Source: Dehalococcoidia bacterium
GTDB lineage: Bacteria > Chloroflexota > Dehalococcoidia > Lucifugimonadales > UBA2985
Assembly: GCA_965221925.1 (NCBI GenBank)
Contig: OZ244924.1
Coordinates: forward strand, 169,609-233,608
Direction of reading: 5' to 3'
DNA: 64,000 nucleotides
Made by a program: the position numbers and the translations under genes. This document shows, piece by piece, positions 1 to 64,000 of the stretch; within the stretch, counting starts at the first letter, position 1; every line of letters starts with the position of its first letter. A model generated the notes under the pieces. The model saw only the letters and a program-made list of their open reading frames with translations. It searched no databases and was not told the origin of the DNA.

Positions 1-56
1 TTGAAGATCTTGAATAGGTCGCGACACTCTATGTAAGGCTCGTCCCATTGGGGCAT
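1..56 (-). CDS. ABC transporter ATP-binding protein, N-terminal fragment (gene runs off the left edge)
   Basis: A minus-strand ATG at 56-54 is preceded by GGGAGGAG (reverse complement of 63-70) with a 6-nt spacer. It reads MPQWDEPYIECRDLFKIF..., a typical ABC-ATPase opening. It lies directly downstream of two FtsX-type permease genes. Confidence 0.4.
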   Translation of the reverse strand, partial: MPQWDEPYIECRDLFKIF

Positions 57-178
57 GGCGCGCTCCTCCCGCATGTGTGCCGGCGCGCTATCGCTCTGTC
101 CGTCCGGTGTCGGAGGTCTGCCGTAGGTCTCCATTGCGCTCTCCTTCTGAAACTCTATACCCTATCCTGCGCTTCCGG

Positions 179-3100
179 TCAAGCCTCGCCGATGCGCAGG
201 ACGCGCTGAACCTCCAGCTTGGCTGTGATCCACCCCAGCCACACCACGGTTGCCACAGCCACCGCCGTGAGCGCCAGATACGTGACAAGGAGGACGGCCC
301 AGTTGACTTGTAGTACCATCGGCGGGGTAACCCTGACTCCTTCCTCGGCCACCTCCAGGATGGGCAGGACGCTGATGGCTATCTGCTGACCGGCCCACGT
401 CCCCAGCGCTATGCCGCACACCATGATCAGGAGGAGGTTGAACCATACCACGCCGTTGAGCTGCCCCCTGGAGAATCCCAGAGTGCGGAGAAGGGCGAAC
501 TCCGTGTTGCGCTCCCGGGTGTCCGTGTAGCAGAAGAGCATAACTCCCGATGCGCTGGCCAGAACAAGGGCCAGGAACATGAGTATCAGGAGGCCGCCCC
601 ATCCGGCGTTGACCAGGGGCTGCTCAACCCGCTGGGACACCATGTCATCCGCGACGTAGGAGTTCCCGACGTTTATCCCGAAACCGGCTAAGGCGCCCTC
701 TATCTTCGTGGGGTCTGCGCCGGCGCCCAGGCCGGCCCAAATCTCGTTGCTTCCTCCGACCAGGCCCAGGCCGTGCAGATTGGTGTAGTGGTTTAACGTG
801 CGGAGGTCCATAACCACAAAGGGCTCCTCCCTTGGGTCCAGGGTGGGGAAGTAGTCGGCCACCGCCGCCACCTGGATTGGCACAGTGGCGTCGATGGTGC
901 CCAGCGTGAGGGCGCCGCCCGGACCTACCCCGGCTACGTCCAGCAATGACCTGCTGACCACCGCCGGTATGGGTGGTTCCGGCTTGCCCACGCGAACGGT
1001 CGGCAGCGACAATCCCCCTGGCGTCCAACTGAAGACCGCTGACCCCTCTGTGCCGGGGCGGGCCACTGCCTGGCTGAGCTCCAGGGCAAACAGGCCTGGG
1101 ACGTCGTAGTCTTCCACAACGCGCCAGTCATCCATGAACGACTGAAAGTCGACCAGGTGGGTTTCCTCAAAGGGGGTTAACACGGACAGGTCTCCCAGGT
1201 ATATGGCTCCGGGGTCTTGCAGCGTGGACCTCATGCTGACCCGGAGGGAGAGCAGGGTGAATGGTGGAGTGGCGCCCACAAAGTCCAGCCAACCATCCGT
1301 GCCTACCCGCAAGGGCAGAGACCTCCGGGGCCTCGGTGGAAAGAGGTCGGCGTCAAGGCGTATCCATCCCTGGGAGTCCATCTGCCAGTCCTCTAGGTCC
1401 AGCGGCCCAAAGGAGATGTCGAAGTAGTATCCTGAATCGTCTCTTACCCGGCCCACCAGGGTTGCGCCGGGGTCGGTGGCGCCCGGATTCACCCATAGCG
1501 CCAGGGTGGTAGCATACGGAGGCAGCTTGATCCCGTCGCTCAGGATGGAGACGGACGGATCGGCGCTGATGGCCTCGGTGATTGCAGTCAGGGACTCCCT
1601 GTCGGTGAGGTCTTCGCGATACCACGCCACATCGGCAAAGCTGTCGCTGTCCACCGCCATAATGGACACCCTGGTCTGATCGAACGCGCCGGTGGAGAAT
1701 GTGCCCGTGGTACGCAGCGCCTCCGATATGACCTCCACCCCCTCCAGACGCTGGGTGAGGTAGGACATTCCCAACAGGGATACGGGAGCCCTGCCAACGC
1801 CGTGCTGGATGCGCAGGTCTGCCCCGGAATCGTACAGCGCTCTGTCCATCTGGCTGCGCTCTATGGTTGCGCTGAACGTGCTTCCGATTACCCCCAGGGC
1901 TGTGGTCAGCATGAGCAGCGCCACAAGAGAGCCGGGTATGATGGGGTCTCTGGAGACGCGCCTCAATCCCTGGAGCAGCCAGACCGGGCCCAGAGACTCC
2001 GCGAGCCTTGCCATGAGGGCCACCACCAGGGGGAAGAACCGCATGACCAGAAGACCCATGGCCAGGAGGCCAAGCACGGGGCCCAGCAGCAGAGAGACGT
2101 CCACCTCAAGCTCCCCCGTCCCCAGGGACCGCACCAGAAAGGAGCCTCGGGTCTGGGTCTGCCACCATATCAGCCCTATCAATGCCAGCGCCAGTAAGTC
2201 CAGATAGCTGCGATGGATGAAGGGCGCTCTGGGAGGCCTTGCGCCGGTCTGTTGGAACTCCACCATTCCCTGCCGGGAAGCCATTAAGGTTGAGAAGGTC
2301 AGCGCCGTCACGGCCAGGGCCGCCCCTCCGGCTCCCAGCAGGAAGGCCTGAGAGGAGAGGGACACGGGCACAGGCCCGCTGCTCAGATCCATGTCTATGA
2401 AGACGCCTCCCAGCGTTCTGGAGATGACCAGAGCCAGGACAGGGCCAAACGCTACAGCCGGAGCGGCCAGCAGAAGCCCCTCCACCAGGGCGAATAAACC
2501 CATCTGTGGAGTGGTGATGCCGCGGCTCTTGAGCTGGGACGTTTCCCTGGCGCGTGACTTGACCACCAGCCCGGATACCAGCCCCAGGTAGTAGATGAGG
2601 ATGCCGGTTGTCAGGGAGACCATGAGGTAGAGAGGGATGCGGGCCAGCAGTATCTGCTCCTGGTAGGCGCTCAGCACATCGTCAAGATTTATGCTGATGC
2701 CGGCGTTCTCAAGTCTGCGGGGTAGGGTCTCCCGGAGGCTCTGGAGGCTGTCCTGGATATCGCTCACGTCCCCGGCCCTTATGCCGGTTCGATCAAGGTA
2801 GAAGAACCACTTGACGTCTGCGTAGGAGTTGGGGTAGCTGCGCCCAACGTACTCCAGGACCGCGTCCTCCGTGGTAAAAAGCGGCACAATGGGCACCTGG
2901 TCCTCTGTGTGACTGAAGGTGCGGCCTACGCCGTACCAGAACTCGTCCTCCGGGTCGACTCGCCGGAATAACCCTACAATCCTGACTTTCATAGACGTCT
3001 CAGCTGCGTCGCCGATTGCCGGAAACACATCCATCTCATCACCCAGGCCCAGTTGGAGTATCTCCGCTCCGGCCATGTCTATGGCCGCCTCCAGGGGGGC

Positions 3101-3601
3101 GTCCAGGGAGATACCGCCGCCGGCTGAGGAGTAGGGCCATCGACCTTCAACCACGTTTATCCTGTTCGGGAAGATGTCGGACATGTAGCCGATCTTACCC
3201 CTGGGACGGATGTCGTTGGCCTGCTCCAGCTGAGGGTGGCCGGCAAAGAAGAGGGGGAGAGTCTGGAACAGGAGAGACCGGTCTTGCAGGTATGGCTCAA
3301 ATGGCTCGCCCGCGTACCGCTCTACGGTGTCCAGGCCGTTCAGGTACGTGGAGTCCTGCCTGGAGACTTTGGAGAAGTCCTCCAAGCCGCCGTAGGTTCT
3401 CACGGTGAAGTTGACCTGCTCAGGAGTGGCCTGGTTCAGGGCGCTGCGCAGGGCCGCTTCTTCAAGGAGGTTGGAAAAGATGATCCCGCTGGACATCAGG
3501 GACACCGCGAGCAGCATTCCCAGGAAGAGGACTATCTCCAACCTCCAGTTGGATACGGTCCGCCGCAGCGCTATAACGTATGCCAGTTGTAGTAGTGACA
3601 T
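179..3601 (-). CDS. FtsX/MacB-type ABC transporter permease (large, duplicated FtsX architecture)
   Basis: A 1140-aa ORF with clusters of hydrophobic helices at the N-terminus, middle and C-terminus, separated by large soluble regions. The C-terminal segment ...LRTLGFSRGQLNGVVWFNLLLIMVCG... is FtsX-like. It lies 16 nt downstream of a paralogous gene. Confidence 0.85.
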   Translation of the reverse strand: MSLLQLAYVIALRRTVSNWRLEIVLFLGMLLAVSLMSSGIIFSNLLEEAALRSALNQATPEQVNFTVRTYGGLEDFSKVSRQDSTYLNGLDTVERYAGEPFEPYLQDRSLLFQTLPLFFAGHPQLEQANDIRPRGKIGYMSDIFPNRINVVEGRWPYSSAGGGISLDAPLEAAIDMAGAEILQLGLGDEMDVFPAIGDAAETSMKVRIVGLFRRVDPEDEFWYGVGRTFSHTEDQVPIVPLFTTEDAVLEYVGRSYPNSYADVKWFFYLDRTGIRAGDVSDIQDSLQSLRETLPRRLENAGISINLDDVLSAYQEQILLARIPLYLMVSLTTGILIYYLGLVSGLVVKSRARETSQLKSRGITTPQMGLFALVEGLLLAAPAVAFGPVLALVISRTLGGVFIDMDLSSGPVPVSLSSQAFLLGAGGAALAVTALTFSTLMASRQGMVEFQQTGARPPRAPFIHRSYLDLLALALIGLIWWQTQTRGSFLVRSLGTGELEVDVSLLLGPVLGLLAMGLLVMRFFPLVVALMARLAESLGPVWLLQGLRRVSRDPIIPGSLVALLMLTTALGVIGSTFSATIERSQMDRALYDSGADLRIQHGVGRAPVSLLGMSYLTQRLEGVEVISEALRTTGTFSTGAFDQTRVSIMAVDSDSFADVAWYREDLTDRESLTAITEAISADPSVSILSDGIKLPPYATTLALWVNPGATDPGATLVGRVRDDSGYYFDISFGPLDLEDWQMDSQGWIRLDADLFPPRPRRSLPLRVGTDGWLDFVGATPPFTLLSLRVSMRSTLQDPGAIYLGDLSVLTPFEETHLVDFQSFMDDWRVVEDYDVPGLFALELSQAVARPGTEGSAVFSWTPGGLSLPTVRVGKPEPPIPAVVSRSLLDVAGVGPGGALTLGTIDATVPIQVAAVADYFPTLDPREEPFVVMDLRTLNHYTNLHGLGLVGGSNEIWAGLGAGADPTKIEGALAGFGINVGNSYVADDMVSQRVEQPLVNAGWGGLLILMFLALVLASASGVMLFCYTDTRERNTEFALLRTLGFSRGQLNGVVWFNLLLIMVCGIALGTWAGQQIAISVLPILEVAEEGVRVTPPMVLQVNWAVLLVTYLALTAVAVATVVWLGWITAKLEVQRVLRIGEA

Positions 3602-3617
3602 CTTGCTGTACCGGTTG

Positions 3618-6600
3618 CTACCCTGTCCGGAGCGCGTCCGGAGCGTTCAGTCTGCGGGCTGCCGCCACGGTTACCAGGATCCCGGCGGCCAGCGCGGCGG
3701 CCAGGCAAAGCAGCGCCAGGGCCATGAGGCCGCCGTGAGTGGTCAATAGCATGGGAGGGACAACGGGCGTTCCGTCTATGGTCACGTCCAGGAAGCCCAG
3801 GACCCAGCGGCTGAGCCAAGCGCCTACGCCCACGCCGATGGCCCCGCCCATGACCGCTACCATGAACCTCTCCACTATCAGCGACAGCAATGCCTCCGTC
3901 CGGGAGAGCCCCAGGGCCCTGCTTATGGTCAGGTCTATCCGGCCTGCCTGTACGGATACCGCCGAGTAGGCGCCCAGGGCGACCGATGCGGCCATTGTGA
4001 GTACCGCCATGCTCAGAACGGTGAGGCCGTTCCAGCCTCCGCCGGCCAAGGGGTTGCGCTGCGCCAACTCCGCGGCGGCCTCCCTGTCCTCTACGGAGGA
4101 GACACCGGGAAGCCGTCTTATGGAGAGGATGGCGCTGCTGCGCGCAACAGAGTCGTTCAGGGAGACCCACACCTCCCTTGGGAGAGACGGCGCTTGGGCG
4201 CCGGGCATTCGACTGATGTAGTCACCGTAGTCATCTATGTCCACCAGCAGGAATGGAGTGGATGCGCTGCTGATGGTGGGGAAATAGTCGGTCACGTTGC
4301 TCACCACCACGGGGACCGGATGGTTTCCCGACTGGACGCGCGGCCTCTGCCCCGCTTGGAACGTGGTCCCGCCGACGGCGGGCAGCGGAATAGGACCGGC
4401 GGGAATCAGGGCGCCCCGAGGGTTAAGGCCAATCGAGTTCCGCCATGAGAAGTTGAGGCCGAATCCGCCGCTCCGGGCCGCCACGCGGCTGCGCTCAGTC
4501 ACGTCGCTTGTTGAGTCGATGCTTGGGAGGCTGACCCAGGCGCTTGGGCCCGCGGCCTCCTCGAAGCCCTCCACCACTATGCCATCCGGTGGAGCGGATG
4601 CCACCTTGGCCGTCATATCGTCCAGACTGAGGCTCCCTGGCTGCGCCCCGCCCAGCGAGCCGCCGAATCCGCTGCTCATGAATATGGAGACCACGCTGAA
4701 GGGAGGCTCGGCCTGCTCCAGGGGGAGCGCCTCTTCCAGGTAGGTCCACTCCTGGTCAGGCGCATTGGTCGGAATCTTGCCCAGGGACAGGCTGTGGTAT
4801 CTTCCGGAGCTGTCGGCAACTCGCGTCCACATGGTCGGCGTCCGGTTGATCAGAACCTGGTCCAGCTCGTTTACCCTCACCCATATGCCCACGCTCTCGG
4901 TATCCTCCGGAAGGGATATGCCGGGAGACCCTCCCTCGGCCTGCCTCAGGGGCGCAAGGAGGTCGGCCAGGCCCTCGCCTGGTGGCCCTTCCCTGGCCCA
5001 GGCGACATCGGGTAGCGCCTCCGGGTCCACTCCTATTATGCTTCCCAGGTCGCGGGCAACCGGGCTGACCGCCTGGACACCCGGCAGAGCGGCCAACTCC
5101 TCCTGAAGCGAATCGGAAAGGGCGGCGCCTCTGACCACCAGGTCGCCGCCCACACTGAAGAGGGCTTGCTCCTGCTGGCTCCTGGATAGGGTCGATTGAA
5201 ACGATGCTCCGAACACGCCCAGGGCCGAGACCATCATCAGCATGATTACCAGAGAGCCGTGTGGCAGGGGGTCCCGGGCCATTCGCGTGAGGGTAAGGGA
5301 TAGCCACGCAGGGGCTGCAAGGCTGCCGGCCAGGGCCAACGCCCTCATCAGCCAGGGCAGCAGCCTGGGTATCATAACCGCCGCGGCGAGCAGAACCAAC
5401 ACCGGCCCCATAAGCATACTGAGGTCCACCTCCTTGAGCGCGCTGCCTGCCAACTCCCTCTGAATGAACCCTCCGCGCTCCTCCACCTGCCACCAGATGA
5501 GGCCAACCGTCGCAAGGACCAGGACATCAACGTAGTACCTGTGCAGCAGCGGCACGGTGGATGGCCTTGCGCGTACTCTGAGGAACTCCACCATCCCCAG
5601 GCGCGCCATGCCCACTCCGGAAGCAAGGAGTACCACGAGACTCAGCAGGCCGCCTATGGCTCCAATGAAGAACACGCTTGCGGAGAGCTCCACTGGAAGA
5701 GGGGCGCCCCCCTCTCCCGCGGGGTTTATAGTCCTAACCAGCAGATACCGCACAATTCCAAGCGCCAGGAGAGGCCCCAGGAACAGGGATAGGATCACCA
5801 CAATCCCTTCTCCCAGGGCAAAGAGGCCGCTCACCTGGGCCATGCTTGCCCCGCGGCTTCTCAGGATGTTGGCTGCGTCGCTCTGGGTGCGGGCCAGCAG
5901 TCCCAGCACAAGGACCAGGAAGTACAGGATGACCACCACCACCAGGGACAGGAACAGGAAGAGGGGGGCGCGGGCCAGCGTCAGCTCCTCCTGGTAGTCG
6001 GTGATGGTCTCTTCCAGGAGGCTGAGTACCAGCGAGCGAGGGTACAGACTGTTCAGGTTTCTCTCCAGCCCTACAATCGCCTCCTTGGTTGGCCCGGCCG
6101 TATCCGCAGTGAGCAATCCGGTGTCCAGGAACAGGAACCACCAGTAGTCGCTCAGCAGGGAGGGGTACCTGGCCCCCAGAACATTGGAGAAGTGTTCCTC
6201 CGGCACGTACATGGGAGCAACGGTCCAGGGGTCCCTGTCCTGGGAGTTGAAGTAGTAGCCACCCCAGGTCAGCCAATACTCCTCAGAGGGATCTATGGGC
6301 TCCACCAGGCCCACCAGCGTGAACCTGACCCTCTCGGTCGGATCCGCCGCAAAGGGGACCATGTATATCAGGTCGTCCACCTCCCACCCCATGTCGAAGG
6401 CGGTCTGCTTTCCCACAACCATCTCCATGTTGACGCCCGTCTCGTGGTAGACCGGATCGGCCTGAGGCCAGCGGCCCTCCACAACCTTGGCATACTCCTC
6501 AAAGCCGGTCAGGAAGAACGGCTGACCACCCGGGCCTCCACGGGAGGGGGGGCGTCCGTCCTCCGTCCTCACCAGGGGAAGGTTGGACTGCGCGCGGCCG

Positions 6601-6911
6601 GAGCGTTGGATATTCCGCGCCATGTGGCCCAGGCTCTCATCCAGGATATCCTCCACAACCACGCGCAGCTTCTCATAGTCGGCGGGGCCCAGTGGCCGGT
6701 TCTGTATAGCCACCTGGGCGTTCAGTACCACCGGAGAGGTTAGGGCCAAGGTGTGGCGCAGCCCGCCTTCCGCCAGCGCTTTGGAGTAGATGGCTCCAAC
6801 GGCCATGAGAGTGACGGAGGCCAGTATGCCAAAAGAGGTGACGGCCAGCAGCATCCAGGAGGATCGGAGGCGCCTTGGCAGCAGCCAGATTAGCACCCTG
6901 ACCCAGGTCAT
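3618..6911 (-). CDS. FtsX/MacB-type ABC transporter permease (paralogue of 179..3601)
   Basis: A 1097-aa ORF with the same architecture as its neighbour. It shares blocks such as MVEFxxxxARPxxxPxxHRxYxDxLxLAxxGLIWWQ, and has a C-terminal ...ISRALGLSRTEALLSLIVERF... FtsX-type segment. Confidence 0.85.
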   Translation of the reverse strand: MTWVRVLIWLLPRRLRSSWMLLAVTSFGILASVTLMAVGAIYSKALAEGGLRHTLALTSPVVLNAQVAIQNRPLGPADYEKLRVVVEDILDESLGHMARNIQRSGRAQSNLPLVRTEDGRPPSRGGPGGQPFFLTGFEEYAKVVEGRWPQADPVYHETGVNMEMVVGKQTAFDMGWEVDDLIYMVPFAADPTERVRFTLVGLVEPIDPSEEYWLTWGGYYFNSQDRDPWTVAPMYVPEEHFSNVLGARYPSLLSDYWWFLFLDTGLLTADTAGPTKEAIVGLERNLNSLYPRSLVLSLLEETITDYQEELTLARAPLFLFLSLVVVVILYFLVLVLGLLARTQSDAANILRSRGASMAQVSGLFALGEGIVVILSLFLGPLLALGIVRYLLVRTINPAGEGGAPLPVELSASVFFIGAIGGLLSLVVLLASGVGMARLGMVEFLRVRARPSTVPLLHRYYVDVLVLATVGLIWWQVEERGGFIQRELAGSALKEVDLSMLMGPVLVLLAAAVMIPRLLPWLMRALALAGSLAAPAWLSLTLTRMARDPLPHGSLVIMLMMVSALGVFGASFQSTLSRSQQEQALFSVGGDLVVRGAALSDSLQEELAALPGVQAVSPVARDLGSIIGVDPEALPDVAWAREGPPGEGLADLLAPLRQAEGGSPGISLPEDTESVGIWVRVNELDQVLINRTPTMWTRVADSSGRYHSLSLGKIPTNAPDQEWTYLEEALPLEQAEPPFSVVSIFMSSGFGGSLGGAQPGSLSLDDMTAKVASAPPDGIVVEGFEEAAGPSAWVSLPSIDSTSDVTERSRVAARSGGFGLNFSWRNSIGLNPRGALIPAGPIPLPAVGGTTFQAGQRPRVQSGNHPVPVVVSNVTDYFPTISSASTPFLLVDIDDYGDYISRMPGAQAPSLPREVWVSLNDSVARSSAILSIRRLPGVSSVEDREAAAELAQRNPLAGGGWNGLTVLSMAVLTMAASVALGAYSAVSVQAGRIDLTISRALGLSRTEALLSLIVERFMVAVMGGAIGVGVGAWLSRWVLGFLDVTIDGTPVVPPMLLTTHGGLMALALLCLAAALAAGILVTVAAARRLNAPDALRTG

Positions 6912-7129
6912 CTTCTTACGCCGCTACTCATCGGGACACGCAGATACATCCGTATCACGATACTTCGCTCCTTGCCTTGAATCCGTGGAGGCGAATCTGT
7001 GAGTGGATACAATGGAGGGAGTATATCAGAAAGACCCGACTGGAAGTAGGATGCTCCAGGGCGCCCTGTGCAGGCGTGGATGGCGTATGTCTCAATGAAC
7101 GCCGCAGCCCCCAGCGCGAGAGGGAGGGC

Positions 7130-7356
7130 AGCGCCCGCCCCGTTCCGCTCACGCCCTTCGACATGCTCAGGACGAGCGGAATGCGCCCGCCCCGTTCCGC
7201 TCACGCCCTTCGACATGCTCAGGACGAGCGGAATGCGCCCTTGCCCGTTTATAGCCTACCCCGTACTTGATACGGGGGTGAGCGTGTCGAACTAGGGACG
7301 AGCGGGAGGATAGGGCTCGCTCGTGGTGAGCGTGTCGAACCACACGAGCGGGCAAG
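7130..7356. repeat. GC-rich modular interspersed repeat cluster (locus A)
   Basis: Two direct 52-bp copies of cgttccgctcacgcccttcgacatgctcaggacgagcggaatgcgccc start at 7141 and 7193. A hairpin module ccccgtacttgatacgggg and two gtgagcgtgtcgaac modules are also present. The same modules recur at four other loci in reverse or forward orientation. Confidence 0.75.
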
Positions 7357-7410
7357 GACGGCCGTCGTCGTCATGCCCGCGAATGCTCCCCGGCAACGGT
7401 CCACTTTACC

Positions 7411-8613
7411 TTACAGGGCAAGCGAAATGGCCTGCCCTCCCAAGGCCGAGAGCACGACGACCAGCCAGGGGGGCCACTTCCACAATGCCAGGAGGGCGAA
7501 GGCCGCAAGCGCCAGCCCAAAGTCCTCGCGAGTGTGAACGGCGTTTGTCCAGACGGGGTCGTAAAGCGCCGCCAGGAGCAGACCCACCACAGCGGCGCCC
7601 ACGCCCCTGGACGCTCCTATGAATCCGGCCTGGCCTCGCAGGTGGTCCCAGAACGGGACCGTCCCAATAACCAGCAGGAAAGACGGAATATAGATGGCGG
7701 CCAGCGTGAAGACTCCTCCCAGCCACGGGGTTTGATCGCTGTAGGTCATTGCGCCAAGGTAGGCGGAGAAGGTGAACAGTGGGCCGGGCACAGCCTGGGC
7801 CGCGCCGTAGCCTGCAATGAACTCCTCGTTGCCAACCCATCCGGGAGGGACCACCTGCGTCTGAAGCAGTGGCAGCACAACGTGGCCCCCACCGAACACC
7901 AGAGAGCCGGCCCTGTAGAAGCTGTCGAACACCTCGATGTGGCCGTTGGGGACCGCCTGCCTCAGTACCGGCAGCCCCGCCAGGAGGATGAAGAAGAGGG
8001 CGAGGGATATAGCAGCCACCACGCGTCCAACCGGGAACCGACCCACGGGCTGGGGTTCCAGCCGGCTCTCCGGAAACAGTCGCCAGCCTATTACTGCGGC
8101 GATGGCGATAACAGCCACCTGCCCAATCGCCGTCGGCCAGACCAGCATGGCGATGGCGGCTGCTACGGCCAGAGTGGCCCGTGGAGGGTCTGGGCTGAGG
8201 TTCCGCGCCATGCCCCAAACGGCAAGGGCCACAACCGCCACCGCGGCTATCTTCAGGCCTCTCAGCCAGCCGGAGTCGGCTACGTCCCCGATAGTCGATA
8301 CCCCGTAGGCAAACAGGATGAGGGCCACGGCAGAGGGTATGGTGAAGCCAAGCCAGGCCGCCAGGCCGCCAAGAAGTCCAGCCCGTCTGATGCCCAGGGC
8401 GATTCCCACCTGGCTGCTTGCAGGGCCGGGGAGAAACTGGCACAGAGCAACCAGATCGGCGTAGGTACGCTCGTCCAGCCACCCGCGCCGCTCCACGAAC
8501 TCGTTGCGAAAGTAGCCAAGGTGCGCGACAGGCCCGCCGAATGAGGTGACCCCAAGGCGCAAGAACGCTATCAGGACTTCCAGGAATGGCGCTCGTGGGG
8601 ACCGCATCTCCAT
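7411..8613 (-). CDS. chrA: chromate transporter (CHR family)
   Basis: A 400-aa polytopic membrane ORF. It has the duplicated CHR signature: FLRLGVTSFGGPVAHLGYFRNEFVERRGWL in the N-terminal half and YRAGSLVFGGGHVVLPLL in the C-terminal half. Confidence 0.9.
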   Translation of the reverse strand: MEMRSPRAPFLEVLIAFLRLGVTSFGGPVAHLGYFRNEFVERRGWLDERTYADLVALCQFLPGPASSQVGIALGIRRAGLLGGLAAWLGFTIPSAVALILFAYGVSTIGDVADSGWLRGLKIAAVAVVALAVWGMARNLSPDPPRATLAVAAAIAMLVWPTAIGQVAVIAIAAVIGWRLFPESRLEPQPVGRFPVGRVVAAISLALFFILLAGLPVLRQAVPNGHIEVFDSFYRAGSLVFGGGHVVLPLLQTQVVPPGWVGNEEFIAGYGAAQAVPGPLFTFSAYLGAMTYSDQTPWLGGVFTLAAIYIPSFLLVIGTVPFWDHLRGQAGFIGASRGVGAAVVGLLLAALYDPVWTNAVHTREDFGLALAAFALLALWKWPPWLVVVLSALGGQAISLAL

Positions 8614-8736
8614 GTATCAGCATCAGCCTTTCAGCAACCCGCGCGAGGCTCCGCCTGCTCCGTCGGAGCGCTCCGAGTCGCTCATGCTCGCAACTCTTCT
8701 ACCATAGCCCAAGCACAGGCATAATGCTAGCCCAGT

Positions 8737-8772
8737 CCTTGATACGGGCGTGAGCTTGTCGAACCATATGAG
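8737..8772. repeat. Single degenerate copy of the GC-rich repeat module (locus B)
   Basis: ccttgatacgggcgtgagcttgtcgaaccatatgag resembles the tacttgatacgggggtgagcgtgtcgaac module of locus A. Confidence 0.4.
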
Positions 8773-9115
8773 TGGTGTCGTGCGGCATAACCGGCGCCTG
8801 TAGAGAACGCCTCTGAGCGCAAGGCGTTGCCTTCTCAATTGTTCTTGGTGTATCCTACCTGCGGATATGCGTTACGGCCACACGTTGGCCGGGTCGCCGG
8901 ATTGAGGCTTGCGCAGCCTCCTTGAAGAAGTCGACGTAGCAGGCGTATCCGTCACGCGAGGATACGGATTCGGAGATGAGGATGCCGGCAGAATCCGGGC
9001 CATCGAAGAACGCGTCCCTGGACTCCGTGCGCTGTGGCTTTGTGATGGCCATGAGTTGCGCTATGAGCGAGATCAGGGCAGTAACCACCGGGCTACGGCT
9101 ACCCACAGGACGTAA

Positions 9116-10399
9116 ATGGAACTGATAAAGCAGTTGCCCGCGTCTCTACTAAGCGGGAGAGTGGCTTGGGTCTCGCTTGCCCTGGTGGTGTCCGTGAGTT
9201 TGGCTGGCTGCGACAACGCCGCGCCGTCGCCAACGGCTAGTGAAAGCGGCAACGGACCGGACACCCAGGCCACAGCCACTCCAGACCCCGGCGCGTCAAG
9301 GGCCGGTATCACGGACGAGCGCATACTGTTCGGCCAGTCCGCCGCATTCAGCGGCCCAGCCCAGGATTTGGGCTGGGGTATGATGACAGGGATACAGGCC
9401 GCCTTCCACGAGGCCAACCTGAACGGCGGCGTTCACGGACGGCAGTTGGAGCTTGTGTCCGAGGACGACTCCTACGAGCCGGAAGCCGCCATTGCCAACA
9501 CCCTCAGCCTCATCCGGCAGGAGGAGGTCTTTGCGCTAATAGGCGCCGTTGGCACACCCACGTCCCGCTCGGCCACACCCGTCGCGGAGAGCGCGGGTGT
9601 CCCATATATCGCTCCCTTCACGGGCGCCGCTTTTCTGAGGGACCCGGAGTGGAGCACGGTGTTGAACCTGCGGGCTTCCTACAACCAGGAGACCGAAGAG
9701 ATGGTCGCGCGCTTGATTGGCGACCTTGGGATTGAACGGATTGCGGTGCTCTATCAGGACGACTCCTATGGGCGCGCAGGGTTCAACGGGGTGAAGCTGG
9801 CGCTGGAGAAGCGCGGCATGGAGCCTGTGGCAATTGGGTTGTACCCGCGCAACACAACGGCCGTCAAGACGGGCTTGCTGGACCTGAGACAGGGAGAGCC
9901 GGAGGCGGTCATAATGATTGGAGCTTACGAGCCGGTAGCGCGGGTGGTCGCCTGGGCGCGAGAGCTGGAGTTTGCCCCGGTCTTTATGACGGTCTCCTTT
10001 GTGGGCAGCAATGCATTGGCCCGGGAGTTGGGCCCGCGTGGCGCAGGGGTCTTCGTCACCCAGGTGGTGCCATTTCCCATGGACAACTCCATTCCGGTGG
10101 TGTCCAGATACCTCTATGCTCTGGCCTCTTACGACATTGGCGCTGCCCCGGGGTTCGTCTCTTTGGAAGGTTACCTGGCCGGCCGGCTGGCAATTGCCAG
10201 CCTGGAGAAGTGCGGCCGGGAAGTGGACCGTGATTGCTTCCTGAACAGTCTGCGCAGCGATGAGGTAATCGACATAGACGGGTTCCAACTCAGCTACGGA
10301 GCCCAGGACAACCAGGGCTCGGACGCGGTCTTTCTGACTGTGATTGGACCGGACGGCCTTTTCCGTTCAGTCAATACCTTGAATGAGGCAGAGCAGTGA
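9116..10399 (+). CDS. ABC-type substrate-binding lipoprotein, LivJ/Peripla_BP_6-like
   Basis: A signal peptide with lipobox SLAGC is followed by a low-complexity linker. The mature part reads ILFGQSAAFSGPAQDLG...IGAVGTPT...YQDDSYG, typical of branched-chain amino-acid-type binding proteins. Confidence 0.85.
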   Translation: MELIKQLPASLLSGRVAWVSLALVVSVSLAGCDNAAPSPTASESGNGPDTQATATPDPGASRAGITDERILFGQSAAFSGPAQDLGWGMMTGIQAAFHEANLNGGVHGRQLELVSEDDSYEPEAAIANTLSLIRQEEVFALIGAVGTPTSRSATPVAESAGVPYIAPFTGAAFLRDPEWSTVLNLRASYNQETEEMVARLIGDLGIERIAVLYQDDSYGRAGFNGVKLALEKRGMEPVAIGLYPRNTTAVKTGLLDLRQGEPEAVIMIGAYEPVARVVAWARELEFAPVFMTVSFVGSNALARELGPRGAGVFVTQVVPFPMDNSIPVVSRYLYALASYDIGAAPGFVSLEGYLAGRLAIASLEKCGREVDRDCFLNSLRSDEVIDIDGFQLSYGAQDNQGSDAVFLTVIGPDGLFRSVNTLNEAEQ

Positions 10400-12594
10400 T
10401 CGCCAGTCTGAAGGGTCGGGTTCAGCTCAGACGCATCTCCACTCAGCTGTACGTTGGGATTGGTGGCGCGGTTGCCCTCACCGTAGCCGCCAGCTTGGTG
10501 GGCTGGTTTTCCTTCAGCAGCGTAGCGGAGGTCCAGAGCCGCGTAAACGAAGGCAGCGTCCCAGAGATGGGGGCTGCTTTCGGGATCGCTCAGCACAGCA
10601 GCGCCCTGGTGGCCGCCGCGCCGCGGCTGACGTCCGCTACCACGGACGAAGACCTTGCCGGCATTGCCGCAAGTATTGACGCAACGTACAGAGCATTTGA
10701 AGAAGAGGTTGCCTCCCTGGAGCAAAGAGGCGCAGGAGAGGAACGAGTCCGGCGTATCCGCGCTCATGCTGACGCGCTGCTTCTCAACATAGAGGAGATA
10801 AAGGGTTCCATGCTTGATCTCCTTGAACTGGCCCAGCGCCGAGAGACTCTGAATACAGAATTGACGGATATGAACAACCACTTGGAAGACATTGTGACCC
10901 AGGCGGTAGATGACCAGTTCTTCTATACAATCACGGGCTACCGCCAGCTTGGCGAGCCTCCCACAAGCCGCGAGGAGCATTTCTCAGAGAGAGAGCTGCA
11001 CCACTATCGTCATATGGCGGAGCTGCAGGCGGACGCCAACGTTGCATCGCAGATTCTGGCCAGCGCCTTCAGCCTGGCTGACGCTCCTCTGATAGAGCCG
11101 CTCAGGGAGCGATTTGAGGCCGCCAAGAGACGCATTGACCAGAGCCTGGCCGTCCTTGAGGATTTTCCACTCCATGAGGAGCTGACACATATATTCACGG
11201 ATCTGTTTGCTTTGGGAATAGGGATGGAGGACGGGTTCGACCTGCGCGCTAAGGAGTTTGCGCTCCTTAGTCGTCAACAAGAGCTGCTCGCTCTGAATCG
11301 GGACATCGCCGTCAACCTTGTGGGTGAAGTCGACGGCCAGGTTGAAGCGGCCAATGCCAGCGTCCAGGAGGCCACCCAGGCTTCCGCTCAGGCGATTCAG
11401 ACGGGTCGAACCCTGCTGCTGGGCATCAGCGCTATCAGCGTCGGCGGCGCTCTACTCTTAGCGTGGCTCTACGTCCGACCCATCCTGCTGCGCCGCCTCC
11501 AGATGCTGTCCGACTGGATGCGCCGTATGGCCGGAGGTGACCTGGAAGCCAGAGTTGACGTTGGAGGGAAGGACGAGGTTGCCGATATGGCCGCAGCCCT
11601 GGAGGTGTTCCGCCTGCACGCCCTTGAGATACAGCGATTGAACCTGGTGGAGCGGCTGGCAGAGGAGCTGCAAGGCAAGAACGATGAGCTGGAAAGCGTA
11701 CTGGTAGACCTGCGCAGGGCACAGGACCAGATAGTAATGAGCCAGAAGCTGGCCGCGCTTGGTGAGCTCACCGCAGGCGTTGCCCATGAGATCAGGAACC
11801 CTCTGAACTTCGTCAACAACTTCTCCGAGGTCTCAGGGGAGCTCCTGGAGGAGTTGAAGGAGATCCTGGAAGGGGACGGTGAGTTGGGAACGGAGCAGAG
11901 GGACCTCATTCAGGACATCTCCCAGGATCTCACCAGCAACCTGGAGCGCATTCGCAGCCACGGCCAACGCGCCAACCGGATTGTTCAGGATATGCTCATG
12001 ATGGGCAGGGGCTCCAGTGAGCGCCATCCCACAAACGTAAATGACCTGCTCAGTGAATACGCCAATCTGGCCTTCCACAGCGCGCGAGCGACCGATACGG
12101 AATTCCAGCTTACTCTGCTGCATGATCTGGACTCCGATATGGTCGAGATTGAAGCTATCCCGCAGGACTTGGGCCGCGTCTTCCTGAACATGGTAGGCAA
12201 CTCCTGCCACGCGACAGACAAGAAGCGCCGCGCCGGCCTGGAGCCAGGCTATATGCCTACTGTAACGCTTGCCACAAGACGCAAGGAGGAACAGGTGGAG
12301 GTCCGTATCAGAGACAACGGAGACGGCATTTCACCTGACATTATCGATAAGATTTTCAACCCGTTCTTCACAACCAAGCCTACCGACCAGGGAACGGGGC
12401 TTGGCCTTGCTATATGCAGTGACATCGTCCGCCAGCACGGCGGCGCAATCAGTGTTGACTCGGAACCCGGGCAGTTCACCGAGATGATTATCGAGTTGCC
12501 CGTAGTGATACCTGCGACGGCGTCGGAAGACGAGGGGGATAAAGAAGACGAACCGGCCGCCCAGGATGAGGACGACTCCCAAGAGCAAGACTAG
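10396..12594 (+). CDS. sensor histidine kinase (2 TM sensor domain, HAMP, HisKA, HATPase_c)
   Basis: The GTG start overlaps the upstream stop (GTGA). It has an H-box GVAHEIRNPLNF, G1 IRDNGDGI and G2 GTGLGLAICSDIVRQHGG. A HAMP-like segment lies after the second TM helix, and the tail is acidic. Confidence 0.9.
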   Translation: MIASLKGRVQLRRISTQLYVGIGGAVALTVAASLVGWFSFSSVAEVQSRVNEGSVPEMGAAFGIAQHSSALVAAAPRLTSATTDEDLAGIAASIDATYRAFEEEVASLEQRGAGEERVRRIRAHADALLLNIEEIKGSMLDLLELAQRRETLNTELTDMNNHLEDIVTQAVDDQFFYTITGYRQLGEPPTSREEHFSERELHHYRHMAELQADANVASQILASAFSLADAPLIEPLRERFEAAKRRIDQSLAVLEDFPLHEELTHIFTDLFALGIGMEDGFDLRAKEFALLSRQQELLALNRDIAVNLVGEVDGQVEAANASVQEATQASAQAIQTGRTLLLGISAISVGGALLLAWLYVRPILLRRLQMLSDWMRRMAGGDLEARVDVGGKDEVADMAAALEVFRLHALEIQRLNLVERLAEELQGKNDELESVLVDLRRAQDQIVMSQKLAALGELTAGVAHEIRNPLNFVNNFSEVSGELLEELKEILEGDGELGTEQRDLIQDISQDLTSNLERIRSHGQRANRIVQDMLMMGRGSSERHPTNVNDLLSEYANLAFHSARATDTEFQLTLLHDLDSDMVEIEAIPQDLGRVFLNMVGNSCHATDKKRRAGLEPGYMPTVTLATRRKEEQVEVRIRDNGDGISPDIIDKIFNPFFTTKPTDQGTGLGLAICSDIVRQHGGAISVDSEPGQFTEMIIELPVVIPATASEDEGDKEDEPAAQDEDDSQEQD

Positions 12595-12680
12595 AGCCGA
12601 CCGCGCTGCGGGCAGGCGACTCTGCGGTGTCACCCGGGACGCCCGGCGCTTGATGGGAAGGGAGAGCGCCGGAGGGGCTA

Positions 12681-13394
12681 TTAGTATTCGGTCTCGAAAC
12701 GGCCGACCATCGATCTCGGCTCCTCCAAAAGTTCCCTGGGAACTCTGGCAAAAGAGATAGAGCTGGGCAGGACTATGCCACCTGAGAATACCAGCTTCAT
12801 CGCCGCCTCAACGGAAAGGTCGGTCTCAATAATGTCGTCTTCCGGGACAAAGGCCATGTTTCCGGACGTAGGGTTTGGGACCGTCGGAATGTATACAACC
12901 ACCATAGTCCAATCCCTGGACTGGGAGTACACGCGGCCAGTCACAAAGCCCATGGCAATCATACCCTCCCTGGGCCATTCCACGAAGACAACCCTGCTGA
13001 AGTTATACTGGGAGGTGATGGCGGATGTCGCCTGCTGGGTAACTCCGAAGATGGTCTTGACCACCGGTGTATGGCTCAAAACCGTATTGATGACGTCCAT
13101 CACCCGTCGCCCACCCGGGATGGCAACCAATACCCCCATAAGATAGAAAATGAGGAAAAACACGATTATCCCGATACCGGTGAAGTCCCAGGGCTGGCCG
13201 GATACGAAGAATAGCGGTCTTATAAGGCTGTCGGCATGGCCAACAAAAAAGAGGATGACAATTAATGTTGCAAGCAGTGGGACCAAGCCTATGAGTCCCG
13301 CTAACGTTCTGTTCTGTATGTGGCGGTCCAACCGCCTCAGAGGGCCGGGGTTTTTGTTCTCCGAGTCGGGGTTCAACTTGTCCGGTGTATCCAA
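12681..13394 (-). CDS. DUF502-family membrane protein
   Basis: A 237-aa ORF with two N-terminal TM helices. These are followed by ...VVFVEWPREGMIAMGFVTG...VYIPTVPNPTSGNMAFVP..., the conserved core I associate with DUF502. Confidence 0.7.
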   Translation of the reverse strand: MDTPDKLNPDSENKNPGPLRRLDRHIQNRTLAGLIGLVPLLATLIVILFFVGHADSLIRPLFFVSGQPWDFTGIGIIVFFLIFYLMGVLVAIPGGRRVMDVINTVLSHTPVVKTIFGVTQQATSAITSQYNFSRVVFVEWPREGMIAMGFVTGRVYSQSRDWTMVVVYIPTVPNPTSGNMAFVPEDDIIETDLSVEAAMKLVFSGGIVLPSSISFARVPRELLEEPRSMVGRFETEY

Positions 13395-13656
13395 CTTTCA
13401 CACTCCTCCGGACGGCGCTTCTGCGCCCGTCCTATAGACGGCCGGTCTGGCTGATTCGCGGCAGGGGTAACCTGGCGCGCCATGCCAGCCGGCATTGGGC
13501 TGACCAATTTATCCAAAGTCCAGCCCACCTTAATATAGCGAGGTTTACTATAAACGGTCAAGTCAGTTGCCCCGTAATCTATTCATGGGCGTTGACGCGC
13601 CGGCTCCAAAGGAGGCCATCGCCCTGTACCAAAAGTCCTGAGAGATTAAGATAACG

Positions 13657-14358
13657 GTGACCGAATGCTACTTAGAGGCTATAATTGGACATTGCCCCTA
13701 TGGTGAGCAAGAAAGGTCACTCCCACACATAGAGATGAAAGACTTCCTGCTGGATCTTCTGGAGACCGTATCGCTGGCGTTGCTGGTACTCCTTGTCATG
13801 CAGTTCAGCGTGAGAAACTACAGAGTGGAGTTGTCCAGCATGGAGGCAACGCTATTTCCCAAGGACAGGCTGGTGGTGAACAAGCTGGTGTACTCCCACC
13901 TGGATAGCGAGGCCATCGACAGGCTGCTGCCCTTTGTGGACATCTGGAAAGACGGCGGTACGCTGTTCCCCTTTCATCCGCCTGAGCGTTCAGAGATTAT
14001 CGTCTTCCGCTTTCCCAACGACCCCACCCGGGACTTTGTCAAACGGGTTGTTGGACTCCCTGGAGAGACGGTTGCGATGAGGCGCGGGGAGGTTTTCATA
14101 GATGGGGTTGGCCTGGATGAGCCGTATCTGGCAGAGAAAGACCGAGACAACATGGCCCCTATCCTGGTGCCCCCCGATAGCTACTTTGTCCTGGGGGATA
14201 ACCGGAACGGCAGCAGCGACTCCCGGCACTGGGGGCCCGTGCCGCTTGAAAACGTAGTGGGAAAGGTGGCTGTCCGGTACTGGCCTTTCTCCGAGTTCTC
14301 TTTCCTGTCGGGGAATCCGGCTGAGGTGGTGGATGCCGGCTCCATTGAAAATCCCTAG
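13657..14358 (+). CDS. lepB: signal peptidase I
   Basis: Ser box SSMEATL, Lys box KRVVGLPGE and box E GDNRNGSSDSRHWGPVP are all present. The true start may be the ATG at 13735 (MKDFLLDLL..., just before the TM anchor). Confidence 0.9.
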   Translation: MTECYLEAIIGHCPYGEQERSLPHIEMKDFLLDLLETVSLALLVLLVMQFSVRNYRVELSSMEATLFPKDRLVVNKLVYSHLDSEAIDRLLPFVDIWKDGGTLFPFHPPERSEIIVFRFPNDPTRDFVKRVVGLPGETVAMRRGEVFIDGVGLDEPYLAEKDRDNMAPILVPPDSYFVLGDNRNGSSDSRHWGPVPLENVVGKVAVRYWPFSEFSFLSGNPAEVVDAGSIENP

Positions 14359-14388
14359 CCACTGGGATAGAATCGGCCTGCGTTACTT

Positions 14389-14463
14389 GGGCCGTTAGCT
14401 CAGCGGCAGAGCTCCGGACTTTTAATCCGGGAGTCCAGGGTTCGAATCCCTGACGGCCCACCA
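14389..14463 (+). tRNA. tRNA-Lys (anticodon UUU), CCA encoded
   Basis: Hand-folded cloverleaf: acceptor GGGCCGT/ACGGCCC, D stem GCTC/GAGC, anticodon stem CCGGA/TCCGG with loop CTTTTAA. The T stem is CAGGG/CCCTG with loop TTCGAAT. Discriminator A is followed by CCA. Confidence 0.95.
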
Positions 14464-14502
14464 GACTGGGCAAAATCATGGAGCTTCGAGGAGAAAGCGC
14501 TA

Positions 14503-15069
14503 ATGGCATGGGATGACAACCCAACCAAGGATCAGCGATACGCAGCCTTTCTTCGAGGCGTCAACGTCGGCGGTAGGAACAAGTTGCCGATGGCGGATCT
14601 GAGGGACATCTTCACTGCGGCCGGCTGCGCGGCGGTGCAAACCTACATTCAGAGCGGGAACGTCGTGTTCAAGGCAGCCCCAGACTTGGCTGAAAGGGCG
14701 CCTGAGATTGTGGCTCGGGCCATTCGCGAACGGTTTGGCTACGAGACGGCAGTCGTCGTGCGTTCGAGCAAGGAACTGAGGCAAGTTGCGGCCTCAAACC
14801 CCTTCGATACCTCCGGCGACCCGCGGTTTCTCCAAGTGGCGTTTCTGGAGGACGCGCCCAGCGCCGAAGCGGTATCCCGTCTCGACCCGGAGCGTTCGTC
14901 GCCGGACGCGTTTTCGGTGCGAGGGCGCAATGTCTACCTGCATTACCCCAACGGCGTCGCCCGCAGCAAGCTGACGAACGAGTACCTTGCCGCGCAGTTG
15001 CAAACCGCGAGTACCATGCGGAACTGGCGGACCGTCCTCATGCTGCTGGAGATGATCGACGCGCCGTAG
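14503..15069 (+). CDS. DUF1697 domain-containing protein
   Basis: The N-terminus YAAFLRGVNVGGRNKLPMADLR...YIQSGNVVF is the characteristic DUF1697 opening. The ORF is 188 aa. Confidence 0.8.
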   Translation: MAWDDNPTKDQRYAAFLRGVNVGGRNKLPMADLRDIFTAAGCAAVQTYIQSGNVVFKAAPDLAERAPEIVARAIRERFGYETAVVVRSSKELRQVAASNPFDTSGDPRFLQVAFLEDAPSAEAVSRLDPERSSPDAFSVRGRNVYLHYPNGVARSKLTNEYLAAQLQTASTMRNWRTVLMLLEMIDAP

Positions 15070-15230
15070 TGGGCGCAGCTTTCATTACCGACCTCTCTAC
15101 CCATCGACCGCTGCCCCACTGCACAAGCAGGGGAGACGTTCTTGAGGATGCGCCCGACTGCCTTCAGGCCGATGCCGAGGAAGCAGGGACGCAATATCCG
15201 TAACGGCTTGGTCCGTCTTCATGCAAGCGC

Positions 15231-15434
15231 TTGCGGCTACCTTTCTCACCGTCGTATTATTGGGGTGTGTTGCCCAGGAGATTCAGTCGCTACTGGTTTT
15301 GGGTCTCATTCCCCAGCGGGATCATCGCAGCTTTTACCATCTCCTGGTGGGTGGGACTGCTTATGTTCTGGGGCTTATCGATTGCGCCGGGCCTGGCTTA
15401 CTTCATCTACACGCGTTTGATAAGAAAGGGCTAG
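15231..15434 (+). CDS. hypothetical small membrane protein
   Basis: A 67-aa ORF with Trp-rich hydrophobic stretches (GIIAAFTISWWVGLLMFWGLSIAPGLAYFIY). By hand count, third-position G+C is about two thirds. A competing 80-aa ORF exists in another frame (15221..15463). Confidence 0.3.
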   Translation: MRLPFSPSYYWGVLPRRFSRYWFWVSFPSGIIAAFTISWWVGLLMFWGLSIAPGLAYFIYTRLIRKG

Positions 15435-15501
15435 GCTTGCGCCACGTTGGGGCGACCCGGTAGCCCGCCTTGGCCGGGTTGCCCAGGAAGAAGGAGATCC
15501 T

Positions 15502-15729
15502 TTGTCGCACTTTGTAGAAGTCTCCTATAGCGATGAGCAGGGCGCCAGAGGCATGGACCCGGCCCTCATCGACCTGGCCGGCAAGTACTACGGCGGCGTC
15601 TCCGATCGAGGCGTCACCGGCGACAGGCGCAGGTTGGAGTTCCTGTTCCCGCACTTTGAGCAAGCATCGGGGTTCACCGCCGATGTCCGGGCGTACCTCC
15701 CCCATGTGAGCATCGACCGGGTAGCTTGA
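15502..15729 (+). CDS. hypothetical protein
   Basis: A TTG start lies 5 nt after AAGGAG (15491-15496). The 75-aa product has no recognisable motif. Confidence 0.4.
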   Translation: MSHFVEVSYSDEQGARGMDPALIDLAGKYYGGVSDRGVTGDRRRLEFLFPHFEQASGFTADVRAYLPHVSIDRVA

Positions 15730-15786
15730 CCGAAATGCCCAACCAGGATATATACTTGACCGGATGGACGGCATAGGAGGCTGGCG

Positions 15787-16035
15787 TTGAAGGTATCTGT
15801 GCGTTTCTTCGCGTTGTATCGAGAGCGGGCAGGCGTCTCTCAGACCGAAGTGGAGCTGCCGGAAGGCTCTACGCCGGAGGAGTTGTTGAGGCGGCTTCGC
15901 AGCGTGTACAGTTCGCTGCCCCTTTCGGACTCGGTGCTCATTGCGGTAAACTCTGAGTACGCAAGCCCGGGCGCTCCCCTGCGGGAGGGCGATGAGGTGG
16001 CCTTTATACCGCCGGTCAGCGGAGGAGAAACATGA
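15787..16035 (+). CDS. moaD: molybdopterin synthase sulfur-carrier subunit (MoaD/ThiS fold)
   Basis: A TTG start follows GGAGG. The 82-aa beta-grasp-like sequence ends ...FIPPVSGGET, and there is a 4-nt ATGA overlap with moaE. Confidence 0.8.
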   Translation: MKVSVRFFALYRERAGVSQTEVELPEGSTPEELLRRLRSVYSSLPLSDSVLIAVNSEYASPGAPLREGDEVAFIPPVSGGET

Positions 16036-16469
16036 TACACATTGGCCCAGAGCCACTGAACCCACAGGAGGTGACGGACCTTGTACGCAAGAACGGCAAC
16101 GGCGCCGTGGTCACCTTCCTGGGCACAACCCGCGACCTGTTCGAGGGCAGAGATGTCCTGTACCTGGAGTACGAAGCCTACCGGCCCATGGCGGAGAACA
16201 TGCTGCAACAGATAGTCGATGAGGTCCGGGAGAGGTGGGCGATTGAGGACATGTCCATCGCCCACAGGGTGGGCAGAGTGGATATTGGGGAGATCAGCCT
16301 GGTGGTAGCCATAGGCTCGCCGCATCGCAAGGAGGCCCTTGAGGCGTCCGCCTACGCGCTGGACAGGATCAAGGCCATAGCCCCCATCTGGAAGAAAGAG
16401 GTCTTTCAGGGCGGCGAGGTCTGGATTGGCAGCGAGGGCGAGGGGGCTGCCACCGCTTCCGCGCCGTAG
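16032..16469 (+). CDS. moaE: molybdopterin synthase catalytic subunit
   Basis: A 145-aa ORF with the ...GAVVTFLGTTRD...YEAY...HRVG...IAPIWKKE... signature of MoaE. Confidence 0.9.
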   Translation: MIHIGPEPLNPQEVTDLVRKNGNGAVVTFLGTTRDLFEGRDVLYLEYEAYRPMAENMLQQIVDEVRERWAIEDMSIAHRVGRVDIGEISLVVAIGSPHRKEALEASAYALDRIKAIAPIWKKEVFQGGEVWIGSEGEGAATASAP

Positions 16470-16470
16470 C

Positions 16471-17499
16471 CTAGAGCCCCAGAGAGCGGTGTAGAGCCTC
16501 CAGGTCGCCGTGCTCCGACATCAACGCGCGGAACTGCTGCTGCTTCATGGGATGGTCGAAGAGCGCCTTTTCCTGGATTGACTCCAGGGCTGCGGCGGTG
16601 TCCAGTGTGTCCGTCTCAACCTGTATGAGGGGCACCTCTTCTTCGCCAGACTCGTACTTGACGTACTGAATGGGCGAATGTCCGCCGGTGAGCACTATGC
16701 AGCTTGTGGGGGTCCTCAACGCGGCCATCTGAATATCCGGCCTGTCTCCCCGGACGATGACCGCCTTGTTGTCAAATCGCTGAAAGTACAGCACTCCCCA
16801 GTCCAATATCATGCCGCCTATGAGGAAATGCTCCACGAAGTTGTCCTTCTTCTCCTCCCAGTTGAGGAACCTGCCGCCCAGGTGCTGCGCCAGTTGCTCC
16901 ACGCTCATTCCCAGAAGGCGCCTGTCCTCCGGTATGGCGGCGATGACCTTCACACCTTCGGCCTCTATCATGGGAACCAGGTTGCTCTGCGTCTCCCGGA
17001 GCTTGTAACGGGTGACGCCGTTGATGATTACCCCCGCCAGTCCATCCCCAAACAGCTGCTTTGCCCTGAGCGCCTCCTCCGGGCCTGCGCCTGGGTCGTA
17101 GCCTATCACCAAGACGGTCCGAGCGGTCAGCCTCTCCGCAAGCTGCTGTGAGTTGGCCCCCGCCGCGCCCTCCAGCCCGCTCAAGCCCTCCACGATGGTG
17201 ACCTCAGCCCCGCCGCTGACCTGCCCGAACGACTCCAACGCCCGGTCCAGCGCGCTCCTCTGCAATGCTTGGTCCGGGGACACGCCGACGGGCCACTCGG
17301 CGGACGCGTCTCCCTGGGCGCCGGCGGCCTGCCTGAGTGTCTGGCCGTCGGGGTCAGGCTGCGCTCGCTCCGCAGTCGAGGAGAAGGGTTTGAAGAGGGC
17401 CGCCTGCCTGCCATCCTGGGACAGCCTGTGCGCCAGGGTGACGCATACGGCGGTCTTGCCCGCTCGCGGTCGATTCGAAGCTACGTACAGCGTTGTCAT
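16471..17499 (-). CDS. phosphotransacetylase-family (BioD-like N-terminal + DRTGG domain) protein, non-catalytic type
   Basis: The N-terminus has a P-loop-like SNRPRAGKTAVCV. The C-terminal half carries AVIVRGDRPDIQMAALRTPTSCIVLTGG, which is DRTGG-like. No PTA catalytic domain is present. Confidence 0.7.
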   Translation of the reverse strand: MTTLYVASNRPRAGKTAVCVTLAHRLSQDGRQAALFKPFSSTAERAQPDPDGQTLRQAAGAQGDASAEWPVGVSPDQALQRSALDRALESFGQVSGGAEVTIVEGLSGLEGAAGANSQQLAERLTARTVLVIGYDPGAGPEEALRAKQLFGDGLAGVIINGVTRYKLRETQSNLVPMIEAEGVKVIAAIPEDRRLLGMSVEQLAQHLGGRFLNWEEKKDNFVEHFLIGGMILDWGVLYFQRFDNKAVIVRGDRPDIQMAALRTPTSCIVLTGGHSPIQYVKYESGEEEVPLIQVETDTLDTAAALESIQEKALFDHPMKQQQFRALMSEHGDLEALHRSLGL

Positions 17500-17616
17500 A
17501 ATGCGCTACCTATGAACGCGTATCTGTAATGGTAGAATTGGCGTGAATTATAGCACAAAAGCCTCGGCAGTGTATCCATCGGCCCCATACATCAATGTAA
17601 AGCGCGGGCAAACTCA

Positions 17617-17645
17617 TTGACCCCGCAAGTCCCAGGGAATAGAAT
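17617..17645 (+). promoter_or_regulatory. candidate sigma70-type promoter for the SWIM gene
   Basis: TTGACC, a 17-nt spacer, then TAGAAT. AAGGAG lies at about 17672 and the ATG at 17684. Confidence 0.35.
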
Positions 17646-17683
17646 GAAGTCAAATACATCTATTTTCGTCCTAAGGAGCATAA

Positions 17684-17932
17684 ATGTATTCCAGCGTGAT
17701 CGGTAAGATAGAGAAGGCGAAGAGATATGCCGAGGAGAAGGGCCGGGTTACCTTCAGCAGCTTTGTGGTCACCTTCCGTGGAGAGAACGACGACCACAAG
17801 GTGGAGTACAACGATGGCAACCTGACCTGCACCTGCGCGTTCTTTGCCGGTCGCGGATTTTGCAGCCACTCCATGGCCCTCCAGCGAATGCTGGAGGAGA
17901 TGCTCTCCCCCGTAGAAGCGCCGGCGAACTAG
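17684..17932 (+). CDS. SWIM zinc-finger domain protein
   Basis: The CxCx8CxH pattern (C-T-C-AFFAGRGF-C-S-H) sits in an 82-aa ORF with a good RBS. Confidence 0.6.
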   Translation: MYSSVIGKIEKAKRYAEEKGRVTFSSFVVTFRGENDDHKVEYNDGNLTCTCAFFAGRGFCSHSMALQRMLEEMLSPVEAPAN

Positions 17933-17954
17933 CGGGCAGCGGGGGGCGGAGAGG

Positions 17955-18389
17955 TTAGGGAGCAGTTAGATGCGCGCTGGCCGACCGTAGATTTCGGAGA
18001 TGCGCCAATAAAGCGTCCGTACCTTCATCCAGTACGCAGCCCCATATCAGCAACACAGTCCAACCCAACGCACGTAGCTTTGCTTGGTTGATGGTGTCTC
18101 GCTCCACATTGCCGTCCAGCTTACGATTCCAGAAGTCCTGGTTGGAAGCCGGACGAAGCTGTCCCTTGCGGCAGCCATGCCCGTGCCAAAAACAGCCTTG
18201 CACCAACACGGCAGTATTATAGCGGCGGAGTACCAGATCCGGCGTTCCCGGTAATTTGCGGACGTTAAGCCGATAGCGAAAGCCGGAGTTCCACACTGCC
18301 TTGCGGACATACCATTCTGCCGATGTGCCACGATTTCTGACTCGGGACATCAACATGGAGCGACTTTCTTTCGTCAAGAAATCGCTCAT
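17955..18389 (-). CDS. vsr: very short patch repair endonuclease
   Basis: The blocks SRSMLMSRVRNRGTSAEW...FRYRLNVRKLPGTPDLVL...AVLVQGCFWHGHGC match the Vsr family signature (FxHGCFWHxHxC). Confidence 0.9.
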   Translation of the reverse strand: MSDFLTKESRSMLMSRVRNRGTSAEWYVRKAVWNSGFRYRLNVRKLPGTPDLVLRRYNTAVLVQGCFWHGHGCRKGQLRPASNQDFWNRKLDGNVERDTINQAKLRALGWTVLLIWGCVLDEGTDALLAHLRNLRSASAHLTAP

Positions 18390-18394
18390 TGGAA

Positions 18395-20827
18395 TCAGTC
18401 ATCATCAGGATCAGCGACTGCACCTGGGTTCACAATTGTTGGCAAGTTCTTGGCTATGGACATTACCACGGTTGAGGCACCCTTGGCGGCTAGACGTCGT
18501 ATTTCATCGATGCATTCTTCCAATTGAGTTTTAATTTCGCTTTGTTCCATACGAGAGTAGGCGTCGTCCAGACCCATCATAAGGACAAGCATACCAACTC
18601 GATATTGCTCTGTAACTACCTTCTTGCCGATGTCATTGCGCTCTCTGTCTAGGAAACGGCGGAAATGTGCATTGTCATAATTGATCTTGTAAACCTTATC
18701 GGCACCAAGGTCAAGAACTTTTCCTCCATCCTGCTCAGTGAAACCATCCGGCCAAGCCTCCGTTTCTTTTTGACCTATCGGGCGACCGTCTCGGGTAAGC
18801 CAACCTGTTGAAGGTAAGGCACGCCCTTCCGTGATTTCGTCGTCCCCTTCCTTTTCGCTGTCTCTACCCTTCTGATGAGGCCTACCTCCAGGGGGTGGAG
18901 GCTTTCTGGATGGAACCACCCTTAATCTCAGTTCTTCTGTGACTGGCTCAGGCATAGCTTCGTCTAACAGACCAACCGTAAAGATAATCTCATCTCCAGG
19001 TGAGACCATGCCTGGCAGGGCTGTGAACGTAGTGGTAAGCCTTCCGTCTCGAAGCGCGCTAGAAAAAGAGCATTTGCCACTTAGTCCGCCAATCGTGATG
19101 ACCCTTCCGCGATTGTCTGGCCGAGACAAGTAACCGTTCGTGGCATCTGTCTTGAAAGCAACGACTCTACTACCTTCGACAGCGATTTCTGCGCCATTTT
19201 GCTTTACCTGGCGACCAATAAGTTCCAAGTATGTGGGGCTGTACTTGCCAAGCCATTCTTCTTCCTCAACACCGCGCCCAACATAACCGGGCAGCTTTAT
19301 CTGTGAACCCCCCGGCAGTAACTGTGCGATACTGGGATCGCTATCTACCAAGCTCTGGAACAGTTCCAACTGGCCCTCTCGGGCCAAGTTTTCCGTTTCT
19401 TCTCGGGCAATACGTAGCTGCAACTCCTTTAGATAATCTGAGCCTGAAATCACTTTGGTCACTTCATCGCGGTAGAGTTGACCTATCTCCGTTGCGCGTA
19501 TATTTTCCCTGTCTCCCTTCCAGACATCATTGTGTGCAGCCTCCGTTAGGTCGCTGGCATCCACTATCACGACTGTTCTGTCCTTCAGGCCAGGGAGCTT
19601 ACAACGCTGCGAAAGATAGGCGCGGTTCTCCTTGAACTGTACTTGGCCATTAACTGAGTGGAACACTCGTGAGGTGTTCCTAGGTGACTTTAACCATCCT
19701 GGCAAATCACGTCCAAGAACTATTGCACGTACTGAAATGCGACCCAATTCCGGATGGTCAATGTCTCCGATGTGCTGCTCGCGACCAGGTTCGTATGCTC
19801 CGTCGTCCGTGTCGTCACCAGCTTCGTCATCCCCGTCTCTACGAAGCAGGAGGAATTCCATGCCATAAACCCTACGTTCGTCAACTCCTTCCGCCCTACG
19901 TCCGCCTCGTCGACGATCAGCTCGATATCTGTAATCCATCAGCCGAAATGGGAGAATGGTAGAGACTAGATTCTCGTTGAGCGACTCTCTGATGTTCTTG
20001 AAACTCGCCGCCGATTCCATTTTGTAGTTGTAGAGCTTTACGATAGTTCCGATAGAAATATGGACCTTGCTATCCTTGCCACCATTATTCAACGTTAGGG
20101 GGTGTATGACTGACGCTGAGAACGATGGAATACCTCCCGATCCCTTAAAGTACTCTGCCACCGGCATACCTTCCCCGGGACGCCGTCGCACGAGAGTCCA
20201 GCCCCAATCTCCACTAGAGTCGTATCGCCTTGAGACTATCAACTTATACCAGGATCTCCCGCAGTACGTCAGCACACCAGAAGACCCCATATTGTACTTG
20301 CCTTGAACAAATGGAATGTTGGACTTGGTGCCTTTGCTGAGGGAGAGAAAAGTATCCTCGAAATCAACAGGGTGTTGGCCCTCCCCATTGTCAACGAACG
20401 TGAAACAGAGTTCGTCTTCCCGGCGGGTGCCTCCAGTTACACCAATGACTAAGTTCTTCTCTGCGAACTCTTGGAGATATTTCTCATCGTCAACTTCTGA
20501 GATAACGCCGCTACGTGCCCCACGTAGTTGAACAAGGTCACGGACGCCTTCAATCACTGACTGCGGGGCATCTGGGCCAATGAGGTTGACCCCCTTCTTG
20601 TGTGCATGTTTCATCAGCACGGCATCCACCATGTTTGTACATAGTTCCGTGAGTGCCTTACCGCCGGTGGAAGCTTGATTCGTGACCACGTTGAAATTGG
20701 TCTCCCTACCGTCTATAGGATACCAATTACCTGCGTCAGATAATTCCGGTAGTGAGGATACTATGTCACTAACTGACTGCTCGGATTCTGCATGCAGAAT
20801 GCTGAAACAGACTTCCTTGCTGTTCAC
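18395..20827 (-). CDS. GHKL (Bergerat-fold, HATPase_c_3/MORC-like) ATPase with a ~550-aa uncharacterised C-terminal region; candidate restriction/effector subunit
   Basis: N-box ELCTNMVDA, G1 FVDNGEGQ and G2/ATP-lid GKYNMGSSGV all fall in the first ~200 aa. I see no recognisable nuclease motif in the remainder. The gene is packed between dcm (10-nt gap) and vsr (5-nt gap) and is A/T-richer than the flanks. Confidence 0.7.
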   Translation of the reverse strand: MNSKEVCFSILHAESEQSVSDIVSSLPELSDAGNWYPIDGRETNFNVVTNQASTGGKALTELCTNMVDAVLMKHAHKKGVNLIGPDAPQSVIEGVRDLVQLRGARSGVISEVDDEKYLQEFAEKNLVIGVTGGTRREDELCFTFVDNGEGQHPVDFEDTFLSLSKGTKSNIPFVQGKYNMGSSGVLTYCGRSWYKLIVSRRYDSSGDWGWTLVRRRPGEGMPVAEYFKGSGGIPSFSASVIHPLTLNNGGKDSKVHISIGTIVKLYNYKMESAASFKNIRESLNENLVSTILPFRLMDYRYRADRRRGGRRAEGVDERRVYGMEFLLLRRDGDDEAGDDTDDGAYEPGREQHIGDIDHPELGRISVRAIVLGRDLPGWLKSPRNTSRVFHSVNGQVQFKENRAYLSQRCKLPGLKDRTVVIVDASDLTEAAHNDVWKGDRENIRATEIGQLYRDEVTKVISGSDYLKELQLRIAREETENLAREGQLELFQSLVDSDPSIAQLLPGGSQIKLPGYVGRGVEEEEWLGKYSPTYLELIGRQVKQNGAEIAVEGSRVVAFKTDATNGYLSRPDNRGRVITIGGLSGKCSFSSALRDGRLTTTFTALPGMVSPGDEIIFTVGLLDEAMPEPVTEELRLRVVPSRKPPPPGGRPHQKGRDSEKEGDDEITEGRALPSTGWLTRDGRPIGQKETEAWPDGFTEQDGGKVLDLGADKVYKINYDNAHFRRFLDRERNDIGKKVVTEQYRVGMLVLMMGLDDAYSRMEQSEIKTQLEECIDEIRRLAAKGASTVVMSIAKNLPTIVNPGAVADPDDD

Positions 20828-20837
20828 AATATCCCCT

Positions 20838-22046
20838 CTATCCTATTTGGGGCATACTAGTGTGGTCTTTCCACATTCCTAGAAGCCACTCCGCCATGTA
20901 CGCAGAGAGCTTGGGTGGTACTGCATTGCCTATCATTCGAGCAATTACATCCATACCCTCACCGTAAAACTCGTAATTATCTCGGAAGGACTGTAGTACG
21001 GCACCCTCACGAAGAGACAACCCGCGCACCTGCTTTTCGTCATAGTGCCCAAACCGTCCGTTGGAAACACTGTGGAACCGCGTAGTTATTGTCGGTGAAG
21101 GTTGATCCGGGTGTATGCGCGTGTATACGTCCCCGAATCCTCGCCGGCCTTTATTGGCAAGTCGACGATGACAAGCCAGTGATAAATCACCGAAAGGAGT
21201 TTCATTGAATCCAAAGTTAGGCTCCCCTGGTTTGACAGACATCAAACGCCGGCGATTCACTTCTGTGAGGTTTCGGCATACGTGGTTAAAAATATCAGCG
21301 CATTGCTCCCCTGGCTGCATAGGAGTTAAATGGCCTATTGCTTCGCGCGCAGAGACTTGCCGAGCCTCAGGGTCGTGATATGGGACTGGTGGATTCAAGG
21401 CTGATTCGCAACCATGATCAGTCTTGAAAGCGAGCAGAACGGAACGGCGACGGTGTTGAGGCACCCCAAAGCGGGACGCGCAAACGCGATCTTCACCCAC
21501 AGCATATCCAAGATCGCGCAACTGCTCTTGAAAGCCGCTCCAGATGTGTCTGTACTGCCCCTTTTTGATACTGGCCACATTCTCGGAAATGACCATTTCA
21601 GGTAGAAACTCTTCAACAAAGCCGACCGTCTGGGTCAGTAGATTTAGGTCGCGTTCGCGACTTTGACTTCGGGCACCAGTTATCCGACGTTGGACGAATT
21701 TTGTGAACGATTGACAGGGGGCACAGATTACGAAGAGCAACGGCACTCCCGGAGCCATCTGCCGGTAGCGTGGTATTAACTCCCTTAGCTCATCCCAAAT
21801 TTCCTGCTGTTGCCCTTGTGAGTAGTCTAGGCATCTAGGGAACATATCTAATGCCAGAAACTTGGGCTCATCGCCATCTAAAGTAGTGTTCCGGTTGTTG
21901 CGCTGGTAGGTAACGCGATTACTCTTGTCCTTGTCAACGCCACTGATCACATAGCCGCCAGCATCAAGCAGGCCGCGTGTAGTGCCTCCGGCACCGCAAT
22001 AAAAATCTACGGCCAAGAACTTTGGCGTTTCACTACGTTCCATCAT
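20838..22046 (-). CDS. dcm: DNA (cytosine-5)-methyltransferase
   Basis: Motif I DFYCGAGG, motif IV ICAPCQSFT, motif VI SENV and motif X GNAVPP are present. A variable TRD lies between motifs VIII and IX. Confidence 0.95.
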   Translation of the reverse strand: MMERSETPKFLAVDFYCGAGGTTRGLLDAGGYVISGVDKDKSNRVTYQRNNRNTTLDGDEPKFLALDMFPRCLDYSQGQQQEIWDELRELIPRYRQMAPGVPLLFVICAPCQSFTKFVQRRITGARSQSRERDLNLLTQTVGFVEEFLPEMVISENVASIKKGQYRHIWSGFQEQLRDLGYAVGEDRVCASRFGVPQHRRRSVLLAFKTDHGCESALNPPVPYHDPEARQVSAREAIGHLTPMQPGEQCADIFNHVCRNLTEVNRRRLMSVKPGEPNFGFNETPFGDLSLACHRRLANKGRRGFGDVYTRIHPDQPSPTITTRFHSVSNGRFGHYDEKQVRGLSLREGAVLQSFRDNYEFYGEGMDVIARMIGNAVPPKLSAYMAEWLLGMWKDHTSMPQIG

Positions 22047-22140
22047 AGGCCTAATTATACTATTTCCAGCACTTCATGAGGAGTCTGAAACTCTGGCTAG
22101 ACTGCCGGGTATATTAGTCCTTAAACCACCGCCCACCCGC

Positions 22141-23886
22141 TCACACCCTTGAGTTGACGGCCTCCTGGATGAGACTCATCACTTCGCTGACGGGCTTGGG
22201 CCCGAGGTCTTGGCCGTCCCGCAGGCGCACGGACACGGCGTCCGCGTTGGCCTCCTTGTCGCCCACCACCAGCATGAAGGGCACCTTGTTCAGTTGGGCG
22301 TGGCGTATCTTTGCGTTCATCCGCTCCGATCGGCTGTCCACATCCACCCGCACGTCTGCCGCAACGAGCCTCTCCGACACCGCGCGGGCGTAGCCCAGGT
22401 GGCGGTCCGCTATGGGTATGACCACCGCCTGGACGGGGGCAAGCCACGTTGGGAAAGCTCCGGCGTAGTGCTCGATGAGCACGCCAAAGAAGCGCTCCAT
22501 GGACCCTAGGAGGGCCCGGTGCACCATGTAGGGGCGATGCTCATGGCCGTCCTCTCCGATATAGGTCACGTCAAAGCGCTCCGGCAGGTTGAAGTCAAAC
22601 TGGATGGTAGTGCATTGCCACTCGCGTCCCAGGGCATCCACCATCTTCACGTCTATCTTTGGGCCGTAGAACACGGCTCCTCCCTCATCCACGTCATAGG
22701 GCAGGCCGCGGGACTGTATCACGTTTCGCAGCGTCCCGGTCGCCATATCCCAGTCCTCCAGGGAGCCTGCGAACTTCCCGCCTTCGTTCCGAGTGGACAG
22801 GTAAACGTGAAAGTCCTGGAACCCGAACGAGCGCAGGAAGAACTGCATGAAGTCCACGCACCGGCCAATCTCGTCCTCCACCTGGCCGGGTCGGCAGAAG
22901 ATATGGGCGTCGTCCTGGGTGAAGCCCCGCACGCGCAGCAGGCCGTGCAGGACACCCGACCGCTCGTAGCGGTAGACTGTGCCCAGCTCTCCCAGGCGTA
23001 TGGGAAGCTCCCGGTAGCTCCTGAGGGAGCTCTTGTAGATCTGGACGTGGAAGGGGCAGTTCATTGGCTTGACATAATAGTCCTGGCCGTCCACGTCCAT
23101 GGGGGCGTACATGTTCTCGGCGTAGAAATCCAGGTGGCCGCTGGTCTCCCACATGGTCGACTTCCCGACGTGTGGTGAATAGACCAGGTCGTAGCCGGCG
23201 CGGTAGTGCTCACGGCGCCAGAAGTCTTCGATGATCGACCGTACCCGGCCTCCCTTGGGATGCCAGTAGACCAGGCCAGGGCCGTACTCCTCGTGGAAGG
23301 AGAGCAGGTCCAGTTCTCGAGCCAGCCTGCGATGGTCGCGGCGCTGGGCCTCTTCCAGGCGTTCCAGGTACTCCTCCAGCGCCTCGGCGGTCTCAAAGGC
23401 CGTGCCGTAGATGCGCTGCAACATGGGACGACGTTCGTCGCCGCGCCAGTACGCGCCAGCCACGCTCAAGAGCTTGCAAGCGCTTATCTGAGCTGTCGAG
23501 TTCACATGAGGGCCACGGCACAGGTCCACAAAGTCACCGTGCCGGTAGACGCTGATCACCTCGTCCGGCGGCAACTCGTCTATGATCTCCAGCTTGTAGG
23601 TCTGGCCTGAGAACATATCCATCGCCTCCGCCCTGCTTATCTCCTGGTACAGGAAGGGAATGTCGCCGGCGATGGTCTCTCTTACGCGGCCCCCGATGGC
23701 CTCCAGGTCCTCCGGGGTGAAGGCGCGGGACACCTCAAAGTCGTAGTAAAAGCCGTCCTCGGTGGGAGGGCCGATGGCCAGCTTGGCCTCGGGGAAAAGC
23801 TGGAGCACGGCGTCCGCCATAACGTGGGCGGCGGAGTGGCGCATACGCTCACGGAGGGAATGAAGGTCGTGGTCTAGAGTGGTCAT
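22141..23886 (-). CDS. thrS: threonine--tRNA ligase (no N-terminal TGS domain)
   Basis: The ORF starts at the editing/SAD domain (RHSAAHVMADAV...GFYYDF). The class II core has YRYERSGVLHGLLRVRGFTQDDAHIF and GSMERFFGVLIEHYAG, followed by a C-terminal anticodon-binding domain. Confidence 0.95.
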   Translation of the reverse strand: MTTLDHDLHSLRERMRHSAAHVMADAVLQLFPEAKLAIGPPTEDGFYYDFEVSRAFTPEDLEAIGGRVRETIAGDIPFLYQEISRAEAMDMFSGQTYKLEIIDELPPDEVISVYRHGDFVDLCRGPHVNSTAQISACKLLSVAGAYWRGDERRPMLQRIYGTAFETAEALEEYLERLEEAQRRDHRRLARELDLLSFHEEYGPGLVYWHPKGGRVRSIIEDFWRREHYRAGYDLVYSPHVGKSTMWETSGHLDFYAENMYAPMDVDGQDYYVKPMNCPFHVQIYKSSLRSYRELPIRLGELGTVYRYERSGVLHGLLRVRGFTQDDAHIFCRPGQVEDEIGRCVDFMQFFLRSFGFQDFHVYLSTRNEGGKFAGSLEDWDMATGTLRNVIQSRGLPYDVDEGGAVFYGPKIDVKMVDALGREWQCTTIQFDFNLPERFDVTYIGEDGHEHRPYMVHRALLGSMERFFGVLIEHYAGAFPTWLAPVQAVVIPIADRHLGYARAVSERLVAADVRVDVDSRSERMNAKIRHAQLNKVPFMLVVGDKEANADAVSVRLRDGQDLGPKPVSEVMSLIQEAVNSRV

Positions 23887-23904
23887 AGCTACATCCAGAT
23901 AGCT

Positions 23905-23933
23905 AGTCTACCCGCAAGCGCGCAAACTGGCAA
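23905..23933 (-). promoter_or_regulatory. candidate promoter for thrS
   Basis: On the minus strand: TTGCCA, a 17-nt spacer, then TAGACT. The -10 ends about 18 nt upstream of the thrS ATG. Confidence 0.3.
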
Positions 23934-23989
23934 GGCGGGGCGGGGATGAGGGGGAACGCGTCATCGCACCGCCGTTAGCCTAGATATTA

Positions 23990-24835
23990 TCAGCCGATTC
24001 CTAGAGTTTCGTTTCGGTATGCTCGTGAAGCTACGAGTGCAATTTGTGCTTTAACAATCTTGTCCATCTCCTTACCCTCGGTGTAATCAGCCGGCGCCGA
24101 GCAGTGGACTCGTCCGTCATCTATGAAACGGTTTGCATTGTCCCGTGCGTTCTTGGTGCGAGGCCTATAGACAACTATGGAGAGACCGCCCATATCCTTG
24201 ACTAACCTGAAGCAAGGTACATCGGTGGCACCATCACCTATGTACACCATGTTCTCGAATGGAACAGGACGTTCCTTCATTTCCACGAACTGATTTATTT
24301 TACGGTCATCACTGAGGTCGTGTGCATCCTTGTTGATCCGGAATAGGAATTGTGTCTTTGTCGTGAAGTTGATAGCCAAGGCTGGCCAGCAGGCTGCGCC
24401 ATTCTCATCAAACAAGAATCGAGAAGCGTATATCTCCTTGAAGTTTGACGCTATCTGAGTGCCTTCAATGATTTCCGCGCTGCCGGACGACACGATGTAA
24501 TGTTCAATGTTGACGCCTTTACTCCTGCCATACTCGTTAATCCGATCGAACCACTCAAGGACACCTTTGAATAACTTTACCCCTGCGCCAAGTTTATTGA
24601 AATCTTCCATTCGTGCAGGTTTGTCCGCCCCACTAGCTTTCTTCAGCATGAGGTGCATATACATTAGAATCCCATCAGCTTGATGGCGCTTGGAGAGGCG
24701 TCTTACCTCACCCCAGAATTCAGTTGGCGTCATGCCTACGTCAGGGATGAATTGGCGTTCCTGAACGTTGCCAGGCGCCAATGTTCCGTCAAAATCGTAG
24801 ATCATCGCCATTGGTATACGTTTTGGTGGCATCAA
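23990..24835 (-). CDS. HAD-superfamily hydrolase (phosphatase-like)
   Basis: Motif I is IYDFDGTL (DxDxT) and motif IV is YIGDGATDVP. The sequence is A/T-rich. It lies 30 nt downstream of the ImmA/IrrE gene on the same strand. Confidence 0.75.
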   Translation of the reverse strand: MMPPKRIPMAMIYDFDGTLAPGNVQERQFIPDVGMTPTEFWGEVRRLSKRHQADGILMYMHLMLKKASGADKPARMEDFNKLGAGVKLFKGVLEWFDRINEYGRSKGVNIEHYIVSSGSAEIIEGTQIASNFKEIYASRFLFDENGAACWPALAINFTTKTQFLFRINKDAHDLSDDRKINQFVEMKERPVPFENMVYIGDGATDVPCFRLVKDMGGLSIVVYRPRTKNARDNANRFIDDGRVHCSAPADYTEGKEMDKIVKAQIALVASRAYRNETLGIG

Positions 24836-24865
24836 GTCTCCTTAAAGGCACTCATGTTGAGACAC

Positions 24866-26119
24866 TCAAACTTCGTGCCTAGGCTCTCCCTCAAACTGAC
24901 GTCGGACTTCACCAGTACCCACGAACTGGGAAAGAAGTCGGTAGTTGCCCGACTCGTAACGTATCCGGCCGGCGACAATTGCCGGGTGTACCTGGGCCTC
25001 ATATGCCATTAGCATCACCGCCATTGGTCCTGAGTCCTCCAGAATGACTCCCTCTCCCCAGACTTCCGGCGGTATCAGGGCGTTCTGCGCCCACTGGTCG
25101 GCGTCCTCTTCTGTCTCACCCTTTTCTGTGCCCCGCAGGGAGTGGTCGTCGACAAAGCCTTCCTCATCTTCATATCGATCCAGGTGGAGACCAATATGCG
25201 CTAGCTCATGGAGGAGAGTGAACCAGAAGTTGTCTATTCGGTCATAGCGTAGGGTCAGGCCAATCACCGGCCTGCCGTCGGGTAGCCGCAGAGCTGCGCC
25301 GTCCAGATGGGTCTTGGGGAGATGGCTCACATGCTCAAGGCCAACCCCGTGGCTTGCCAGGATTTCCCTAGCCTGAACCGGCCCATCCTCCAATACACTC
25401 AACTGGGCAATCTGGCGCAGGAGCTGGGGAGTAGCGACTCCCGTCTGGTACTTCGCCTCTGTCTGCTTCTCTCGGGCTTGGGCCAGTACCTTCCAGCACC
25501 ATGCCCGGAGGGCGTAATCATCGGTCTTGGCGTTGACTCGCCGGTTATCGTTCTTGCGGTAGAGGGGAGCAGCGGCGAATGCCCGGCCACCGGCGCGTTC
25601 CATCAGCCCGCTAACGAGCTCTTCAGCGCGGTCCCGCAGGTCGGGGACATCGGGAAGCCATCCGGCCTTTAGCATAGCTTTGAGCGGGAATCTGGTCCAC
25701 TTGATGTCAGGAATGGCATCCGGCAGACTGGCGCCCGGCTCTTGCAGCAGAACGTCCGCAGGTATGCCGAGGTGGTGGTGGAGCGCGCGAGCCATCGACA
25801 TTGTAATGGGCCTCTTGCCCGAAAGCACCTCTGAGACCTTGGCGGAGCTGCCGATGAAAGGCGCCAGGTCGCGGCGCGTTAGCCCCGATTGGTCCATACG
25901 GAACTCAATGGCTTCAATAGCGGAGGGGAATCCCATGTCCACGGTCTTCGATTCGTAGACCTCCACAAGGTCGGACAGCACCTCCAGCTCGATCATGCTG
26001 GGGTGGTCGGGGTCCTCAATCTGCTCTTCGGCGGTAGAGAGTCCATCTAACAGTTTCCCGATACGAGCCAAGGCCTCTTCGTAGTCCATTTCGCTGCGAA
26101 TCGGCCTAACGGTTACCAT
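24866..26119 (-). CDS. HigA-like HTH antitoxin fused to ImmA/IrrE (COG2856) zinc metallopeptidase
   Basis: The N-terminal HigA-type region includes the HTH GLTRRDLAPFIGSSAKVSEVLSGKRPIT. The C-terminal part carries HELAHIGLH (HExxH). The start overlaps the higB stop (ATGGTAA). Confidence 0.85.
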   Translation of the reverse strand: MVTVRPIRSEMDYEEALARIGKLLDGLSTAEEQIEDPDHPSMIELEVLSDLVEVYESKTVDMGFPSAIEAIEFRMDQSGLTRRDLAPFIGSSAKVSEVLSGKRPITMSMARALHHHLGIPADVLLQEPGASLPDAIPDIKWTRFPLKAMLKAGWLPDVPDLRDRAEELVSGLMERAGGRAFAAAPLYRKNDNRRVNAKTDDYALRAWCWKVLAQAREKQTEAKYQTGVATPQLLRQIAQLSVLEDGPVQAREILASHGVGLEHVSHLPKTHLDGAALRLPDGRPVIGLTLRYDRIDNFWFTLLHELAHIGLHLDRYEDEEGFVDDHSLRGTEKGETEEDADQWAQNALIPPEVWGEGVILEDSGPMAVMLMAYEAQVHPAIVAGRIRYESGNYRLLSQFVGTGEVRRQFEGEPRHEV

Positions 26120-26463
26120 AATCTAACCTCCTCTGCGTTAATTTGGTCGTATTCTGTATGGGATCCTATGAAACAAATGTAGACGCGCCCTAGCGGATAG
26201 ACCACACTCACAATCAACCGGTAGGCACCGCCCTTGAGCCGAAAAACCACCCTATCTCTACCGACTATGCTGGCAGCTGGGTAGATCTCTTTGACTCTAG
26301 CGGGTGATTCCCATTGCGCCCTCCTTGCCTGGTCGTACCAGGCCTTGAGCGATCCCTCGGCGTCGGAATGCTGCTGCCAGAATTCGAGGAGGTTCTTCTT
26401 AGCGATGATTCTCACGGGCGCGCGTGGCTCCTCCCTTTGGCATCTATTGTACAATGCTCCCAA
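26113..26463 (-). CDS. higB: type II toxin HigB (mRNA interferase)
   Basis: ...RIIAKKNLLEFWQQHSDAEGSLKAWYDQARRAQWESPARVKEIYPAASIVGRDRVVFRLKGGAYRLIVSVVY... is the HigB_toxin pattern. The true start is probably the GTG at 26415 (VRIIAKK). Confidence 0.85.
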   Translation of the reverse strand: MGALYNRCQREEPRAPVRIIAKKNLLEFWQQHSDAEGSLKAWYDQARRAQWESPARVKEIYPAASIVGRDRVVFRLKGGAYRLIVSVVYPLGRVYICFIGSHTEYDQINAEEVRLW

Positions 26464-26543
26464 ATACTATGCAAGTAGAGTAGTCCCATATTAGCAGTAG
26501 TGGACGCGCTTGCACCGGAGCATCCATTAAGGATGCGTTCCTG

Positions 26544-27308
26544 GTGAGAAACGCCCCCCGGATTTGCTATAATCAGCCTGTGAAACGACTGGACCTTCAT
26601 CCGTGGGACGTGGACGCTAGGGAGGCCGTAGAGATACAGAAAGCCCTCGCTTCCAGGGTGAGCGTGGAAGACGAGTTGACTGCAACCCCTCGCTGCGTGG
26701 CAGGAGTAGACATATCGCCCCCGGACGCCCTGGGATACGCTGTTGGCGCGGTGGTCCTTGCGGAGTTTCCATCGCTGCAAGTGACGGAGGTCAGGGCCTA
26801 CCGGGCCAAGCTGACGTTTCCATATGTGCCTGGGCTGCTCTCCTTTCGAGAAGCCCCCCTGATGCTGGGAGCCCTTGAGTCTCTGTCGGCCACTCCGGAC
26901 GTTATACTGGTGGACGGCCACGGCCTGGCCCATCCCAGGCGGTTTGGCTTGGCCTGCCACCTGGGACTTTTAACCGATACTCCCACCATCGGGTGCGCCA
27001 AGTCCATTCTCAGAGGACGGACGGAGGGGGCGCCGGCTCCCGAAGCCGGATCGCACGTTCCGCTTGTGTACAACGGAGACGTGGTGGGTTCCGCGGTGCG
27101 CACGCGAGGGTCCGTAAACCCCATCTATGTCTCGGTAGGCCACAAGCTGAGCCTGGAGCGCGCCATTGAGTTGACTCTTGGCTGCTCCAGGGGGTATCGT
27201 ATGCCTGAGCCTACCCGGTTGGCGCACCTGGCGGCTGCGGGTCGCATCGCTCCGGGGGAGGCAGGCACGTATCCCGGCCCTGGGTCGCGCCGTGGTACGT
27301 TGCCGTAA
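26544..27308 (+). CDS. nfi: endonuclease V
   Basis: The blocks VAGVDIS, PGLLSFREAP, ILVDGHGLAHPRRFGLACHLGL, IGCAKS and PIYVSVGH are present. An alternative GTG start lies at 26580. Confidence 0.9.
   Translation: MRNAPRICYNQPVKRLDLHPWDVDAREAVEIQKALASRVSVEDELTATPRCVAGVDISPPDALGYAVGAVVLAEFPSLQVTEVRAYRAKLTFPYVPGLLSFREAPLMLGALESLSATPDVILVDGHGLAHPRRFGLACHLGLLTDTPTIGCAKSILRGRTEGAPAPEAGSHVPLVYNGDVVGSAVRTRGSVNPIYVSVGHKLSLERAIELTLGCSRGYRMPEPTRLAHLAAAGRIAPGEAGTYPGPGSRRGTLP
26565..26573 (+). promoter_or_regulatory. extended -10 element (TGCTATAAT) upstream of nfi
   Basis: TGnTATAAT ends 6 nt before the in-frame GTG at 26580. This would give a leaderless or near-leaderless nfi mRNA. Confidence 0.35.
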
Positions 27309-27330
27309 TCGATAAGGACGGTGTCAATCG

Positions 27331-28429
27331 ATGCAAGAGCTTAAAGGCCGCTCGCAAGACCTTGGCGCACGCATATCTCAAATGATGGTGCGACTTTGAC
27401 GTCCCCGGCAAAGAAGCGGAGATAGCCCGGCTGGAGGCTGAGGCAGGGAATCCACACTTCTGGGACCATCCACAGGCCGCGCAGGCGGCTATGATGCGGC
27501 TGGCCGACCTGAAGGACGTGGTGGATGCCTGGAGGAACCTGGAAAGCCGCGCCTCCTCTGCCTACGATCTTCTAACCCTTGCCCTGGACGAGGGAGATAC
27601 GACTCTTGAGGAGTCGCTGCGCTCTGAGTTGGAGGCGATAGCCGCGGAGATCAGGGACAGGGAGTTTCAGCTAACCCTCTCTGGCGAGTACGACGCCCGC
27701 AATGCCATTCTGGCCGTACACGCCGGCGCCGGCGGCACGGAGTCCCAGGACTGGGCCCACATGCTCCTGCGGATGTTCCTGCGATGGTCGGAGCGCCGGC
27801 GCTACAAGAGCGAGATCCTGGACATGTCGCCGGGAGACGAGGCGGGGATCAAGAGCGCCGTCATCAGCATAGAGGGCAAGCACGCCTACGGGTATCTCAA
27901 GGCCGAGGGCGGCGCTCACCGGCTGGTTCGCCTGTCGCCCTTCGACTCCGCTCACATGAGGCACACCTCCTTTGCCCTGGTGGAGGTCCTGCCGGAGGCG
28001 GAGGAGAGGGTGGACGTTATCATCGATCCCGATGACCTGCGCATCGACGTCTTCCGGGCCGGCGGACACGGAGGGCAGTCGGTGCAGAAGAACTCCACCG
28101 CCGTGCGAATAACCCACCAGCCAACAGGCATTGTAGTGAGCTGCCAGAACGAGCGCTCCCAGTTCCAGAACAAGGAGTACGCCATGAAGGTGCTGCGCGC
28201 CCGGTTGATGGAGGTGGAGCTGAAACGCCGGGCGGAAGAGCAGGCCAGGATAAAGGGCGAGCACGTCTCGGCGGAGTGGGGGAGCCAGATAAGGAGCTAC
28301 GTCCTCCACCCGTACAGGATGGTTAAGGACCACCGCACCGGCTACGAGACATCGGACACTGGCGCAGTCCTGGACGGCGACCTGGATCCGCTTATCCAGG
28401 CGTACCTTGTGCACACCGTCGGTAGGTAG
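27331..28429 (+). CDS. prfB: peptide chain release factor 2 (requires programmed +1 frameshift at 27394-27400)
   Basis: Frame 0 reads MQELKGRSQDLGARISQMMVRL, then UGA at 27397. The +1 frame from 27398 (DVPGKEAEIARLEAEAGNPHFW...) runs into the 312-aa ORF carrying the SPF (RLSPFDS) and GGQ (GGHGGQSVQK) motifs. Confidence 0.95.
27385..27400 (+). promoter_or_regulatory. RF2 autoregulatory +1 frameshift site (CUU UGA C)
   Basis: In AUGGUG CGA CUU UGA C, the slippery CUU-U lies before an in-frame UGA followed by C. A weak SD-like GGUG sits 3 nt upstream, the same spacing as the E. coli site. Confidence 0.9.
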
Positions 28430-28462
28430 GGGGTAGGCGTGTATCTTGAGCCGTTCTCCCAT

Positions 28463-29336
28463 CCGCTCATGTGGTTCGACAAGCTCACCACGAGCGGGAA
28501 AGGGAACTTGGCTTACCACGAGAGGGCCCAACCCCCCCGCTCATCCTGAGCACGGTCGAAGGGCGTGAGCGGGAAAGGGAACTTGGCTTGCCACGAGAGG
28601 GCCCAACCCCCCCGCTCATCCTGAGCACGGTCGAAGGGCGTGAGCGGGAAAGGGAACTTGGCTTACCACAAGCGGGCCCAAACCCCCCGCTCATCCTGAG
28701 CATGTCGAAGGGCGTGAGCGGGAAAGGGAACTTGGCTTACCACGAGCGGGCCCCAACCCCCCCGCTCATCCTGAGCACGGTCGAAGGGCGTGAACGGGAA
28801 AGGGAACTTGGCTTACCACAAGCGGGCCCCAACCACCCGCTCATCCTGAGCACGGTCGAAGGGCGTGAGCGGGAAAGGGAACTTGGCTCACCACGAACGG
28901 GAAAGGGAACTCAACTCACCACGAGCGGGCCCCAACCACCCGCTCATCCTGAGCACGGTCGAAGGGCGTGAGCGGGAAAGGGAACTTGGCTTACCACGAG
29001 CGGGCCCAAACCCCCCGCTCATCCTGAGCACGGTCGAAGGGCGTGAACGGGAAAGGGAACTTGGCTTACCACAAGCGGGCCCAAACCCCCCGCTCATCCT
29101 GAGCACGGTCGAAGGGCGTGAACGGGAAAGGGAACTTGGCTTACCACGAGCGGGCCCAAACCACCCGCTCATCCTGAGCACGGTCGAAGGGCGTGAGCGG
29201 AACGGGTGGGCCTCCCCCGCTCATGTGGTTCGACAAGCTCACCACGAACGGGAAAGGGAACTCGGCTTACCACGAGCGGGCCCCAACCACCCGCTCATCC
29301 TGAGCATGTCGAAGGGCGTGAGCGGAACGGGTGGGG
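28463..29336. repeat. 75-bp tandem array of the GC-rich repeat family (locus C)
   Basis: The anchor ccgctcatcctgagca recurs at 28537, 28612, 28687, 28762, 28837, 28940, 29015, 29090, 29165 and 29291. The period is mostly exactly 75 bp. Each unit holds the inverted repeat ccgctca...tgagcgg. Confidence 0.9.
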
Positions 29337-29404
29337 CCACACCGCGCCCAAGCCCGCATCCCCATCACACCGCCCTCCTACGCCTGCTCTGGCTGCCTGC
29401 TTGT

Positions 29405-29704
29405 CTATCCCCGGTCCCGGCGGTCTCTCTCCGCCAGCGCCTCCCGGAGCTCCGCCACCTCTTGCCTCAGGCTCCGCTGCCTCTGGGACAGGTAGTGCAG
29501 GTAGACAAAGAAGCCCGCCCACGTTACGGCGTAAGCGGCAAAGAGGTAGGGAAGGTAGTTGGCCCCGGGGGCAGTGTCCGTTGACGTAGTATCGGCCTGT
29601 TCCGTGACGCTCTGCTGAGCCAGCGCGTAATCGCCATTGGTGAAGAGGACTATGGCCGACAGCACAAGCAGCGCGGTCAGCGTTCTAAGGGCAGTCTCTT
29701 TCAT
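29405..29704 (-). CDS. CcmD-like heme exporter small subunit (with N-terminal signal/TM extension)
   Basis: I prefer the ATG at 29704, preceded by AGGAGG, over the 29764 ORF start. The C-terminal TM helix plus basic/coiled tail (LPYLFAAYAVTWAGFFVYLHYLSQRQRSLRQEVAELREAL) is CcmD-like. It lies directly downstream of ccmC. Confidence 0.55.
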   Translation of the reverse strand: MKETALRTLTALLVLSAIVLFTNGDYALAQQSVTEQADTTSTDTAPGANYLPYLFAAYAVTWAGFFVYLHYLSQRQRSLRQEVAELREALAERDRRDRG

Positions 29705-29729
29705 GTCGCCTCCTGTCGGAGAAGGGTTG

Positions 29730-30452
29730 CTATATTGGCCCGGCCATGCCGCGAGCCGCCTCAAAGTCTTCTTCGCTCTGTCGCAGGGACAGCCTGGCCA
29801 TCAACAAGTATGCGAATAGAAGGGTAAAAGTTATGGTGGAGGCCATCAAAACCATGCGCATGGAGGGATCGAGGCCACCCGTAGCTCCCGTGCCGACCAC
29901 GTTGGGGTGGATGGTGCGCCACCAGACCACGGACAGGTAGATGATGGGGATGTCTATGAAGCCCACTATCCCCAGAACGGCGGCGAAGCGCGCGCCCTGC
30001 CCTCCCCTGGGCGAATAGGCCCTCAGCATGAGGTAGGCAACGTAGATCAGCCACAGAATCAGGGACGTGGTGAGCTTGGGGTCCCACGTCCACCAGACTC
30101 CCCAGACCGGCTTGGCCCACAGGACGCCGGTAACGAGCATAAGGGTTGTGAACACCATCCCTATCTCCGCCGCCGAGTACGCCAGCCGGTCCCATCCCTG
30201 GCTCCGCTTCCAAAGGTATCCCACGCTGCCCACCAGCACCCAGAAAAAGGCAAAGAAGCCCACCCAGGCCATGGAGACGTGGAAGTAGAAGATGCGTTGA
30301 GAGATCCCCAGGTTCCTGTCCGTGGGCGCCCAGATAAAGATGAGGTAGAGCGACAGAAGCATGGCTCCTCCACTCAGGAGGAACAGGACTGTTTGGGCGT
30401 GGTTGCTGCGATTTGTCAACGTTTTACTCCTCGATGACGTGTTCAAAGGCAA
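29730..30452 (-). CDS. ccmC: heme exporter protein C
   Basis: A 240-aa polytopic ORF with the Trp-rich WWD motif WAKPVWGVWWTWDPKLTTS. Confidence 0.9.
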   Translation of the reverse strand: MPLNTSSRSKTLTNRSNHAQTVLFLLSGGAMLLSLYLIFIWAPTDRNLGISQRIFYFHVSMAWVGFFAFFWVLVGSVGYLWKRSQGWDRLAYSAAEIGMVFTTLMLVTGVLWAKPVWGVWWTWDPKLTTSLILWLIYVAYLMLRAYSPRGGQGARFAAVLGIVGFIDIPIIYLSVVWWRTIHPNVVGTGATGGLDPSMRMVLMASTITFTLLFAYLLMARLSLRQSEEDFEAARGMAGPI

Positions 30453-31098
30453 AGGAGCAGAACACCAAAGCCAGAACGTCGAATACGGCTATCAGTTGCA
30501 GCCACTTTGCGATGTCGCCCCAGGGCCGGCCATCCAGCGCGTAGCCGGAGGCCACCACCGCGCCGATGACTATCGGCGTTACGATGGGAAGGAACAGCAC
30601 GGGCAGCATGATCTCCCTTGACCGGGTGTTGACGGCAATGGCCGAGAACAGGGAGCCCACTGCCACAAAGCCCAGGGTTGCCAGCAGGATGACCAGCAGC
30701 AGCATGGGCTGAAAGGGAGAGACGTTGAACAGCACGGCAAAGACCGGGAGCAGGATCGCCTCCGCTGCCAGCATAAAGGCAAGGCTCCCCAGCATCTTCC
30801 CCACGTACAGAGCGTCCCTGCCTGCGGGAGCCAGCATCAGGCCCTCCAGGCTGCCCCGGTCCTTCTCCAGGGCAAAGGCGCGGGTTAGTCCCAGGACTCC
30901 GGCAAAGGTGAAGGACACCCACAGGATACCGGGAGCTATAACGCGGGTCAGCTCTGGCGATGTACTCAGGGCAAAGTTGAGTATGACCAGGGATAGGATG
31001 GCAAAGGACAGGAGGGCGGTAATCACATCCTTGGAGCGAAGCTCCGTCAGGACGTCCTTCCACACCATCGTCATAACGGTTGTCCAGTAACCGGTCAC
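30424..31098 (-). CDS. ccmB: heme exporter protein B
   Basis: A 224-aa six-TM ORF between ccmA and ccmC. It overlaps both neighbours and has a CcmB-like profile. Confidence 0.8.
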   Translation of the reverse strand: MTGYWTTVMTMVWKDVLTELRSKDVITALLSFAILSLVILNFALSTSPELTRVIAPGILWVSFTFAGVLGLTRAFALEKDRGSLEGLMLAPAGRDALYVGKMLGSLAFMLAAEAILLPVFAVLFNVSPFQPMLLLVILLATLGFVAVGSLFSAIAVNTRSREIMLPVLFLPIVTPIVIGAVVASGYALDGRPWGDIAKWLQLIAVFDVLALVFCSFAFEHVIEE

Positions 31099-31844
31099 CG
31101 GGTTACCTGCGTAAACCGGCCGTAAGCGCCCCTGAGCGAGCTCTCGTCGATAAGGGCGCGCTCCTCCTGGTACGCTATCCTGCCGCCGGTGAGAATGGCA
31201 ACGCGGTTCCCCAGGTCCAGGCCAAGCTCCAGGCTGTGGGTTGCCATGAGGACTGTGCGGCGTCCTTGCTCCCCGGCCGTAGCCACGTCCCTCAACATGC
31301 TCAGCGCCTCCTGGTCAAGGCCGGTTTCAGGCTCGTCCAGCAGCAGTATGGGCGGGTCGTGGAGTATGGCCCTGGCCAGGGAGGCGCGCTTCTGCATCCC
31401 GTGGGACAGGACGCTCACCCTGCGCTCCAGGTGAGGGACAAGGCCCACCAGTCCGGCCGCCTTCTCGATTCGCTCCTCCAGGCGCGCTAGCCCGAACATT
31501 CTCCCGTGGAACCGCAGGTTCTCGCGGGCTGTCAGGTCTCCGTAGAGCATGGGCTGGTGTGTCACCACTCCAATGTTTCTCCTGATGGCCGTTGGGTTCT
31601 TCCTCCGGTCAAAGCCGGCGACCCTGACGTCGCCCCGGTCGGGGCGGGATATGGTTGCCAGGACCTTGATGAGGGTGGTCTTCCCGGAGCCGTTGGGACC
31701 CAGGATGACGAGGAAATCGCCCCAGGGCAGGCTCAGGTCCAGGCCACTCAGCGCCACCTGAGGCCCGTATGTCTTGCTCAGCCCCTTAACGTGTATGGCA
31801 AGGGACCCGTTGCCGTCCGCCTCTACCATACTTATCCCCGGCAA
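31095..31844 (-). CDS. ccmA: heme ABC exporter ATP-binding protein
   Basis: Walker A GPNGSGKTT, signature LSHGMQKR and Walker B ILLLDEP are present. It is the first gene of the ccm cluster. Confidence 0.85.
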   Translation of the reverse strand: MPGISMVEADGNGSLAIHVKGLSKTYGPQVALSGLDLSLPWGDFLVILGPNGSGKTTLIKVLATISRPDRGDVRVAGFDRRKNPTAIRRNIGVVTHQPMLYGDLTARENLRFHGRMFGLARLEERIEKAAGLVGLVPHLERRVSVLSHGMQKRASLARAILHDPPILLLDEPETGLDQEALSMLRDVATAGEQGRRTVLMATHSLELGLDLGNRVAILTGGRIAYQEERALIDESSLRGAYGRFTQVTR

Positions 31845-31952
31845 TCCAGCTTTCCCGGCCCGCGCGGCAGCCTCTTCTTAGGTTCTCAATAATACATCAC
31901 TTGTGAATTTCCGCGCAAGCGCGGGGCGCGCCGAGGCCCCTGCACGGAAGAG

Positions 31953-32270
31953 CCGCTCGTGGTGAGCGTGTCGAACCACACGAACGGACATGACGGGTGG
32001 ACGGCCCGCTCATATGGTTCGACAGGCTCACCACGAGCGGACATGACGAGTGGACGGCCCGCCCATATGGTTCGACAGGCTCACCACGAACGGACATGAC
32101 GGGTGGACGGCCCGCCCATATGGTTCGACAGGCTCACCACGAACGGACATGACGAGTGGACGGCCCGCCCATATGGTTCGACAGGCTCACCACGAGCGGG
32201 CGGGGGAATCTTCCACTCACCCCGTCCTTGGTACGGGGCAGGCTCTGAGCGTGTCGAAGGGCATGAGCGG
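31953..32270. repeat. GC-rich repeat cluster with 53-bp tandem units (locus D)
   Basis: catatggttcgacaggctcaccacga(a/g)cggacatgacg(a/g)gtggacggcccgcc starts at 32011, 32064, 32117 and 32170. Hairpin and gtcgaagggc(a/g)tgagcgg modules flank these units. Confidence 0.85.
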
Positions 32271-32344
32271 GCTTTGCCTGGACCGCCCGCGTGGACGGCT
32301 ACGGCAACTTGGCGCTAGAATCAGGGGGCGCCGGAGGTTAGCTA

Positions 32345-35300
32345 TTGCCTGAACAAATAGACTACAACGACCCCAAACACGCCGAGGCCGCCGCCGAAAT
32401 CCTGCGACGGCACGACAGAGGCGAGCTCGAGGCCAACATCACCACCGCGGTGAGGGACTTCCTCATCGTCACGGGGCTGGTCAAGGCCGATGAGATGGTG
32501 GAGGAGACCCCGCCGACCCAGGGATCGCGCCAGGCCGTCGACCTCACGGCGTTGGATACCTTTGTGGAGTTCAAGCGCAGGCTTGGGACCACCGGAGGCT
32601 TCAACCCCAACCCGGAGTACGTCCGGCAGATAGACGACTACCTGGAGCAGTCTTACAAGCAGGGCAGGGTGCGCATGGGCGTCCTGACGGACGGCAAGTA
32701 CTGGCTGCTGCGCTGGCCCAACGCCGGCCCGGCCAGGACTGCCCAGCCGTACGCCTTCACGCTGGATGACTCGGACCGTTGGCTCGCCCTCTACGAGTGG
32801 CTCCGGGACCGCGCGCTCTCCGCGGTCGAGCAGGTAACGCCGGACAGGGAGAGCATTGCGCAGCGCTTTGGGCCGGACAGCCCCGCCTACCAGCGCGATA
32901 TAGCGACCCTGAAAGCTCTCTACGAACAGTACGCCGATTTCAACACCATCAAGGTCAAGAGGCAGCTTTGGCAGAACCTGCTCATGGCCGCCCTTGGAGA
33001 GATTGCTCACGGCCCGGAGGAGATGGACGACCTCTTCGTGCGCCATACGTACCTGAGCGCCGTCATCGGCATGGTGGTGCAGGCGTCCTTTGGCAGCGAC
33101 ATCTACCGGCTGGCGGAGACTAACCCCGCGGACCTGCTCAACGGGCTCGACTTCCGCAGCAAGACCGGCCTTCAGGGTGTGGTGGAGTCGGACTTCTTTG
33201 CCTGGCCCGTGGAAGTGGGCGGTCTGCCCCTGCTCAGGACACTGGCCCATCGCGTCGCCAGGTTCGACTGGCAGAAGGCCCCCACAGACGTTGCCTCCAT
33301 CCTGTACGAGACCGTCATTCCGCCGGAGGAACGCCGCCGGCTGGGCGAGTACTACACTCCGGACTGGTTGGCTCGGGCCATAGTGCGGGAAGTGGTCAAC
33401 GATCCGCTGGACCAGTACGTTCTGGACCCGGCCTGCGGCTCAGGAACTTTCGTCGCCGAGGCCGTCACCCACTTCATCGAAGCTGCAAGCGAGACATCCC
33501 TCAATGCCAAAGAGGTGTTGGAGTGGCTGCGCTTCTCCATTTCGGGCATCGACGTTCACCCTGTGGCGGTGCACCTCGCCCGCGCCGCCTGGGCGCTGGC
33601 CGCTCAGCCCGCGATCCAGGCAGCGGTCGCGCACGGCTACGCCGCCAACATAACCATTCCCATATACCTGGGCGACGCCCTGCAGCTCCGCTTCCGCACC
33701 GGGGATATGTTCGCCCAGCACAGCGTCACGATTGAGGTGGAGGACGAGCAGAACACGGAGCTTGTGTTTCCCGTGAGGCTGGTGGAGCGCGCCGAGACCT
33801 TTGACGCGCTTATGGGCGACGTGGCCGAAGCCATTGAGAGGGGCGAAGACCCGTACCTGGCCCTTGACGACCACGGCATCACTGACCCCGCGGAGCGGCA
33901 GACCCTGGAGAAAACCATCGCGTCCCTCCAGATGCTGCACAACGAGGGCCGCAACCACATCTGGGCCTACTACACCCGCAACCTGGTGCGGCCCGTGGCC
34001 CTCGCCCGCAGCAAGGTGGACGTGGTCATAGGCAATCCGCCCGTGGCTCAACTACAACCAGACCATTGGCACACTGCGAACGGAGTTGGAGAACCAGAGC
34101 AGGAACGTCTATGGCATCTGGGCCGGCGGCATCTATGCCACACACCAGGACGTTGCCGGCCTGTTCTACGCACGGAGCGTTGATCTGTACCTGAAGGACG
34201 GCGGCCTTATTGGCATGGTAATGCCTCACAGCGCACTCCAGGCGGGCCAGTACTCGAAATGGCGCGCCGGCGAGTGGAAGGCCCAGGGCTCCGGAAGGGG
34301 AAGGAACAGCGTTCCGGGCCGTACCCTCTCAGTTGACTTCAGCTGCAAGACGGCCTGGGACCTGGAACGGCTGGAGCCAAATACCTTCTTCCCGATTCCG
34401 GCGTCTGTGGTGTTTGCCAGGCGATTGGGAGCAGCCCAGAAAGGGATTCCCCTGGCCCGCGAGGTGGACCGCTGGCTTGGCAATACGGGCGCGGCGGACG
34501 TGCGGCGGGTGAGCGCAGGCATAACGGATACCTCCGTTGGCGGCGAATCCCCCTACGCAGCTCATTCCCGAAACGGAGCTACTATCTTCCCGCGATGCCT
34601 GTTCTTCGTGGAGGACACCGAGAACACCGCCACTGTCCAGGCTGGGCAGACTGTGACGGTGAACCCGCGGCGCGGCTCGCAGGATAAGAAGCCATGGCGC
34701 AGCCTTGACCTCACTGCCATCTCCGACCAAACCATCGAGACCGGCCACGTCTACGACGTCCACCTGGGGGAGTCCCTGGCGCCCTACGTTACCCTCAATG
34801 CACTCAAGGCAGCACTGCCGTTGAGACAGGGAGATGCGGAGTTGCCAACCGACGACGGCGGAGTGGGCGGCATTCGTTTGAGTGGACTGGAGAGGCGGAT
34901 GCGCGACCGTTGGCAGACGATAAGCCGCCTGTGGGAGGAGAACAAGGCGGCGGCTAATAAGCTGAACTTGATAGGCCAGTTTGACTATTGGGGCCATCTG
35001 TCGGCGCAGTTGGAGTGGCGGCGGAACCCGGGTGACCGGCCAATACGGGTGGTGTACACCAAATCTGGCGCTCCAACCGCAGCCTTGCTCCAGGACGACA
35101 ATGCCGTACTCGACCACAAGCTGTTCTGGATTACATGCAAGGACGTACAGGAGGCCAACTACCTGCTTGCCATCATCAACAGCGATGCTCTGTATAAGGC
35201 AGTGACACCGTTGATGCCCAAAGGTCAATTCGGGGCACGAGACTTGCAGAAGCACCTGTGGAAGCTGCCCATCCCCGCGTTCGACCGTAGCAATGAGCTT

Positions 35301-35489
35301 CACGTTGCCATATCCAAGGCCGGCAAGGCGGCTGCATCAGGCGCAGCGCGGCAGCTGGCCCAACTGCGGGCCGATCGTGGGTACGGCGTCAGCGTGACCA
35401 TCGCCCGGCGGGAGCTCCGCAAGTGGCTGCGGGCGTCGCCGGAGGGCGCGGCAGTGGAGGCCAACGTCAAGAAGCTCCTGGGCGCGTAG
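32345..35489 (+). pseudogene. Type IIG-like restriction-modification enzyme (N-terminal PD-ExK nuclease + gamma-class N6-adenine methyltransferase + C-terminal specificity region), disrupted by a 1-nt frameshift in the NPPW motif
   Basis: Frame A (32345..34042) carries a nuclease-like VDLTALDTFVEFKRR and the AdoMet motif VLDPACGSGTFV, and ends ...VVIGNPP. Skipping one base at 34043 gives W-LNYNQTIGTLRTELENQSRNVYGIW..., which continues as the 34086..35489 ORF. Frame B is closed by a TAG at 34029-34031. Confidence 0.8.
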
Positions 35490-35518
35490 CGTGGATAGGC
35501 GTTGTAGTCAGCCACTTA

Positions 35519-35944
35519 CCCGCTCATATGGTTCGACAGGCTCACCACGAGCGGGCAAGGGGGTTGGCTTGAGCAAGGCAAGTATGTTCCGTTCGCCCCC
35601 GTATCAAGTACGGGGCAGGCTCTGAGCATGTCGAAGGGCGTGAGCGGGTGGGCCTCCCCAGCATCCCGCTCATATGGTTCGACAGGCTCACCACGAACGG
35701 GCGGAATCTTCCGCTCACCACGAGCGGGTGGAATTTTCCGCTCGCCACGAGCGGGGGAATCTTCCGCTCATCCCCGTATCAAGTACGGGGCAGGCTCTGA
35801 GCGCGTAGGGGCGTGATATGGTTCGACAGGCTCACCACGAGCGGGGGGAATTTTAGGCTCACCTCGAGCGGGGGAATTTTCCGCTCATCCCCGTATCGGG
35901 GGGAATCTTCCGTTCATCCTGAGCATGTCGAAGGGCGTGAGCGG
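35519..35944. repeat. GC-rich modular repeat cluster (locus E)
   Basis: It holds several copies of catatggttcgacaggctcaccacgagcgg and ggaat(c/t)ttccgctca(c/t)c. The hairpin ccccgtatcaagtacggggcaggctctgagc and the terminal ctgagcatgtcgaagggcgtgagcgg module are also present. Confidence 0.85.
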
Positions 35945-35949
35945 AATGA

Positions 35950-36187
35950 GGCGTGGGGAGTATGTGCGACAACAAGCGCACACCAACGGAATGGAGAGCC
36001 TATGGGCAATGCTCAAGCGTGGCATTGACGGAACCTATCCCCACGTTAGCGCCAAGCGCCTAGAGATGTACGTTGGGGAGTTCGCGGGAAGGCACACATG
36101 CGACCACTGGATACAACCGACCAGATGACCAATATGGCGAAAGGTTCGGTTGGGAAGCGGCTCCAGTACAAGAGCCTTATTTCTTAG
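35950..36187 (+). mobile_element. IS1595-family transposase gene remnant (C-terminal ~75 codons, 5'-truncated and frameshifted)
   Basis: GEYVRQQAHTNGMESLWAMLKRGIDGTYPHVSAKRLEMYVGEFAGRH matches the conserved IS1595 C-terminal block. After an apparent 1-nt loss near 36093, the next frame reads RPLDTTDQMTNMAKGSVGKRLQYKSLIS*, which is the usual family C-terminus. Confidence 0.65.
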
Positions 36188-36539
36188 GTGATGCCTCGGA
36201 AGGTTGTTGAGCTGGAGGACTATTGTTGGCTTCACCCTGTGCCAGTTCCTCTTTAGCTTTAGCGTAGCCTTCCGCGAAACCTTCCGCCTTTCCCTTCTCA
36301 AATCGTCCCTGTTTGAAGATTTCAGCAAGCATTGGACCTCCTTCCACTACGAGTAACGAATTGAACAATGCGATGAATATGAATGGTTCAAAGCCACGTC
36401 CAGTCGCTACTATGGTGTCAATCCAAGTATCCGTGTCAACAAGGCGCGCCTCGCGCCATAACACAACCCCTAGGAAGACAACACACTGCAGGCTGACGAC
36501 AACCATGTGCCAGCCAGTATGCAAACTAGAGAATTGCAC
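36177..36539 (-). CDS. hypothetical membrane protein
   Basis: A 120-aa A/T-richer ORF with two hydrophobic helices and a charged K/E/A-rich tail. No motif is recognised. Confidence 0.3.
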   Translation of the reverse strand: MQFSSLHTGWHMVVVSLQCVVFLGVVLWREARLVDTDTWIDTIVATGRGFEPFIFIALFNSLLVVEGGPMLAEIFKQGRFEKGKAEGFAEGYAKAKEELAQGEANNSPPAQQPSEASPKK

Positions 36540-37004
36540 CTACCTAGAAATGCCTTGCCGTTCCCCCTCTTGCTCCAGCGCCGCGGCAATCTCCTTGTAG
36601 GGAACCTGAAACGCCACTCCCGCAATCTCTTCTGAGGAAGCGTCTATCTTGGATGGCATAGGACGGGCCGGGCGCTCGCGTGGATGCTTGACTGCCATGA
36701 TGCTCCTTCCCTTTCCTATGTGATAGGGTGATATATACATTATATAGCTCCCCAAAACCCTTGGCAACCTTTCCTGCAACCTTGACAACGCCTAACATCT
36801 GTGGATTTGGCAGCGCTTTGACAAGCTTGCACCCATCAACCCCTATCGCTACCTCAGTGTTCACAGGTATGTAATTCCCTATTAAAGGACGTTGAGTCGG
36901 TTATCATACATACGTATTTCTTCAATCCCTGAAGACTGGGGAGCGACGACAGTCTATGATATAGTCTATTTATCCTCAGAATCACCCTGCGGCGGACGTT
37001 AGCC

Positions 37005-38585
37005 ATGCCTGATCCAATAAGCCTGCAAGTGTTCCACAACCTGTTCGCCTCTGTGGCCGAGGAGATGGGTGTGGCGTTGGGTCGCAGCGCCTTCTCCGTC
37101 AACATCAAGGAGCGGCAGGACTACTCCTGCGCCCTCTTCGGCCCGCAGGCGCAAATGGTGGCGCAGGCCGCGCACATCCCCGTCCACCTTGGTTCCATGC
37201 CGGCGTCCGTGGCGGCGGCTCTGGAGCGACTTACCCTGTCTCCGGGAGACGTGGTCGCCCTCAACGACCCTTACATGGGCGGCACCCACCTGCCCGACAT
37301 AACCCTGGTTGCGCCCGTGTTCGCGCCCATCGAAGGCCGGCCCGGCCTGGTGGGATTCGTAGCCAACAGGGGGCATCATGCCGACATCGGCGGAATGACG
37401 CCGGGGTCGCTGCCCATATCCTCGGAGCTGTTCCAGGAGGGCCTCATCATCCCTCCGATCAAGCTGGCCCGGAGGGGCCGGCTTAACAGGGAGGTGATTG
37501 ACCTCCTGTGTCGAAACTCACGCACTCCCAACGACCGCCGCGGCGACTTGGCAGCGCAGCTCGCCGCCTGCCGTGTAGGCGAGAAGCGGCTGCAAGACAT
37601 CGTGGCAAGGTACGGCTGGGAGGAGACCCGCCTGCATATGGACGGCCTCCTGGACTACTCCGAACGACTGACCCGCGCCGCCATCCGGGGCATCCCCAAC
37701 GGCGCCTACACCTTCCGCGACCACCTTGAGGGCGACGGCTTCAGCGATGAGCCCCTGCCCATCCAGGCGACGGTGCGTGTAGCCGACGATGAGATGGAGT
37801 TCGACTTCACGGGCACGGCCGCCCAGACGGACGGATGCGTCAACGCCCCCTTCGCCATCGCCCTGTCCGCCGTCCTCTACGTGGTAAGGTGCATCGCCGG
37901 GGAGCAGGTTCCCGCCAACCAGGGCGTCCTGCGACCGGTCCGGGTGTCGGCCCCGCTTGGGTCGCTGGTCAACCCCACGCCTCCACACGCCGTGGCCGGG
38001 GGCAACGTGGAAACCTCGCAGAGGATCGTGGACGTGCTGCTGGGGGCGCTGGCCCAGGCGCTGCCCGGCGTCATACCAGCCGCCAGCCAGGGGACCATGA
38101 ACAACCTGCTGGTCGGCGGCCGCGACGAGCATGGCAACGGATTCGCCTACTACGAGACCATCGGCGGTGGCATGGGCGCTCGACCCGACAAGGACGGGCT
38201 GTCCGGGGTGCATACACACATGACCAACACGCTGAACACGCCCATCGAGGCGTTTGAGTTGCAGTTCCCGATGCGGGTGCGCCGGTACGCCCTGCGCAGA
38301 GGCTCCGGCGGCGATGGCGCCTACCGCGGCGGCGACGGGATAGTCAGGGACGTGGAATTCCTGTCGCCCGCCACGGTGACGCTGCTCACGGAGCGACGCG
38401 CAAGCGCGCCATACGGCCTCCAGGGCGGCCGGCCAGGCGCCCCCGGCGAGAACATCCTCCGCAAGGCCGGCGGCGATGAGACGCGCCTGCCGTCCAAGGT
38501 CACATTCAAGGCGGCGGCCGGGGACGTGCTGAGCGTTCGCACGCCGGGGGGTGGCGGCTGGGGGGAGAGGGGCGCCCTGGCCTAG
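37005..38585 (+). CDS. hydantoinase B/oxoprolinase family protein
   Basis: The N-terminus DPISLQVFHNLFASVAEEMGVALGRSAFSVNIKERQDYSCALF...HIPVHLGSM is the HyuB/OplaH-B signature. The ORF is 526 aa. Confidence 0.9.
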   Translation: MPDPISLQVFHNLFASVAEEMGVALGRSAFSVNIKERQDYSCALFGPQAQMVAQAAHIPVHLGSMPASVAAALERLTLSPGDVVALNDPYMGGTHLPDITLVAPVFAPIEGRPGLVGFVANRGHHADIGGMTPGSLPISSELFQEGLIIPPIKLARRGRLNREVIDLLCRNSRTPNDRRGDLAAQLAACRVGEKRLQDIVARYGWEETRLHMDGLLDYSERLTRAAIRGIPNGAYTFRDHLEGDGFSDEPLPIQATVRVADDEMEFDFTGTAAQTDGCVNAPFAIALSAVLYVVRCIAGEQVPANQGVLRPVRVSAPLGSLVNPTPPHAVAGGNVETSQRIVDVLLGALAQALPGVIPAASQGTMNNLLVGGRDEHGNGFAYYETIGGGMGARPDKDGLSGVHTHMTNTLNTPIEAFELQFPMRVRRYALRRGSGGDGAYRGGDGIVRDVEFLSPATVTLLTERRASAPYGLQGGRPGAPGENILRKAGGDETRLPSKVTFKAAAGDVLSVRTPGGGGWGERGALA

Positions 38586-38668
38586 TGACCTGCCCCCAAT
38601 GGGCAACGACAGCTACGGGCGCATGTCCTGCCCACTAATCGCGATGGCTTCCACCGGGGCCTTGCAGG

Positions 38669-39610
38669 TCAGGCCCGGTGGTACTTGGACAGGCTGCGCA
38701 GCTCCCTGGGAGGGTCCATGTGAGACCCGCGGATGGTGTACGAGACCTCCGCAACGTAGATTGCGCCCTGGGAGTCCACCGCAATGCCGTGGGGAGCGAT
38801 GAACTGGCCGGCGCCCTCGCCCTCCTCCTTGTCTCCAAAGCGGCTCACCAACTCCCCTTCCAGGGTGTAGATGCCCACCCGGTGGCCCAGACCGGGGGCA
38901 TCGTCCACGCCTGGCATACCGTTGAGCTCCCCTACGTAGATGTGGTCCTGCCACAGCGCCATAGAGTCCGGGCGGTGGATGTTGTTCCACATGGTCAGAA
39001 AGTCGCCCCTGGCGGTGAACACCTGGATACGGTGGGCTTCCCGGTCCACCACGTACACCCGCTCGTCGGCGTCTATGGCGATGTTGTGAGGACGTATGAA
39101 CTGGCCGGCGTCTATGCCGGACTCGCCCCAGGAGAACCTGTACTCCCCGCCGGCAGAGTAGACGTGGATGCGAGCGTTGCCGTATCCGTCCGAAATATAG
39201 ACGTCGCCGTTTCCGGGCATAATGGCGGCCGAGGTGGGACGGTTGAAGGGCTGTCCACTCCACTTGGGCGCCGGATGGTTGCGCTCTCCAATCTCCATGA
39301 GCTTCTCACCCTGGGGGCTGAACTTCTGTATGGTGTGGATCCCGTCGTCGGCCACCAGCAGCGAGTCATCGTGGGCTATGTAGAGTCCGTGGGTGCGGTT
39401 GCTGAACAGCCCTTCGCCAAAGGACTTCAGGAAGTTGCCCTCCTTGTCGAAGACCATGATTGGACGCTCTCCTCTGGTCAGGACGTAGACGTTGTCCCGC
39501 GAATCCACAGCTACCCCCGGACACTCCAGGAAGTTCACGCCAGGCGGCAGCTTGGCCCAGCCATCCGCGAAGGTATAGCGAAATGCGCCGTCTCCGAATT
39601 CCTGAGTCAT
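38669..39610 (-). CDS. NHL-repeat six-bladed beta-propeller protein (peptidyl-alpha-hydroxyglycine lyase-like)
   Basis: Repeated ...P.G(I/V)A(V/I)D....(V/I)YV.D... blades are seen. Examples are PGVAVDSRDNVYVLTRG, GLYIAHDDSLLVADDG, PHNIAIDADERVYVVDRE and PHGIAVDSQGAIYVAE. Confidence 0.8.
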   Translation of the reverse strand: MTQEFGDGAFRYTFADGWAKLPPGVNFLECPGVAVDSRDNVYVLTRGERPIMVFDKEGNFLKSFGEGLFSNRTHGLYIAHDDSLLVADDGIHTIQKFSPQGEKLMEIGERNHPAPKWSGQPFNRPTSAAIMPGNGDVYISDGYGNARIHVYSAGGEYRFSWGESGIDAGQFIRPHNIAIDADERVYVVDREAHRIQVFTARGDFLTMWNNIHRPDSMALWQDHIYVGELNGMPGVDDAPGLGHRVGIYTLEGELVSRFGDKEEGEGAGQFIAPHGIAVDSQGAIYVAEVSYTIRGSHMDPPRELRSLSKYHRA

Positions 39611-39902
39611 CTTATGCCTCCTGAGGTGTGATTGCCCGCAATGTCCGCCAGTGGCGCGCTCCTCATTCTAACCCGCGCGCGTATGCGTGTGAAGGGGTTA
39701 CGCAGGCCGGTCTTGGGATTGAGGCAAAACCCGCCCGCGGTTGGCGGCTGAGGCCATACGCCGCGGCGCGTTGCGCGCCATACCGGGCATCGTAATACGC
39801 TGTTGAGCTTGCCTGAGCTTCCGACAGATTGACAGTTCTACCGCCCATGATAAACTTGCACGCAAGGAAATCCCTGCGATAAACGATGGTTGGGGATACA
39901 GG

Positions 39903-40367
39903 ATGTCTGCCAAACGGATTGCCTTGGTTGCGGTGGCGGCTCTGCTGGTGTCGGCGGGCGTGGTGGCTGGAGTGGCCTACATGGTGGTGATGGGCCACGA
40001 CGACGGGCAATACACCAAGTCCCTGGTGGAGGAGGCCATCCGACGCTACGAGCGGGACGGCCGGCAGGCGGCCATTGAATACTACAGTTCCGGCGAGAGC
40101 GTCAACGGCCAGTGGTATGTGTTCATCATAGAAGGGAACGGCTACACCATCGCACACCCAAACCCTGAGTTCGTAGGCCGGGACCCCGGCCTACGCGTCG
40201 ACGCCACCGGATACTTCTACGGCGACGACCTGCTCGCCGCCACGGAGGAGGGCCGTTGGGTTGACTACGTCCTGCGCAACCCTGAGACGGGACAGGATCA
40301 GCAGAAGCATACGTGGGTAGTGAGGCGCGACGGCCTGCTATTCGCCTCAGGCTGGTACGAGAAGTAA
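39903..40367 (+). CDS. membrane-anchored single Cache-like domain protein
   Basis: An N-terminal TM helix is followed by LVEEAIRRYERDGRQAAIEYY...GQWYVFIIEGNGYTIAHP...W(V)DY, typical of sCache-type extracellular domains. Confidence 0.65.
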   Translation: MSAKRIALVAVAALLVSAGVVAGVAYMVVMGHDDGQYTKSLVEEAIRRYERDGRQAAIEYYSSGESVNGQWYVFIIEGNGYTIAHPNPEFVGRDPGLRVDATGYFYGDDLLAATEEGRWVDYVLRNPETGQDQQKHTWVVRRDGLLFASGWYEK

Positions 40368-40411
40368 GGGGAGAATCCGGCCGCTCGGCCCATCCAATCT
40401 CCGGAGGCGCC

Positions 40412-41560
40412 ATGAAGGTTGTCGTGGCTCCACAGGCGTTCAAAGGCACGGCGTCCGCCGCTGTGGTCGCCGCCGCCATGAGCCGTGGCGTCCTGCAGGC
40501 CATGCCCCATAGCCAGGTTGTCGAGATCCCAATTGCGGACGGCGGAAGCGGCACCGTCGATGCCCTGGTGACTGCCACGGGAGGCCGCTACGTCACTTCC
40601 CCTGCCGGCGACCCCCTGGGCCGTCCCATCGCCGCCCGGTGGGGTGTGCTGGGCGATGACGAGACGGCCGTCATTGAGGTCTCAGCCGCTTCCGGCCTCT
40701 CGCTTCTCAGCATTGCCGAGCGAGACCCGACGATAACGACAACCAGGGGGACGGGCGACCTCATACGAGCCGCCCTGGACGCCGGATATACGCGCATACT
40801 GATAGGTCTCGGCGACAGCGCCACCAACGACGCGGGGATCGGCATGGCTCAAGCCCTTGGCGTCAGGGCCCTGGACGACATGGGCCGCGACCTTCCCAAC
40901 GGCGGCGCATCATTGATGCGACTCCACTTCTTAGAGCTAGAGGATGTTCATCCGCGCCTCGCCTCCGCTAGGATTACGGCGCTTTGCGACGTGACCAACC
41001 CCCTCTGCGGTCCGGGCGGAGCCTCAGCCGTCTTTGGGCCTCAGAAGGGGGCCACCGCTCGGCAGGTATCGCTGCTGGACGCGGCCCTGGGCCATTTCTC
41101 TGAGGTGGCCGCAGCCCAAATGGGGCGCAATGTGCGGGACGTCCCAGGAGCGGGAGCCGCAGGAGGGCTGGGAGCGGGACTTGTGGCATTCTGCGGCGCT
41201 GCGCTATGCCCCGGCTTCCAGGTCGTGAGCAGGGCGGCGCGTTTGGCAGAGTCACTTTGTGGAGCAGACCTCGTCCTGACCGGAGAGGGGCGGATAGATG
41301 CCCAGACCGCCGGCGGCAAGGGTGTCTCAGGCGTCGCCGCCCTCTCAAAGGAGTGCGGAGACCCGCTGGTCGCCGCGATAGTCGGCCAGAACGGACTGGG
41401 TGAGACTGAAGCGGCCACTCTCGGCATAGACGCAGTCTTTGCCCTGGCAAGCTCATCGGAGGGAGCGATACCGGGCCCGGAGTCAACGCCGGGTCTAATC
41501 CAGGCCGCGACGGCCCGCGCCATCGCCGGCCTCCTGAGAGGGAGAAGCGATGTCCACTGA
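40412..41560 (+). CDS. glxK: glycerate kinase
   Basis: The start ATG at 40412 follows GGAGG. MKVVVAPQAFKGTASA...IPIADGGSGT...GLGDSATNDAGIGMAQALG...TGEGRIDAQT..GK matches the GarK/GlxK family. The upstream part of the 40313 ORF is rejected. Confidence 0.9.
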   Translation: MKVVVAPQAFKGTASAAVVAAAMSRGVLQAMPHSQVVEIPIADGGSGTVDALVTATGGRYVTSPAGDPLGRPIAARWGVLGDDETAVIEVSAASGLSLLSIAERDPTITTTRGTGDLIRAALDAGYTRILIGLGDSATNDAGIGMAQALGVRALDDMGRDLPNGGASLMRLHFLELEDVHPRLASARITALCDVTNPLCGPGGASAVFGPQKGATARQVSLLDAALGHFSEVAAAQMGRNVRDVPGAGAAGGLGAGLVAFCGAALCPGFQVVSRAARLAESLCGADLVLTGEGRIDAQTAGGKGVSGVAALSKECGDPLVAAIVGQNGLGETEAATLGIDAVFALASSSEGAIPGPESTPGLIQAATARAIAGLLRGRSDVH

Positions 41561-42548
41561 AAAGCCCCGCGTGTTTGTAACCCGGAGACTGCCACAGGAG
41601 GTCCTGGACAGCCTTGACGTCCACTTTGAGGTCGATCTCTGGGACAGTGACCTTCCCCCGGACGTCGACAGCCTGCGGGAGCGCGCGGCGCAGGCCGCGG
41701 GCCTCCTCTGCCTTCTGACCGACAGGATAGACGCGGCGCTGCTGGACGCGGCCCCTTCCCTGCGCGTTGTCAGCAACATGGCCGTTGGCACTGACAACAT
41801 CGATCTTGTCGCAGCGACGGCGAGGGGCATCCCCGTAGGCAACACACCGGGCGCGCTGACGGAAACAACCGCGGACTTTGCCTTTGCATTGATGATGGCG
41901 TCTGCGCGCCGCACCGTAGACGGCGATAACTTCGTCCGCGCGGGACATTGGAAGACCTGGGGGCCCAGCGTGCTGCTGGGCCGCGACCTCTTCGGCGCAA
42001 CCCTTGGAATAGTCGGCTTGGGCGGAATTGGACAGGCGGTGGCGCGCCGGGCCCAGGGGTTCTCGATGCGAGCGCTGTACACGCGACGCTCCACAGCGCC
42101 CCCGCCTCCGGACATCCACGCCGAGCCAGCGTCCCTGGATGACCTGCTCCGGGAGTCCGACTTCGTTTCTCTCCACGTACCCCTCACGGAAGAGACGCGG
42201 CGCATGATCGGCTCCCGCGAGATGGCGTTGATGAAGGATACGGCCATACTGGTAAACACGGCCCGCGGTGGGGTTATCGACCAAGAGGCGCTTGTGACTG
42301 CCCTCAGGCAGGGGCGGCCCGCCGCTGCCGCGCTGGACGTTACCGCGGTGGAGCCTATCGAAGCGCAGGATGAGCTCCTCACGCTGCCCAACGTCGTAAT
42401 CACGCCGCATATCGCCAGCGCGAGCGTAGCCACACGCCTTCGCATGGCGAACATGGCGGTCCACAACCTGGTGGCCGGCCTTGAGGGGAGGCCGCTTCCC
42501 AACTGCGCCAATCCGGAGGCCTACCAGTCGGAGAGGAGCAGGCCCTGA
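41550..42548 (+). CDS. D-isomer-specific 2-hydroxyacid dehydrogenase (glyoxylate/hydroxypyruvate reductase-like)
   Basis: The NAD-binding site GIVGLGGIGQAVARRA, LVNTARGGVID and TPHIASAS are present. It overlaps glxK by 11 nt. Confidence 0.9.
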   Translation: MSTEKPRVFVTRRLPQEVLDSLDVHFEVDLWDSDLPPDVDSLRERAAQAAGLLCLLTDRIDAALLDAAPSLRVVSNMAVGTDNIDLVAATARGIPVGNTPGALTETTADFAFALMMASARRTVDGDNFVRAGHWKTWGPSVLLGRDLFGATLGIVGLGGIGQAVARRAQGFSMRALYTRRSTAPPPPDIHAEPASLDDLLRESDFVSLHVPLTEETRRMIGSREMALMKDTAILVNTARGGVIDQEALVTALRQGRPAAAALDVTAVEPIEAQDELLTLPNVVITPHIASASVATRLRMANMAVHNLVAGLEGRPLPNCANPEAYQSERSRP

Positions 42549-42610
42549 ACCCGGAGAGTTGCCATATTCGGTCTCATTCGCAATATCGCAGATAGAGGGA
42601 GGACTCAAAT

Positions 42611-43402
42611 ATGCCAAGGCCAAACATACTCAGGCAGAAGCTGGCGAACGGAGAGCCTACGCTCAGCACCCACCTCAGCGGCGTCTGGCCGGCGGAGGTG
42701 GAGGCCATCGGCCATACGGGGCTGTACGACTACGTGGAGTTTGTGGCTGAGTACGGCTCCTTCGACCTGCACGACCTGGACAACCTCTGCCGCGCCGCCG
42801 AGCTTCACAACATGGGCAGCATGATCAAGGTGGACCAGAGCCTCATGCCATATCTGGCCCAGAGAGGGATAGGCGCCGGTTTCGGCAGCGTCCTGTTCAC
42901 AGACGCGCGGGACATCCAGGAGGTCAGGGACTGTATCAGGGCGGTCAGGCCGGACCACCCGGACTACGGCGGCCGATATGGAGTGGCCACCAGGCGCAAC
43001 ACCTACATGGGCTACGGCGGGACGCCGGAGTACGTCCGGGCAATCGCCGATACCGTGCTAGCGTTTATGATTGAGAAGAAGGGGGCGCTGGACAACCTGG
43101 AGGAGATCTTACAGGAGCCCGGGGTGGAGATGGTACAGTGGGGAGGAGCCGACTTCTCAATGAACGTGGGGCATCCGGGAGAAGCCGACCACCCGGAAGT
43201 GGCGGCCGCCAGGAAGAGGACCTTCACCACAGCCATCAGGATGGGTGTGCCGCCCCGGGCGGAGATAGGCTCAGCCGACCAGGCCAGGGAGTACCTGGAC
43301 ATGGGCGTCAGGCACTTCTCCGTTGGCACAGACCTCTCCATACTGTTCAACTTCTGGAGGAGAGAGGGTGAGCAGATCCGCAAGGCGCTGGAGGGGAGCT
43401 AG
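42611..43402 (+). CDS. HpcH/HpaI-family aldolase
   Basis: LRQKLANGEPTLSTHL...EAIGHTGLYDYVEFVAEYG...IKVDQ...VQWGGADFS follows the class II 2-keto-3-deoxy-acid aldolase pattern. Confidence 0.8.
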   Translation: MPRPNILRQKLANGEPTLSTHLSGVWPAEVEAIGHTGLYDYVEFVAEYGSFDLHDLDNLCRAAELHNMGSMIKVDQSLMPYLAQRGIGAGFGSVLFTDARDIQEVRDCIRAVRPDHPDYGGRYGVATRRNTYMGYGGTPEYVRAIADTVLAFMIEKKGALDNLEEILQEPGVEMVQWGGADFSMNVGHPGEADHPEVAAARKRTFTTAIRMGVPPRAEIGSADQAREYLDMGVRHFSVGTDLSILFNFWRREGEQIRKALEGS

Positions 43403-43588
43403 CCGAAGGCGCTCTCAGCCGTCGTTCCTGCATCTCGGCGATGTGATTGTAGGGGCGGTTCGCGAACCGCCCCTACGCGTGACGGAGACGCGCGTCGTGC
43501 GCGGGCACGACGGTGTAGGGCGCGTCCGCAGGAAGTACGGTGTAGGGCAGCCGGCGCCCTTCTTTGCAATGTCCGGGGGTTGCGCCGG

Positions 43589-45619
43589 CTAGGCTATGCG
43601 CCGCTTCCGGTTGGAGAGGTAGTCCACCAGTACGTATTCCCCCAGGTTGTTGGGGTCGGAGTAGAAGGCTCGTCCCTTGTTGATACGCATCATCCTGTCC
43701 ACAAAGTCCACCAGGTAGGCGCTGCTCTCCAGCATGAAGGTGTTGATGGTTATCCCTTCCTGGGTGCATCGCCGCACCTCTCTCAGCGTCTCGCGGATGG
43801 TCTGGTAGCTGGGCGGGTAGTTGAAGTAGGAGTGGTCTCCCTCCAGGTGGCACGTCGGCTCGCCGTCGGTGACCATGAGAATCTGCCTGGTCCCTCCCTT
43901 GTCTTTGGCCAGGAGCTTCCGAGAGAGCATGAGGGCATGGTGCATGTTAGTGCCTGGCGCCCAGTCGTTCCAGGAGACTTGTGGGAGCTCGTCCTCCTTG
44001 ATCTCTATGGCGTAGTCGGAGAACCCCACAATGTAAAGCCTGTCCCTGGGGAACTGGGTGCGGATGAGGGACGACAGGGCCATGGCGACTTTCTTGGCCG
44101 CTAGGAAGCTCCCATAGAGGCCCATTGAACGGCTCTGGTCCAGCAGCAGGACGGTGGATGCCTGGGCCATGTGCTCGGTAATATGGATCTCAAAGTCTGG
44201 GGGCGTTATCTTCACCGGGGATCCCCCGCCTTCTCTCAGCAAGGCATTCCTGACGGTCCGCTCCAGGTGGATGTCAAAGGGGTCGCCGAACTCGTATGTT
44301 TTGGTATCTCCGGAGCGCTCTCCGCCAGCGCCTCTGGCGTGGAGCTGGCGCTGGCCAAGGCGGTCACGCTTGATCTGAGAGAAGATGTCTTTCATGGCCT
44401 TCTGGCCTATCTTTCGGATACCCTTTGGCGTTAGCTCCAGACGCTGCCCCTTGCGGGTTACGTATCCCGCCTCCTCCAGCATCTTGGTGATGCGCTGAAG
44501 CTGCTCCAGGTTGCGCCGGGCCTCTTCGCCAAGCAGAGCTTGTACCTCTTCAAGGTCCAAGTCCTGGATGTTTCCCCGACGAGCCGCTTCCTGTATCCGG
44601 CGCTCCAACTCATCCATGTTTTGCATCTGTCCCATGAGCTCCATTGCCTCGTCGTAGGTGAGGGAGTCCTCGCCCATGAAGGGATACCGGTTAGCCATGT
44701 CGTCCGGTGGATAGAGCCGGTTCATGGCAGCGGCAAGCTGAGCCATCTCGCTCATGGTCTCCGGGTCCAGCGCGCCCTCCATGAGTTCCTGCAACTCCTG
44801 GCGCATCTCCGGAGACATGCTGTTCATAAGCGACTGCGCCTGACCCATACGCCTCTGTAGCTGCTCCATAAGCTCATCCAGGCTCTGGGGCCGGTCTGGG
44901 CCAAAGAGGTCGCCATAGCGGTCCATGAATCCCTGGAAGTCCGGCTCCCTCCCTTGCATCCGGTCGCGCAGCATCTCGTTGAGGTCGTGGAGCATCCGGC
45001 GCGTGGCTTCCACGTCCTGGGGGGTTATGCCCTGTATCTGCCGGCGTATGTCCTGAAAGGTGTTGTCCAGTACCCTCTGCTTGAGCAGGTCCATAAGCTC
45101 TTGGAACTGGCGTTGGGCCTCCTGGTCGATGAAGTCGTAATCGCTGAGGTCTTTGACCGCCCCGCCCAGGTCCTGCGGCAGGTTCTCCATGCGCTCTCTG
45201 CCGCGAGCGGCGCGCTCTTCCAAGAGCTTCATCAGCCGTTCCCGTTCCTCGGCGTCCTCAGGGGACGATAGGGCCTGCTGCTGCCTTGCGTCCTCCAGGC
45301 GCCGATCGATGCCCTGACGCTCGGCCTCGACGATCTGCTTCAGACGTTCCTTGAGGTCGTCCAGCATCGAGTCCAGGTTGTAGCGACGGAGCTGCTCCTG
45401 CCGACGGCCTCGAAGACGCTCCAGCATATCCCGCAGCCCCTCCATACGCTGGTCTGACTCGCCTTGCATTCCCCTTTGGAACAGGTTGCGCAGCGACCGC
45501 ATTAGGTCGCCGTGGCTCATAAGGTCGTCGGCCATCTCGTCCATGACGTCTTCTCCAGACGGCTCGAAGACCTGCTGAGTCCCGTCCCATTGTGAATACC
45601 TGTAAAGGTTCTTGTCCAT
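43589..45619 (-). CDS. VWA domain-containing protein with long coiled-coil N-terminal region
   Basis: I prefer the start at 45619 (MDKNLYRYSQWDGTQ). The C-terminal VWA has the MIDAS motif VLLLDQSRSMG and ...ILMVTDGEPT. The central region is rich in E/R/L/M. Confidence 0.8.
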   Translation of the reverse strand: MDKNLYRYSQWDGTQQVFEPSGEDVMDEMADDLMSHGDLMRSLRNLFQRGMQGESDQRMEGLRDMLERLRGRRQEQLRRYNLDSMLDDLKERLKQIVEAERQGIDRRLEDARQQQALSSPEDAEERERLMKLLEERAARGRERMENLPQDLGGAVKDLSDYDFIDQEAQRQFQELMDLLKQRVLDNTFQDIRRQIQGITPQDVEATRRMLHDLNEMLRDRMQGREPDFQGFMDRYGDLFGPDRPQSLDELMEQLQRRMGQAQSLMNSMSPEMRQELQELMEGALDPETMSEMAQLAAAMNRLYPPDDMANRYPFMGEDSLTYDEAMELMGQMQNMDELERRIQEAARRGNIQDLDLEEVQALLGEEARRNLEQLQRITKMLEEAGYVTRKGQRLELTPKGIRKIGQKAMKDIFSQIKRDRLGQRQLHARGAGGERSGDTKTYEFGDPFDIHLERTVRNALLREGGGSPVKITPPDFEIHITEHMAQASTVLLLDQSRSMGLYGSFLAAKKVAMALSSLIRTQFPRDRLYIVGFSDYAIEIKEDELPQVSWNDWAPGTNMHHALMLSRKLLAKDKGGTRQILMVTDGEPTCHLEGDHSYFNYPPSYQTIRETLREVRRCTQEGITINTFMLESSAYLVDFVDRMMRINKGRAFYSDPNNLGEYVLVDYLSNRKRRIA

Positions 45620-45818
45620 GATGGGAAGCGCTCCGCTCAAATGCTGTGGTGGTGGACGGCGCGGTGTCAATGATACTACACGCCTCTCCTATATTCAACG
45701 CGGCGCCCCGGCCTTTGCGTCCCGCTCACCCCGACCGCGCCTCAGCGGCGGGGTTGGGCAACCCTGTTCGCCGCGCGCTCCGGAGACGGCCGGCTGCGGC
45801 CGGCGGCAGGCTCTATTG

Positions 45819-46748
45819 TCACGCTGCGCCGCCAAACCACAGGAGCGTCTCCCTCAAACCCTCCTCCAGAGAGAACCTGGGACTCCATCCAAGCCCCTGG
45901 CGAGCCTTGGCAATATCAAGGTATATCTTGAATACCTCGCCGGGCTTTGAGGGTCCGTAGGCGGCTTCGCCGGAGTAGCCGGCATTCTCCTTGAGCAGCG
46001 AGTATATCCGATTGATGGACGTGCCTACACCCGTGCCTATGTTGAAGGCCTCCCCACCCCCCTTCTCCAAAGCCGCGACACTGGCCTCCACTACGTCCAG
46101 CACGTACAGGAAGTCCCGTTCCTGCTCCCCACTGCCGTTTATGACCATTGGCTTCCCGCGGAGCATGGCCTGGGAGAAGATGGCCACCACTCCGGCTTCC
46201 CCGTTGGGGTCCTGCCTTGGGCCGTAGACGTTGCCCAGGCGTAGTATGGTGTAGTCCAGGCCGTGGGAGAGTCGATAGACGTACAGGTAGTTCTCCACCG
46301 CGAACTTGGACGCGCCGTAGTGCGACAGTGGATGAACTGAGTGGGTCTCGTCACATGGCAGGTACCGCGGGTCGCCGTAGATGGCCCCTCCGCTGGAGGT
46401 GTACACCACCTTCCTGACCCCGTACTGAACGCAGTTCTGGAGGAGGTTGAGGGAGCCGCGTATGTTGGTGTCGGCGTCGGCAAGGGGGTCCTGCATGGAG
46501 AGTTGAACGCTGATCTGGGCGGCGTAGTGGCACACAAGCTCCGGCCTCTCCTCGCGGAACACCTCCGCCAGGCCCGGACCGGCTATATCCGTCCGGTACA
46601 GGGTTGCGCCCGAAGGAAGGTTGGAGGGACGGCCTGAGCGCAGGTCGTCCACGACCACCACCCTGTGCCCCAGCTCCAGCAGCCTATCGACTACGTGGGA
46701 GCCTATGAAGCCCGCCCCTCCCGTGACCAGGACCTTTGCAGACGTCAT
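45819..46748 (-). CDS. NAD-dependent epimerase/dehydratase (UDP-glucose 4-epimerase-like)
   Basis: I prefer the start at 46748 (MTSAKVLVTGGAGFIGSHVV). The catalytic YGASKFAVE (YxxxK) is present. The ORF is about 309 aa. Confidence 0.9.
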   Translation of the reverse strand: MTSAKVLVTGGAGFIGSHVVDRLLELGHRVVVVDDLRSGRPSNLPSGATLYRTDIAGPGLAEVFREERPELVCHYAAQISVQLSMQDPLADADTNIRGSLNLLQNCVQYGVRKVVYTSSGGAIYGDPRYLPCDETHSVHPLSHYGASKFAVENYLYVYRLSHGLDYTILRLGNVYGPRQDPNGEAGVVAIFSQAMLRGKPMVINGSGEQERDFLYVLDVVEASVAALEKGGGEAFNIGTGVGTSINRIYSLLKENAGYSGEAAYGPSKPGEVFKIYLDIAKARQGLGWSPRFSLEEGLRETLLWFGGAA

Positions 46749-47081
46749 GGAGCGCGTCTCACAGCGCGCCGCCGCCCGGCGCCAAGTAGAGCGCTCGCGT
46801 GCCGGCTTGGGTTGTCCGGTGAGGTTTTCATTGGGCAGTTTGGGGAGGTAAACGTGTCCGGGTAGTCTATGGCGCAAGGGCGATTCGCAGGATATGAATG
46901 TAGTATAGCATGGCGGTCAGACAGGGGAAAGGATGCGTATAGGGGTCAGGACACGGGGTCTTTCCCTTGGGATTGTGCCATTGAGAATAACGAAAAGACC
47001 TGATTGACGGAGGGTGAACTAAGAGCTAGGATTCCTCTACGAGTATATGGTGTAGGCGCCCTGGTTAAGAGGAGTAGTACC

Positions 47082-47894
47082 ATGAAAAGGCTGCGCCTAA
47101 CGAAGTTGCAAGTAGCCATAATTGCTGTAGGGCCACTTTCTCTCGCTATTGTGTTAGCCTTTTCAAGCAATGGGTCAACTGATCAATTCAGCGCGGGGCC
47201 GCTAGGGAGCGAGGGCGTAGTAGAGGAATCGATCCTCAGTGTTGATGACACGATCCTTCAGGATGTACAACTGGGCAAGACACTCTATATAGTTTACGAG
47301 ATATATCAACGACATGGGGCAAAGGCGGATATGATTCAAGCGAATACTAGCGCTTTGCCTGAGCGTCGGCGAGTCCAGACAGCGATGACTTTTGATGCCC
47401 AGGGCTTGCTAGCTCAAGAACGAGCCTTGGCCATTGATGAGAACGATAGCGTAGTTCAGGAACGATTTATTCAAGACGGGAACCATATGGTGAAAAATGA
47501 AAGGACGGGCGAAATTACGCGCCTCAGTTCCGTAGATGGCCGCGCCTTCACGGTTAATAAGGTATCGCAACTCAATGGGGCAGCCCTTGTGAATAGCATG
47601 CAGTCGGATGGAAGCGGGTGGAGAACAATTGGTTCTGGCTCCATACAAGGTGTCGATACCACAGTGCTGGAGCGAAGAGTTCCCTGGGTAGACCCCTATG
47701 CCGGACGCCCTGACAATAGCGGGTTCAGAATTCCTTGGACTTCTGATCTGTCACCGACCTACTGGATATATGAGTTCGAGGTTTCATTGGGCAATCCATT
47801 CATTCACGATGAACGCACATATGTTGTGGATGCAGATGACGTCAGAACTCTGGTGGCGCAACGGAGAATTATTGGGATGGCGATTCAGGACTGA
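47082..47894 (+). CDS. hypothetical exported/membrane-anchored protein
   Basis: The ATG at 47082 follows AAGAGGAG. The N-terminus has a signal/TM helix (MKRLRLTKLQVAIIAVGPLSLAIVLAF). The sequence is A/T-richer than its neighbours, and no motif is recognised. Confidence 0.5.
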   Translation: MKRLRLTKLQVAIIAVGPLSLAIVLAFSSNGSTDQFSAGPLGSEGVVEESILSVDDTILQDVQLGKTLYIVYEIYQRHGAKADMIQANTSALPERRRVQTAMTFDAQGLLAQERALAIDENDSVVQERFIQDGNHMVKNERTGEITRLSSVDGRAFTVNKVSQLNGAALVNSMQSDGSGWRTIGSGSIQGVDTTVLERRVPWVDPYAGRPDNSGFRIPWTSDLSPTYWIYEFEVSLGNPFIHDERTYVVDADDVRTLVAQRRIIGMAIQD

Positions 47895-48163
47895 AATTAG
47901 CCAGTGTTGACATTAGGAGGCATTATGAATCGCTGGAGAAGCAACTGGATATTCATCGTAAGGTGTAATATGCCAGGCTTGATTGCCTGTAGGAGTAGGC
48001 CATATGCCAGCTCTTGCTAATGTCGACCTGTAGTAGAAACCTGGCGGCAACGCGAAAGACATCCTTTCGGACACTCTAGTTGCGGTCACGCCTACTCTGC
48101 GCAAGTCACCTGGTGGAGTTAACCTCATTGGAACCCCTGCCGCCAACTGTCAGTTAATCGAGA

Positions 48164-49186
48164 TCAGTAGCCTCTCTCCGGGTCGTAGACGTTGAGCAGG
48201 TCCCGGCCGTCCAGATACCTTCTCAGGTTCTCCAGGAATAGCTCCGTGCCGCGTTCCTCGTATAGGTGGGAGTTGGCGGCGACGTGGGCCGTCAGCAGTA
48301 TGTTCGGCTCATCCCACAGAGGGCTGTCCTGCGGCAGTGGTTCTTGCGCAAAGACATCGAGGGCCGCTCCTGCAAGATGGCCCGCCCTTACGACTTCTAC
48401 CAAGGCCTGCTCGTCCACGATGCCGCCTCTGCCCACGTTGATGAGACATGCCCCCTGCTTCATCTGCCGGAGCTCAGCGAGTCCCAAGAGGCCCGTTGTC
48501 TCCCGTGTCCCTGGCAGGCATATAATAAGGAAGTCGCTCTCTCGCAGCATCAGTGGCAGGTCTCGCGGCGGAAGAAGCAGGTCTGTGGGGCCCTGGCCTT
48601 CCTGGGGCTGAGTCACGGAGCGGCGCATCCCCAGGACGCGCATATCCAGCGCTTTGCATAGCCGCGCCACTCTGTGGCCGATGTTGCCCATCCCCAGGAT
48701 ACCGGCGGTGCGCCCGGCCAGCTCCTCACCTATGAACTTCCAGTACTCCCTCCGTCCCTGGGCGCGGACGGCCTGTGGGAATCTCCTGGATAGCGCGATC
48801 ATGGCGCCAACGACCCACTCGGACAGGGGGATGGCCTGGACGCCTTTGGCTGTCGTAATCAGGATGTCGCTCCGCTCCGGCCCATCTCCTATAGCCACGT
48901 CCGCGCCTGCGCTCAGGAGTTGGATCCATCGGAGATGGGAGGCCAGGCGCTGCGCTTCCGGGGGCAGCCGAGATGTGAAGACTACGTGGGCGCGGGGAAG
49001 CAGTGGGAGGAGCTGCTCCGGGAAGAGGAACGGAGGCCATACCGGCGGCCGCGGAAGGCTCAGGTACGGGTCGTTGAGCAGGTGGACGCGGGGGTCCAGA
49101 GCGCCGATGCGCTCCATCAAAGGCGGTGGCAAAGCCCAGCCTACCAGTACGTTGACACTCTCCATGACACCCCTGCCCTGTGGCAT
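48164..49186 (-). CDS. D-isomer-specific 2-hydroxyacid dehydrogenase, NAD-binding
   Basis: GILGMGNIGHRVARL, LINVGRGGIVDE and TAHVAANS are present. The start may be the internal MESVNVLV at 49165. Confidence 0.85.
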   Translation of the reverse strand: MPQGRGVMESVNVLVGWALPPPLMERIGALDPRVHLLNDPYLSLPRPPVWPPFLFPEQLLPLLPRAHVVFTSRLPPEAQRLASHLRWIQLLSAGADVAIGDGPERSDILITTAKGVQAIPLSEWVVGAMIALSRRFPQAVRAQGRREYWKFIGEELAGRTAGILGMGNIGHRVARLCKALDMRVLGMRRSVTQPQEGQGPTDLLLPPRDLPLMLRESDFLIICLPGTRETTGLLGLAELRQMKQGACLINVGRGGIVDEQALVEVVRAGHLAGAALDVFAQEPLPQDSPLWDEPNILLTAHVAANSHLYEERGTELFLENLRRYLDGRDLLNVYDPERGY

Positions 49187-49327
49187 TGCCGTGGTGGTCG
49201 CCTGAAAAGGATATACCGGGCCTCGCCTCGGTCAGAAACCACCTGTGTGGCTGTGACCCGTCTCCGCGAGACCCGGTATATCGCGCAAGCTGCGTAATCC
49301 GTTGCCCAGGGTATGCGCGCCGGCGCG

Positions 49328-51994
49328 CTAGACCACGCCTCCCTCGGCCAGGACGGCCAACTCCGCCCTCGACAGCCCCAACTCACCGCACAAGACCTCC
49401 TCGTTGTGCTCCCCTATCAGGGGCGCTCGCCGCGAGATCCTCCAGGGCGAGCCGTTGAAGATACCCGCAGGCCCGGGATGGCGGAACGTCCTGCCAACCT
49501 CCGGCTGCTCAACCTCCGCCCAGAACCCGCGGTCCTCCAGGTGGGGGTCCTCCAACACCTCGTCCGGCGAGCGCACGGCGCCCAGGTTGAATCCGCGCTT
49601 CTGCCCGCCGTGGTAGATCTGGTCGCGGGTCGCGCTCGCAAGCAGCATCATAAACAGCTCGTTGTCGGTGATGACCTCGGGGTTCCGCTCCTTCTCGTCG
49701 ATGAGGTCGACAGGCAGTCCCAGCTCCTCATACCACCCGCGTAGCACTTTCAGCTGCTCTCCGGTCAACCTGGTTACTATTTGAGCGCCCACGTTGACGT
49801 ACTTGCCGTCTCCGCACACGTGCTGCGACTTTTGGTTGGGCGTAGCGGCGGCGTGGCGGCCGGTCTGCCGCTGGACTATCTGCTTGGTATAGATCCAGGT
49901 GTTGACGTGCATCTCGGTGGTAAGGGCAAGCGACTCGTGCACAGAGGTGTCTATGTACTGCCCGCGACCGGTGGTCGACCGGTGCATCAGCGCCGCCCCG
50001 ATGGCGATGCAAGCGAAGTGGCTGCCCGTGTGCCACGCCTGCCCGCCTCCCGGCGCAATGGGCGGAGCGCCCGGCAAGTCCTCTTCCGTATAGCCGCAGC
50101 ACGCCATCTGTCCACCGGCGGCCAGGTGCAGCAGATCGCTGGTCCTGTAGTCTTTCCACGGCCCCGTCTGCCCAAACGGCGTCAGCGAGCACATGACCAA
50201 CCCCGGGTTCCCCTCCTTCAACTCCTCATACCCCAGCCCCAGCGACGCCATGTAACCGGGTCGGAAGGTCTCCAGTATCACGTCCGCTCCCTCCGCCAAC
50301 TGCCGGAACAGCCTCCGACCGTCCTCTGTCTCCAGGTCCAGCGTGATGCCCCGCTTGGATGTGTTGTAGTGCCAGAAGTACAGGCTTCTCTCCCGGTTTG
50401 GTACGTCCTGGTAGAACGGCCCTATAGTCCGCGACGACTCACCGCCGGGCGGCTCTATCTTGATGACGTCCGCTCCGAGGTCCCCCATCAGCTTGCCGCA
50501 CCACTGCCCCTTCTCGTCCGACAGCTCCAGAACCCGCAGCCCGCCAAACGGCCCGGCGCTGTCGGCGTCCGGCGTCCTGATTGGCGCCGGCGGCGGATTC
50601 GGCCCCACGGGGTTCCCCTTCCACTCCACGGGCGACGCATCCTCTATCATCTCCTGTAGATACGGATACGGCGTCCTGTCAAACCCCTTGGGCCAGAAGG
50701 TGCCGTCCTCAAATCCGTCCACCAGCTCCTGGTGGCTGATTCCCAGCAGCCCCTCGAACACCTCCTTGATGTGCTGTCCCACCAGCGGCCCAGTAAGGTG
50801 GTTGTAGGCGGGCGTCTCCGACATCTTGAACGGGGCGTTCTGCAACGGCCACGTCCCCAGTACGGGATGCTCCATCTCCTTGAACATCTCCCGTTGCTGC
50901 AACTGCGGGTCGTTCTCAAACCGGTCCTGGTTGCTCTGCACAGGCATACAAGGCACTCCCGCCGCCTGGCACCGCTCCATGACCTCGTACTTGTCCAGCG
51001 TCTTTGTCCACGCCTCTATACCCGCGTCCAACTCCTCCTGGTTCTTCAACCGGCCCCCAAGCGTGGCGAACCTCTCGTCCGCCGTCCAGTCCGGCGACCC
51101 CATGACCCCGACCAGCCTCCTCCACTCCTCGTCCGTGAAGCAGACTATCGCGCACCAGTCGTTGTAACCCTCCGGGCTGGTCCTGTAGGCGTTGTGCGGC
51201 GCCACCGTCCACTCACGATAGCTGTTCGCCAGTGGCGTACCGGGCCAGTGCGCCCGGTTCCCCGGGGGGTACCCCTCTCTTACGGTGGATCGGTCGTTGG
51301 CCTGGATGTCCAGGAAGGCGGCGCCGTTGAGTGGTACGCCGGTTATCCACTGCGACTGGTCTACGTGCTGCCCCTGGCCCGTGGCGTTGCGATGGTACAG
51401 AGCGCTCAGGGCGTATATGGCGCCGAAGTAGCCTCCCGTATCGTCCATGTAGGACCAGCCCCAGCCCGCGGGCTGCTCACCCGGGAGCCCGGACGTGTAG
51501 GTCAGCCCGGACAGCGCCTGGGCTATCGGCCCCATCGTTTGATAGTCCTTGTCCCTGCCCGTGTGGCCGAAGCCTGACATGGACAGGTAGATGATGTCCG
51601 GGCGCAGCTTCTTCATATCCTCGTAGCCGAGACCCCACCGGTCCAGCACCCCGGAGGCGAAGTTCTCGATTACGATGTCCGAAACCGCCACCAGCCTCTT
51701 GATTAGATCGAAGCCACGCTCGGTTCTGGTGTTGAGGGTGACGCTCAGCTTGTTGGCGTTGGTGTCACTGAAGTGGCCGGATGTGTTCAGGGTAGGCTCA
51801 AAGCCGGGCACGGGCTGCCCCCCTATGCCCCTGGTGTTGGGGCTCTGGGGCCACTCAACCTTGATGACCTCGGCTCCCAGCGCTCCCAGCCATCGGTTGC
51901 ACCACGGCCCTGCCCGCACCCACGTGAAGTCCAGCACCCGGACCCCCTCCAACGCCCTCGAAGTAGTCGCTACTCTCGTCTCGGTCTGCACCAT
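49328..51994 (-). CDS. tandem-duplicated family III CoA-transferase (CaiB/BaiF/Frc type)
   Basis: Two complete domains are present. Domain 1 has LEGVRVLDFTWVRAGPWCNRWLGALGAEVIKVE ... LSMSGFGHTG. Domain 2 has FGGLRVLELSDEKGQWCGKLMGDLGADVIKIEPPGGE ... CSLTPFGQTGPW. Confidence 0.9.
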   Translation of the reverse strand: MVQTETRVATTSRALEGVRVLDFTWVRAGPWCNRWLGALGAEVIKVEWPQSPNTRGIGGQPVPGFEPTLNTSGHFSDTNANKLSVTLNTRTERGFDLIKRLVAVSDIVIENFASGVLDRWGLGYEDMKKLRPDIIYLSMSGFGHTGRDKDYQTMGPIAQALSGLTYTSGLPGEQPAGWGWSYMDDTGGYFGAIYALSALYHRNATGQGQHVDQSQWITGVPLNGAAFLDIQANDRSTVREGYPPGNRAHWPGTPLANSYREWTVAPHNAYRTSPEGYNDWCAIVCFTDEEWRRLVGVMGSPDWTADERFATLGGRLKNQEELDAGIEAWTKTLDKYEVMERCQAAGVPCMPVQSNQDRFENDPQLQQREMFKEMEHPVLGTWPLQNAPFKMSETPAYNHLTGPLVGQHIKEVFEGLLGISHQELVDGFEDGTFWPKGFDRTPYPYLQEMIEDASPVEWKGNPVGPNPPPAPIRTPDADSAGPFGGLRVLELSDEKGQWCGKLMGDLGADVIKIEPPGGESSRTIGPFYQDVPNRERSLYFWHYNTSKRGITLDLETEDGRRLFRQLAEGADVILETFRPGYMASLGLGYEELKEGNPGLVMCSLTPFGQTGPWKDYRTSDLLHLAAGGQMACCGYTEEDLPGAPPIAPGGGQAWHTGSHFACIAIGAALMHRSTTGRGQYIDTSVHESLALTTEMHVNTWIYTKQIVQRQTGRHAAATPNQKSQHVCGDGKYVNVGAQIVTRLTGEQLKVLRGWYEELGLPVDLIDEKERNPEVITDNELFMMLLASATRDQIYHGGQKRGFNLGAVRSPDEVLEDPHLEDRGFWAEVEQPEVGRTFRHPGPAGIFNGSPWRISRRAPLIGEHNEEVLCGELGLSRAELAVLAEGGVV

Positions 51995-52173
51995 GCTCTC
52001 ACCTCCTGTTTCAAGGTCTTATGGCAAGATTTCCGCTGAAACCATGTATCTGCTATTCAAACGCTCGCCGACCGCTCTCAAACAAGCGCCAAGCGGTCAG
52101 CGATATTCTAGCCCAAGCGAAAGACTCAGTCGACCAAGGTAGTTCTCTGAACGCCCCCATTCTATGCGATGTT

Positions 52174-52743
52174 TCACTCGCTTGCCTGGCTGAACTGCGC
52201 CAGCTCCACTATCCTGGCCTCCGGGCCATCCGGGAGCAGCTCCAGGATGGCGACCTGGCCAAGCCGCCGGACCTGCCGCGGCAGGGAGGGACTCCCGGGA
52301 TTCACCAGCAGCACCCCTTGATGCTTCTCCACCACAGCGTGATGGGTATGGCCGAAGACCACGATGTTTATCGTGGCGCCAAACACGCCGTTCACCGCCC
52401 TGGGCAGGCTATCCTCTGCGGCGAAGTGCACGGGAACCGTCCCGGGCATTACCTCGCCGCCCATGCCCGGTATTATCAGATCGTGCACCATAGCTATGGT
52501 ATACCCCTCCAACTCAAACACACGCTTTTCGGCAACCCTGGGGTCTCCGTTGAAGTGGGCCTGGGACCCCAGTTCCACCGCCATAACCGGCGCTATCCGC
52601 TCCAGCCAGTCCAAGCACGAGGCGATGTAGATGTCTCCCGCGTGGAGTATGAGGTCCACTCCTTCAAAGGCCTGCTCTATCTCCGAAGGCGGTTCCTTGG
52701 CGGCCCCAGGGGTATGAGTATCCGAAATCACGCCTATTCTCAT
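52174..52743 (-). CDS. YfcE-like metallophosphoesterase
   Basis: The motifs MRIGVISDTH, HAGDI and VVFGHTHH are present. Confidence 0.85.
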   Translation of the reverse strand: MRIGVISDTHTPGAAKEPPSEIEQAFEGVDLILHAGDIYIASCLDWLERIAPVMAVELGSQAHFNGDPRVAEKRVFELEGYTIAMVHDLIIPGMGGEVMPGTVPVHFAAEDSLPRAVNGVFGATINIVVFGHTHHAVVEKHQGVLLVNPGSPSLPRQVRRLGQVAILELLPDGPEARIVELAQFSQASE

Positions 52744-52951
52744 GCTTTAACCATCACCTCAGTTCAATCAAGTTAGACGGAGCCGTCACGCCAGCCTCGT
52801 CCGCGGGAAATAGCCGACTTAGGGAATTGTAACTGCGCCGTCTAGTGTAGTCAATCGGCGTAACCGGATCCTCATGCATCAAGTTGACAGGCGCTCACCT
52901 TATAAAATAGTGTAGCTGCCACCCGACATTATCCTTGGCGCAAGGTACGGA

Positions 52952-53737
52952 TTGACCATGCTAAAGCGTTTGGCGGCGGTTTACATGCTCTTGCCGGCTG
53001 TGGCGGTGGCAGGGTATTTCCTGGCTACCCAGTTTTACGCCCCGATGTTGGAAGACGCCGGCCTCAAGGTCTGGAAGATACTGGATCCTCTTATGGTGGC
53101 CGGACTGGCGATGGTACTGGTGGCTGCCTTCGCCAGGAAGATCAGCCAGAACGGCTCTGCAATCGGCCAATCTATCGACTGAGAGTATCGGGAGGCGAAC
53201 TTCACCTTCTACTACTCGGCGGCGCTCATGCTCATGCTTCTCTGGAACTGGTTCGGTGTCCAGTGGGTGGAACCCAGCAACGACGTGGGGCTGGTATGGA
53301 CGTTGATCGACTCTACGCTACCCCTCCTGCTGGCTTCGTCCGCCATCCGGCCGCTACGCGACGAGTAGGCCAGAGCTGCCCCCGGTTCCGCTCACGCCGC
53401 CAGCCCCGACCCGCCGCCCGACACCGCCCCTGCCAACGGGGATGAAACGGAAACCGATGACAGCGGGCAGGAGGAAGAGGAGCCAGCGGTTGTCGCTAGT
53501 TCCTACGAGGCTACAGCGTACTTCGTCCAGGGCCGGGTCTGGATAAAGTGGGACGACGTTGACGGGGCGAAGCGCTATACGGTGCAGAAGAACGGTCGGT
53601 TGCTTCCTGGGTGGTTCATCGCAACGGCTTTCTTCGACGGCGACGTGGAGGAGAACACCCGGTACGAATACCGGATCACCGACTACGACAGCGAGGACAA
53701 CGTGCTGGCGGTGATGACGGCGACGACTACGGAGTAG
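52952..53737 (+). pseudogene. 4-TM membrane protein + acidic/Pro linker + Fn3-like domain in one frame, interrupted by in-frame TGA (53180) and TAG (53366); only the first 76 codons are an intact ORF
   Basis: Positions 52952, 53183 and 53369 are in the same frame. Segment 2 (EYREANFTFYYSAALMLMLLWNWFGVQWV...LVWTLIDSTLPLLLASSAI) adds two more TM helices. Segment 3 (…VWIKWDDVDGAKRYTVQKNG…TRYEYRITDYD…) looks Fn3-like and has no ATG/GTG/TTG start of its own. Confidence 0.35.
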
Positions 53738-54281
53738 GCGGGAGGCCGGCGCGTCCAAGCGGCTCCCGGAACGGCGCCCCGGAGGCTGGACGCCCGTTGG
53801 AGTTAAGAGTGCAGGATGCGCGACATCCGACGGTGCAACGCCTGTACGCCCGGAGAATGATACAGGGCAAAGGCTCTGGCAAGCCCCCAGGCCGCCAGAG
53901 ACGCGTCGGGTGGCCTGGGTTGGCGGAAATGGCGAGTTGTTGAGAGGGTCGCGGTGGAGAGCATCTCTCCCTGTCGAGGGGTTTCTGCGCTGCGGCAGTC
54001 TAACCAGGGTTATTCCAGGAAGCCCGCCTCGCTTTGCCAGGGATTACAGCGTCACCTCCCACCGAAAAGTTCGCAGTACGGTACACTCTGGCCCACCAGG
54101 CTGGACAAAATCAAGAACCTTCGTTTTGAGGTTCAAGCTGGCGGTGTAGGCGCAGGGCTGTCGGATGCGCCTCAGTCGCCCGTCCAACCTCTCTGGCAGA
54201 GCCTTTACTACACCCAGCCAACTCCGCCGGGGTCTGGGTGTCATGTATGTTTTCTCAATGCAGACAATGCGTAAGTCCGTG

Positions 54282-54310
54282 TTGACTTTGTGGAATGCCA
54301 CGGGTAGAAT
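54282..54310 (+). promoter_or_regulatory. candidate promoter of the Type I R-M operon (leaderless-type geometry)
   Basis: TTGACT, a 17-nt spacer, then TAGAAT. The -10 ends 6 nt before the ATG at 54317. Confidence 0.4.
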
Positions 54311-54316
54311 AGAGCC

Positions 54317-54922
54317 ATGGCTCTCATTGAGGCGCTAGCAGACGTATACCAGGGCCTTGCCCGGGCTGGGCGGGGGGCTGGAGCACGGGCCGGGGACTGG
54401 AAGTTGCGGATTGTAGAGAGCGGCGACTTGCACGACGACGGGTGGCTGGACATAGACGGCCTCCGAGAGATTGGCGTTGCCCAAGGTCTCCGCACCGAGC
54501 GGCACCTGCTGCGCCCCTTCGACGTGCTGGTGACGGCGCGCTCCGGGTCCGTCCAGGTCGCGCTTGTGCCGCCCGGCGTGTCTAGGTCGGTTGCAGGCAT
54601 AACGCTGCTGGTAACGCGGCCCAAGGAGCCGGAATCCGGCATGGGTCATTGGCTATGGTACTTCCTGACCTCGGCCTCTGGCCGAGAGCAACTAGCCAGG
54701 CGCGTGACCGTCACCGCCACTCTCAGGTCTCTGTCCGCCAAAAGCCTTGGAGAGATCGAGGTCCCTGTGCCTTCTGCTCGTGAGCTCGACGTGGTGGCGC
54801 GTTTGGTGGAGGCGTCAGAGGCGGCGTATGCGTCGGCAATCGAAGCCGCCCGGCTACGCCGTGAGACCCTGCATGACTCTGTGGCGCACGAAATCGGTCG
54901 AAGCGTCGTAACGGCAACCTAA
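54317..54922 (+). CDS. half-size HsdS-like specificity protein (single target-recognition domain + one conserved helix)
   Basis: LRPFDVLVTARSGSVQVALVP...AGITLLVTRPKEP...HWLWYFLTSASGREQLARRVTVTATLRSLSAKSLGEIEVPVP... follows the layout of one HsdS TRD. It lies 12 nt upstream of hsdM, with an AAAGGAG RBS between them. Confidence 0.6.
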   Translation: MALIEALADVYQGLARAGRGAGARAGDWKLRIVESGDLHDDGWLDIDGLREIGVAQGLRTERHLLRPFDVLVTARSGSVQVALVPPGVSRSVAGITLLVTRPKEPESGMGHWLWYFLTSASGREQLARRVTVTATLRSLSAKSLGEIEVPVPSARELDVVARLVEASEAAYASAIEAARLRRETLHDSVAHEIGRSVVTAT

Positions 54923-54934
54923 AGGAGAAAGCAG

Positions 54935-56453
<1,519 letters not shown>

Positions 56454-56467
<14 letters not shown>

Positions 56468-56654
56468 AGACGCCATCCAGCTGGTGGAGCGGGACGGCTG
56501 GCGGCTGACAAGGACACGCGGGAGCCATCGCCAATACCACCATTTTGAGAAACGAGGAACCGTTACCATCCCAGGCCATCTTGGCAGCGACTTGCCGCGC
56601 GGCCTATGGCTCAATATCTTGAGACAGGCAGGACTTAGGGAGGGAAAACTATGA
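56454..56654 (+). CDS. hicA: type II toxin HicA (mRNA interferase)
   Basis: The 66-aa product reads ...LVERDGWRLTRTRGSHRQYHH..KRGTVTIPGH...DLPRGLWLNILRQAGL, the HicA pattern. It overlaps the hsdM end by 14 nt. Confidence 0.85.
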
Positions 56655-56998
56655 AGCTAACGTATGCCGTCGTCTTTGAGCGAACCCCCAACAACTACGG
56701 GGCCTATGCGCCTGACGTGCCGGGCTGCGTGAGCGTCGGGGCAACCTGGGAAGAGATGCAAGCAAATATACGTGAAGCCCTCGCCTTTCACATTGAGGGA
56801 ATGGTGGAGAACGGTGAAACGCTCCCTGATCCGCGGATGTCAGTCAGGGATGCTATGGCCTACCATAGCAAATCCTTTGATGAATCTGTCCTTGAAGGCC
56901 TTGCCGAATTCGATGAATCTACGGCTGACCTACCGACAACCGTTCAGATGGTCGAAATTGAGGTCGCCCTGTCACAAGTGGCAACAAGTGGCTTGTAA
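56651..56998 (+). CDS. hicB: type II antitoxin HicB
   Basis: YAVVFERTPNNYGAYAPDVPGCVSVGATWEEMQANIREALAFHIEGMVENGETLPDP is the HicB N-terminal fold signature. There is a 4-nt overlap with hicA. Confidence 0.85.
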   Translation: MKLTYAVVFERTPNNYGAYAPDVPGCVSVGATWEEMQANIREALAFHIEGMVENGETLPDPRMSVRDAMAYHSKSFDESVLEGLAEFDESTADLPTTVQMVEIEVALSQVATSGL

Positions 56999-57001
56999 GA
57001 T

Positions 57002-57373
57002 GTGTTATCAGTGGGCAGGTTGATGAGAGGCAAGACACAGATCTCGGAGGCCATGACCATCGAGGTAACTGACGACACCTTGACCGCCGAACTTTCCGAC
57101 GGTCGTACCGTGTCGGTCCCGTTGTCCTGGTATCCCAGGCTCATTCACGCCACACCGGAGGAGCGCAAGAACTGGCGGCTGATCGGCGCTGGCGAGGGTG
57201 TCCACTGGCCCGACCTGGATGAAGACATCAGCGTGGAGATGCTGCTGGGCGGCTGGCCCTCGGGAGAAAGCCAGAGCTCCTTTAAACGCTGGCTGGAAGC
57301 AAAGCGGGCAGGGCTTCCCGTGACCATTCACGAGATAGACCCCGCCGCGAGAGAAGAGACTGAAGAGGGCTGA
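57002..57373 (+). CDS. DUF2442 domain-containing protein
   Basis: ...LTAELSDGRTVSVPLSWYPRLIHATPEERKNWRLIGAGEGVHWPDLDEDISVEMLL is the DUF2442 pattern. The start is uncertain (GTG 57002, ATG 57023 or ATG 57053). The stop overlaps the hsdS ATG (TGATG). Confidence 0.75.
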   Translation: MLSVGRLMRGKTQISEAMTIEVTDDTLTAELSDGRTVSVPLSWYPRLIHATPEERKNWRLIGAGEGVHWPDLDEDISVEMLLGGWPSGESQSSFKRWLEAKRAGLPVTIHEIDPAAREETEEG

Positions 57374-58629
57374 TGAGGCGCTTAGAAGAAGATGGGACGA
57401 TACCCGACGGCTGGAGCATAGTGCGCCTGGGGCAGGTGGCGGACGTATCATTCAGCAGTGTCGACAAGAAGACGACCGATGGTGAGGTGCCAGTTGAACT
57501 CTGCAACTATACCGATGTCTTCTACAACCGCCGGATTCGAGTCGGAATGAAGCTGATGACCGCCACCGCTACTCCGGTTGAACGAGACACATGGAGCTTG
57601 AAGAAGGGCGATGTTCTGTTTACCAAGGACTCGGAAACACCGGATGAGATCGGAGTCCCGTCCTACGTCTCCGACGACATGCCCAACGTGCTGTGCGGCT
57701 ATCACCTGGGATTGGCCCGGTCATCTTCCAGCTTGGCATATGGCGCATTTCTAGCTAGAGCTCTGGCTTCCCGTGCCTCTGCGCAAGAGTTTTCGAGAAT
57801 CGCTAACGGCGTAACGCGATTCGGGCTGACCTTAGAAGCTACACGCAATCTCCCCATCCCCCTCCCGCCCCTCCGGGAGCAGCGGGCCATCGCCGCCGTG
57901 CTGGACTCCATTGACGACGCCATTGAGAACGCCGAGGCCGTCATCGCGGCCACTGAGCGCCTGCGCGACGCTCTGCTGCACGAGCTGCTCACTCGCGGGA
58001 TGCCGGGGTGGCATTCGGAGTGGAAGGAGGCGCCGGGCCTGGGGACGATCCCGGCGGGGTGGGAGGTGGTGCGGCTGGGGGAGGTGGCGACCATGAGCCA
58101 AGGCGGCACCCCGCGGAAAAACAGGCTTGAATATTGGGGCGGCCATATTCCCTTCGTAACTGGTGCTGACTTGATGGGGTTCCGCATAGGGAGATTGAAC
58201 GCACGCTCCTTCCTGAGCGCCGAGGGCCTTTACTCGGGTGCCACAGCAGTTTGCAAACCTGGAGACTTGTTGCTTGCTACGCGGACGACAGTCGGCCTTG
58301 CTGGTATAGCTACAGAGATGATGGGGGCAAGCCAGGATATAACCTGCCTCGTTGCAAATCGTCGAGTCGATGCGGAGTATCTGTGCAGATCCTTGGTACG
58401 ACTAGCTTCATCATTGCAGAAGAAGTCTCGTGGCACCACTATTCAAGGAATCACAAGAGAGGACGTGGCTTCTCTCCAATTTCCGCTCCCACCTCTCCCC
58501 GAACAGCGGGCCATCGCCACCGTGCTGGACAGCGTGGATGATGCTGTTGAAAAGGCGCGAACGAATATGCTAAAATCCTTGAAAGAATCAACCGCGGACG
58601 CGCTGCTGACGGGTTGGGTGCGTGTGTAA
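57373..58629 (+). CDS. hsdS: Type I restriction-modification system specificity subunit (two TRDs)
   Basis: Two TRDs are each followed by the conserved spacer helix: PLPPLREQRAIAAVLDSIDDAIE and PLPPLPEQRAIATVLDSVDDAVE. The TRD2 DNA is visibly A/T-richer. Confidence 0.9.
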   Translation: MRRLEEDGTIPDGWSIVRLGQVADVSFSSVDKKTTDGEVPVELCNYTDVFYNRRIRVGMKLMTATATPVERDTWSLKKGDVLFTKDSETPDEIGVPSYVSDDMPNVLCGYHLGLARSSSSLAYGAFLARALASRASAQEFSRIANGVTRFGLTLEATRNLPIPLPPLREQRAIAAVLDSIDDAIENAEAVIAATERLRDALLHELLTRGMPGWHSEWKEAPGLGTIPAGWEVVRLGEVATMSQGGTPRKNRLEYWGGHIPFVTGADLMGFRIGRLNARSFLSAEGLYSGATAVCKPGDLLLATRTTVGLAGIATEMMGASQDITCLVANRRVDAEYLCRSLVRLASSLQKKSRGTTIQGITREDVASLQFPLPPLPEQRAIATVLDSVDDAVEKARTNMLKSLKESTADALLTGWVRV

Positions 58630-58645
58630 GTGGGAGAGGGAATTC

Positions 58646-59551
58646 ATGACCAATAAAGAGGAATCTCAACTCGTTGTCACTGACCTGCCTATTACGTTAT
58701 ACCTGAATCAACAAGTGACGTTCGATATCCTTGCAGCACTAGAGGACGGCTTCTCACGCTTCTCAACCGTGCAAACTACATCCTCTGGAGAGAAACTGAC
58801 AGAAGTTTCTGGGGAAGCACAGGTTGGAGCCAACCTCACTTTGTTTGGAATGAAATTCGGTGGACGTAGGTCTCGACAAACAGGGCAGGCGCAGAATGAG
58901 AGCACTACGGAAGAAATTATCCACACACCGGCATCGTTGTTCGCTCGCCTGCGAAGAGATTTGCGTAGTCGCGGCCTGGTGACCGATCTATTAGACCCAT
59001 CCGGCCTTGGCGGGGTTCGCCCCAGCGACTTTGTGGAATTTGAAGCGACTCTTCAGCGAAATAAAGTTCTGGTTCAACTATCGACACTTGCCGAACTTGT
59101 TCCAATAATGAGCGCCTTTGAAGAACCGTCCGTATCGAAGGCGTCCCGCTCGCGCAAGCAAAACAAGAACACGAACTCCGCGATGCTTACACAGGTCAAC
59201 TCGTTGCTACACGCATTAACAACAGGCGGATCCCAAGACCTGATCTCAAAGGTGGGTCAAATCAATGTGGTCATCACCACTGAGCAGCAATACTTCATTG
59301 ATCCCACTATGAATGACATCATTGACGGAACGTTTCGCGTTTTCGGTAAGGCTAGCCGCGTCATTCCAGAACCCAACGACGAGAACATCGACCTTCTGAG
59401 GAAGGCCCCGCTTGGACAATTCAAATCCCTGTTGCCCACCATTCAAGAGGCAATGAGTCAATTTGCTCATGAGCTGGGTTATTCTGGAGATTCATCCACT
59501 GAGATTCAGGGGCCAGCAATCCAGGTTATCCCGATCGCGATATTTTCGTAA
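58646..59551 (+). CDS. hypothetical protein of unknown function embedded between hsdS and hsdR
   Basis: The ATG at 58646 lies 5 nt after GGGAGAGGG. The track ORF starts at 58622, inside the hsdS stop region. The product is 301 aa. A central S/K/R/N-rich linker (SVSKASRSRKQNKNTNSAM) separates two halves. No TM helix or catalytic motif is recognised. The stop overlaps the hsdR ATG (TAATG), and the sequence is strongly A/T-richer than the flanking hsd genes. Confidence 0.7.
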   Translation: MTNKEESQLVVTDLPITLYLNQQVTFDILAALEDGFSRFSTVQTTSSGEKLTEVSGEAQVGANLTLFGMKFGGRRSRQTGQAQNESTTEEIIHTPASLFARLRRDLRSRGLVTDLLDPSGLGGVRPSDFVEFEATLQRNKVLVQLSTLAELVPIMSAFEEPSVSKASRSRKQNKNTNSAMLTQVNSLLHALTTGGSQDLISKVGQINVVITTEQQYFIDPTMNDIIDGTFRVFGKASRVIPEPNDENIDLLRKAPLGQFKSLLPTIQEAMSQFAHELGYSGDSSTEIQGPAIQVIPIAIFS

Positions 59552-62500
59552 TGACAATGGTTACCCCCGCCAAGCTCAACGAGTTCAACCACGCCGAGGA
59601 CCCGGCGCGCCGGTTGCTGGAGCGGTTGGGGTGGAGCTATGTGCACCGCGAGGCGCTGGCGGCGGAGCGCGGGGACGAGCGGGAGGCGCTGCTGAGGAGG
59701 CGACTGAAGGCGGCGCTGGGGCGACTGAACGAGTGGATGACGGAGGAGCAGGCGGAGCGCGCCGTCTTCGATCTGGAGCACGTCAACGCCACCGGCATGG
59801 CCCGCAACCAGGCTGTCCACGAGTACCTGACCTACGGGATGCCCCTGACCGTTGACGGGCCGCGCGGAAGAGGCTCGCGCACCGTCCGCTTCTTCGACTT
59901 CGACCACCCGGAGGGCGGACTCAACGAGTTCGTCGTCACCACGCAGTTCCGGGTCCGCCGGGGCAGCGAGCGGGATGGGGCCGAGGACGACGAGCGCATG
60001 GTCATCCCCGACCTGGCGCTGTTCGTCAACGGCGTTCCGCTGGTGGTGATGGAAGCGAAGTCGCCGTCGCTGCTGTACGTGTGGAAATCCCAGGCGGTGC
60101 GCCAGCTCCTGCGCTACCAGGAGGCGGGGCCGGAGTGGCACGGCGCGGGCGCGCCGGAGCTGTTCCACTACAACCTGCTATGCGTCGCGCACTGTGGGGC
60201 CGCAGCAGCCTACGCCGCCCTCGGCGCGCCGGAGAACGCCTATTTCGAGTGGAAGTCGGTACTGCCGTACTCGGACGACGAGGTGCGGCAGCGCTTCGGC
60301 GTTGAGCCTCAGGGGCAGGCGCAACTCATTGTTGGGCTGCTGTCGCCGTCGGCGCTGCTGGACGTTCTGCGCGACTACGTGGTCTACGAGCCGGAGCGGG
60401 GGCGGCTGGTGAAGAAGCTGCCCCGCTACCAGCAGTACCGCGCCGTCCGCGCGGCGGCGGAGCGGATGCTGTCGGGCCGGAAGCCGGAGGAGCGTGGCGG
60501 GGTGATCTGGCACACCCAGGGTTCTGGCAAGTCGCTGACGATGCTGTGGTTGGCGACGAAGCTGCGCCGCGAGCCGCGCTTGGGCAATCCCACCATCGTC
60601 GTGGTCACCGACCGCAGGCAACTCGACCGGCAGATCACCGGAACCTTCGAGCGCTGCGGCTTCCCCGCGCCGGAGCAGGCTCCGAGCACACGCGAGCTGC
60701 GCCGGTTGCTCAGCACAGGAGCGGGCCGGACGGTGATGACCACCATTCAGAAGTTCGAGGAGGCGTTGACCGCCCCCGAGGGCCGTCTCGACGTGCTCAA
60801 CGCCTCGGAGAACGTCATCGTCATGGTGGATGAGGCCCACCGCACGCAGTACGGCATTCTCGGCGCGCGCATGTCGGACGCCCTGCCCAACGCAACGCTT
60901 GTCGGCTTCACCGGCACGCCTATAGACAAGGACTTCAAGCGCAGCACCATGCGGCGTTTCGGCTCTCTCATCGACGCCTACACTATCCCGCAGTCGGTGG
61001 CCGATGGCGTGACAGTACCCATCTGGTACGAGGCGCGGCTGCCGGAGCTGGCCATTGAGGGGCCGGAGACGCTGGACAAGCTGTTCGAGGCGATGTTCGG
61101 CGACGAGCCGCCCGCGGTCCAGATGCAGATTCGCCGCCGCTACGCCAACAAGGAGACGGTCGCCGAGGCGGAGCGTCGCATCGAGATGATCGCCTTGGAC
61201 ATCGCCGACCACTTCAAGGCGAAGGTGCGCCCCAACGGCTTCAAGGCGCAGGTCGTCGCGCCAAGCCGGGCCGCCGCGCTGCGCTACGCCGAGCGCCTGA
61301 ACAGCTTCGGCCTGCGCGCCTATCCCGTCATCACGACGACGCCCAACGACGGCCCGGAGTTCAGGGCGGCCCGCGAGATCGACCAGGAGCAGGTCGTCAA
61401 CGCCTTCGTCGATCCGACGGGGGAGCCGGAGGCGCTGGTCGTGGTGGACATGCTGCTCACCGGCTTCGACGCGCCCGTGGAGCAGGCGCTCTACTTGGAC
61501 CGGCCTCTTCGGGAGCACGGCCTGCTTCAGGCTATCGCCCGCGTGAACCGGCGATTCTCTCACGAGCAGGACGGCGTGCCCACCGAGAAGACGCACGGTC
61601 TCGTCGTCGACTACCACGGCGTCTCCCGGAACCTGGAGGAGGCTCTCTCGACGTTCGAGTGGCCGGACGTGCAGGACACGATGCGCGAGCTGGACGAGGA
61701 CCCTGCGCCGGTCATCGAGGCGGCCGCCGTCCAGACGGAGTCTCACTTCAGGGGGCGCGACCTGGGGGATATCTGGGCGTGCGTCAGCGTCTTCGCGCCG
61801 GACGCTTCGACCGAGGGCAACTTCAAGGCCGACCTGTTCGAGCGGTTCAACGCGGACTACCGCCGGTTCTCACGTCTCATGGACCGTTTCCTGCCCAACC
61901 CGCGCTCGCTCCCTTACGTGAATCGCCTAGCCCGGCTCACGGAGATTCGGGCCTACGTCCGGGCCCAGTTCCTGCGTGAGGACGCCGGCGTGAACTGGAC
62001 CGAGATCGGGGCAAAGGTCAAGAAGCTGGTGGACGAGCGCATAGGCGCCAATGTCCGCGAGTTGATGAGGCCGGTCTCCATACTCGACCGGGACTTCGAA
62101 CAGAAGATCGCCGCCCTCCCGCACGACGAGGCGCGCGCATCGATCATGGAGCACGCCATTCGCGCTCATATTCACGAACGCCTCACCGACAATCCCGTTT
62201 TCTACGAGCGGCTCTCGGAGCGGCTGACGCGCATCATCGAAGACCTTCGCAACCGGCTGATTGACTCAGCCGAGGCGTGCCGGCGTCTGGCAGTCCTGCG
62301 GCATCAGGTGCAGAGCGAGGCCGACGTCGCCGCCGTGCATGGCCTGTCGCCGGTGTCCTTCGCCATATACGAGCTGCTTGATGGCCGCTCGGAGAATCCA
62401 GTTCCCGATGCGGCCGTGCGCGAGGACCAGACTCCGTACCGGACACACTTCGATGAGGAGACCAAGCGCGTTGCGCAGAAGGTGGAGTCCATGGTCGACG

Positions 62501-62664
62501 GCCACAAGGCCGTGGTCGACTGGCAATCGAACCTGGAGATCCAGCGGGAGATGCGCCGCGACATCAAGCGCGAGCTGAGAGATACCGGCGACTACACCGA
62601 AGAGCGGTTGGAGGAGTTGGCTAGTAAGATCGTCGAGTTGGCCCGCCGGAGGAGTCGGGGGTGA
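59551..62664 (+). CDS. hsdR: Type I restriction endonuclease subunit R
   Basis: The N-terminal PD-ExK nuclease motif is PDLALFVNGVPLVVMEAKSP. Helicase motif I is HTQGSGKSLTM and motif II is MVDEAHRTQ. SF2 motifs continue to QAIARVNR. The ORF is 1037 aa. Confidence 0.95.
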   Translation: MTMVTPAKLNEFNHAEDPARRLLERLGWSYVHREALAAERGDEREALLRRRLKAALGRLNEWMTEEQAERAVFDLEHVNATGMARNQAVHEYLTYGMPLTVDGPRGRGSRTVRFFDFDHPEGGLNEFVVTTQFRVRRGSERDGAEDDERMVIPDLALFVNGVPLVVMEAKSPSLLYVWKSQAVRQLLRYQEAGPEWHGAGAPELFHYNLLCVAHCGAAAAYAALGAPENAYFEWKSVLPYSDDEVRQRFGVEPQGQAQLIVGLLSPSALLDVLRDYVVYEPERGRLVKKLPRYQQYRAVRAAAERMLSGRKPEERGGVIWHTQGSGKSLTMLWLATKLRREPRLGNPTIVVVTDRRQLDRQITGTFERCGFPAPEQAPSTRELRRLLSTGAGRTVMTTIQKFEEALTAPEGRLDVLNASENVIVMVDEAHRTQYGILGARMSDALPNATLVGFTGTPIDKDFKRSTMRRFGSLIDAYTIPQSVADGVTVPIWYEARLPELAIEGPETLDKLFEAMFGDEPPAVQMQIRRRYANKETVAEAERRIEMIALDIADHFKAKVRPNGFKAQVVAPSRAAALRYAERLNSFGLRAYPVITTTPNDGPEFRAAREIDQEQVVNAFVDPTGEPEALVVVDMLLTGFDAPVEQALYLDRPLREHGLLQAIARVNRRFSHEQDGVPTEKTHGLVVDYHGVSRNLEEALSTFEWPDVQDTMRELDEDPAPVIEAAAVQTESHFRGRDLGDIWACVSVFAPDASTEGNFKADLFERFNADYRRFSRLMDRFLPNPRSLPYVNRLARLTEIRAYVRAQFLREDAGVNWTEIGAKVKKLVDERIGANVRELMRPVSILDRDFEQKIAALPHDEARASIMEHAIRAHIHERLTDNPVFYERLSERLTRIIEDLRNRLIDSAEACRRLAVLRHQVQSEADVAAVHGLSPVSFAIYELLDGRSENPVPDAAVREDQTPYRTHFDEETKRVAQKVESMVDGHKAVVDWQSNLEIQREMRRDIKRELRDTGDYTEERLEELASKIVELARRRSRG

Positions 62665-63389
62665 ACGAACGGGGTCGTATCCGCTTCGGCAACACGACCA
62701 TCGAATACGAGGTCCGTCGCAGCGAACGGCGCAGAAAGACCGTGCAGATCACTGTGGACGGCGGCGGCGTGCAGGTCGCTGCGCCCATGACAACGACGGA
62801 CGACGACCTGCGGGCTATCGTGCGGAAGCGGGCGCCCTGGATCCTTGGCCGTGCGTCGGGGGCGATGCTGGAGGCTGCGCCGAAGCGCTTCGTCAGCGGT
62901 GAGACGCTGCCGTACCTGGGCCGCAACGTCCGCATGATCGTCGAGTCTGCGGTCGTGCGGTCGCCTGAGATCCGCTTCGATCACTGGCGCTTCCGGGTCG
63001 CCGTGCCGCAGGGTCTCAATGGTAGTGAACGCTACGAGTCGATTCGCCGCAGTATTGTCGGGTGGTATAGGGATCGCGCCGCCGCTCGGCTGTCGGATGT
63101 TGTTGAACGCTGGTGGCCCCGGCTGGGCAGGGGAGAGAGGTCGCAGATACTCGTCCGCGACCAGCGTCAACGCTGGGGAAGCTGCGCGCCGGACGGCACG
63201 TTGCGCTTCAACTGGCGCGCAATGATGCTGGAGCCTGCTCTCATCGAGTACGTCGTCGTCCACGAGTTGGCGCACCTGACCCATCGGAACCACTCGATGG
63301 ACTTCTGGGGCTTGGTGGCCAAGGCGATGCCAGACGCGCAGCAGCGGCGCCAGCGTCTGCGGGAGGCCGGGCGGGCGCTTCCCCTGTGA
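62661..63389 (+). CDS. YgjP-like (DUF45/M48-type, SprT/WLM-like) zinc metallopeptidase
   Basis: The GTG start overlaps the hsdR stop (GTGA). The C-terminal HExxH block is VVHELAHLTHRNHSMDFW. Confidence 0.85.
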   Translation: MNERGRIRFGNTTIEYEVRRSERRRKTVQITVDGGGVQVAAPMTTTDDDLRAIVRKRAPWILGRASGAMLEAAPKRFVSGETLPYLGRNVRMIVESAVVRSPEIRFDHWRFRVAVPQGLNGSERYESIRRSIVGWYRDRAAARLSDVVERWWPRLGRGERSQILVRDQRQRWGSCAPDGTLRFNWRAMMLEPALIEYVVVHELAHLTHRNHSMDFWGLVAKAMPDAQQRRQRLREAGRALPL

Positions 63390-63739
63390 CGCTCCATCGC
63401 TGGATGCCTCGCTGTGCTCATCCGCACTGCGTTATCGGCCAGGCCGCCTTCTGCAGGCGTCGAACACTGCGCAGGACTGGTAGACTCGGCCGGTGGCGCT
63501 CTCAGTCCGACAACTGCTCCACCACCGCAGCCGGCTGCCCGGACCCTCGAATACGAAACTGATTAGGGTCAGATAGGTGTCGGACAAGCGATCTGGTCAG
63601 GGCCGTACCTGCTCCGCCGTTTTCGTGCAGTCTGGCGGCCCCGCGCCGACCGGCTCGGCCTGCTGGCCCTGCTCCAAGCAGAGCGCCCATTAGGAGAGGA
63701 CTAAGCAGCTTCCGCCTTCGGTTGCGTCAACATGGTGGC

Positions 63740-64000
63740 TCAGCCCCTCTCGACGACGGGAGTTACCGACACCCGGCCCCTGTCGTCGTACCCCGCACGG
63801 TACGCGTAGTCCACCTTGGCGCCCCAGGGCACACGACCGCAAACCCGAACGGCGCCGCCTCCATCTTTACTGCCACGCCCAGGCCCACCGGCGCCGCACG
63901 CCACCATGCCGTGCCGCTCATCCTTGCGCCAACCCAGCGCCTTCACCTCGGCGGGCATGACCCGCTCCGCCGCCTTCGTCCGCTGGAACAGGACCCCATG
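63740..64000 (-). CDS. hypothetical protein, C-terminal part (frame stays open to the right edge)
   Basis: The minus-strand frame is open from 64000 down to the stop at 63740. No motif is recognised, so it could be a high-GC artefact. Confidence 0.2.
   Translation of the reverse strand, partial: HGVLFQRTKAAERVMPAEVKALGWRKDERHGMVACGAGGPGRGSKDGGGAVRVCGRVPWGAKVDYAYRAGYDDRGRVSVTPVVERG

What the first reader, a model, noticed from the sequence alone, without database searches (positions are those of the whole stretch)
58646..59551. Unknown low-GC 301-aa gene wedged, with translational coupling, between hsdS and hsdR: candidate novel defence effector
Seen:
- The ATG at 58646 follows a GGGAGAGGG Shine-Dalgarno sequence, 16 nt after the hsdS stop. 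Its TAA overlaps the hsdR ATG (TAATG).
- Hand counts of single 60-nt lines give 26/60 G+C inside the gene (58681-58740) and 48/60 just inside hsdR (59641-59700). The cassette is therefore compositionally foreign.
- The protein has two halves joined by an S/K/R/N-rich linker. It has no TM helix, no P-loop, and no HExxH, HEPN Rx4-6H, PD-ExK or HNH motif that I can recognise.

Established: genes in exactly this position in Type I operons are often abortive-infection or anti-anti-restriction modules. An example is PrrC, which the Type I enzyme holds latent.

Inference: this is a latent effector or sensor that monitors the R-M complex, and I could not assign it to any family by eye.
Basis: partly seen in the sequence, partly recalled or inferred. 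Interest (0 to 1): 0.7.

Follow-up and report, generated by a model that had tools for sequence, protein, structure and literature searches.

The report
DUF6414 defence-type cargo gene in hsd operon
The gene is real and conserved, and it belongs to the uncharacterised family DUF6414, which includes a part of the Dodola anti-phage system; it fills a slot between hsdS and hsdR that in related genomes holds many different anti-phage effector genes, so it is most likely a stand-alone defence gene of unknown mechanism.

Summary

The protein can be assigned to a family. It is a full-length member of Pfam DUF6414 (E=5e-31), the family reported for one component of the two-gene Dodola system. It lacks Dodola's ClpB-like partner and is not hit by PADLOC's DolA or PDC-M37A models.

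The gene is under purifying selection (dN/dS 0.18-0.26). It is lower in GC than its flanks in all 39 loci examined and is almost absent from phages and plasmids.

Fourteen of about 48 loci have it directly upstream of hsdR, in at least two unrelated Type I lineages. Two more follow a Type IIG/L enzyme and one flanks another Type I operon. Most other copies stand alone.

A search seeded with HsdR shows that the hsdS-hsdR gap of this operon family is a hypervariable cargo slot. It holds HEPN, TIR, OLD/GajA-like, DUF4917, ApeA and other PADLOC candidates. DUF6414 fills it in 1 of 22 loci.

Best reading: an interchangeable, autonomous, Abi-type defence cargo gene. A PrrC-like dependence on the R-M complex is possible but is weakened by these results. 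A confident AF2 model (pTM 0.81) has no significant structural match. Mechanism unknown.

The parts
54282..54310 (+). Promoter-like site (TTGACT-17-TAGAAT) just upstream of the first gene of the operon
   Evidence: Consensus scan. This is a pattern match only; sigma-70 rules may not hold in Chloroflexota.
54317..54922 (+). Half-size HsdS-like ORF (201 aa, one TRD), the first gene of the operon
   Evidence: No Pfam hit. It gives weak PADLOC Specificity_I and mad5 hits (E~1e-8). It is conserved at 39-87% identity in orthologous operons.
54935..56467 (+). hsdM (Type I methyltransferase)
   Evidence: Pfam N6_Mtase 5e-95 and HsdM_N 2e-25.
56454..56998 (+). hicA-hicB toxin-antitoxin pair, cargo in the hsdM-hsdS slot
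   Evidence: Pfam HicA_toxin 1e-19 and HicB_lk_antitox 3e-14. It is present in only some orthologous operons.
57002..57373 (+). DUF2442 gene, cargo in the hsdM-hsdS slot
   Evidence: Pfam DUF2442 2e-22.
57373..58629 (+). hsdS with two TRDs; its conserved repeats lie at 57849-57932 and 58473-58556
   Evidence: Pfam Methylase_S, two stretches. Internal 84-nt direct repeat, 75% identical.
58547..58576 (+). Promoter-like site (TTGAAA-18-TAAAAT with TG) inside the 3' end of hsdS, about 70 nt before the DUF6414 ATG
   Evidence: Consensus scan. Pattern match only.
58632..58640 (+). Shine-Dalgarno-like GGGAGAGGG, 5 nt before the ATG
   Evidence: Sequence.
58646..59551 (+). DUF6414 gene (301 aa), the finding. 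Residues ~13-158 form an N-terminal alpha/beta part with a conserved, low-confidence loop at 42-86. Residues 159-181 are a basic S/K/R/N linker. Residues ~195-301 form a beta-barrel with OB-like strand order.
   Evidence: Pfam PF19952, 108.8 bits, covering residues 15-300 against 2-283/283 of the model. 757 related clusters. dN/dS 0.18-0.26. AF2 pLDDT 83.3, pTM 0.81. Motifs.
59551..62664 (+). hsdR; its ATG overlaps the DUF6414 stop (TAATG)
   Evidence: Pfam HSDR_N, SWI2_SNF2, ResIII, T1R_D3-like and T1RH-like_C. Junction.
62661..63389 (+). YgjP-like metallopeptidase gene overlapping the hsdR stop; a constant companion of hsdR in this operon family
   Evidence: Pfam YgjP-like 4e-53. It follows hsdR in nearly all loci where the downstream DNA is readable, down to about 30% HsdR identity.

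Best explanation
The gene encodes a solo member of the DUF6414 family. It is a horizontally exchanged, self-sufficient defence (abortive-infection-type) cargo gene.

It sits in the variable slot between hsdS and hsdR of a Chloroflexota Type I R-M operon. There it is co-transcribed and translationally coupled with hsdR, but it does not depend on the R-M enzyme.

Cassette turnover is probably driven by homologous recombination between the conserved 3' repeat of hsdS and the 5' end of hsdR.

How the protein acts is inferred, not shown. It has no recognisable catalytic motif. I propose that the C-terminal OB-like barrel binds a phage-derived cue (nucleic acid or protein). I propose that the N-terminal domain then deploys its invariant but flexible loop (residues 58-73, consensus G-x-I-G-x-S-F-A-L-L-G-V-x-L-G-G, alternating large hydrophobic and small residues between polar flanks). 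That loop would serve oligomerisation, membrane perturbation, or docking onto a partner.

Confidence that it is an autonomous defence-type cargo gene is about 0.6. Confidence in the specific sensor/loop mechanism is about 0.2.
For: Shown:
1. Full-length DUF6414 match. The family is reported as one component of Dodola, a system active against phage SPP1 according to PMC11514479. 10 of 130 family representatives weakly hit PADLOC DolA, and 11 of 130 hit the embedded candidate PDC-M37A.
2. An HsdR-seeded search, unbiased with respect to DUF6414, shows the hsdS-hsdR gap is a cargo slot in 19 of 22 orthologous operons. Cargo found: DUF3644 HEPN/PDC-S19, TIR/PDC-S35, OLD/GajA-like, DUF4917/PDC-S21, PDC-S31, PDC-M14A/B, Ymh-HEPN/PD-Lambda-3_B and ApeA/PDC-S58. 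DUF6414 is there in only one.
3. The gene also occurs alone, next to TA modules, Type IIG enzymes, STAND, GmrSD, PRTase-CE, integrases and IS elements, or as a single insertion between housekeeping genes. No partner recurs among 143 flanking genes.
4. Embedded and solo copies are interspersed in the tree. HsdR identity and DUF6414 identity are incongruent: L012 85% vs 50%, L005 84% vs 86%. dS of DUF6414 between the window and L005 (0.28) is below that of hsdR (0.49) and hsdM (0.68).
5. GC is lower than the flanks in 39 of 39 loci, mean -0.097.
6. Purifying selection.
7. No tblastn match in 50,697 phage or 72,556 plasmid records, and one locus in IMG/VR.
8. Nucleotide similarity of the window to L005 and L104 begins in the hsdS 3' conserved repeat and runs through DUF6414 into hsdR.

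Bearing on mechanism:
- Confident AF2 model with a low-confidence but conserved loop at 42-86.
- Strand order b1-b2-b3-alpha-b4-b5 in the C-terminal part, and repeated weak OB-fold hits.
- Three relatives carry N-terminal multi-TM extensions.
Against: - No experimental datum exists for this subfamily.
- The window protein is not detected by any PADLOC, NCBIfam or PHROGs model.
- Dodola itself needs a ClpB-like partner, which is absent here. A solo protein may therefore lack an effector.
- Several solo copies lie among housekeeping genes with no defence neighbour.
- The OB assignment rests on Foldseek hits of probability <=0.33.
- The hydrophobic loop is too short for a TM helix, and no TM segment is predicted.
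- Adjacency to R-M enzymes is far above chance, which leaves room for a functional coupling that this explanation denies.
Confidence: 0.6

Rival explanations
1. PrrC-like guard. The protein binds the Type I enzyme, through HsdS/HsdM or HsdR, and is kept latent by it. It is released as a toxic effector when a phage anti-restriction protein disables the enzyme.
For: - It has the same position as prrC, between hsdS and hsdR, and is translationally coupled to hsdR. PrrC is described as almost exclusively Type I-embedded.
- The position recurs in at least two unrelated Type I lineages: the window's family, and L040/L030 with 30% HsdR and 40% HsdM identity.
- Two gene calls run the HsdS C-terminus into DUF6414.
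- It lies directly downstream of Type IIG/L enzymes, whose C-terminal part is the target-recognition domain (MmeI_TRD hit in L111; general knowledge for the Eco57I-like enzyme), in L007 and L111, and beside another Type I operon in L108.
Against: - Most relatives have no R-M gene within 6-10 kb.
- There is no separate hsd-specific clade.
- The same slot holds about ten unrelated effector families, and two orthologous operons have no cargo.
- The protein has none of PrrC's defining domains.
Confidence: 0.15
2. Accessory or regulatory subunit of the restriction enzyme. Examples would be an assembly factor, a restriction-alleviation factor, or a DNA- or ssDNA-binding factor that tunes HsdR. It would act possibly together with the downstream YgjP-like peptidase.
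For: - The TAATG coupling suggests co-production with HsdR.
- The C-terminal barrel is possibly OB-like.
- The family's known partner in Dodola is a ClpB-like unfoldase. From general knowledge, HsdR is controlled by Clp-dependent proteolysis in E. coli.
Against: - It is dispensable in 21 of 22 orthologous operons found through HsdR.
- It occurs far from any R-M genes.
- It evolves by cassette replacement rather than with HsdR.
Confidence: 0.08
3. Non-defence mobile cargo. This would be a selfish or addiction-type gene, or a gene serving a mobile element, that lands in recombination-prone sites without any anti-phage role.
For: - Low GC everywhere.
- Neighbours include IS elements, integrases, serine recombinases and Replic_Relax genes.
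- Single-gene insertions occur in housekeeping regions.
Against: - No recombinase, transposase or toxin-antitoxin signature, and no paired small gene.
- It is essentially absent from plasmid and phage records.
- It shares its slot with bona fide defence effector families.
- Related families are listed as defence or defence candidates.
Confidence: 0.12
4. Not a real gene: a chance ORF in a low-GC spacer.
For: None beyond the atypical composition.
Against: Pfam E=5e-31. 757 homologous clusters. dN/dS 0.18-0.26. AF2 pTM 0.81.
Confidence: 0.01

Closest known systems
Dodola system, DUF6414 component (DolA in PADLOC) with a ClpB-like ATPase partner
   Same: - Same Pfam family, according to the review that cites Millman 2022.
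- 10 of 130 relatives give weak PADLOC DolA hits.
- The non-ATPase Dodola protein is described as a two-domain protein with only weak DNA/RNA-binding structural hits, much like the model here.
   Different: - There is no ClpB-like gene in the operon or among 143 neighbours of related loci.
- The window protein and ten diverse relatives do not hit the DolA model at E<=1.
- Here the gene is solo or R-M-embedded.
PrrC anticodon nuclease of the E. coli prr (EcoprrI) locus
   Same: It is embedded in a Type I operon. From general knowledge, the gene order there is hsdM-hsdS-prrC-hsdR, so the position between hsdS and hsdR is the same.
   Different: No NTPase P-loop and no nuclease motif, no sequence or fold relationship, and not restricted to Type I operons.
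Embedded defence genes (Payne et al. 2024 'guilt-by-embedding' PDC/HEC candidates; TgvAB in V. cholerae VPI-2)
   Same: It is a gene of unknown function nested inside a Type I R-M operon. The alternative occupants of the very same slot are PDC-S19, S21, S31, S35, S58 and M14. PDC-M37A is a distant relative of the family.
   Different: This subfamily is not covered by the PADLOC v2 models. It is a single gene, whereas PDC-M37 is a two-gene cassette.
OB-fold nucleic-acid-binding domains (SSB, class IIb aaRS N-domains, Stn1/Ten1)
   Same: The C-terminal 105 residues have the b1-b2-b3-alpha-b4-b5 order. These proteins recur among the top Foldseek hits in two searches.
   Different: All hits have E>=0.3 and probability <=0.33. 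There is no sequence similarity. The resemblance is a lead only.

Membership tests
Pfam DUF6414 (PF19952) | Full-length match to the family HMM above the gathering score | tested here: met
   108.8 bits against a cut-off of 25, E=5.3e-31, residues 15-300 on model positions 2-283 of 283.
Pfam DUF6414 (PF19952) | Family-wide conserved motifs present (YLNQxxVFD, VHTPxSLFxxLR, GxFVEF, DGxFRVxGKVxRV, INLLRKT, GPAxQVIPIAIF) | tested here: met
   Column statistics on 130 representatives. The window protein carries the consensus residue at nearly all columns conserved at 90% or more; the exception is S127, where 90% have G.
Dodola (DolA + DolB) | Match to the PADLOC DolA model | tested here: not met
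   No PADLOC hit at E<=1 for the window protein or for ten diverse relatives. Only 10 of 130 representatives hit, best E=2.4e-4.
Dodola (DolA + DolB) | Adjacent ClpB-like AAA+ ATPase gene | tested here: not met
   The neighbours are hsdS and hsdR. No Clp/AAA_2 family appears among the 25 commonest Pfam families of 143 flanking genes from 25 loci.
Dodola (DolA + DolB) | Anti-phage phenotype | not testable with these tools
   Needs expression and plaque assays.
PrrC-type Type I-embedded anticodon nuclease | Gene located between hsdS and hsdR | tested here: met
PrrC-type Type I-embedded anticodon nuclease | N-terminal ABC-type NTPase domain with a P-loop | tested here: not met
   No GxxxxGK[ST] motif and no ATPase Pfam hit.
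PrrC-type Type I-embedded anticodon nuclease | C-terminal nuclease motif (R/H catalytic residues) | tested here: not met
   No R-x4-6-H motif. The protein has only 3 His, of which only H93 is conserved.
PrrC-type Type I-embedded anticodon nuclease | Kept latent by physical association with the Type I enzyme | not testable with these tools
   Needs co-purification or multimer modelling.
PADLOC PDC-M37 (embedded two-gene candidate) | Match to PDC-M37A and presence of the second cassette gene | tested here: not met
   No hit for the window protein; 11 of 130 relatives hit weakly. The cassette is FAM_01269>>FAM_01309. No second unknown gene lies next to the window gene.
Type I R-M operon (host of the cargo) | hsdM, hsdS and hsdR all present with complete domain sets | tested here: met
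OB-fold | Five-stranded barrel with a helix between strands 3 and 4, and a significant structural match | tested here: inconclusive
   The topology fits. The best OB-type Foldseek hits have E 0.44-5 and probability <=0.33.

The most novel reading that the evidence does not exclude
DUF6414 proteins are a new-fold class of 'R-M guards'. They would dock on the target-recognition module of Type I and Type IIG/L enzymes, sense its inactivation or phage interference, and kill or arrest the cell through their conserved glycine/hydrophobic loop, for example by oligomeric membrane insertion. Solo copies would guard R-M systems encoded elsewhere in the genome.
Probability: 0.12. Interest if true: 0.8.

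Novelty: new variant of a known kind. Interest (0 to 1): 0.45.

Why it matters
DUF6414 has no known mechanism, even in Dodola. A solo subfamily that current defence-finder models miss would have two uses. It would give a minimal one-protein system for working out what the domain does. It would also add defence content in Chloroflexota, a phylum in which this protein and most of its close relatives went undetected by the defence models used here.

The broader result concerns the operon family. Its hsdS-hsdR gap, bounded by conserved recombination anchors, is a high-turnover slot carrying at least ten different effector families. That makes it a compact natural catalogue for defence-gene discovery, including several slot occupants with no match at all.

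Tried and rejected
- PADLOC, NCBIfam and PHROGs scans of the protein gave no hit.
- Foldseek of two AF2 models against PDB and BFVD gave nothing below E=0.3. A profile search of PDB sequences gave 0 hits at E<=10.
- tRNA and Rfam scans around the operon found nothing.
- tblastn against phage and plasmid collections found no match. An IMG/VR scan found one locus.
- An exact-sequence look-up of the window protein was not on record.
- The Millman 2022 preprint text held here does not contain 'Dodola', so the DUF6414-Dodola link rests on a later review and on weak DolA-model hits.
- HsdS-DUF6414 'fusions' (P0122, P0164) were considered as Rosetta-stone evidence. I rejected them as such. They contain only the last ~50-70 residues of HsdS, and one is a fragment, so they look like gene calls that run through. 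They show adjacency only.
- A PD-(D/E)xK reading of D128/E131 was rejected because only E131 is conserved.
- A repeat search for island boundaries found only short matches that look like chance.
Full report
**Observation.**
- It runs 58646-59551 on the + strand and encodes 301 aa.
- The hsdS stop (58627-58629) is followed by a 16-nt spacer GTGGGAGAGGGAATTC and then the ATG. The stop overlaps the hsdR ATG as TAATG.
- The two hand counts, 26/60 and 48/60 G+C, are correct.
- Gene-wide GC is 0.497 (GC3 0.52), against 0.671 (GC3 0.89) for hsdR and 0.658 for hsdM.
- The S/K/R/N linker (residues 159-181) is present, and P-loop, HExxH, R-x4-6-H and HNH-like motifs and TM helices are absent.
- An in-frame GTG at 58622 exists. 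Close homologues of 300-303 aa start at the same MTNKEESQ, so the ATG is the likely start.

**Operon.** All genes are on the + strand.

| Coordinates | Gene |
|---|---|
| 54317-54922 | half-size HsdS-like ORF |
| 54935-56467 | hsdM |
| 56454-56998 | hicA/hicB |
| 57002-57373 | DUF2442 |
| 57373-58629 | hsdS |
| 58646-59551 | the gene in question |
| 59551-62664 | hsdR |
| 62661-63389 | YgjP-like metallopeptidase |

The conserved core (hsdM, hsdR, ygjP) has 66-67% GC. The variable parts (hicAB, hsdS TRD2, the gene in question) have 50-57%. Promoter-like matches lie before the first gene (54282-54310) and inside the 3' end of hsdS (58547-58576). These are pattern matches only.

**What the protein is.** It can be assigned to a family: it is a full-length DUF6414 (PF19952) protein, 108.8 bits, E=5e-31.
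- A review citing Millman 2022 states that Dodola consists of a DUF6414 protein plus a ClpB-related protein. Dodola is reported active against SPP1, and its non-ATPase protein is described as a two-domain protein with only weak DNA/RNA-binding structural hits.
- The window protein is nevertheless not a Dodola component. It gives no PADLOC hit at E<=1, and neither do ten diverse relatives.
- Only 10 of 130 family representatives weakly hit DolA (best 2.4e-4), and 11 of 130 hit PDC-M37A. PDC-M37 is a two-gene 'guilt-by-embedding' candidate.
- NCBIfam and PHROGs give nothing.
- The family is modest in size: 757 clusters at 50% identity with E<=1e-3, out of 1.84 billion representatives.

**It is a functional gene.**
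- dN/dS against the two nearest orthologues is 0.26 and 0.18, similar to hsdR and ygjP.
- Conservation over 130 representatives defines these motifs: YLNQxxVFD (19-27), E[RK]VHTPxSLFxxLR (90-103), GxFVEF (127-132), DGxFRVxGKVxRV (227-239), INLLRKT (248-254) and GPAxQVIPIAIF (289-300).
- There is also a loop at 58-73 with alternating large hydrophobic and small residues (GxIGxSFALLGVxLGG), flanked by S/T/acidic and basic/polar stretches.

**Structure.** With a 130-sequence alignment, AF2 gives pLDDT 83.3 and pTM 0.81. Only residues 42-86 have low confidence, and these are the conserved loop.
- Foldseek finds nothing significant in PDB or BFVD; the best E is 0.31. A profile search of PDB sequences finds nothing.
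- The C-terminal ~105 residues have the strand order b1-b2-b3-alpha-b4-b5. OB-fold proteins (SSB, Asn/Asp/Lys-tRNA synthetase N-domains, Stn1/Ten1, PriB) recur among the weak hits.
- I treat 'OB-like' as a lead, not a result.

**Context of relatives.** A pattern scan of one genome per species returned 39 loci, mostly Dehalococcoidia and other Chloroflexota MAGs.
- Twelve have the window's layout, halfS-hsdM-[cargo]-hsdS-DUF6414-hsdR-ygjP. L030 has hsdS-X-DUF6414. L104 adds another.
- L040 and L030 belong to a distant Type I lineage (HsdM 40%, HsdR 30% identity), so the association arose more than once.
- In two further loci the gene lies directly downstream of a Type IIG/L enzyme: Eco57I-like in L007 and MmeI-like in L111. 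In L108 it flanks another Type I operon.
- All other loci have no R-M neighbour. The gene sits beside TA pairs, STAND NTPases, UvrD-type helicases, GmrSD, PRTase-CE, integrases or IS elements, or as a lone insertion between housekeeping genes such as hisF|dapA and relA.
- No partner family recurs: the most frequent is found in 4 of 143 flanking genes. No ClpB-like gene appears.
- Embedded and solo copies are interspersed in an NJ tree.

**The decisive control.** I searched metagenome contigs with the window's HsdR, which does not bias towards DUF6414.
- 22 orthologous operons (HsdR 57-78% identical) had both hsdS and the start of hsdR readable. Of these, 2 have no gap, 1 (L069) carries DUF6414, and the other 19 carry unrelated genes in exactly this slot.

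| Occupant of the slot | PADLOC match | Loci |
|---|---|---|
| DUF3644 HEPN | PDC-S19 | L049, L069, L070 |
| CAP12/Pycsar-type TIR protein | PDC-S35 | L052, L053 |
| OLD/GajA-like ATPase-TOPRIM | GajA, Old | L058, L072 |
| DUF4917 | PDC-S21 | L060, L067 |
| weak DUF2971 match (below cut-off) | PDC-S31 | L044 |
| no Pfam hit | PDC-M14A | L054, L061, L063, L076 |
| no Pfam hit | PDC-M14B-like | L046 |
| Ymh-type HEPN | PD-Lambda-3_B | L048 |
| ApeA HEPN | PDC-S58 | L064 |

L061 has no detectable hsdS and is therefore outside the 22; it is listed because the same protein lies directly upstream of its hsdR.

- L069 carries both DUF3644 and DUF6414.
- In more distant Type I relatives (HsdR 30-39%) the gap is usually absent.
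- DUF6414-seeded loci add Fic, DUF4062, AbiJ-like, OLD+PIN, DUF3800 and an IS element as cargo elsewhere in the operon.
- So the hsdS-hsdR gap of this operon family is a high-turnover defence-cargo slot, and DUF6414 is one interchangeable occupant.

**Exchange.**
- HsdR and DUF6414 identities are incongruent: L012 is 85% vs 50%, L005 is 84% vs 86%, L014 is 81% vs 48%.
- Between the window and L005, dS of DUF6414 (0.28) is lower than that of hsdR (0.49) and hsdM (0.68).
- Nucleotide similarity of the window to L005 and L104 starts inside the conserved 3' repeat of hsdS (58473-58556, a copy of 57849-57932) and runs through the cargo into hsdR. This offers homologous anchors for cassette replacement, which is my inference.
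- The operon as a unit (about 54093-63540) is ~85% identical to L104 while the flanks differ. In L104 it is followed by Replic_Relax, PIN and a large serine recombinase.
- DUF6414 genes have lower GC than their flanks in 39 of 39 loci, mean -0.097.
- The family is essentially absent from phage and plasmid records and from IMG/VR. This argues against a phage anti-restriction origin.

**Interpretation.** The evidence best supports an autonomous, horizontally exchanged defence-type cargo gene, confidence about 0.6.
- The PrrC-like guard idea is not excluded. Adjacency to R-M enzymes (17 of about 48 loci, in several clades) is far above chance, and the gene repeatedly follows the part of an R-M system that encodes target recognition.
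- Against it: there is no hsd-specific clade, solo copies are frequent, and the slot is interchangeable. I give it about 0.15.
- An accessory role in restriction (about 0.08) fits the coupling to hsdR, but the gene is dispensable in orthologous operons.
- A non-defence selfish cargo (about 0.12) fits the composition and the lone insertions, but not the company the gene keeps in the slot.

**Mechanism.** This is inference only.
- No catalytic signature is conserved. The invariant polar residues are N21, Q22, D27, H93, T94, S97, R103, E131, D227, K235 and R252.
- I propose a sensor (the C-terminal barrel) plus an effector or docking element (the flexible Gly/hydrophobic loop).
- Three relatives with N-terminal multi-TM extensions show that the domain can work at the membrane.
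- Confidence in this mechanism is about 0.2.

**Novelty.** The gene family is known (Pfam, Dodola), and so is the concept of defence genes embedded in Type I operons.
- New here: a solo, R-M-embedded DUF6414 subfamily in Chloroflexota that current defence models do not detect.
- Also new: the description of this operon family's hsdS-hsdR gap as a multi-family cargo slot.
- I rate it a new variant of a known kind, interest 0.45.

Noticed in passing
L044-L076 (HsdR-seeded loci), the gap between hsdS and hsdR; equivalent to window 58630-59550: In this operon family the gap is a hypervariable slot holding at least ten unrelated gene families (HEPN, TIR, OLD-like, DUF4917, ApeA and others). Several occupants have no Pfam or PADLOC hit (for example L047 1885-2616); L057 4507-5337 has only a marginal PDC-S51 hit.
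   Followed up: partly
window 56454-57373: There is a second cargo slot between hsdM and hsdS. Here it holds hicA, hicB and DUF2442. Orthologous operons hold DUF4160+DUF2442, Fic/DOC, DUF4062, DUF3800 or an IS element instead.
   Followed up: partly
window 54317-54922: A half-size (single-TRD) HsdS-like ORF precedes hsdM. It is conserved (39-87% identity) in orthologous operons, yet has no Pfam hit and only weak Specificity_I and MADS mad5 matches. Its role is unknown.
   Followed up: no
window 62661-63389: A YgjP-like metallopeptidase gene overlaps the hsdR stop. It follows hsdR in nearly all loci with readable downstream DNA, even at ~30% HsdR identity. It behaves as a core component rather than cargo.
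   Followed up: no
L040 8719-9960 and L030 1870-3111: In the distant Type I lineage a 413-aa protein lies between hsdS and DUF6414. It has no Pfam or PDB hit, and the two copies are 63% identical. Its near-invariant C-terminus contains a PD-(D/E)xK-like D...ECK motif. It may form a two-gene cassette with DUF6414.
   Followed up: partly
P0217, P0237, P0168 (family representatives): These DUF6414 domains are fused to N-terminal extensions of 85-155 residues with several hydrophobic TM-like segments.
   Followed up: no
P0122, P0164: These gene calls join the last ~50-70 residues of HsdS in frame to DUF6414. They are probably run-through or fragment calls, but they show further hsdS-DUF6414 adjacency.
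   Followed up: partly
window 58547-58576: A promoter-like TTGAAA-18-TAAAAT with an extended -10 TG lies inside the 3' end of hsdS. It could give the cargo and hsdR their own transcript.
   Followed up: no
window 54093 and 63540: Nucleotide similarity (~85%) to L104 starts and stops at these points (to L005 it spans only 54623-63390), while the flanks differ. The whole 9.4-kb operon therefore behaves as a transferable unit. No convincing terminal repeats were found.
   Followed up: partly
L005-L043: DUF6414 genes have lower GC than their surroundings in 39 of 39 loci, in genomes ranging from 33% to 69% GC. This persistent bias is not explained.
   Followed up: partly
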